Source: a virus
Taxonomy: Duplodnaviria > Caudoviricetes
DNA length: 29,759 nucleotides
IMG/VR virus record: IMGVR_UViG_3300032212_000708
Span: 1-29,759 of that record
Strand: one strand, 5' to 3'
The stretch's first letter is position 1; each line of letters opens with the position of its first letter. Below the pieces are notes generated by a model that worked only from the letters and a program-made list of their open reading frames with translations, did not search any database and had not been told where the DNA came from. The position numbers and the translations under genes were made by a program. This document shows, piece after piece, positions 1-29,759 of the stretch.

Positions 1-423
1 TAAAATATCCTGATCAATCCCTGAAAAGCGTGTGCCCAGATCGCCCGTGAAGGTTCCGACCAGATCCGCCAGATTACCGGTGAAGCCGTTCAACAGAGCA
101 CTGTGGCTTTGTGTGACATCGTTGGCGGTCTGTTGGGCTGTTTGGATGTCCTGAACATTTGCGGCAATTATCAGATCCGCTGAGTCCAGTTGGGCTTGAA
201 GGGTCGCGACCAGAGAGCCTGGGTTGCTCGGATCCAATTCCCCTGTGATGTCTGCAACTTCACTGACCACGGACGCCTGATCGGATTGGATGGTGCGTAC
301 TGCGCGCTGGTATAAATCAAGTTCATCAACGCGCACTGCCCGCATTCTACCGTTTCCGACATGCCCGGACAGCACGTCAAGGGCCTCTCTGTGCCTTGCG
401 GTAAAGGCGTCGCGGCCCGGCAT
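1..423 (-). CDS. Putative tail/tail-fibre protein, N-terminal part (truncated by window edge)
   Basis: Not in the ORF track. ATG at 423, 2 nt after the stop of the 526-aa gene, open to base 1: MPGRDAFTARHREALDVLSGHVGNGRMRAVRVDELD... followed by heptad-like sequence. Position follows the nozzle gene. Confidence 0.6.
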   Translation of the reverse strand, partial: MPGRDAFTARHREALDVLSGHVGNGRMRAVRVDELDLYQRAVRTIQSDQASVVSEVADITGELDPSNPGSLVATLQAQLDSADLIIAANVQDIQTAQQTANDVTQSHSALLNGFTGNLADLVGTFTGDLGTRFSGIDQDIL

Positions 424-425
424 AG

Positions 426-2006
426 CTAGGCTGCCCCTTGAGCGAGTTCGTCCATGGACGTTGCCAAGGAAATTGCAGAAACGGCAACGTCGCCCCGGAT
501 CTCGAACTCAATCCGCTCCCACCAGCCGGTCGGCACGCGTACTGCTGAATTTATCTCTGTAATTGTGTGGATGACTGCACCATCGGCGATGATATCGCAG
601 GCGAAAGTCTCGGGATCATTTGTCAGCGAACCCTCGACTTTCGCGCAGGAGAAGGTATGTGGACTTGGAAGGTCGAATACTTTTGAGCGCCATGTCATCT
701 GCTGGAACGTGGTCTGATCAAGCGCATCCCATTCATGGACCTGGAGCGTTCCGGTTTTGAGAAGATAGAGCTTCCCAGACTCTACATCCGTGAAATAGCT
801 GTCCGCCTGGGTATTGTGCACCATGAAGTAGGGCTGTGTGCCGCTGAGATCGATGATGCCGGTTTTCGCGGAACTGGTCTTGTGGGCTCCGGCGAAGGAG
901 AACACATACCGGCCTTCATATCGACCGGCCACCATGGAATTGCCGACCAACAGACCCTGCCATTGTTCGCGAGTAAACAGAGGTTTGGTGACGACCTGAG
1001 CGCCGGTTGCGGTAATTGTCACCAGCCCCTCCGTTGACGGATAGGCCGCGGCATAGCCAAGATCGACGACGCCGTGCGGGTCGAGGCAGGGAAGGTTCTG
1101 CTCGATCTTTTGAAGGGATACGTTGTCAGGATGTGTGCCTTGACCGATATAAGGTGTTCCTTCGGTCAGCACCGCAAAACTTGACCCGAACGCCACAATT
1201 GCGACGATGTTATAATCGGTGAACAGATCGTATTTCGCGGGCCAGGCGTGCGGCTGGTACGGCTCGCAGAAATAAAGCGCCTTGCCATCGAAACCGACCA
1301 TCATCCCGTTGGGCAGCGTTGTCAGACCTTGCAGGGCGTCGCTGGGCGTCGTGAAATCGGCGGTCGCGATGGCTTCCATCGTCGGCCAGAGGGCGATGTC
1401 GTGATCCCAGCTATTGTCCGGCGTGATCTCTGCGATGAAATAGAGATCGGTAACGCCAAGCGCAGAGGTTTCAGAGCGATAAAGCCGCAGTTTGGTGATG
1501 TTCCGGCCAACCGGAGGCACCTCCAAAGCGGATAGGCGAATTACCCCGCTTGACCATTCCACCGATGCCGATTCCGACGGCGCGCTTTCCTCGCCATAGG
1601 CGGTCACGAATGTGTAGGCGTAGACGATTGTCTCCTTGGTGTCCGGGTCCGGCGCGGTGAGTGCCTGAAGCGTTGGCGGGTTGATCGGCGCCGGAAGCGC
1701 GAGGTTATACCAGACCGCGTCTGCGTACATTTTCGGTACGCCGTCGCCAGCCACATAGAGACGATCTGTGGCCACAGGGCCGGGTGCCGCCCGAACGTAG
1801 CCATTCCAGCCCATCCATGTGCCGTTGTGCAGGTAGATGGACTTCGCGCTTAAGAGAAAAGTGTTCACGAGCTGGTTGGACCGCATGGGGCCGATGGCGC
1901 CATCTTCCAGCCGTGAATTCACGGCACTTTGGGCATAATTGTCCGGCAGCAGACGGGCGAGTCTGCGTGGAATTTCGCCCTTGAAATCGTTGATCCTGAT
2001 AAGCAT
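426..2006 (-). CDS. Podovirus tail nozzle / DNA stabilisation protein (tail tubular protein B-like)
   Basis: 526 aa, beta-rich. N-terminus IRINDFKGEIPRRLARLLPDNYAQSAVN and YAYTFVTAYGEESAPS resemble podovirus stabilisation proteins; lies after the adaptor genes. Confidence 0.7.
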   Translation of the reverse strand: MLIRINDFKGEIPRRLARLLPDNYAQSAVNSRLEDGAIGPMRSNQLVNTFLLSAKSIYLHNGTWMGWNGYVRAAPGPVATDRLYVAGDGVPKMYADAVWYNLALPAPINPPTLQALTAPDPDTKETIVYAYTFVTAYGEESAPSESASVEWSSGVIRLSALEVPPVGRNITKLRLYRSETSALGVTDLYFIAEITPDNSWDHDIALWPTMEAIATADFTTPSDALQGLTTLPNGMMVGFDGKALYFCEPYQPHAWPAKYDLFTDYNIVAIVAFGSSFAVLTEGTPYIGQGTHPDNVSLQKIEQNLPCLDPHGVVDLGYAAAYPSTEGLVTITATGAQVVTKPLFTREQWQGLLVGNSMVAGRYEGRYVFSFAGAHKTSSAKTGIIDLSGTQPYFMVHNTQADSYFTDVESGKLYLLKTGTLQVHEWDALDQTTFQQMTWRSKVFDLPSPHTFSCAKVEGSLTNDPETFACDIIADGAVIHTITEINSAVRVPTGWWERIEFEIRGDVAVSAISLATSMDELAQGAA

Positions 2007-2028
2007 TCGGGTTCCGTTAGATGGCGCT

Positions 2029-2700
2029 TTAGAACATGTTCAGTTTTGTCCGAACCCTTGCCTGCTGCTGACCCTTGATGCCCTGTGTGAACGCATTGTT
2101 GCAGGCTGCTTCAAAGCGGGCCAGGTAGAACCCCGCGAGCTTCGGGTCTGTGAAGGGCTGATCTTTGATCAGCAGCAGACGCGACAGGGCACCAAAAGCG
2201 ATGATCTCCGCGCTTTGGACAAAGATGTACTCGGGCACGACGTTCTGCGTGTCCTGGAGTTGCACGCCGGGCGTGACGCCGCCGAATTCGGAACCAGACC
2301 TGGGTTTCAGAAACAGCGTCAGATCGAGCGTGCCGGTTTTGAACGGGATTACGGCAACTTGGTTGGGCGATGTTTGCGTGATGTAGATTGGCGGACCGAA
2401 TTCTCCATCGGTCGCGGCGCGGGTGGTTTCGTCTATGCTCGAAAACTGCGTTGGGATCAGCGGCTGGCCATCAAAGCTGGCTGTTTCGATCACATGGATG
2501 GTTGCATAGGAAGGCGCGACAATGGCGTCGTCGTTGGTGACGATCGCCTGTTCTGTGATGTGGCGCCAGGCGCGTGTGCGCTCGCACCACTCAATCGCCG
2601 CAAGCCGCAGGTTTTGGATCGCCACCGGATCAGGACACCCGATAGCGAGAGGCGTAACGAGCGGCAGAAAGTCTTTCAGGGCGCGCGTTGGGATCGGCAT
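2029..2700 (-). CDS. Phage head-tail adaptor / tail tubular protein A-like
   Basis: 223 aa; FLPLVTPLAIGCPDPVAIQNLRLAAIEWCERT and IAFGALSRLL..QPFTDPKLA motifs; structural gene context. Confidence 0.65.
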   Translation of the reverse strand: MPIPTRALKDFLPLVTPLAIGCPDPVAIQNLRLAAIEWCERTRAWRHITEQAIVTNDDAIVAPSYATIHVIETASFDGQPLIPTQFSSIDETTRAATDGEFGPPIYITQTSPNQVAVIPFKTGTLDLTLFLKPRSGSEFGGVTPGVQLQDTQNVVPEYIFVQSAEIIAFGALSRLLLIKDQPFTDPKLAGFYLARFEAACNNAFTQGIKGQQQARVRTKLNMF

Positions 2701-2718
2701 TTCGGTTGTGCGCCCTTT

Positions 2719-3429
2719 TTACGAGTTGGGTTGCGAACCCGACTTGTTGACGGTTGTCTCAGCGTCGGTCTGGCGTTGAATTCCGAGTGCCCGGTCAAAC
2801 AGTTGCTGGTGCTGGACAGCCCGCTGCGAGTTTCCGGCGATTGCCATGTCTTTGGAGAAGGCGCGCACGAGGATATAGTCGACCAGGGCCGCGCGGAACT
2901 GATCCGGCACCGAAACGGCCAGGGCGGCGTAGGACTCGATGTCCAGGGGGTTTGCCGGTTCGGCGAGATCTGTGGGCATCACAGTGACAAGTGCCTCGAT
3001 CACTCCAAATCCGGTGTTGCCTGGCACCACATAGAATTCTCGCGGTGCGGCCATGTCCTGGATGACGTGGTTCACGTCTACGCTATAGGCCAGAACAGTC
3101 GGATCCTGCCAGCCCGGCATCTGCGCATTCATCAGATCCGCGCTGATCGGCGTGATCGCCGACTTGCCGACCCGAGGGGCCAGACCCGCCGCGGTGAGAT
3201 TTCGTGTCACGCGCCACAGGTTCAGGTGATCAGCTGCAAGAGTTTGCAGCGTGCCTACGTCAAGGGCAATTTCAACAAATTCTGTGACCTCGTTTGGTTT
3301 GAGGTTCACGATTTCGCGCACGCCGTCGTTGAGCCATTTCAGCAGTTCAATCAGCGGCCAGCGAACCAGACCGCCATCCTGAAGGATGGTGCTCGCGCGC
3401 TGCATGATTTCCTTGGCATAAAGTGCCAT
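2719..3429 (-). CDS. Phage adaptor protein (DUF6682-like)
   Basis: 236 aa; RASTILQD..VRWPLIELLKWLNDG and ALVDYILVRAFSKD motifs typical of podovirus adaptor proteins. Confidence 0.7.
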   Translation of the reverse strand: MALYAKEIMQRASTILQDGGLVRWPLIELLKWLNDGVREIVNLKPNEVTEFVEIALDVGTLQTLAADHLNLWRVTRNLTAAGLAPRVGKSAITPISADLMNAQMPGWQDPTVLAYSVDVNHVIQDMAAPREFYVVPGNTGFGVIEALVTVMPTDLAEPANPLDIESYAALAVSVPDQFRAALVDYILVRAFSKDMAIAGNSQRAVQHQQLFDRALGIQRQTDAETTVNKSGSQPNS

Positions 3430-3468
3430 GCGTCACATCCTTCAGAATTAAAAAATCTCTGGACGCGG

Positions 3469-3972
3469 CTACGCACCCAGGATCTTTTTGATGATCGTCT
3501 TTTCGGTGGCGGCGGGGTGCGGCGGCTTCCCGAATGCGGCCAGATGTGCGCTGATCAGTTCTTCTTCGCTCATCGCGAGAAGCTTTTCCTCGCTCGGCTT
3601 CGCCAATTCTTCGGCGGGTGTATCCTGCGCCGGTTCGGGAGCGGCGACAGGCTGTGGTTCAGGTTCGGGCGTCGGTGCCTGCGTTGGAGATGTATCCACC
3701 GTTTCTGACGGCGGCGCAGGTGTCGGGACAGGCGTCGGAGCAACCGGTGCTGCGACGACCTGTCCATACGTCGGTTCGGAAACGGCGACAGGCGCGTCAT
3801 CTTCGCCGTCGTAGATGTCGTATGCGGCGATGGCGAGCAGCGACTTCAGATGCTTTTTGTCTTCGACATCGCAGACGTGGTCGCCTGCCTTGTTGGGCAA
3901 AAAGGAATATGAGGTTGTACCCAATGTGACGGTGGTGCCGTTTGGCCGAATACGTTTGCATTGCAGAAGCAT
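3469..3972 (-). CDS. Virion-module protein with Pro/Glu-rich linker and small C-terminal helical domain
   Basis: 167 aa: globular N-terminus, PAPE-rich linker, C-terminal SEEELISAHLAAFGKPPHPAATEKTIIKKIL (HeH/Rho-N-like by eye). Confidence 0.6.
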   Translation of the reverse strand: MLLQCKRIRPNGTTVTLGTTSYSFLPNKAGDHVCDVEDKKHLKSLLAIAAYDIYDGEDDAPVAVSEPTYGQVVAAPVAPTPVPTPAPPSETVDTSPTQAPTPEPEPQPVAAPEPAQDTPAEELAKPSEEKLLAMSEEELISAHLAAFGKPPHPAATEKTIIKKILGA

Positions 3973-4002
3973 GATGTGTCCCTTTGACGTTTGTGACTGG
4001 CC

Positions 4003-4026
4003 GAACCCGGCGCGATGGCCGGGTTC
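4003..4026 (-). terminator. Intergenic stem-loop (possible terminator or mRNA-stability hairpin)
   Basis: Perfect 9-bp inverted repeat GAACCCGGC-gcgatg-GCCGGGTTC just downstream of the 147-aa gene; no clear U-tract. Confidence 0.4.
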
Positions 4027-4032
4027 TCGCTC

Positions 4033-4476
4033 CTATTCGTAGTAGGTGATGACCAGGTGCAGCCTCTTCGCTGCACCGGCCGCGACATCGGCGGACAGGG
4101 TCGCGCCCAGCGGGCGATGCACTGCACTGTCGGGGGCCAGATTGAGGCAGGCCAGCGCGGTCGCATTTTGCTCGGTGTCATTGACGCTCACTGCGTTGAA
4201 CAGTTCGTTGCCAACAATCCGCGCATCATCGACAACGCCCTCGATGCCGGACATCAGGCCAACCGTGGCGGTGTTGATACCCAGACCCTCGCCGATAACG
4301 GTGGCAGAGTGCAGTTGGGCGGTCGCCGGCAGTGTTCCGAACTCGATTTTGTCGGTGGCGGCGGTGAAGGCGGCGTCAAACGCGTAAGTGTAGGTCACAG
4401 AAGCCAGCGCACCGGAGGTCAAAGTACCCGGTGGAGTGGCTTTGCGTTTGGCGTATTTGGTCTGGAAAAGGGGCAT
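4033..4476 (-). CDS. Putative capsid decoration/cement protein
   Basis: 147 aa, Ala/Gly/Thr-rich and beta-rich, immediately downstream of the major capsid gene. Confidence 0.6.
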   Translation of the reverse strand: MPLFQTKYAKRKATPPGTLTSGALASVTYTYAFDAAFTAATDKIEFGTLPATAQLHSATVIGEGLGINTATVGLMSGIEGVVDDARIVGNELFNAVSVNDTEQNATALACLNLAPDSAVHRPLGATLSADVAAGAAKRLHLVITYYE

Positions 4477-4509
4477 TTCGGGATCCTCTGAATTTCAGGT
4501 TCTGTGTGG

Positions 4510-4535
4510 CGGGTGAGCCATGACAGGCTCACCCG
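4510..4535 (-). terminator. Stem-loop downstream of major capsid gene
   Basis: Perfect 10-bp inverted repeat CGGGTGAGCC-atgaca-GGCTCACCCG 11 nt past the capsid stop; no U-tract. Confidence 0.5.
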
Positions 4536-4546
4536 GATCGTTCGGT

Positions 4547-5647
4547 TTATGCGTCTTCAGGGTTCTTGGCGTGGGTGTCGATCGCCATGACCCCGAAGGC
4601 GGAGCCATTGAACACCGTCTTTTTCATGCCGACGATGCAACCCGCAACGACCGTGGGCTCGTTGCCATAGTCCTTGCTTTCTTCCTTCCACATGAAGCGC
4701 TGTCCGCCCGGTGTGCCATATGCGACGACGGCTGCCTGGCGCCCCATGAACAGAGCGCGTGAGGCCGGGAGGTTGGCACCAGCGCCATAATTGCTGAACC
4801 GAACAACGGCTTCGTGCGAGTGCAAAATCACGTTGTTGATCATGCCCAGGCCACCGGCGAACAGCTTGTTGTTGCCACCTGCGCGCCCGGCGTCGCGCTG
4901 AATTTCAGCCCATCCCGTCGATCCGACTTCCATGCGCAGATCGTGTTCCTGGAAGGGAGACATCACGGTCACGAAGCGCTTTTCGCCTTTCACCGTGACC
5001 GGCGCCATGTTGGTCGAATTCGGATCTAGTGCCCGGATCATGCGCGACTTGGTCACGGCGCGTTCGATGATTTCGCGGTTGAACACGTCCGCCGCGGTGA
5101 TTTCGTTGGCCGCTTGTGCCGCGCCGCCAAACATGTGGTGGCCTGCGTCGGGAGGCTGCAAAGCATTGCCTGCGTGGCCGGTGAAATCAGTGTCTTCCTT
5201 GAAATCTTCATTGATGCCGCGCGCGCCCGCCAGGTACATGAACATCAGTTCGTCCAGATAGTCTTTCCAGTATTCGGAAAGGCGGTCGCGCGCCGTCTTG
5301 CGCAGATCGTGCGCGGTGCGCTTGCGGGTCATTTTGCCACCGGCGGAAACCGGGTGGCGGATCTGATCGATGATGACTTCATCTGAGAAGAACCGCAGGG
5401 TTTCTTCCTTGCCCTCGACCTTTTCATCGCCGCGCGTCGGCGCCTGTTTCAGCTGAACGGACAGATCGAAGGAGACGCGGTCGCCAGTATCGGACTGCAA
5501 TTCCGTCTTCTGTTCGATGATGTTGTTGGGGCCTTTACCGATGAACCGCTGGGTGAAGTAGCTTTGACGGTTGACATCGACGGCCAGGGTGGAGGACCAG
5601 GCTTTCTGAGCCTTTGGGTCGCCCCACGGGATGATTGTCTGAGACAT
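4547..5647 (-). CDS. Major capsid protein, N4-gp56 family (DUF4043-like)
   Basis: 366 aa; GDRVSFDLSVQL, GDEKVEGKEETL..FSDEVIIDQIRHPV..GGKMTRKRTAHDLR, RALFMGRQA, WKEESKDYGN motifs; GGAG RBS at 5658-5655. Confidence 0.92.
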   Translation of the reverse strand: MSQTIIPWGDPKAQKAWSSTLAVDVNRQSYFTQRFIGKGPNNIIEQKTELQSDTGDRVSFDLSVQLKQAPTRGDEKVEGKEETLRFFSDEVIIDQIRHPVSAGGKMTRKRTAHDLRKTARDRLSEYWKDYLDELMFMYLAGARGINEDFKEDTDFTGHAGNALQPPDAGHHMFGGAAQAANEITAADVFNREIIERAVTKSRMIRALDPNSTNMAPVTVKGEKRFVTVMSPFQEHDLRMEVGSTGWAEIQRDAGRAGGNNKLFAGGLGMINNVILHSHEAVVRFSNYGAGANLPASRALFMGRQAAVVAYGTPGGQRFMWKEESKDYGNEPTVVAGCIVGMKKTVFNGSAFGVMAIDTHAKNPEDA

Positions 5648-5780
5648 ATCAGGACTCCAAATGGTGGTGTTAAACCAACATTAGGCACGTCCTGCGCCAG
5701 CATGTGATCGGCTGTAGTGGCTGTTGCTTACCATATCTCGGGTAGCCTGTGAAGATCGACTACCAGAGATGGTGGTTATA
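5648..5780 (-). promoter_or_regulatory. Structured 5' leader of capsid gene with candidate CsrA sites
   Basis: On the mRNA: a long imperfect stem-loop (5776-5730), a GGCGC-AGGAC-GUGCC hairpin with GGA in the loop (5698-5684), a small hairpin (5681-5661), and a GGAG Shine-Dalgarno (5658-5655). Confidence 0.5.
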
Positions 5781-5966
5781 TCATCCGTCTTTTGGGATGA
5801 TACGCTGCGGTTGCGGCGCTGCCGCACTTCCTTCGCGCACGATATCCAGTTCGTTTGGGGCGGCAATGCCAATGCTGATCGTCCCGCTTTGCGTTTTTTT
5901 TATCAGCAACTCAATATCGTTGCCGATGTAGACGCGCTCGCCAATTTTGGCTTTTACAAAGAGCAT
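5781..5966 (-). CDS. csrA: CsrA/RsmA-like RNA-binding protein
   Basis: 61 aa; MLFVKAKIGERVYIGNDIELLIKKTQSGTISIGIAAPNELDIVRE aligns without gaps to the CsrA pattern (ML....GE...IG..I.........IGI.AP....V.REE), with Arg at position 44. Confidence 0.8.
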   Translation of the reverse strand: MLFVKAKIGERVYIGNDIELLIKKTQSGTISIGIAAPNELDIVREGSAAAPQPQRIIPKDG

Positions 5967-6003
5967 CGAGAAATCCCGTCATGGCAAGCGCGCAGTCGCA
6001 GTT

Positions 6004-7041
6004 TCAGTCGTGATCCATCGAGGCGTACATGTCTCGTTCCTCATCGGACATGTTTGCGAGCGCTGCCTCGATGGCGTCGCTATCTGTGCCTGACAGCACG
6101 GACAGGAACGCCCCGAATTTCCCATCACCGGGCGGTGTAGCGGCAGCGGCCGGGATCGTAGCAACTGTTTTGGGCGGTTCAGGCGTCGCGGCATCCGGAT
6201 TGGGCGGCTTTACCGCATCTTCGGCTGGGGCAGGTTGCGCCGCAGGGGCCGGATCGGGGTCGGTGGCGGGTGTTGGAACAGGATCGGGCGGCGGGGTGCC
6301 TGCACGCCAGTCAGGCACGTCGAGGCCCAGGAAATCAGCATCTGCGTGAAGGCGGGCGTGTGCCATTTGCAGCTTCTTCGCCATCGGAAGCCCTTGAATC
6401 GCTGGATCCGGTGACCCAGTGACCTCTCGTACGCGTGCATCGAATGCCTGGATCTGCGCATCGTCTTTCAGCGACGGATATTTCTCGAAATAACTGCCGA
6501 CCTCTCTTTCCCAGCGCTCGGTGAACGCTGTCACCTTTTGCTCGGCAACGGCGCGATCAGCGGTCGCCTGGGCGATGGCAGTGGTTAGTTCGCCACTTTG
6601 CGTGAAAAAGTCATCGTCCTCGATATCACCGTCTTTTAGCTTGTTTTGGAGGTCGGCGACCTTGGCTTTCAGATCGTTCAATTCGTTATCAAAACTTGCG
6701 AGCGAGGGTGGCGGGGCTTCGGCTTCGGGGGCAGGGGCAGATTCTGGCGTAGTTTCCGCCGGCACCGGGTCTGGGTCGGCAGACTCTGCTTTTTCTGGAG
6801 CCGCTTCTGTGTCTGGCGCGGCGGTCGCCGGTTCCGGTTCTTTCGGTTCACCGGTTTCAAGATTCAGGCCAAGGGCTTCGGTTTCTTCGTCTGTCAGGGA
6901 GGCGAAGTCGTCAGGGCCATATGGCTGCGCGACATCTGCACCTGGCCGGATTTCCGGGGTGCTATCTTCTGCGGGCGCTGCGGTGGCCTCGCGATCGGCA
7001 ACAACGGTGTCGTCAACATCTGTTTCGGTAATCGGTGGCAT
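6004..7041 (-). CDS. Capsid scaffolding protein
   Basis: 345 aa, very acidic, Pro/Ala-rich with a central coiled coil; C-terminus AIEAALANMSDEERDMY; lies between portal and capsid. Confidence 0.75.
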   Translation of the reverse strand: MPPITETDVDDTVVADREATAAPAEDSTPEIRPGADVAQPYGPDDFASLTDEETEALGLNLETGEPKEPEPATAAPDTEAAPEKAESADPDPVPAETTPESAPAPEAEAPPPSLASFDNELNDLKAKVADLQNKLKDGDIEDDDFFTQSGELTTAIAQATADRAVAEQKVTAFTERWEREVGSYFEKYPSLKDDAQIQAFDARVREVTGSPDPAIQGLPMAKKLQMAHARLHADADFLGLDVPDWRAGTPPPDPVPTPATDPDPAPAAQPAPAEDAVKPPNPDAATPEPPKTVATIPAAAATPPGDGKFGAFLSVLSGTDSDAIEAALANMSDEERDMYASMDHD

Positions 7042-7112
7042 TGGTTTATCCTCGCATAGGTTCTGGTGAGTCTCGCCGATGTTGTTCCGCAGCGAGACTT
7101 GGGTTGTTCTCG

Positions 7113-7343
7113 TCAGGAGTCGGTGATGCCGTCTTTCGGAATGTACGGACCGCCTATGCGAGCGATCTTTTTCAGATGATTTCGCAGGCTTGAGGGGCCA
7201 TCTTGCAGGTGCCTCTTCGCAAGAGCCTTGTCGGTTGCGGTGTCGATACCGCCTGCATCGTTTGGCACCGCGTCAATCATCGCGACAAGCTGATCGCAAA
7301 TGCCTTCGAATTGTTCCTCAAGCGTAGGCGTGGATTTCGTCAT
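7113..7343 (-). CDS. Hypothetical protein
   Basis: 76 aa with AGGAG RBS, filling the gap between portal and scaffold. Confidence 0.65.
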   Translation of the reverse strand: MTKSTPTLEEQFEGICDQLVAMIDAVPNDAGGIDTATDKALAKRHLQDGPSSLRNHLKKIARIGGPYIPKDGITDS

Positions 7344-7390
7344 GGTCGTATCTCCTGTTCAGGGTCTCTGGTTTGCGGTCGGTTTCCTGC

Positions 7391-9667
7391 TTAGCCCATA
7401 GGCAGCGGGGCAGAAGCTTCCGGAGCAGGGCCGGGCGGTGGAATCTGTAGCGGTTGCGGCGTGGCCGATGCAGGTGAAGGGGGCGGAGCTGGTGCGGGCA
7501 AGAGCGCATTGATGTTGTAGCCAGACTCCGCGAGCAATTCGTCTGCCATCGGGATTGCGGCGCGCTTTTGCAGCATTTCCATCGCGAGGGTCAGCGCGTC
7601 CTGCTGGGTCTTGATATTGTCCTGCGGCAGGCTCTTGAGGATGCGTTCAGCCTCTGCTTTGGTTTTGTCCGCGCGCGCAGTTTCGGCGGCGGCCTTGGCT
7701 TCGATGGTGGCCAGTTGGGCCTCGGCGGCACGTTCCTCCTTGGCTGCCTGCATTTTCTTTTGCTCTTGAAACGCGAGTTGCTCTGGGTCCGGGTTGTTGG
7801 GATCGGCGTCCGGGTCGGTCATGCCGGTCATTTGGCGGATGCGCTTGACGATTTCGTTCTTGGACGGGATGTCCATCGTCTCAATGACCAGATCGAGGAC
7901 AACCATGACGACCTGGGGTGCGGACGGTGCGAGTTGTTGCAGAAGATTTAATAATTCTTCGGTCTGTGACTGGCGCACGGTTGCGTTCCAGGCATCTTCC
8001 GAAATGATATAATCGGCCTTGGTTTTTGAAATATCGTTTTCGGGCAGGCCATCATTTATATCGATAAAATCGGGGCTGCCGCGGCTGTTGGTAATGCGGA
8101 AGCTTTTTTGCTTGGTCATGAACTGTTCGATCAGCGACAGCATCTTCTCGCCGTGGATCTGGCGGGCGAGCCTGAGATTGTCAAAGATCAGCGAAACCGA
8201 GAGCTGGCCCTGTTCCTGCCGCAGACCGATCGCCTTGCCGGATGTGGCATTGGTCGTACGGCCCAGAGCTTCGTCGGTTACGCCCGATGTCTGCTGAATC
8301 ATGCTGACGGTGCGCGAGAACATATCGAGATGCGCGCTGGCCAAGTCCCGATCTGCGGATATATCGAGTTGATAGCCTTTCTTTTTGACGATGACCGAGT
8401 TGGGTCGGGCCATTTCATCTTCAAAGGCGTCCAGGTCATCGACCGCGCCCGCGTCCATCACGACTTTGTTTGAGGACAGGATAGCCAGAGCCTTCGAGGC
8501 GCGCTTGTTGATGTCGTCCTGCATCCCTTTGAGACCGCGAATGACGCCATAGGGCTGCTTGTCGGCGGCACGCTGATAGCCCCAGATCGGGGTAAACGGA
8601 TATTTGTTGTGGCGATATGGCGACGGGCTGAACCAGAGCGCACCGGCTGACGTGAAAATAAGCACGTAGACGCGCATCGTAGTCACGGTGGCCACCTTGG
8701 CGCGGCCGGTTATGATGTCATCGAAATGCCCTAAGCTTTGTGGATCGTGGATCTCACCACTGAAGTCGCCACCGCGCAGGCGTTTCTCTGTTTTCGGAAT
8801 CTTGAACCACGCTTCGATCAGCCGGACCCGGCGGCGGTCTGATGTCGGGTTGATGAAGCGGTCGTGAGACTGGTTGGTAGTTTGCTCCTGACTATCCATC
8901 GCATCGTCGCCGTAGCCTTCGACTGACGCGGCGGTTTGAAAGCTATCCGCTGCCGCGAGTTCAATGATCTCTTTGCGATCTGGAAAGAAAGCATTGGCGG
9001 AATCGACATCGGACCATTTGACCCGAAACTGGTAGCGCGCGTCTTCAAGGTCCATTTCGGACGCGGTGCTGTCATGCAGGATGTTGCGCCAGCTTTCATG
9101 GCGGTCGTAAATCGGCTCGCCTTCGTCCTCGCTGCGAAAGCCGGACTCGATCCAGCCCAGCCCGGCCTTTACCGTCTCGGCATAGCTACGAGAAACAGAG
9201 AAGGTCGAACGGTTGGAGTCCTCCAGGTATTTCATCAGCTGCGTCTTGCGCTCTGCCGCCTGGCTGCCGTCCTTTCGACGCGGAAGTATCTTGGCCTCGA
9301 CCCGGCCACGCCGTTCAGCGCCCAGGATCCAGTTTACGGTCGTTGCCAGAACATTGTAGACCAGTGCTTCCTGGCCGCGCTCCGCAAGGACGGCCTCGTC
9401 CTCGGGCTTCCATTGGTCGTGATCGTAATAGGCTTCGTCCTCAGCCATTTTCAGGCGGTTGCTTGCTTGAATGTCGAGTTCAGCGAGATAGTGTCCCATC
9501 ATCAGATCGACGAAACGTCGCACTTCGGGCTTGTCGAGATCGCTTTGCGACGGGTTCGGCTGTTCCGGCGCAGGCATCGCATCGTCCTTGAGGGGCAATC
9601 CGGAGATCGAACTGTCGGTACTGGATGAGCGACGAAACTCTGCGCCCGCGTCGTATGTCTCAAACAT
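7391..9667 (-). CDS. Portal protein (P22-like podovirus type)
   Basis: 758 aa; YYDHDQW...L.ERGQ..LVYN, KAGLGW, YPFTPIWGY, PYGVIRGLKGMQDDINKR, SGKAIGLRQEQG motifs; C-terminal coiled coil. Confidence 0.92.
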   Translation of the reverse strand: MFETYDAGAEFRRSSSTDSSISGLPLKDDAMPAPEQPNPSQSDLDKPEVRRFVDLMMGHYLAELDIQASNRLKMAEDEAYYDHDQWKPEDEAVLAERGQEALVYNVLATTVNWILGAERRGRVEAKILPRRKDGSQAAERKTQLMKYLEDSNRSTFSVSRSYAETVKAGLGWIESGFRSEDEGEPIYDRHESWRNILHDSTASEMDLEDARYQFRVKWSDVDSANAFFPDRKEIIELAAADSFQTAASVEGYGDDAMDSQEQTTNQSHDRFINPTSDRRRVRLIEAWFKIPKTEKRLRGGDFSGEIHDPQSLGHFDDIITGRAKVATVTTMRVYVLIFTSAGALWFSPSPYRHNKYPFTPIWGYQRAADKQPYGVIRGLKGMQDDINKRASKALAILSSNKVVMDAGAVDDLDAFEDEMARPNSVIVKKKGYQLDISADRDLASAHLDMFSRTVSMIQQTSGVTDEALGRTTNATSGKAIGLRQEQGQLSVSLIFDNLRLARQIHGEKMLSLIEQFMTKQKSFRITNSRGSPDFIDINDGLPENDISKTKADYIISEDAWNATVRQSQTEELLNLLQQLAPSAPQVVMVVLDLVIETMDIPSKNEIVKRIRQMTGMTDPDADPNNPDPEQLAFQEQKKMQAAKEERAAEAQLATIEAKAAAETARADKTKAEAERILKSLPQDNIKTQQDALTLAMEMLQKRAAIPMADELLAESGYNINALLPAPAPPPSPASATPQPLQIPPPGPAPEASAPLPMG

Positions 9668-10115
9668 GATCAGTGACCTCTTTGTGCGTGGTTTTGCCGG
9701 TGTTGTGATCGTGGATTTCCATATGCGCTACGGACTTCCGGGTCTCTGGTGCGTGAGGCAGGGGTGGCATCTGCATCATCTCGTCGAGACAGTCGCGAAC
9801 AACGGCTGTGACGGCGATGAGCGTCGATGTGTCATGCGGACTGAACCCGAGGCAGGCCGCGAAGGCCGCGGAGGTTCTGGCGCAGTGCCGTGCGTCGCCG
9901 ACCTCTTCGGTCCAGATCCAGCCCTCACGGATTCGCACGACGCAGGGCGTGATGCGCTCGTGCGATGTCCGGACATGCGTCGGCACCAGCACGATGCAGG
10001 GCCTTCCGTCATCCCACGTCCATGTCAGGTGTGCGGTAATATCGCCGTAGCGGTAAATCTTCTGGTTGATGGTCAGGTCCAACAGTGGCTTTTGCGTGAT
10101 CCGATGGGGTTTCAT
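9660..10115 (-). CDS. Conserved phage hypothetical protein between terL and portal
   Basis: Start re-called at 10115 (MKPHRITQKPLLDL...): ATGA overlap with the terL stop and GGAGG RBS; 151 aa. Confidence 0.75.
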   Translation of the reverse strand: MKPHRITQKPLLDLTINQKIYRYGDITAHLTWTWDDGRPCIVLVPTHVRTSHERITPCVVRIREGWIWTEEVGDARHCARTSAAFAACLGFSPHDTSTLIAVTAVVRDCLDEMMQMPPLPHAPETRKSVAHMEIHDHNTGKTTHKEVTDHV

Positions 10116-11725
10116 GTGGTCATGCCTCCTTGGCGGCGCCGTCTTGGTCTCTGCTGGACCTGAATGAGTGCGGGATCGAAACCTTGCGCCCACTGCCGGA
10201 TGGCATCTGCGGCTTCGGTATCCTCGTTGTCCTTGTCCGGCTCGCTGCCCCAGTCGCCGAGGCGCGAATTCCATTTCTTCCGGTAATTCTGAAGGTGAAT
10301 GAGACCTTCCTTGGTCTTCTCCTCATCGAACCATGCGCTCGGCAACTTGGAGCGGGTCAATTCGATGCCGTGTTGAAGCACCTCGACGCGGGGCACGATA
10401 TGCCAGGCGAGATCGGGGGCGATCTCCTGAAGCATTTCCAGCGGCGAGGCGACGGTGTTGGCCATCTGGCGGACCTGCATTGCGTCGTGCGGCAGGAAAT
10501 TGCCGCCGAACACATAGCCCGTCTCGCGCATGAACCGGATGTAGTGATCGTAGCCCTTGGCCCAATCCTCGAAAAAGTTGATGAACCGGTGCTGAACCCC
10601 GACGTATTGATGAAACCAGACCGCCGTGCCGTCGCCAGAGCCGATGTCCCAGAATGTGTTGACACGGACCTGGGGCAGATGAGGCACAGTCGTAATGCGG
10701 CCTTGTACGCGCGCCAGGCTGATCTGGGACGCAAAGAACGTGCCTTCGGTTGACTTTTGCCAGCACTCATTCGGCGTTGATGGATATTCGCGCCACATCT
10801 TCTCGACGTCGCCGCTGAAATCCATGTCGCGCTTCTGGATGTAAAAGGCGCGCTGCTCGGCATCAATTTCGATGCCTGTCTCCGCCTCGATCTTTGCAAA
10901 ATATTCGTGCTCGCTTGGGCTTATGACGACATTTGTGGGGTCGGCGCGGTATTTGTCGTTGGCAAACCAGGGCACGAAGTAAAACAGATAGTCGGCGCGG
11001 GTGAGTGGGCGATTCAGTTCGTTGCGCGCCTGTGCTTTGGTCGCCAGCTTGTAGAATTCTCCGCTCTGGCCTTCGGAGGTGGATTCTATTATGGCGATGC
11101 CGCTTTCCGGAACGGCCGGCAGGCTGCCGGTGATGATCTCAAGCGCCTTTTCGGGAAATTTCGCGCCCAGCTTTCCCATTTCGGAAATGTGCAGCCGATG
11201 GATGGTGTCAGAGCGGACAGAGGTCGAGACGATGATCGAAGAGTTGTTGTGCGCGAACACGATCTCTTCGGCGCTCTCGATCTTTGTCGGGACGCGCGCG
11301 CGGATATCGGGCGGCAGGTTGTCGTAGGCCAGTTTGACCTTCTGGCGGAATATCTTTTTCGCGTCCTTGAGCGTGTGAGCGATGATAGCAACCGACTGGT
11401 TGGCGTTCCACAGCGCATGGTCGAGCCAGATGATTGCAATCAGGGTGGTGAAACCGAGCTGGCGGGCCTTGAGAATGATATTGCGGTTGCGCATCGACAT
11501 AAGAAATCGACGTTGGGCGCGGTTTGGCTTGAACGGGACGAGGGTGCCGGATGATCCGTCGTCATCTGGCTCGACGTCTTTGGTGATGATCTTGTAGAGC
11601 CGCCCGGAGAATATCCGCCACCGCCATGAGGCGAGACAGGCGACCAGTTCCGCCTCAGTCTCGGGAACGACCGATGGGTCGATGTCCGTTGGGTCCGTGC
11701 CGGTCAACGCGCGGTCATGCATCAT
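10112..11725 (-). CDS. terL: Terminase large subunit
   Basis: Walker A ILKARQLGFTT, Walker B LHISE, coupling motif IIESTSEG, nuclease FWDIGSGDGTAVWF, C-terminal AADAIR. Confidence 0.95.
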   Translation of the reverse strand: MMHDRALTGTDPTDIDPSVVPETEAELVACLASWRWRIFSGRLYKIITKDVEPDDDGSSGTLVPFKPNRAQRRFLMSMRNRNIILKARQLGFTTLIAIIWLDHALWNANQSVAIIAHTLKDAKKIFRQKVKLAYDNLPPDIRARVPTKIESAEEIVFAHNNSSIIVSTSVRSDTIHRLHISEMGKLGAKFPEKALEIITGSLPAVPESGIAIIESTSEGQSGEFYKLATKAQARNELNRPLTRADYLFYFVPWFANDKYRADPTNVVISPSEHEYFAKIEAETGIEIDAEQRAFYIQKRDMDFSGDVEKMWREYPSTPNECWQKSTEGTFFASQISLARVQGRITTVPHLPQVRVNTFWDIGSGDGTAVWFHQYVGVQHRFINFFEDWAKGYDHYIRFMRETGYVFGGNFLPHDAMQVRQMANTVASPLEMLQEIAPDLAWHIVPRVEVLQHGIELTRSKLPSAWFDEEKTKEGLIHLQNYRKKWNSRLGDWGSEPDKDNEDTEAADAIRQWAQGFDPALIQVQQRPRRRRQGGMTT

Positions 11726-12318
11726 TGCAGGCGCTGACCGTCTGGCCGGGTGTTGTCCGGCGCAGGTTCAGAGGCGATGGGAGCTGTACTGCCGCGCTTG
11801 GAAATGTCGATGATCGCCTGGGCGAAGGCATCGACGGGGTTTTCCTTCGGCTTCCACAGCCCAAGATGTGTGCCCAGGTCGTGCAGCGCCTTCATCTTGT
11901 CGTACATCTTGACTTTGACTTTGGTCACGACGCGGAAGGTATCACCTTCGCCTTCGGGGTGGCTCTCGTTGGTGATCTCGGCGATGGTCGATAGCTGTTC
12001 TTCGGTTGCCTCGGTCAGATCCCAGACCGGCATACCTTCGTGGTCGATCCTAAAGAACGCGCTGAGCGAACCGAACGCGACCTTCATGTATTCGCGGATG
12101 ACTTTTTCTGCGGAAAGCCCGGTCTTTTTGTTCAATTCTTCGGTGAGTTCGTCGATGCGAGCCTTGACCAGGGGGTCATTCAGCATCTGATGCGCCTGCC
12201 GTCCCGCGTTTTTTGCGGCATACCCGGCGCGACGGGCAGCATCCGCACCGTTGCGATCCACCATATATTGCTGGCAGAATTCCTCTCTTTTGGGGTTGGG
12301 ATGCTTGGCCACGAACAC
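11722..12318 (-). CDS. terS: Terminase small subunit
   Basis: FCQQYMVDRNGADAARRAGYAAKNA HTH and KMYDKMKALHDLGTHLG motifs; overlaps terL by 4 nt. True start may be the GTG at 12312, which is better spaced from the GGAG. Confidence 0.92.
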   Translation of the reverse strand: MFVAKHPNPKREEFCQQYMVDRNGADAARRAGYAAKNAGRQAHQMLNDPLVKARIDELTEELNKKTGLSAEKVIREYMKVAFGSLSAFFRIDHEGMPVWDLTEATEEQLSTIAEITNESHPEGEGDTFRVVTKVKVKMYDKMKALHDLGTHLGLWKPKENPVDAFAQAIIDISKRGSTAPIASEPAPDNTRPDGQRLQ

Positions 12319-12336
12319 GCTCCGATTTCGTGGCGC

Positions 12337-12403
12337 ATTGTGAAGGTGGAGATTTATCTAGTCAATATCATGTATCGCCGGGACAATGTGGAGATAAATC
12401 TAG
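12337..12403 (-). promoter_or_regulatory. Sigma70-type promoter for the morphogenesis operon with two operator-like boxes
   Basis: Minus strand TTGACT(12365-12360)-N17-CACAAT(12342-12337); boxes TGGAGATTTATCTA (12347-12360) and TGGAGATAAATCTA (12389-12402). Confidence 0.7.
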
Positions 12404-12420
12404 AATTTCCCGCGTAAAAT

Positions 12421-12996
12421 CTATTGCGAGAATGCCGCCTCTCGCAATGTGAACCAAAGAGGCCAGTCGAACGCATTGTGATTGCGGGCGAGAAGATCGC
12501 GGCCGCGGTTTGGATTGACCCCAATACGGCGCCATGCGTCGGCGCGGTTGGTCGAGCCGAGACGGAATACCAGCGTGTCAAGAACTAGGGCAACCAGATC
12601 GACTTCGGGCGGCATCTCGTCGATGCCGATGCCCATGATCCGATCAAACATGATCCCTGTTGGCGAATAGCCGTTCTGATGTTCATCTGGGATTGGGGTT
12701 TCGGCCAGATCCCGACGCAACTTGGCTTGGGCCGTGCCAGGTGCGGTGCTCTCGCGCTTGATCGCGAATTTCATGGCGCGGCTCAGGTTTGAAAGGTCGT
12801 GGACCAACGGGGCAAGCATTACATCACTCTCGATGGCTTCGAGATCAGAGAGCCGGTTGCGCATTTCATCCCGATCCGCATCTGTGTAATGTTCCTGCTC
12901 GCTGCCTTCCATGCGCTCCAAATCGTCACGCAGGGTCGCCAAAAACTCGGGCATTACATAGGCCAGCGCGTCGTCTCTGGTCTCGAAATGCTTCAT
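12421..12996 (-). CDS. Putative transcriptional regulator with C-terminal HTH (KorC/Aca-like arrangement)
   Basis: 191 aa; C-terminal NRADAWRRIGVNPNRGRDLLAR...DWPLWFTL looks like an HTH plus aromatic tail; last gene of the small-gene operon. Confidence 0.55.
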   Translation of the reverse strand: MKHFETRDDALAYVMPEFLATLRDDLERMEGSEQEHYTDADRDEMRNRLSDLEAIESDVMLAPLVHDLSNLSRAMKFAIKRESTAPGTAQAKLRRDLAETPIPDEHQNGYSPTGIMFDRIMGIGIDEMPPEVDLVALVLDTLVFRLGSTNRADAWRRIGVNPNRGRDLLARNHNAFDWPLWFTLREAAFSQ

Positions 12997-13286
12997 CGAT
13001 TGATCCTCCGCAGACCTTTGCCAGTATAGATCGGAACCGACAGCAACGTCGCCCTGGCTGCGCGAATGACGTCTTCCACGGCGATTCTCTCAGCGACACC
13101 ATGGTGAAGAATACTGGATATCGCCAGAGTGGCCTTTGCCTCCCTGGAATTGGCGGTTTCGTCGCTGATCAGCGAATGCAGATCGACAAGCATGCCGCCT
13201 TGCGCAATCCGGCGTTGGTTCGGCGCCATGCAGGCGACAGCTTCTGGCTGGACATGACCTGCAGCACGGATCGCGATGCCGATCAT
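12993..13286 (-). CDS. Hypothetical protein
   Basis: 97 aa; ATGA-type overlaps with both neighbours. Confidence 0.55.
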   Translation of the reverse strand: MIGIAIRAAGHVQPEAVACMAPNQRRIAQGGMLVDLHSLISDETANSREAKATLAISSILHHGVAERIAVEDVIRAARATLLSVPIYTGKGLRRINR

Positions 13287-13516
13287 TGGCGTAGTCTCAC
13301 GAGAGCCGCGTTGTGCAAAAGCCAGAACGCCAGCGCGTCAGCATCCTTTTCGCTGAGGGAAAGCTTTGCCCCGGACTCAAGACCGTCACGGCAAATATTC
13401 AGAATGATCTCGTCCGATCCAATTTTCCGTCCAACCATGCCGAATGTGTTGGCGTTTTTCATGCAGCTGAAGCTGGATACGGCCAGTTCGCCGCGAAACG
13501 TCTTTTCCTGCTTCAT
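13283..13516 (-). CDS. Hypothetical protein
   Basis: Start re-called at 13516 (MKQEKTFRGELAV...), ATGA overlap with the upstream gene; 77 aa. Confidence 0.65.
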   Translation of the reverse strand: MKQEKTFRGELAVSSFSCMKNANTFGMVGRKIGSDEIILNICRDGLESGAKLSLSEKDADALAFWLLHNAALVRLRQ

Positions 13517-13830
13517 TGGTTCAACCTTTCGCAAAGGTCGTCGATTTCAGCCACTGGCAGGACTTCGCCAAGATGCTCCATTTCGATAAAGCCCTCGCTG
13601 GTGGCGGAATAAGGCACGGGATGGCGCCGTTGCCAGAACCGCAAGGACGCGAGGACAGTTGAGGTTTCCCGCGCGTCGAGAGACGGCGTATGCGGGCGGA
13701 TCCTAACGCTCTGGTATGGCGATATCGGAGCATCGCAATTCGGGCAGGGATCGTCGCAGCCGCAGGACCATTCGTCCTGCCACTCTTCGCCGCAGTCCGG
13801 GCAACGGTAGGTGTTCAGGAATTGCGCCAT
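13513..13830 (-). CDS. Zinc-ribbon protein
   Basis: Start 13830 (MAQFLNTYRCPDCGEEWQDEWSCGCDDPCPNC); two CxxC pairs; AAGGGG RBS; 105 aa. Confidence 0.75.
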   Translation of the reverse strand: MAQFLNTYRCPDCGEEWQDEWSCGCDDPCPNCDAPISPYQSVRIRPHTPSLDARETSTVLASLRFWQRRHPVPYSATSEGFIEMEHLGEVLPVAEIDDLCERLNQ

Positions 13831-13831
13831 G

Positions 13832-14134
13832 TCACACCCCCTTGCCATGGTAGGCGCGGTTCTCAGCCAGCTGGGCGTCGGCGGCAGCCGCGCGTTCTTC
13901 CTCGGCTACCTGATCGGCGGCACGGGCGATTATTTCTGCGGCGTATTCGCTGGGAAGCCTGCCCGAACAGAAGACGTCGAGTGCGCCGTCAACCGAGTAG
14001 CCGTCACGATCTTGATCGCCGTCTAGTTCGTGGCCGACAATTGCCTCCACCTCTGCACACCATTTCTCAAAGCGTGTAGGTGCTGCCGCGCAGCTTTCCG
14101 CAAAACCGAGGTCTATATGTTGCCTGTCCATCAC
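13832..14134 (-). CDS. Small acidic hypothetical protein
   Basis: 100 aa; FEKWCAEVEAIVGHELDGDQDRDGYSVDGALD; translationally coupled to neighbours. Confidence 0.7.
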   Translation of the reverse strand: MMDRQHIDLGFAESCAAAPTRFEKWCAEVEAIVGHELDGDQDRDGYSVDGALDVFCSGRLPSEYAAEIIARAADQVAEEERAAAADAQLAENRAYHGKGV

Positions 14135-14340
14135 GCGGCTCCCGCGAGTTCTAGGACTTCGTCGAAGCTCGGCAGTTCCCAGAAAGTGCTGGTGATTTTC
14201 CGGCCTCTGGGAGTGATCATCACCAGAGTCATTTCATCGCCGTAGAACGGGTGCTCGTAGAACCGGACCCCGGCCACTACGCCAATGAGCGTGGGGTTGT
14301 TCGAGAGGAATTTCTGCGCGTTTGCGGAAAGGTCGGACAT
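14131..14340 (-). CDS. Small hypothetical protein, first gene of the accessory operon
   Basis: Start 14340 (MSDLSANAQKFLSNNPTLIG...FYEHPFYGDE) with AGGAGG RBS; 69 aa. Confidence 0.75.
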   Translation of the reverse strand: MSDLSANAQKFLSNNPTLIGVVAGVRFYEHPFYGDEMTLVMITPRGRKITSTFWELPSFDEVLELAGAA

Positions 14341-14394
14341 GTTGTTGCCTCCTGTGGCATACGGCCTGTGCCTTGTTGGCACCGCCTGCCGTTC

Positions 14395-14423
14395 ATATAG
14401 TGCGATAATATCGCACAGTCAAG
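14395..14423 (-). promoter_or_regulatory. Strong RpoD-type promoter with perfect palindromic operator in the spacer
   Basis: Minus strand CTTGAC(14423-14418)-N17-CTATAT(14400-14395), matching the alphaproteobacterial (S. meliloti) RpoD consensus; GTGCGATA-A-TATCGCAC inverted repeat at 14400-14416. Confidence 0.8.
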
Positions 14424-14461
14424 AGTTGACGAATACCCTACAATCGGTCAGCGCCAATACC

Positions 14462-14806
14462 TCATGGCGCGGCGTTCTTCTGGGTAAAGGCGCTGCCTTC
14501 GACAAAAGACCACGTCGGTAGCATCGAGCGCATGACGCTTGCGCCCCGAAACGAGGTCTGAACACGTTCGGTGATCGCACGCTCTCCGCGCTGATTTTTG
14601 GACCAAACGGTAAGCAATATATTCCCGAAAATATTCTGATCGTCCAAAATTGCGGATTCGAACTCAGCAAAGGTGGTGATATCCCGCAATTCGATAATGT
14701 CGAAACCGGAGCGCGAATTCGGAATTACGAAATGTGGAAGAAAGAATACTTGCACAATCAGTTTCGACTTTGGGTCGGTCGTTGGTTTCAGTTCTGGGTT
14801 GGTCAC
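14462..14806 (-). CDS. Hypothetical protein
   Basis: 114 aa; 4-nt overlap with the MT-A70 stop, GGAG upstream. Confidence 0.6.
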   Translation of the reverse strand: MTNPELKPTTDPKSKLIVQVFFLPHFVIPNSRSGFDIIELRDITTFAEFESAILDDQNIFGNILLTVWSKNQRGERAITERVQTSFRGASVMRSMLPTWSFVEGSAFTQKNAAP

Positions 14807-15528
14807 TTATCTATCTCCAGATTGAATTTTCCGGCTTCGTTTCCCCATGATGTCCAACCAGGCCGGTGTTCCCGGCTGAACAGGTCAATTCCGGTGCCGG
14901 TTGGCACCAGGCGTCGGGCCGTGGCGTAAGCCAGATCAGGCTTGCGGCTGTGTTCTCTGCGCCTCGCCTCAATCGTGAAGCCCAGCGAGCGGAGTGGATC
15001 TTGTTCGTGGAGCATTTCCGCGGCGCCGCCGCCAAAGTCGGAGAGGATCGATCGGATACTCCGTTCAGCGACCTTTACCCGCCCGCGGGTCGCAATCAGG
15101 ATCGGCTCATTGGCGGATCGGAAAATATAGCCACCGCCAAAACAGTTGGCGCCATGAACTGTTCGCTTCACCCAGGTGCCGGCCGTTTTGAAGGTAAACC
15201 CCCAAGCCTCGATCACTTCCAGCGCCTGTGGCAGCATCGGGTTTGTAGCCCAGAGCCAAAGCAGACAGTTTTTTCCCGCCAGCACATCGACCGGTAATGC
15301 CTTGATCCAGTCGAGCCCCTGACAATCGTAGTGGGCGGTAGGGCTGCGACCTGCTCCGTTCTCAGACCAGAGACCGAAGTTCCATGGCGGATCAGCCATG
15401 ATCAGGCGAGCGCCATTGTAGGGCCGTATTTTGGAGAACTCGACTGCGATGCGCGACATCTCGGGGTATGCAAGCTCTGAGGTTGCAGGCAGGTTCAACC
15501 GGCGCTCTGTTGGAGGAGACAGATTCAT
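14803..15528 (-). CDS. MT-A70 family adenine methyltransferase
   Basis: LIMADPPW catalytic motif, LLWLWATNPML, VIEAWGFTFKTAGTWVK, RREHSRKPD, IDLFSREHRPGWTSWGNE. Confidence 0.92.
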   Translation of the reverse strand: MNLSPPTERRLNLPATSELAYPEMSRIAVEFSKIRPYNGARLIMADPPWNFGLWSENGAGRSPTAHYDCQGLDWIKALPVDVLAGKNCLLWLWATNPMLPQALEVIEAWGFTFKTAGTWVKRTVHGANCFGGGYIFRSANEPILIATRGRVKVAERSIRSILSDFGGGAAEMLHEQDPLRSLGFTIEARRREHSRKPDLAYATARRLVPTGTGIDLFSREHRPGWTSWGNEAGKFNLEIDK

Positions 15529-15743
15529 AACTGGACCTTCCGGTATTTCCTCAGCCGGTCGCGGGCCTTCACCAGCGATGCCAGAACCGGAGCGTAGTGC
15601 CCGGCGTAGCGCCCGCTCTTTCTCTCAACCAAAAGGGTGTAGAGTTTGATTTGACCGTCGATCCGGTTAGCTGGGAAACTCGCTTTCCATGTCCGGCCGA
15701 CCATCCTGAAGGACTGCATATCAGCGGAGATCAGAACCTTCAT
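15525..15743 (-). CDS. Hypothetical protein
   Basis: 72 aa, basic; ATGA overlaps on both sides. Confidence 0.65.
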   Translation of the reverse strand: MKVLISADMQSFRMVGRTWKASFPANRIDGQIKLYTLLVERKSGRYAGHYAPVLASLVKARDRLRKYRKVQL

Positions 15744-16552
15744 GGTTCGATCCTCTGGCGCAGACGCTGATTCAGTTCATCGATGTCGGACTGGAGCGTT
15801 TTCCCGGATTTTTCCACAGGCGTCGTGGCGTATCCGGTATCTGTTTCTGTTTCTATTTCTGTATCTAGTGTATCCCTAGGGGCATGGATGGGCGTACCTA
15901 TAGGGGTATCGATAGGGGTATCGCTGGGCCAGATTTCGAGATCGCGGCATATCTGTTCGGCAATTACCGGGCCGTGATCCATGATCGACCGAATGAGGTC
16001 ATCGCGACCTTTTGCCGACACGGCGTCCTTTAGTTCACTGAGCAGGCCAAGCATGATCGACGCAGACTCAAGGTTTGTCTGCCCGGCCTTGATCGCCTTC
16101 TCGGAAGTCGGGTTCGCGACTTGCGCTTGGCCCCTTTTCAGAAGATCTCGGGCTTTCTTGTGCGCAACAGCAATGATCTCTGCGGCCACGACTCCGCGAA
16201 AGCTGGTGCCCTCCGGGAGTTTGGAGAACGATTTGACCGAACCAGAAAGATGCTTGGCCGAATTGATCGGGTTGAAGGGAAACCAGTTGCCAATACGGAC
16301 GACATTCTCGGCGTGGTCGTATTGAATTAGATCGACCTCGCACATCGCATCGAGGATGCGGCGCGCTTCGTCGTCGGATTTTTCCATGTCGGCGGATAAA
16401 TATCGGATCGGAAGCCGGTAGGTGCCAATCGAATTACCGTGAGGATTGGTGTGAACGTAGAGGTAGCCGAGACGACATGTGTCATCGGGCAGTCGCCGGA
16501 ACCGGGACGATCCCCAAATCGTAGAGACAATCATCCCGAAAACACGGCTCAT
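15740..16552 (-). CDS. Phage replication initiator protein
   Basis: Start re-called at 16552 (MSRVFGMIVSTIWGSSRFRRLPDD.CRLGYLYVHTNPHGNSIGTYRLP..YLSADM), a winged-helix replisome-organiser-type N-terminus; DTPI repeats and ETETET tract; downstream of cro. Confidence 0.7.
   Translation of the reverse strand: MSRVFGMIVSTIWGSSRFRRLPDDTCRLGYLYVHTNPHGNSIGTYRLPIRYLSADMEKSDDEARRILDAMCEVDLIQYDHAENVVRIGNWFPFNPINSAKHLSGSVKSFSKLPEGTSFRGVVAAEIIAVAHKKARDLLKRGQAQVANPTSEKAIKAGQTNLESASIMLGLLSELKDAVSAKGRDDLIRSIMDHGPVIAEQICRDLEIWPSDTPIDTPIGTPIHAPRDTLDTEIETETDTGYATTPVEKSGKTLQSDIDELNQRLRQRIEP
15837..15923. repeat. Candidate replication origin: four 12-bp tandem iteron-like repeats plus AT-rich tract
   Basis: CTAGGGGCATGG / ATGGGCGTACCT / ATAGGGGTATCG / ATAGGGGTATCG (15876-15923) next to the strand-biased tract GTATCTGTTTCTGTTTCTATTTCTGTATCT (15837-15866). 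Confidence 0.55.
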
Positions 16553-16722
16553 AACGGCGCCCGCCTGTCGAAGGCCGCTTTGTGTCCTAGCGCCGCTTGC
16601 CCCACGGTTGTCGCCCCCAATTGCCTGCAATATCGCAACCCCGGAATTCCATACTTTTCCGGTAGCTGCCAAAGTGTTAGGGTCATCAGGTCCGGCCAGA
16701 GAGAGGCCCGACCCATTGAGAT

Positions 16723-16965
16723 TTATTTGTCTATGTCTGCCATGTGCCCGATGAGCCTCGACATCACGTCCCGCGAGCGATCCTCGCGGTTTCGCAAGGC
16801 ATCCAGGGCGTATGTGTTGCCAAGAACGCGGTTGCAGACGGTCGTCGGGCTCAATCCTTTTTTCTCGCACCAAGCCTCGAATCGCTCGATGAACTCGGCT
16901 GGCGTCTCCGCTTTGTTCAAGCGCATCGCTTCGTTGGGCGGTTCTGTGAGTGGTGCATCTTTCAT
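16723..16965 (-). CDS. Cro-like regulator
   Basis: Start re-called at 16965; FIERFEAWCEKKGLSPTTVCNRVLGN HTH-like segment; divergent from the XRE repressor; 80 aa. Confidence 0.75.
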   Translation of the reverse strand: MKDAPLTEPPNEAMRLNKAETPAEFIERFEAWCEKKGLSPTTVCNRVLGNTYALDALRNREDRSRDVMSRLIGHMADIDK

Positions 16966-16972
16966 GTTCGCG

Positions 16973-17016
16973 CAGAATGGAGATTTCTCCACGCAAGTCA
17001 ACAGATTTTTATCCAC
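16973..17016. promoter_or_regulatory. Immunity-region operators and leftward promoter
   Basis: Palindrome TGGAGA-TT-TCTCCA (16978-16991), weaker CAGATTTTTATCCA (17002-17015); minus-strand -35 TTGACT at 17001-16996. Confidence 0.7.
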
Positions 17017-17037
17017 AACCCGCGGCCGGGCGTCGCT

Positions 17038-17379
17038 GTGACAACATCCCGCGACAAAACCCGGTTTCGAGAAGCATTCATTCTCCATGTTCAGGAATCC
17101 GGCAGTAAAATTGCCGACATCTCCAGAGCCACGGGCGTGAGCAAACCGCAACTCGACAAGCTACATCAGCGCGCCGTTCAATCAACAAATGTGGCTGATG
17201 CAGTCCGCATTGCACGCTTCTTCGGAAAAACCGTAGAAGAGTTCATCGGCGAACCGCCAGATATGGCGGTAGCCTCTCTTATGTCAAAGATTGAGGAGCT
17301 TTCCGAATCTGAGAGAAGATTTCTGGAAGCTCAGTTGGATGTTCTTGCAGCGAACCGCCAGAAAGATCTCGATCTTTAA
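17038..17379 (+). CDS. CI-like XRE-family HTH repressor (no S24 peptidase domain)
   Basis: GTG start at 17038; KIADISRATGVSKPQLDKLHQRAVQSTNVADAVRIARFFGKTVEEF HTH; 113 aa. Confidence 0.82.
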   Translation: MTTSRDKTRFREAFILHVQESGSKIADISRATGVSKPQLDKLHQRAVQSTNVADAVRIARFFGKTVEEFIGEPPDMAVASLMSKIEELSESERRFLEAQLDVLAANRQKDLDL

Positions 17380-17567
17380 GACGATCGGAAACCCACTTGT
17401 CCACATCCGTCATTTCGTTTGCTGTCAGACATCTCAATCCGATTTCGATTTTCTCGTAATAAGCACTCATTGATTTTCTCCGATTTCAAAGAGCGCGCAC
17501 TAAGCATGGTTCGCGTGCTGGTGTAAGCCAACCTGCCTGAATTCAACCCAGCCGTCCACCCGAACAA

Positions 17568-17617
17568 TGGAGAAATCACCACTTTTACATTGACGATGGA
17601 TTTTTCTCCACTATACC
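17568..17617 (+). promoter_or_regulatory. Rightward early promoter with two operators
   Basis: TTGACG (17590-17595) with CTATAC/TATACC -10 region (17611-17617); operators TGGAGAAATCACCA (17568-17581) and TGGATTTTTCTCCA (17597-17610, in the spacer). Confidence 0.7.
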
Positions 17618-17651
17618 TTGCGACATACCGGTACAGGAGGCCGGGTCGCAA

Positions 17652-17855
17652 ATGGATAAAATTCACAGGAAACGAACGGCAGAATTTCGCTTCCCGCCGG
17701 CCTTTGTCACCGGCGTCGAAACCACCATCAAAACAACATGCATCGTGGGTACGATCCTCGCGCTCATCTATGTCGTTGCGATTGTCGGGCCAAAAGCCGC
17801 GCGAAACCTGGCGGTCAAGATAGACCACCCCGGCACCAGCCGGCAGGGCATGTGA
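17652..17855 (+). CDS. Small membrane protein
   Basis: 67 aa, AGGAGG RBS, one hydrophobic stretch CIVGTILALIYVVAIVG. Confidence 0.65.
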   Translation: MDKIHRKRTAEFRFPPAFVTGVETTIKTTCIVGTILALIYVVAIVGPKAARNLAVKIDHPGTSRQGM

Positions 17856-18079
17856 TGGTGGCACGGATCTATACCCCGGGGCGGCAGATTTCAGACCCGC
17901 AGAAGGTTTTCGGCGCCATTCTCGCTGGCCAGCCGCTCTACTTCAATGACCGTGTGCAAGTCGCTGGCTGGAGCCAAAATTTTCGTATCGGAAATGTTGC
18001 GAAGATGGCGAAGTCCGGCCAGGTCCGCGAAGCGTTGGTGCGGTCTGAATCGTTCGCCGCGCCGGATGCGCCGGCATGA
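17855..18079 (+). CDS. Hypothetical protein
   Basis: Start re-called at 17855 (TGATG overlap; MVARIYTPGRQISDP...); 74 aa. Confidence 0.65.
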   Translation: MVARIYTPGRQISDPQKVFGAILAGQPLYFNDRVQVAGWSQNFRIGNVAKMAKSGQVREALVRSESFAAPDAPA

Positions 18080-18462
18080 TGCGGCAGCCAACGCCCCTCG
18101 CCGACCTGCTGCGCTGGCATACAGCCGCGCTCGCTGGCGAGGATGTCGACTGGAACGAGTACGAGCCACATTGTGGCTGGTATTTCCGGCGGCTGGTAAC
18201 TGGCGGACCAAAGATCCCGGTTCGCATCTGGATGTTGCAGGAAACCGACATCGATTCCGGCGAACTCACGGAACCCGAGGTTTTGCACGCCGAAAGCCTG
18301 GGCGAAGAACTCGACCCGGTGGAGATATGGTCGCGCTGCCGCCCGATCAGCCGGGACGCCTATGCAGGTCTTCTGGATACGCACAAATCCATTCCCGCGA
18401 TGAAAGACCTGCACAAACCCGTCGACCTTTCGACAACGCCAGTATCTCCCGGAGGAACCTAG
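18076..18462 (+). CDS. Conserved phage hypothetical protein
   Basis: 128 aa; EPHCGWYFRRLVTGGPKIPVRIW motif; coupled to neighbours. Confidence 0.75.
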   Translation: MMRQPTPLADLLRWHTAALAGEDVDWNEYEPHCGWYFRRLVTGGPKIPVRIWMLQETDIDSGELTEPEVLHAESLGEELDPVEIWSRCRPISRDAYAGLLDTHKSIPAMKDLHKPVDLSTTPVSPGGT

Positions 18463-19254
18463 ATGACAGACAACATTCCCGTGCCCGGTGAAGCCGCCAC
18501 GGCCATCGAAGACGCGCCAGCACCTATCGGCCACAACGAGCCGCCGGCATTCGACCCCGAAAAGGTCGAGGCATCCGAAAAACAGGCTACCGCGTTCATG
18601 GAGGCTGGCGCCAAATGGGTCGCGCTCGGAGAAATCAAGACCGAAGCTGACGCGGGCCTGCTAGTCGATTTCATCGCCGGGATCAGAGCCGCGAAATCCA
18701 AGGTCGAAAAACAGCGCAGGGCTGAAAAGAAGGTTCACGATGATCGCGGTAAAGAGGTCCAGAACGCTTTTCTACCGGTGCTGGACAAGTACGACCTGGC
18801 CGCAAGAAAGGTAATCCCTCTCCAAACCGCTTGGCTTGCAAAGATGGAAGCAAAGCGGCGTGAAGAGATCGCCAAAAAAGAAGCCGAAGCCGAGGCAGTG
18901 CGCATTGAGGCCGAGAACTCCCTGGCGCTGGCACAAGCACAGGGGAACATTGCAGCGGAAGCCGAGGCTGAAGCGGCAGTAAAAGCCGCAGATAAGGCCG
19001 ACAAGGCAGTGACGCGCCTGGCGAAGGCCCCGGTCAAGGTCGCGTCGGTAACTGGTGGCGCGCGTTCGATGTCAAACAGGGGACAGCGGAGTGCCAAGGT
19101 CATCAACCTGCGCGCGTTGTTCTTCCATTACGCCGATCATCCCGACGTCGAGGCTACGCTGGTCCGCCTGGCCAACGCCGATATCAGGGCCAAGGGCATC
19201 GACGAAACCAAAATCCCCGGAATTGAAATCGTAATAGCGGAGACGACAGTATGA
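18463..19254 (+). CDS. Coiled-coil protein of the phage recombination module
   Basis: 263 aa, GGAGG RBS; PIGHNEPP motif, long Ala/Glu/Lys coiled coil, C-terminal KIPGIEI. Confidence 0.7.
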   Translation: MTDNIPVPGEAATAIEDAPAPIGHNEPPAFDPEKVEASEKQATAFMEAGAKWVALGEIKTEADAGLLVDFIAGIRAAKSKVEKQRRAEKKVHDDRGKEVQNAFLPVLDKYDLAARKVIPLQTAWLAKMEAKRREEIAKKEAEAEAVRIEAENSLALAQAQGNIAAEAEAEAAVKAADKADKAVTRLAKAPVKVASVTGGARSMSNRGQRSAKVINLRALFFHYADHPDVEATLVRLANADIRAKGIDETKIPGIEIVIAETTV

Positions 19255-20447
19255 GCACCGAACTTCTCGACGTCGCAGGCGGCGCGGATATGAAACTGGT
19301 CAGCGCGCAGGTTGCCAAGGAAGATGTCAGCCTGAGCGTCCAGATGGCGCAGCTGGAACTCAATCAGGCCGTCGCGAACGCGCACCAGTTTCCCCGCAGC
19401 CTGACCGCGATCATTCCCAACATTACGACGCTTGCCACAACAGACGGGCAGACCGCGACCGAATGCGTCTATGCGCTAAAGCGCGGCGACAAGATCATCA
19501 AAGGCCCCAGCATTCGTTTTGCGGAAATCGTTGCGTCTCAATGGGGGCATTGTCATGTGGCCGGGCGGATTGCCGCAGTCGACCGGGTTGAAAAGGTTGT
19601 GATCGCCGAGGGCGTATTTCAGGACTATGCGACCGGCCTAAAGCGCACCGCGCAGGTTCGCCGCCGTATCCAGTATTCCAACGGCGGCATCTTCAACGAC
19701 GACATGATCAACACCACCGGCAACGCGGCTGCCGCGATTGCCATGCGTGAAGCCATCCTGAAGGGCGTTCCCAAGGGCGTCTGGAACCGGGGCTATGAGG
19801 CTTGCCTGCAAGTGATCGCGGGCAGCGCGCAGACGCTGGTCGCGCGACGCACCGAGGCGTTGAAGGTTTTCGCCGTCATGGGCGTGACCGAGGACCAGAT
19901 ATTCGCACAGCTGGGCATCGGCGGGATCGAGGAATTGGGGTTAAGCCAGTTGGGCGACCTGATCGCGATCCACAACGCAGTCAAGGGTGAGGATGGCTCG
20001 TCGATTGACGATTTCTTTCCGCCGGTCGATGCCAAACCAACCCGAAAACCGAGGAAGCCAGCGCCGAAGGTCGAGGAAACCCAACAAAAATCGGCATTGA
20101 AACCTGAACCGGAAGAAAAGCCCAAGGCGAAGCCCGAGCCGGAGAAGCAAACTCCATCCGCAAAGGAGGCGGAGCCCGAGCCGGACATTGGCCCCAAGGA
20201 GGACGGCGAACCAAAAGCCGACCCGGCTCCTGAACAACAACCGGACGAGGGCGCAGAACAAGCCGCCGGAGAAGATATCTACGACGCGGTGATGGACGAC
20301 CTGACGGACAACGCGTCCGAGGCAATGATCATGCGCTTTCATGGCGAGGCGATAACGAGCCTCAAAGAGATCAACCCGACCCTGCATTCGCGGCTCATGA
20401 AGGAAATTGCCGAAGCCGAGAACGCTAAGACCACAGGTGATCGGTGA
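19251..20447 (+). CDS. Putative DNA recombination / single-strand annealing protein
   Basis: 398 aa; conserved N-terminal domain (CVYALKRGDKIIKGPSIRFAEIVASQWG ... AAAIAMREAILKGVP) plus disordered acidic C-terminus; function inferred from context only. Confidence 0.5.
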   Translation: MSTELLDVAGGADMKLVSAQVAKEDVSLSVQMAQLELNQAVANAHQFPRSLTAIIPNITTLATTDGQTATECVYALKRGDKIIKGPSIRFAEIVASQWGHCHVAGRIAAVDRVEKVVIAEGVFQDYATGLKRTAQVRRRIQYSNGGIFNDDMINTTGNAAAAIAMREAILKGVPKGVWNRGYEACLQVIAGSAQTLVARRTEALKVFAVMGVTEDQIFAQLGIGGIEELGLSQLGDLIAIHNAVKGEDGSSIDDFFPPVDAKPTRKPRKPAPKVEETQQKSALKPEPEEKPKAKPEPEKQTPSAKEAEPEPDIGPKEDGEPKADPAPEQQPDEGAEQAAGEDIYDAVMDDLTDNASEAMIMRFHGEAITSLKEINPTLHSRLMKEIAEAENAKTTGDR

Positions 20448-20824
20448 TCCAGAGGCGATCTCTCACGAAGCGGCAACGCATCCATGTTCTCGCCGCGCAC
20501 AAGAACGTCTGCCACCTGTGCGGCGAGATCATCAATCCTGTGCGCGAGGAATGGGAGGTCGAACACCCCATAGCGCTTGGGATCGGCGGTCGGGACGATC
20601 CGTCAAACTGGCGCCCGGTACACAAGGGCTGCCACCCGGAAAAGACCCGGCTGGATCGAAAGCTGATCGCGAAATGCAATCGGATCAGGGCCAAGGCAGA
20701 TGGCACCTATCGCCAGCCAAAGCGGCTCATCGCGGGTAGCAAGAACCACCGCCTGAAATCCCTGATGAGCGGCAAAGTTATTGAGCGCTCTACCGGGCGC
20801 GTGATCAAAGAAGCGAGGCGCTAA
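20444..20824 (+). CDS. HNH endonuclease
   Basis: CHLCG...WEVEHPIALGIGGRDDPSNWRPVHKGCH.EKT. Confidence 0.88.
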   Translation: MIQRRSLTKRQRIHVLAAHKNVCHLCGEIINPVREEWEVEHPIALGIGGRDDPSNWRPVHKGCHPEKTRLDRKLIAKCNRIRAKADGTYRQPKRLIAGSKNHRLKSLMSGKVIERSTGRVIKEARR

Positions 20825-20827
20825 GCC

Positions 20828-21946
20828 ATGGAATTCTCCGCAGGACAAAACGACGCCATCGGAAAAGCCGAAGCATGGCTGGAAACCGGCGGTGAGCAGG
20901 TGTTCCGGGTATTCGGCTATGCAGGTACGGGCAAAACCACAATCGCCTTGAAACTGACCGCTGAAGTCAAAGGCCGTGTCGTCTTTGGCGCATTTACCGG
21001 CAAGGCCGCAGCGGTCATGCGCAAAGCCGGGTGCGCCAACGCAACAACACTTCACAGCCTGATCTATATCCCGAGACTGGACAAGAAGACAGGCACGATC
21101 TCCTACGAGAAGAACCTCGACGGTCCGGTTGCCGAGGCGGCGCTGGTCGTCGTTGACGAATGCTCGATGGTGGATGAATCGCTTGCCGAGGATCTTCTAT
21201 CCTTCGGCGTGCCGGTCCTGGTGCTGGGCGACCCGGCGCAGCTGCCACCGCCAAAGGGCGCGGGGTATTTCACAAACGTCGAAGACCCGGACGTAATGCT
21301 GACCGAGATCCACCGTCAGGCCGAGAACAGCGCCATCATTCACATGGCGACAAAGGTACGGCAGGGCGAAGCCCTCGACTTCGGCGATTATGGCGTCTGC
21401 AAGGTGATTTCTCGCAACTCCATCGACCGGGACAGACTCAAACTTCTGGCAACTGGCGCCGATCAGGTTCTGGTCGGAACGAACAAGACCCGCGCCGGGT
21501 ACAATGGCTCCCTTCGCGCGGCCGCAGGGAAAAGCGGCGATTATCCGGAGGTTGGCGACCGGCTCGTTTGCCGCAAGAACGACCACGCGCTGGGGATCTA
21601 CAACGGCGGCAGCTTCATCGCTGGCGAACGCCTCAAGATCAAAAAGCACAGCCGTACCTGCGTTTCATTCAATGTCACGCCGATCGATACCGACAGCGAG
21701 ATCGTGATCCCGGTTCTGTGCCGCAAGGAATGCTTTGTCGGCGGCTACGAAGATTTGCATTGGCGAGAAACCCGCGGAACCAACAAGTTCGAGTTTGGCT
21801 ATGCCCTGACGGTTCACATGTCGCAGGGCAGCCAATGGGACGACGTGTTCATCAAGGACGAGAGTTTCGTGTTTGGCGAGAACCGAAACCGGCACCTTTA
21901 TACAGCAATCACACGGGCGGCGACGCGCGTGACGGTGGTGCGTTGA
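20828..21946 (+). CDS. RecD/Dda-like SF1B DNA helicase
   Basis: Walker A GYAGTGKTT, AFTGKAA, VVDECSMV, LGDPAQLPP, LTEIHRQA, YALTVHMSQGSQW, LYTAITRA. Confidence 0.93.
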   Translation: MEFSAGQNDAIGKAEAWLETGGEQVFRVFGYAGTGKTTIALKLTAEVKGRVVFGAFTGKAAAVMRKAGCANATTLHSLIYIPRLDKKTGTISYEKNLDGPVAEAALVVVDECSMVDESLAEDLLSFGVPVLVLGDPAQLPPPKGAGYFTNVEDPDVMLTEIHRQAENSAIIHMATKVRQGEALDFGDYGVCKVISRNSIDRDRLKLLATGADQVLVGTNKTRAGYNGSLRAAAGKSGDYPEVGDRLVCRKNDHALGIYNGGSFIAGERLKIKKHSRTCVSFNVTPIDTDSEIVIPVLCRKECFVGGYEDLHWRETRGTNKFEFGYALTVHMSQGSQWDDVFIKDESFVFGENRNRHLYTAITRAATRVTVVR

Positions 21947-22800
21947 TGGGCGACCCCGAAGAAGCCATCTATGCCGAAGCTGCGGCCCACGTCGTCAAGA
22001 CCGGCAACGCCTCTACCAGTGGTCTGCAACGCGCCCTGGGCGTGGGCTACAACCGCGCCGCCCGCCTGATCGAGAGAATGGAAGAAGTCGGGGTCGTGTC
22101 TGCCTCAGACAATACCGGCAAACGCGCGGTTCTGACGGTTCACCTTACCGGGCTTGACGAGTGGTTGTCATCGGGGAAGACCGGGGCATCTGCAAAATCC
22201 ATTGTCGCCCATCTGACACAAGAATTGGAACAAGACGGCAGCTATCCAATGGATGGCGGCGATTTCGCAAGATGCGAAGGCTTGCTCGACGCCGTACCAT
22301 CGCTGCGCACACGGCTGCCTGAAATGGCGTCGGTGAATGCATACTGGAGAGGTTTGGTCGAGGCCTGGGATGCGATCAGGGCCGCAACAGACAAAACGGC
22401 TATGATCAAGGGGGTTATTGCGCCGATCCAAGAGGCAGACCCCGGCCATGTGCCGATCACTCCGAATTCCCACATGCGGGTGGGACCGATCACATTTCAG
22501 GGTAAGCCAACGCAAGCCGCTGGGCCAACAGTAGGCCGGGGCCACAACTCCGCTAACAGCGACACATCCTACCGCGTCACCGCTGACGAGCTGCGTCAGT
22601 TCATCGAGCGGTTCGAGCGGCTGGAAGTCGAGAAACGCGACATCGCCGATGCTCAGAAAGAGTTGATGGCCGAGGCCAAGGGGCGCGGATACGACACGCA
22701 GGTGATGCGCAAGGTCATCGCCCTGCGCAAACGCGACCGCGATGACATCGCCGAGGAAGAGGCGGTGCTGGAAATGTACAAGGAGGCCCTTGGCATGTGA
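21946..22800 (+). CDS. Three-domain fusion: FtsK gamma domain + uncharacterised phage domain + GapR (DUF2312/UPF0335)
   Basis: Start re-called at 21946 (TGATG overlap), 284 aa. N-terminus ASTSGLQRALGVGYNRAARLIERMEEVGVVS is the FtsK-gamma winged helix. C-terminus VTADELRQFIERFERLE.EK.DIA...AEAKGRGYD...RKVIALRKRD...EEEAVLEMYKEALGM is DUF2312. Confidence 0.88.
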   Translation: MGDPEEAIYAEAAAHVVKTGNASTSGLQRALGVGYNRAARLIERMEEVGVVSASDNTGKRAVLTVHLTGLDEWLSSGKTGASAKSIVAHLTQELEQDGSYPMDGGDFARCEGLLDAVPSLRTRLPEMASVNAYWRGLVEAWDAIRAATDKTAMIKGVIAPIQEADPGHVPITPNSHMRVGPITFQGKPTQAAGPTVGRGHNSANSDTSYRVTADELRQFIERFERLEVEKRDIADAQKELMAEAKGRGYDTQVMRKVIALRKRDRDDIAEEEAVLEMYKEALGM

Positions 22801-23004
22801 TCCGGATGCAGCGGATGACCCCAGTAGGCGGTGGGTCGCAGTACCAAAAAAACACCTACAGCCGGGCATTGGCGAGACCCTTCCCGGCCTGACATCGGCG
22901 CGGCGGCGAAAAACGGAATGAGCCGGGCACGCTGCAACACAAGACAGTCAGGCCGTCCCAACGCCAGAGATTCAGACCGGCACTCAAACGCAAGGAGGCA
23001 AGCC

Positions 23005-23169
23005 ATGCCCAAATACCGAGTCAAGGTTGTGATCCAGAACGACAAATACCTGTTCGTCAACGCTCGCAACGAGGAGCAAGCCAAGAGCGATGCGCAATAC
23101 ATCGTCGAAAGCTGGCGTTCCAAACCCGAGGTTGTCGAAGTCGAGATCGACGAGGAATTGTCGCCATGA
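23005..23169 (+). CDS. Small protein, DpnD/PcfM-like pattern
   Basis: Start 23005 with AAGGAGG RBS; MPKYRVKVVIQNDKYLFVNARNEEQAK; 54 aa. Confidence 0.6.
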   Translation: MPKYRVKVVIQNDKYLFVNARNEEQAKSDAQYIVESWRSKPEVVEVEIDEELSP

Positions 23170-23723
23170 TCCCGCCCTATCCCCTGTTGTGGCCAGAGGG
23201 CCAGACTCGCTCGCGTCCTGTGAAATCGCAGTTTCGGACGGAACTGCCCGGCGCCATGAAGAACGTCGCGAAATCCCTGACTGACTTTGGATATGACAGT
23301 GGCAAAAAGGTCGAGGACGTGCAGATCACGTCGAATGCTTCCCTGACCAGCCAGAGGCCGGATGATTGCGGCATTGCGGTCTGGTTCAAATGGGCAGGGG
23401 CTATCCGTTGCATCGCAGTTGACCGCTACGACAAGATCGCCTGCAACCTGCAAGCCGTCCATCACTGCATCGAAGCCGATCGGACCAAACTCCGGCACGG
23501 CGGCATCCATATGGTCAGCGCACAACTGCGCGCCCATGCGGCGCTGCCCGCCCCAACGCAAGGTCCAGGCTGCTGGACTGTTTTGGGCATAACGCCGGGC
23601 GCGACGGAAGACGAAATCAAAGCCGCCTACCGCCGCAAGATCCGCGAGACGGCCAACGAGGATGACCGGATGCCATTCAATGTGGCGAGGGATCAAGCCA
23701 TCAAGGAGATCACAAATGTCTGA
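23166..23723 (+). CDS. Phage J-domain-like protein (HPD motif absent)
   Basis: YPLLWPEGQTR, DCGIAVWF, CIAVDRY...NLQAVHHCIEA N-terminal domain plus C-terminal WTVLGITPGATEDEIKAAYRR DnaJ helices; no HPD. Confidence 0.8.
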   Translation: MIPPYPLLWPEGQTRSRPVKSQFRTELPGAMKNVAKSLTDFGYDSGKKVEDVQITSNASLTSQRPDDCGIAVWFKWAGAIRCIAVDRYDKIACNLQAVHHCIEADRTKLRHGGIHMVSAQLRAHAALPAPTQGPGCWTVLGITPGATEDEIKAAYRRKIRETANEDDRMPFNVARDQAIKEITNV

Positions 23724-23898
23724 GCCATCGCTCGACCGGCTCCGCGCAGCCCACGCCAAGATGGCACTGATCGTCAATGAGGATGATCAGTATGCGCCGA
23801 TCTTCCACCGCCTTGACGCGGATTTGAGGGACGCGACCGCTCGTGGCGCCGAGGATCCGGTGTCGCGCGCGCGCTTGGTGCCGATGGCCGCAAGATGA
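23716..23898 (+). CDS. Small hypothetical phage protein
   Basis: Start 23716 with AAGGAG RBS; DDQYAPIFHRLDADL; 60 aa. Confidence 0.7.
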   Translation: MSEPSLDRLRAAHAKMALIVNEDDQYAPIFHRLDADLRDATARGAEDPVSRARLVPMAAR

Positions 23899-24047
23899 CA
23901 CCTTCGCGAAACGCCGTCTTCGGCCCGATCGCCACCAAGCCCGCTTGCCTGTTGCGGGGCGTGATCGTGGGCCAGTGTCGTGTTGGGGAACATGGCGCGA
24001 GGCGGCGTTTCGCCAAGATGTTTTTGACAGAGCGGGAGGAAAACTGA
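23895..24047 (+). CDS. Small hypothetical protein (below ORF-track cutoff)
   Basis: 50 aa MTPSRNAVFGPIATKPACLLRG...; ATGA overlap upstream and TGATG overlap downstream. Confidence 0.45.
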   Translation: MTPSRNAVFGPIATKPACLLRGVIVGQCRVGEHGARRRFAKMFLTEREEN

Positions 24048-24271
24048 TGGCCAAATTCAGAGTCTGCCTTTGGGAAAAGGTGAAATACGTGACGATTGTC
24101 GACGCAAAGGACGAAGACGAGGCTTGCGAGGCCGCGAAGGAGATCTGGGCTGACTCAGCGACCAATCCTGCGACGGGCGAGTTAGACGGGTTTGAAGAGA
24201 CTGGCGAAGGTATCTTTGCCAGCGACGCTTGGCTTGCAGACGAAGATGCGTCTCAAGAGGAACTGATCTGA
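24047..24271 (+). CDS. Small acidic protein, DpnD/PcfM-like pattern
   Basis: Start 24047 with GGAGG RBS; MAKFRVCLWEKVKYVTIVDAKDEDEACEAA; 74 aa. Confidence 0.65.
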   Translation: MAKFRVCLWEKVKYVTIVDAKDEDEACEAAKEIWADSATNPATGELDGFEETGEGIFASDAWLADEDASQEELI

Positions 24272-24537
24272 TGCCAGCCCTCGACCCCACCGCCGCGCGG
24301 ATCGACCGGACCTTGCAGCGGATCGCCGGCAGCCTGTCATCCGGCCCGGCCCTGATGCCCTTCGCCGCCGCCCGCACGCTGCACCAGCAGCTGCTGGACA
24401 CGCACGAGGCGGAACACATCCACCGCCACGGCGCGCGGCAGTTCGTCATGCACGGCATCGCCGTCGCCTCCGAAGGCCTGCCTTACGCCGATCTGATGAA
24501 CTGGCACTCCGCCGGGCGCGTGGCGCTGAATGGCTGA
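24271..24537 (+). CDS. Hypothetical protein
   Basis: Start 24271 (TGATG overlap), 88 aa, high GC3. Confidence 0.65.
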   Translation: MPALDPTAARIDRTLQRIAGSLSSGPALMPFAAARTLHQQLLDTHEAEHIHRHGARQFVMHGIAVASEGLPYADLMNWHSAGRVALNG

Positions 24538-25627
24538 TACGACACATATCGAATGGACCGACGCGACCTGGAACCCGATTACCGGCTGTACCCTGGTCTC
24601 GCCCGGCTGTGACAACTGCTACGCCGCCGACCTGGCCGCAACCCGGCTGAAGAACCACCCCAGCCGCGCAGGCCTGACCCGCCGCAACGCCGCCGGCGTC
24701 GCGAAATTCACCGGCGAGGTTCGGTTTAACGAAAACTGGCTGACCCAGCCGCTGCACTGGCGCAAGCCGCGCATGGTCTTTGTCTGCGCCCATGGTGATC
24801 TCTTCCACCCCGATGTGCCCGACGCCTGGATCGACCGCATCTTCGCCGTCATGGCGCTCTGCCCGCAGCACACCTTCCAGGTACTGACCAAGCGGGCTGA
24901 GAGGATGCGGGAATATCTTGATCAGTTTCACAATGAGGGGTTCCGTCTAATTCACGCAATGGACCATATCGGTCGACGCACCGGTGCAATCTGGCCGCTC
25001 GCCAACGTCTGGCTTGGCGTCTCGGCCGAGGATCGGGACCATCTGCACCGGCTGGATGATCTGCGACTGACACCTGCGGCAGTCCGGTTTGCATCCTTCG
25101 AACCTCTGCTGGGCGATCTCGGCGACATATCGGACTGGCTAGAACACGGCGGCTGGCAGTGCGGCAACTGCGGCGACAGCGGCTACTGGCCGTCAGACCG
25201 GTGCTGCGACGAACCCGCATGGATCGAGATCCCCCGCGCAATCGACTGGGTCATCGCCGGCGGCGAGAGTGGACGGCGGGCGCGACCGATGCACCCCGAC
25301 TGGACACGCGGGCTCCGCGACCAATGCCAGGCAGCGCAAGTGCCGTTCTTCTTCAAGCAATGGGGCATGTGGCTGCCGTCTGATCAGGCCTGCCCCTCAT
25401 CTTTTGATGGCAGTCCGATCGACGCTATCGAGGAATGGGATTGGGGAGACGCGGACGAACGTGGTGCGCTGCACCTCTGGGACGACGGCACCACCAGCAT
25501 CCATCTGAGAAAGAACCAAGCTGGTCGCCTGCTGGACGGCTGCGAGTGGAGCGAAATGCCAGAGGTAATACCTCTCGGCGATTGCCCGCAATCGCCTGCC
25601 GGGTCGGCCAAACGGAGTTTGACCTGA
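24530..25627 (+). CDS. Phage Gp37/Gp68 family (DUF5131) radical-SAM-like protein
   Basis: IEWTDATWNPITGCTLVSPGCDNCYA, GDLFH, HTFQVLTKR, NVWLGVSAE, SFEPLLG, DWVIAGGESG, VPFFFKQWG, GRLLDG. Confidence 0.93.
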   Translation: MADTTHIEWTDATWNPITGCTLVSPGCDNCYAADLAATRLKNHPSRAGLTRRNAAGVAKFTGEVRFNENWLTQPLHWRKPRMVFVCAHGDLFHPDVPDAWIDRIFAVMALCPQHTFQVLTKRAERMREYLDQFHNEGFRLIHAMDHIGRRTGAIWPLANVWLGVSAEDRDHLHRLDDLRLTPAAVRFASFEPLLGDLGDISDWLEHGGWQCGNCGDSGYWPSDRCCDEPAWIEIPRAIDWVIAGGESGRRARPMHPDWTRGLRDQCQAAQVPFFFKQWGMWLPSDQACPSSFDGSPIDAIEEWDWGDADERGALHLWDDGTTSIHLRKNQAGRLLDGCEWSEMPEVIPLGDCPQSPAGSAKRSLT

Positions 25628-25628
25628 T

Positions 25629-25853
25629 ATGGCTGACCAACACTGTGTCAACTTCGACGAACTGAACTGCCCCGCATGCGACGACCAGCCCATGATGGAT
25701 GTTGTCAGGACGGACACCGAAGAATTTACCGATGGCATCGTCATCGTTTGCCCCCATTGCGGTTTCCACGTCGGTGCATCGACCGGGCGCGAGGCTGAGG
25801 CAGCCGTGCGCTGCCTTTGGGACTATCTCGATCTGGAGGCATTCGATGGCTAA
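25629..25853 (+). CDS. Zinc-ribbon protein (Lar/restriction-alleviation-like pattern)
   Basis: 74 aa; CPAC...VCPHCG...EAAVRCLW. Confidence 0.55.
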   Translation: MADQHCVNFDELNCPACDDQPMMDVVRTDTEEFTDGIVIVCPHCGFHVGASTGREAEAAVRCLWDYLDLEAFDG

Positions 25854-26145
25854 GCGCGTTCAGATGACCCGCCAGCGGCCATGGCGAAAGGACCATCCCA
25901 ATGCAGTGATCGTCGCTCGCGGGCCGGGCGGTAGGTATGGCAACCCGTATCAGGGCGACGGCAAGAACCCTAACCGCGCCTACCTGGTTCAGCTCTATCG
26001 CGACTATCTCGCCCGCCCAGAAAAGGCTGACCTGGTCGCCGCGATCAAGGCCGAGTTGCGCGGCAAGGATCTCGCCTGCTGGTGTCCGTTGGATGAACCC
26101 TGTCACGCCGACGTGCTGCTGGAGATCGCAAATGCCGACAGCTAA
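25846..26145 (+). CDS. DUF4326 domain protein
   Basis: Start 25846; RGPGGRYGNPY...ELRGKDLACWCPLDEPCHADVLLEIAN. Confidence 0.88.
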   Translation: MAKRVQMTRQRPWRKDHPNAVIVARGPGGRYGNPYQGDGKNPNRAYLVQLYRDYLARPEKADLVAAIKAELRGKDLACWCPLDEPCHADVLLEIANADS

Positions 26146-26482
26146 GCCCTGCCTCGGCTATCCCAGCCGCTCCGACGCCGTCATGGCGCTGACCGAGAAC
26201 GGGCTTTCCGACCATCAGATCGCCCGCAAGACCGGCATACCTAAAAAGAACATCGGCGCACTCCGGATCTCTGCGCAGCGAAAGCGCGAAGGCCTGCCCC
26301 GCCGTGCGGCGGACGAGGATGTGCGCACCGTCCGTGTGCCGATCGAGACCCTTGATCGCCTTGCGCCGGCGGCGTCGGAACGCGGCATCGCGGTCAACGC
26401 CCTGGCCCGGTGGCTGTTGGACGAAATCGCAGAAAGCAATCTGGTCGACGCGGTTCTGGACGATGGGGTCGTAGATGCCTGA
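26132..26482 (+). CDS. DNA-binding protein, HTH plus ribbon-helix-helix-like domain
   Basis: Start 26132; GLSDHQIARKTGI (HTH) and TVRVPIETLDRLAPAASERGIAVNALARWLL (RHH-like); 116 aa. Confidence 0.7.
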   Translation: MPTAKPCLGYPSRSDAVMALTENGLSDHQIARKTGIPKKNIGALRISAQRKREGLPRRAADEDVRTVRVPIETLDRLAPAASERGIAVNALARWLLDEIAESNLVDAVLDDGVVDA

Positions 26483-26538
26483 TAGACCGCTGATTGGGGA
26501 AATGTAGAAGCTGCAACCTTGCAGTGAAGGGAGAGATC

Positions 26539-26925
26539 ATGATCCCCGTCGATCAAGAGTTCCTGCACGATCCTAGAACTGGATCGATAGGCGATTGTTT
26601 CCGCGCTTGCATCGCCTCAGTTCTTGAGGTCCCTGTTGCCGCCGTTCCTCATTTCGCGCTCCTCGGTAGTCGGTGGGGTCAGGTTGCAGACGCTTATCTT
26701 GGCGCGCTTGGGCGCGAATTGGAATGGGCGCAGGGCGAACCGCCAGACGACGTTTGGGCGATTGTCACGGTGCGGTCGCCAAGGGATGCAGACCTGAAGC
26801 ATTCGGTGATTTACCGCGGCAAGGAACTCGTCCACGACCCGCACCCCTCCCGAGCAGGCGGCGCGCCAGTTGGCGAATATTTCTACCTTTCGCCCGATCT
26901 ACCTTCTCCGCACTGTAAACTTTAA
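26539..26925 (+). CDS. Hypothetical protein with papain-like (C39-type) Cys-His-Asp pattern
   Basis: Start 26539 with GGGAG RBS; GDCFRACIASVLE...HSVIY...VHDPHP; 128 aa. Confidence 0.55.
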   Translation: MIPVDQEFLHDPRTGSIGDCFRACIASVLEVPVAAVPHFALLGSRWGQVADAYLGALGRELEWAQGEPPDDVWAIVTVRSPRDADLKHSVIYRGKELVHDPHPSRAGGAPVGEYFYLSPDLPSPHCKL

Positions 26926-26940
26926 GGAGGGCAAGATCTG

Positions 26941-27789
26941 ATGGCTGATCCTTCCCGTCCTGTCCTTCGTTGGCATGGGGGCAAATGGATTCTTGCGCCG
27001 TGGATTATCGAACATTTTCCGCCTCATAAGTGCTACGTCGAGCCTTATGGCGGTGGGGCATCCGTTCTTCTCCGCAAATCGCGTGCAAAACTAGATGTTT
27101 ACAATGATCTGGATGGTGCTGTTGTCACACTTTTTAAAGTGCTGCGCGACCGGCCGGATGAATTAATCAACCAGGTCGAATTAACACCATTCTCGCGCTT
27201 CGAGTTTGACCGGGCACAGGATTTCAATCTGCCGGCCGGGGATGAAATTGATATGTGTATGCGGCTGTTGGTCCGCTCACATATGGGGTTTTCGACTGCC
27301 GGGACTTGTGGCCGGGGCAACCGCGAAAAGACGGGATTTCGAGCGCGAGGCATTCGTGCCGGCACTACTCCTCCGGAGAATTGGCGACGTTTCCCGCCGG
27401 TACTAGCCCAGGTGGCGGAACGGATGCGCGGGGTGAATATCGAGTGCAAACCCGCGCTTGATCTGATCGAAGCGCATGATGATCCGCAAACCTTGTTCTA
27501 TCTCGATCCGCCATATCTTCCCGAGACGCGCGACGAACGGGCAGACTATAATCACGAGATGACCGCTGATGACCATCAAGCGCTTCTCGATCGGATTGTT
27601 CAGCTAAAGGGAAAGGTCGTTCTGTCAGGTTATGCGTCGAAGATGTATGATACAAATCTGCGCGAATGGTACCGGTTTGAGCGCGACACCCACGCTGAGG
27701 GTGCGCGAAAGCGGATTGAGGTACTTTTGACCAACTTTGATACTGCCGCAGCACCGCCACCAGGTGGGCTGTTTGAAAGCTGTGGTTAA
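26941..27789 (+). CDS. DNA adenine methyltransferase (Dam/D12 family)
   Basis: LRWHGGKW, YVEPYGGGASVL, YNDLDG, LFYLDPPY, VVLSGY; AAGGAGG RBS. Confidence 0.93.
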   Translation: MADPSRPVLRWHGGKWILAPWIIEHFPPHKCYVEPYGGGASVLLRKSRAKLDVYNDLDGAVVTLFKVLRDRPDELINQVELTPFSRFEFDRAQDFNLPAGDEIDMCMRLLVRSHMGFSTAGTCGRGNREKTGFRARGIRAGTTPPENWRRFPPVLAQVAERMRGVNIECKPALDLIEAHDDPQTLFYLDPPYLPETRDERADYNHEMTADDHQALLDRIVQLKGKVVLSGYASKMYDTNLREWYRFERDTHAEGARKRIEVLLTNFDTAAAPPPGGLFESCG

Positions 27790-27801
27790 CACAAGGTAGA
27801 C

Positions 27802-27852
27802 CCAAAAAACTATGAACCCACAGCGGAGTTTATAGTTTAGGGCCGAAAACTA
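27802..27852 (+). repeat. 51-bp direct repeat, copy 1
   Basis: CCAAAAAACTATGAACCCACAGCGGAGTTTATAGTTTAGGGCCGAAAACTA, identical to 28257-28307. Confidence 0.95.
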
Positions 27853-27867
27853 AGGGGGAGACGACAA

Positions 27868-28044
27868 ATGCTTGCGATAGTCGCGATATTGGGAATAGTG
27901 GCGATCCTTGCCGGGGCCTTTCTATTATACGTTGGCATCATTAAGAAGGACTTTGAGGCTGAGGATACGAAGGGCGGGCTGTTCTTGCTTCTTGTCGGTG
28001 GAACATTAGTCGTGATGGCCGTCAACAATTTCGGCACTAACTAA
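27868..28044 (+). CDS. Small two-transmembrane-helix protein (below ORF-track cutoff)
   Basis: 58 aa MLAIVAILGIVAILAGAFLLYVGIIKKDFEAEDTKGGLFLLLVGGTLVVMAVNNFGTN; AAGGGGGAG RBS; AT-richer codons than flanking genes. Confidence 0.75.
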   Translation: MLAIVAILGIVAILAGAFLLYVGIIKKDFEAEDTKGGLFLLLVGGTLVVMAVNNFGTN

Positions 28045-28058
28045 AGGGAGCAGATGAC

Positions 28059-28250
28059 ATGACTCCTTCACAATTTCGCAAGGCCAATCCGCACTTGAGC
28101 GACATCGCTCTGGCCGCAGCATATGCAGCACACATCGACCCGGATGGCGCGCGGGCAACAGACGCTTTTGAGCGGTGGGACAAGGTTCTTATGGGTGACT
28201 GCACGCCGTCATTTGTCGGCATCGATCTGGCCAAATCTATAGACGACTAA
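28059..28250 (+). CDS. Small hypothetical protein
   Basis: 63 aa, AAGGGAG RBS, ends just before repeat copy 2. Confidence 0.7.
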   Translation: MTPSQFRKANPHLSDIALAAAYAAHIDPDGARATDAFERWDKVLMGDCTPSFVGIDLAKSIDD

Positions 28251-28256
28251 AGGAGA

Positions 28257-28307
28257 CCAAAAAACTATGAACCCACAGCGGAGTTTATAGTTTAGGGCCG
28301 AAAACTA
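28257..28307 (+). repeat. 51-bp direct repeat, copy 2
   Basis: Identical to 27802-27852. Confidence 0.95.
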
Positions 28308-28313
28308 GGAAGG

Positions 28314-28446
28314 CGTGTTTCTGATCGGCGCAGCCGACACTGCGGTCACAACCGAACCTGATGCCCCGCGGTGCGCACCGATTGGCGGATAGGGTGTATT
28401 AAATGCGCAGAGACTCACTTCGGGTGCTGCGTCGATCAGAGGCACG
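28314..28446 (+). ncRNA. Candidate structured non-coding RNA
   Basis: 28314-28334 pairs with 28426-28446 over 21 bp; the three non-Watson-Crick positions are all G-U on the + strand; internal stems present. Confidence 0.5.
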
Positions 28447-28487
28447 ACAAGGGGATGGATTGTGAAGCGGAGACCGTAGGGCGCTTC

Positions 28488-29759
28488 TCACAAAGCGATT
28501 GCGTCGAGGATGCCGTACATCTTTTCCAGGCTTGCGCCCTGGCCATAGCGTTCCCGGTTCAACCTGTGCCCCATAAGGTCGCGCCTGATCCGTTCGTCAA
28601 CATCGGCGGCAAGCAGCCTGTCTTCAAAGCTGTGGCGCAGGGAATACATGACGTGTTTTTCGCCGGGCATGAGCCCGTTTTCCCGCAGATATTTGTTAAC
28701 CGTCGCTGTGGGGCCGGAGTTGTCGCGGTAGCGCGGGAACCCCTCGGGGCAGGTTTTGAACGCCTCAAGGCTGATTCCGGTGATCGGGATGATGCGCTGG
28801 GAGTGCTTGGTTTTCAGCGTCCGGTTTACCGGCCGGATTTCGATATGGGGAATGTTGGTGTCCAGATGAATATGTTCGGACAGCAGGTTGGCACCTTCGC
28901 TGGGCCGGTACCCGGTGTTGATCATGCCCAGAAGGATGCAGCGTGCCTCGGTGTTCATCCCGTCCAGCGCCCCCGGCGCCATGATCACGTCCCGGATCCA
29001 GTCATCAGGCAAAGGCGGGCGTCGGCCTTTCTCGTCTTCCCGTATGGACAGACCGGTCAGAGGCAGATTCAGGCCAAGCCGCTTCTTGTCGTTCACGGTC
29101 TTGAGGATGTTTGCCAAGGCGCTGAAATCCTTGTTCGCGGTATTCGGCGCCAGACCTTCTTTTACAATCCGGTTCCACCACCATTCGCGAAAATCGAGAG
29201 TATCGTCGGGCGAAATGTCCTGCAATGGCAGATCCCCGACAACCTCTATGAAATTTGCGACCGCCTTCTTTCGGGTATTTCGCCAGATCCGCAGTTGGTT
29301 TTCTGCTTTCCCCCTTGTGCGGTCAACAGCCAGGCTCCAGAAGATTTCCAGCGCACGGCTGACGGTGATCTCCGGCTGCCTGGCTCCGCCAAGGAAAGCC
29401 CCGGCGTCCATCATATCGGGTCGGCCCGACTTCCTCATGCCAACGGCGTCTACGCGGTCCAGCAACTGCCCCATGGGCAACCGCGCGACACGCTCGATCG
29501 GCAGGAAGCGAAACCCACGGGTCTTTGCCAGATCCCGCGCAGCCTCAAACCGCGCCTCGGCATCCGAACTGTCGCCTGCGAGTTTCGCCTCCCAAGCGCT
29601 GACCAGAGTGTTCCACACGCCCGGAAGCTTCGTGCAGGCGGTGTCGTAGCTGTCGGTCTCAAGGCTGATCCAGATCTCTTTGCGGTCCTCGATACGCTGG
29701 AAGCGGCGCGGAACGCTTCGGCGAAGGTAGTAGATTCGGTTTCGCAAAACTGGCTTCAT
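28488..29759 (-). CDS. int: Tyrosine recombinase / phage integrase with DUF6538-like N-terminus
   Basis: N-terminal YYLRRSVPRRF...EIWISLETDS; catalytic R (TGYRPSE), K (LKTKHS), YSLRH, MGH, Y (RERYG). Confidence 0.93.
   Translation of the reverse strand: MKPVLRNRIYYLRRSVPRRFQRIEDRKEIWISLETDSYDTACTKLPGVWNTLVSAWEAKLAGDSSDAEARFEAARDLAKTRGFRFLPIERVARLPMGQLLDRVDAVGMRKSGRPDMMDAGAFLGGARQPEITVSRALEIFWSLAVDRTRGKAENQLRIWRNTRKKAVANFIEVVGDLPLQDISPDDTLDFREWWWNRIVKEGLAPNTANKDFSALANILKTVNDKKRLGLNLPLTGLSIREDEKGRRPPLPDDWIRDVIMAPGALDGMNTEARCILLGMINTGYRPSEGANLLSEHIHLDTNIPHIEIRPVNRTLKTKHSQRIIPITGISLEAFKTCPEGFPRYRDNSGPTATVNKYLRENGLMPGEKHVMYSLRHSFEDRLLAADVDERIRRDLMGHRLNRERYGQGASLEKMYGILDAIAL

Follow-up and report, generated by a model that had tools for sequence, protein, structure and literature searches.

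A phage gene joining an FtsK-gamma domain and an uncharacterized helical domain to a host-like GapR belongs to a recurrent, modular family

Described relatives of the fusion

GapR (UPF0335/DUF2312; PF10073) forms tetramers that encircle overtwisted DNA and stimulate gyrase and topo IV. It is represented by Caulobacter CCNA_03428 and by the structures 6CG8, 6JYK, 6OZX, and 6CFX, and the residues through which the Caulobacter protein oligomerizes and contacts DNA have been reported (PMC7498317). Loss of K59 or of R65/K66 weakens its DNA binding (PMC7373187), and its behavior on overtwisted and AT-rich DNA has been described, while how it affects topoisomerases and transcription remains a matter of debate (PMC13408042). 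Phages possess DNA-binding proteins of the same fold, namely DsbA of T4 (PMC7824862) and the stand-alone GapRs of Rhodobacter phages, labeled 'DsbA-like protein'. These are single-domain proteins, and the role proposed for DsbA lies in late transcription, whereas the gene considered here, located in a window of 29,759 nucleotides (the whole stretch of DNA that was analyzed, IMG/VR record IMGVR_UViG_3300032212_000708), encodes a multi-domain protein. This fusion retains a full-length GapR domain with the same oligomer residues and most of the DNA-contacting basic residues, but it differs from chromosomal GapR in being phage-borne, in carrying about 208 additional N-terminal residues that make up two domains, and in having Q at the position of K56.

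The first of the added domains is the gamma domain of FtsK (PF09397), whose helix 2–3 surface serves both KOPS and XerD, with three gamma domains per KOPS; gamma alone activates XerD, a nine-residue stretch being enough (PMC5052618). FtsK-like proteins of phages are already in print (PMC3706429), and gamma is fused to the small terminase of the Bacillus phages Sam46 and Sam112, in the report of which the role of phage gamma genes is called unknown (PMC8190038). Gamma is a mobile module in both cases, but the present fusion has neither motor nor terminase, and its gamma partner is a GapR clamp. PHROG 4212 and ANH49054.1 of Ruegeria phage 45A6 have the same three domains; gamma comes first in the window's gene, where a segment found after gamma in many relatives is missing. 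In functional terms only, an analogy exists with H-NST, Sfh, and T7 gp5.5, relatives or binders of a host nucleoid protein that are encoded by mobile elements and act through mixed oligomers (PMC6606824); their fold is unrelated, and the GapR of the fusion is intact and bears cargo domains. No description of a GapR-gamma fusion, or of one between GapR and the middle domain (hereafter M), was found in a literature search that covered mainly the main texts of open-access papers.

Architecture of the gene

The gene (protein P0001, 284 aa) occupies 21946..22800 on the + strand, running from an ATG at 21946 to a TGA at 22800 and open throughout its 284 codons. The original prediction had read a single uninterrupted ORF containing FtsK-gamma, a middle domain, and GapR, and this is borne out by ORF calling, by Pfam scores far above the cut-offs, and by PHROG matches for the middle part. 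The FtsK-gamma winged helix covers aa 5–64 (21958..22137, +), matches PF09397 at E 1.2e-22 (79.8 bits against a cut-off of 30.6), and finds PDB 2j5o, 2ve8, and 2j5p at E values of about 1e-10 to 1e-11. M, delimited by an AlphaFold2 model and by conservation, extends over about aa 66–186 (22141..22503, +) and is phrog_1229/15291-like. It is followed by a linker (22504..22569, +), predicted to be disordered from a dip of pLDDT in the M-GapR model, with a GHNS motif at about 22540–22551; both this motif and the middle motifs quoted in the prediction are present in the translation. The host-like GapR/DUF2312 domain takes up aa 209–284 (22570..22797, +), where the Pfam model GapR_DNA-bd is matched in its entirety (positions 1–72 of 72) by aa 212–283, with E 2.6e-30 and 104.3 bits against a cut-off of 22.6; it also exceeds the cut-off of PRK13694 (100.1 against 94). 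Against NF052541, the equivalog for stand-alone Caulobacter GapR, the fusion scores 76.4 bits, below the cut-off of 140. Nor does it contain an FtsK/SpoIIIE motor: no alpha/beta ATPase or membrane domain was detected, gamma alone matches, and NF007615 yields 40.1 bits against 1566. The whole protein matches PHROG 4212 at E 1.4e-93 in three stretches that cover the M and GapR parts, and the middle part alone matches phrog_4212 (E 2.6e-44), phrog_1229 (E 4e-17), and phrog_15291 (E 5.9e-17).

Immediately upstream lies a Dda-like superfamily 1 helicase (20828..21946, +; phrog_325, E 2.2e-91), whose stop codon overlaps the start of the fusion in TGATG at 21944–21948. The concern that the fusion might be an assembly artefact has been settled: a single contig of depth 14.8 covers 20500–22772 without gap or difference, albeit from a run that is possibly the window's own source and hence not independent, and of the best 120 homologues, 12 besides the query show the same gamma-M-GapR order. 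Because one contig spans the region and the order recurs, the gene is confirmed as real and not an assembly artefact. Thirteen further contigs overlap 22400–22900 partly at 80% likeness or more, those listed falling on the GapR part. In run X1 (window 22560–22800), the window's contig breaks at 22743–22772, and the sample also contains further gapR alleles.

A family built on M and GapR

A homologue search returned 317 proteins, and domains were mapped on the best 120, the query included. Among these 120, M-GapR is the most frequent order (69), followed by M-gamma-GapR (32), gamma-M-GapR (13), and gamma-GapR (6), such that M and GapR are both present in 114, all three domains in 45, and gamma is missing from 69. 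The PHROG 4212 profile itself contains M at positions 9–128 and GapR at 277–352. The triple architecture is therefore less rare than the original prediction assumed; this is a real, recurrent, modular, and uncharacterized gene. To place gamma at the core of the function is likewise not supported, given that most of the best 120 homologues do without it and that gamma has been gained or lost repeatedly on the tree of M. In a FastTree of 125 M domains, of weak resolution owing to few columns, the gamma-bearing forms are scattered: 19 changes are needed for M-gamma-GapR, of which at least 7 are forced, and 6 for gamma-M-GapR, at least 3 of them forced. Gamma is thus an optional module. The window's gene represents one of several domain orders in a family that is known but uncharacterized and whose constant unit is M plus GapR. 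M, not gamma, is GapR's constant partner.

Other arrangements are known. Three fusions in the reverse order, GapR-M, were found among the relatives of M; they group in a single clade distinct from the M-GapR forms, suggesting that M and GapR were joined on a second, separate occasion. At L103:9720-10345, an unfused gapR is directly followed by an unfused M, with a NinB gene adjoining. The Rhodobacter capsulatus phages RcSwan (L082:5974-7299) and RcFrancesLouise (L083:4698-6023) encode gamma-gamma-GapR with a tail, upstream of an AAA ATPase. ANH49054.1 of phage 45A6, which is M-gamma-GapR, is labeled 'cell division protein FtsK' in GenBank, a label that is wrong because the motor is absent. A short acidic/IP/L-R stretch in two of the reverse-order GapR-M fusions (P0174, aa 193–204; P0186, aa 310–320) resembles the C-terminal FtsZ ends of the hosts in L214 and L215 and is a possible mimic of the FtsZ tail. 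Named cellular records with M-GapR fusions come from Rhodobacteraceae-type genera, such as Leisingera, Roseivivax, Cypionkella, and Roseinatronobacter. The leader that precedes GapR in the best 120 of the 317 homologues is MKxDP-like in 44, MK[EN]T-like in 32, GHN in 29, and different in 15; each leader type recurs across hosts, whereas the core of GapR varies with the host.

The middle domain

M is modeled as a helical domain with a C-terminal beta hairpin (AlphaFold2; pLDDT 90.1, pTM 0.83). It carries the conserved motif P-x-D-x-x-D-F-x-R-C, and its near-invariant positions are W73, G80, S82, P101, D103, D106, R109, C110, P118, W134, and W141. A profile search at E 0.001 collected 3,289 clusters of relatives, most of them apparently stand-alone, as 95 of 146 new representatives have no more than 160 aa; P0155, P0160, and P0244 have M in tandem duplication. 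M occurs in 233 phage records, including HK022 and phages of Escherichia, Vibrio, and Arthrobacter, and on 134 plasmid records, 110 of which are from Pseudomonas, and structure searches add four uncharacterized phage-type entries and one protein of Sylvanvirus, a giant virus. In HK022, it sits in the early accessory region and adjoins xis. This distribution, together with the mostly stand-alone form, indicates that M can work without a fused GapR. Among the 401 Rhodobacteraceae genomes searched, M was found in 5.

Profile and structure searches found no named family, Pfam or PDB relative, or solved fold for M. A weak feature lead from the Atlas pointed to the SAM-like N-domain of tyrosine recombinases (Phage_int_SAM_1), and the comparison with a profile of nine Xer sequences gave an hhalign probability of 3.9%. 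The C-terminal domain of the lambda P helicase loader was a second tentative candidate for a related fold. When 59 representatives, mostly the longer ones, were scanned for curated partners, only GapR (in four, two of them with HTH) and gamma (in one) were found, three of the four with GapR having the GapR-M order. By guilt by association, M may therefore be tied to GapR: fusions in both orders, unfused neighbors, and co-occurrence in 114 of the best 120 homologues all count for the two traveling together.

The GapR domain and host tracking

GapR was found in 380 of the 401 Rhodobacteraceae genomes searched, mostly in single copy. The window's GapR domain shares 92% identity with its closest counterpart among 37 chromosomal core GapRs, so that it was rightly called host-like, and it is predicted to form the same helices as known GapR. 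In Caulobacter numbering, it keeps six salt-bridge residues (R26/E47, E28/R65, and E31/K66) as well as D68 and Y82. Of the DNA-contacting basic residues K34, K42, K49, K56, K59, K60, R63, and K66, six are kept in the fusion, including the equivalents of K59 and, with its neighbor R65, K66, which are R255, R261, and K262. The K56 position, Q in the window's copy, is K or R in 112 of the 120 best homologues, and the R63 position is A in the fusion, likewise in all five host core genes checked.

The fused GapR domains of five lysogens resemble the GapR of the respective host, and this prompted a test of host tracking. The sample consisted of GapR loci from 32 of 37 multi-copy genomes and five others, among which a comparison of flanks set one syntenic core cluster of 31 loci apart from the rest, one truncated copy and one broken fragment being excluded. 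In genomes with a syntenic core, 33 of 37 extra copies pass a host-like filter of at least 60% identity to some core. For 28 of these 33 host-like copies, the resident core is the best of the 31 cores, ties allowed, and the remaining five miss the first rank; without the filter the figure is 29 of 37, and with six hand-assigned cores added it is 33 of 38 extra copies. The mean protein identity of extra GapR is 0.893 to the core of its own host against 0.755 to others, a value reached in none of 10,000 permutations. Among the M-fused copies, the own host is best in seven of nine, L143 ranking 7th and L148 9th. At synonymous sites the signal is far smaller, codon identity being 0.66 with the own host against 0.59 with others, and the own host comes first in 5 of 33. 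Consistently, 12 fused copies compared with the gene of their own host give pN of 0.017–0.157 and pS of 0.23–0.90, and such low pN with high pS means that these are neither fresh copies nor misassemblies. Thus, prophage GapR domains closely match the resident host GapR under purifying selection. It should be noted that prophage status was checked through neighbors mainly for fused copies, that a number of the unfused extras may have arisen by duplication on the chromosome, and that the tracking figures refer to relatives of the window's gene in sequenced hosts.

The phylogeny points the same way. In a tree of 12 fused and 11 core GapRs, most fused copies group with their own host gene, and a single clade of fused copies is rejected with p-AU 1e-48 in a constraint test on these 23 rows that was run after a larger tree had been seen. 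A tree of 75 rows, after exclusion of six divergent ones, requires 29 changes between extra and core, at least 21 of them forced by starred branches. Had GapR been captured once, long ago, and then diverged along with the hosts, the phage copies would still group together; repeated capture, gene conversion, or convergence would thus be required, and selection to stay host-like would have acted after capture. Part of the signal has a simpler source. M distance also correlates with host distance (Mantel rho 0.49, p 0.009), less so than GapR distance does (rho 0.72, p 0.0004; n = 9 for both), and since M similarity follows host relatedness too, host-restricted phage lineages explain part of the tracking.

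Gamma and KOPS

The gamma of the fusion is 46–54% identical to five Rhodobacteraceae FtsK gammas. Phage gammas as a group share 38–67% identity with the best of five host gammas, whereas the hosts share 75–98% among themselves, so that, unlike GapR, gamma shows no such host tracking. By alignment, Q28, R29, G34, and N36 correspond to Q1288, R1289, G1294, and N1296 of E. coli, and across 51 phage gammas the equivalents of Q1288, R1289, and N1296 vary little or not at all. Where E. coli has R1292, the fusion has G, and five host FtsKs have either A or G.

As for candidate target sites, GGGNAGGG occurs four times in the window against 3.98 expected, that is, at chance level; one copy lies at 22878–22885 (-), 78 nt past the stop of the fusion. 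Across dereplicated loci, the observed-to-expected ratio of GGGNAGGG is 2.09 with gamma (12 loci), 1.19 with M-GapR (12), and 1.48 with GapR alone (22), a weak trend (p 0.10). For Dinoroseobacter, FtsK, KOPS, and dif are mentioned, without a KOPS motif, in the available part of PMC7901474.

Phage and gene neighborhood

The window derives from a temperate phage of the P22-portal type, with portal, terminase, capsid, and tyrosine integrase genes and a match to a P22-like internal virion protein. The integrase (28488..29759, -), at the contig end, has an N-terminal DUF6538, and relatives 49–56% identical to it lie 2–5 kb downstream of GapR genes in L009, L062, L108, and L109. Three genes are methyltransferase-like, an MT-A70, a D12-class adenine methylase, and a phrog_10057 match (14803..15528, -; 26941..27789, +; 9660..10274, -, respectively). 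The gene at 18463..19254 (+) matches phrog_10477, 'exonuclease', and has a GHN motif of its own close to the N-terminus; together with 18076..18462 it recurs as a pair near GapR genes, for example in L003, L004, L008, L009, L018, L062, L108, L109, and L115. Downstream of the fusion, 23166..23723 (+) encodes a phage protein (phrog_9210) with a weak C-terminal match to the DnaJ J-domain.

A survey of 26 fusion loci, some of them related, in which 44 of 61 picked neighbors were scanned, placed an HTH_36 initiator-like gene upstream of the fusion in five, RecT in four, and a Dda-like helicase in two, with DUF1064 downstream in eight. The link to a helicase seen in the window is not supported as a general one; fusion genes live in replication and recombination modules generally.

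Proposed mechanism and alternatives

The explanation that we favor, to which we give slightly less than an even chance, is that the host-matched GapR domain co-assembles with host GapR into DNA-encircling tetramers and thereby brings M, together with gamma where it is present, to DNA, which would favor phage replication or recombination. Co-assembly had already been put forward in the original prediction, and host tracking in the relatives makes it plausible: given that the GapR of related prophages closely matches that of each host, the fusion likely slots into host GapR rings. The gene lies among replication and recombination functions of a temperate phage that probably infects Rhodobacteraceae. 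Ahead of forks, mixed phage and host tetramers would load where DNA is overtwisted or AT-rich, as is reported of Caulobacter GapR, and present M there. Several gamma domains could be exposed on one tetramer, and gamma may therefore serve as an optional multivalent grip that adds avidity or KOPS-like specificity, and the net result would be a gain in phage replication or recombination. Tracking could equally serve a homotetramer that fits a host partner, or come from recurrent recombination with the host gene.

Two alternatives start from the same GapR evidence, and we regard both as unlikely, to a similar degree. In one, the phage takes over its host: by joining the GapR tetramers of the host, the protein would poison or sequester them, gamma would occlude KOPS or XerD, and replication, segregation, and division would stall. 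Host tracking fits such a mimic equally well, Caulobacter cells are longer with DNA-binding mutants of GapR (PMC7373187), and homologues of nucleoid-associated proteins on mobile elements modulate host H-NS through heterodimers (PMC6606824). However, purifying selection has preserved the DNA-binding residues, unlike in a truncated dominant negative, and gamma, which should do the occluding, is absent from most of the best homologues and has only 45–65% identity to host FtsK gamma. The FtsZ C-terminal-like stretch of two reverse-order GapR-M relatives would also suit a takeover, but a scan with a loose pattern finds it in 2 of 266 proteins, and the window's protein lacks it.

In the other, the phage simply brings an extra, self-sufficient GapR homotetramer that relieves positive supercoils on its own DNA, host-like so as to fit a host partner such as gyrase or topo IV, or through periodic replacement by recombination with the host gene, with M and gamma as loose extras. 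The stand-alone state of T4 DsbA (a GapR homologue; PMC7824862) and of the unfused GapR found alone in most of 80 viral loci agrees with this, as does the replication and recombination gene context, and a few own-host pairs have the low synonymous divergence expected from recent replacement (L149, pS 0.23). Left unexplained are the fusion to M in both orders and their unfused adjacency; moreover, mixing with an abundant host protein would be hard to avoid at about 90% identity across intact interfaces.

It is quite improbable that M is instead a counter-defense or other host-interaction module for which fusion merely saves space or raises the local concentration. Its small size, its mostly stand-alone form, and its spread over phages, plasmids, and a giant-virus protein would suit such a role, and so would the early accessory position beside xis in HK022, but profile and structure searches found no similarity of M to any named counter-defense protein, and the repeated pairing with GapR would be left unexplained. 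Marginally less probable is that the clamp brings gamma to host XerCD so that the phage resolves multimers or recombines at dif-like sites without a septal FtsK motor: gamma alone can activate XerD, and the Q1288, R1289, and N1296 equivalents are kept in the fusion, but the same surface also binds KOPS (PMC5052618), so these residues do not single out XerD, gamma is optional, and the phage encodes its own tyrosine integrase.

Implications

The tracking of the host is the main new result here, and it is this and the pairing of M with GapR that a specialist could find surprising. On a broader and rather doubtful view, alphaproteobacterial temperate phages may use GapR as a hitchhiking platform, repeatedly re-acquired or re-tuned for each host and inserted in host rings, which would deliver interchangeable cargo, namely a helical domain whose fold may be new, KOPS-reading FtsK gammas, and FtsZ-tail-like peptides, to overtwisted fork DNA and so couple or uncouple host replication, segregation, and division. 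The maintenance of about 90% identity to the GapR of the own host while synonymous sites drift points to a host-specific contact under selection, and natural pairs of host and phage make such a contact testable by swaps. The fusion also provides a handle on the role of phage FtsK-gamma domains and on M, a family of more than 3,000 clusters in phages and plasmids for which no solved relative was found in our searches.
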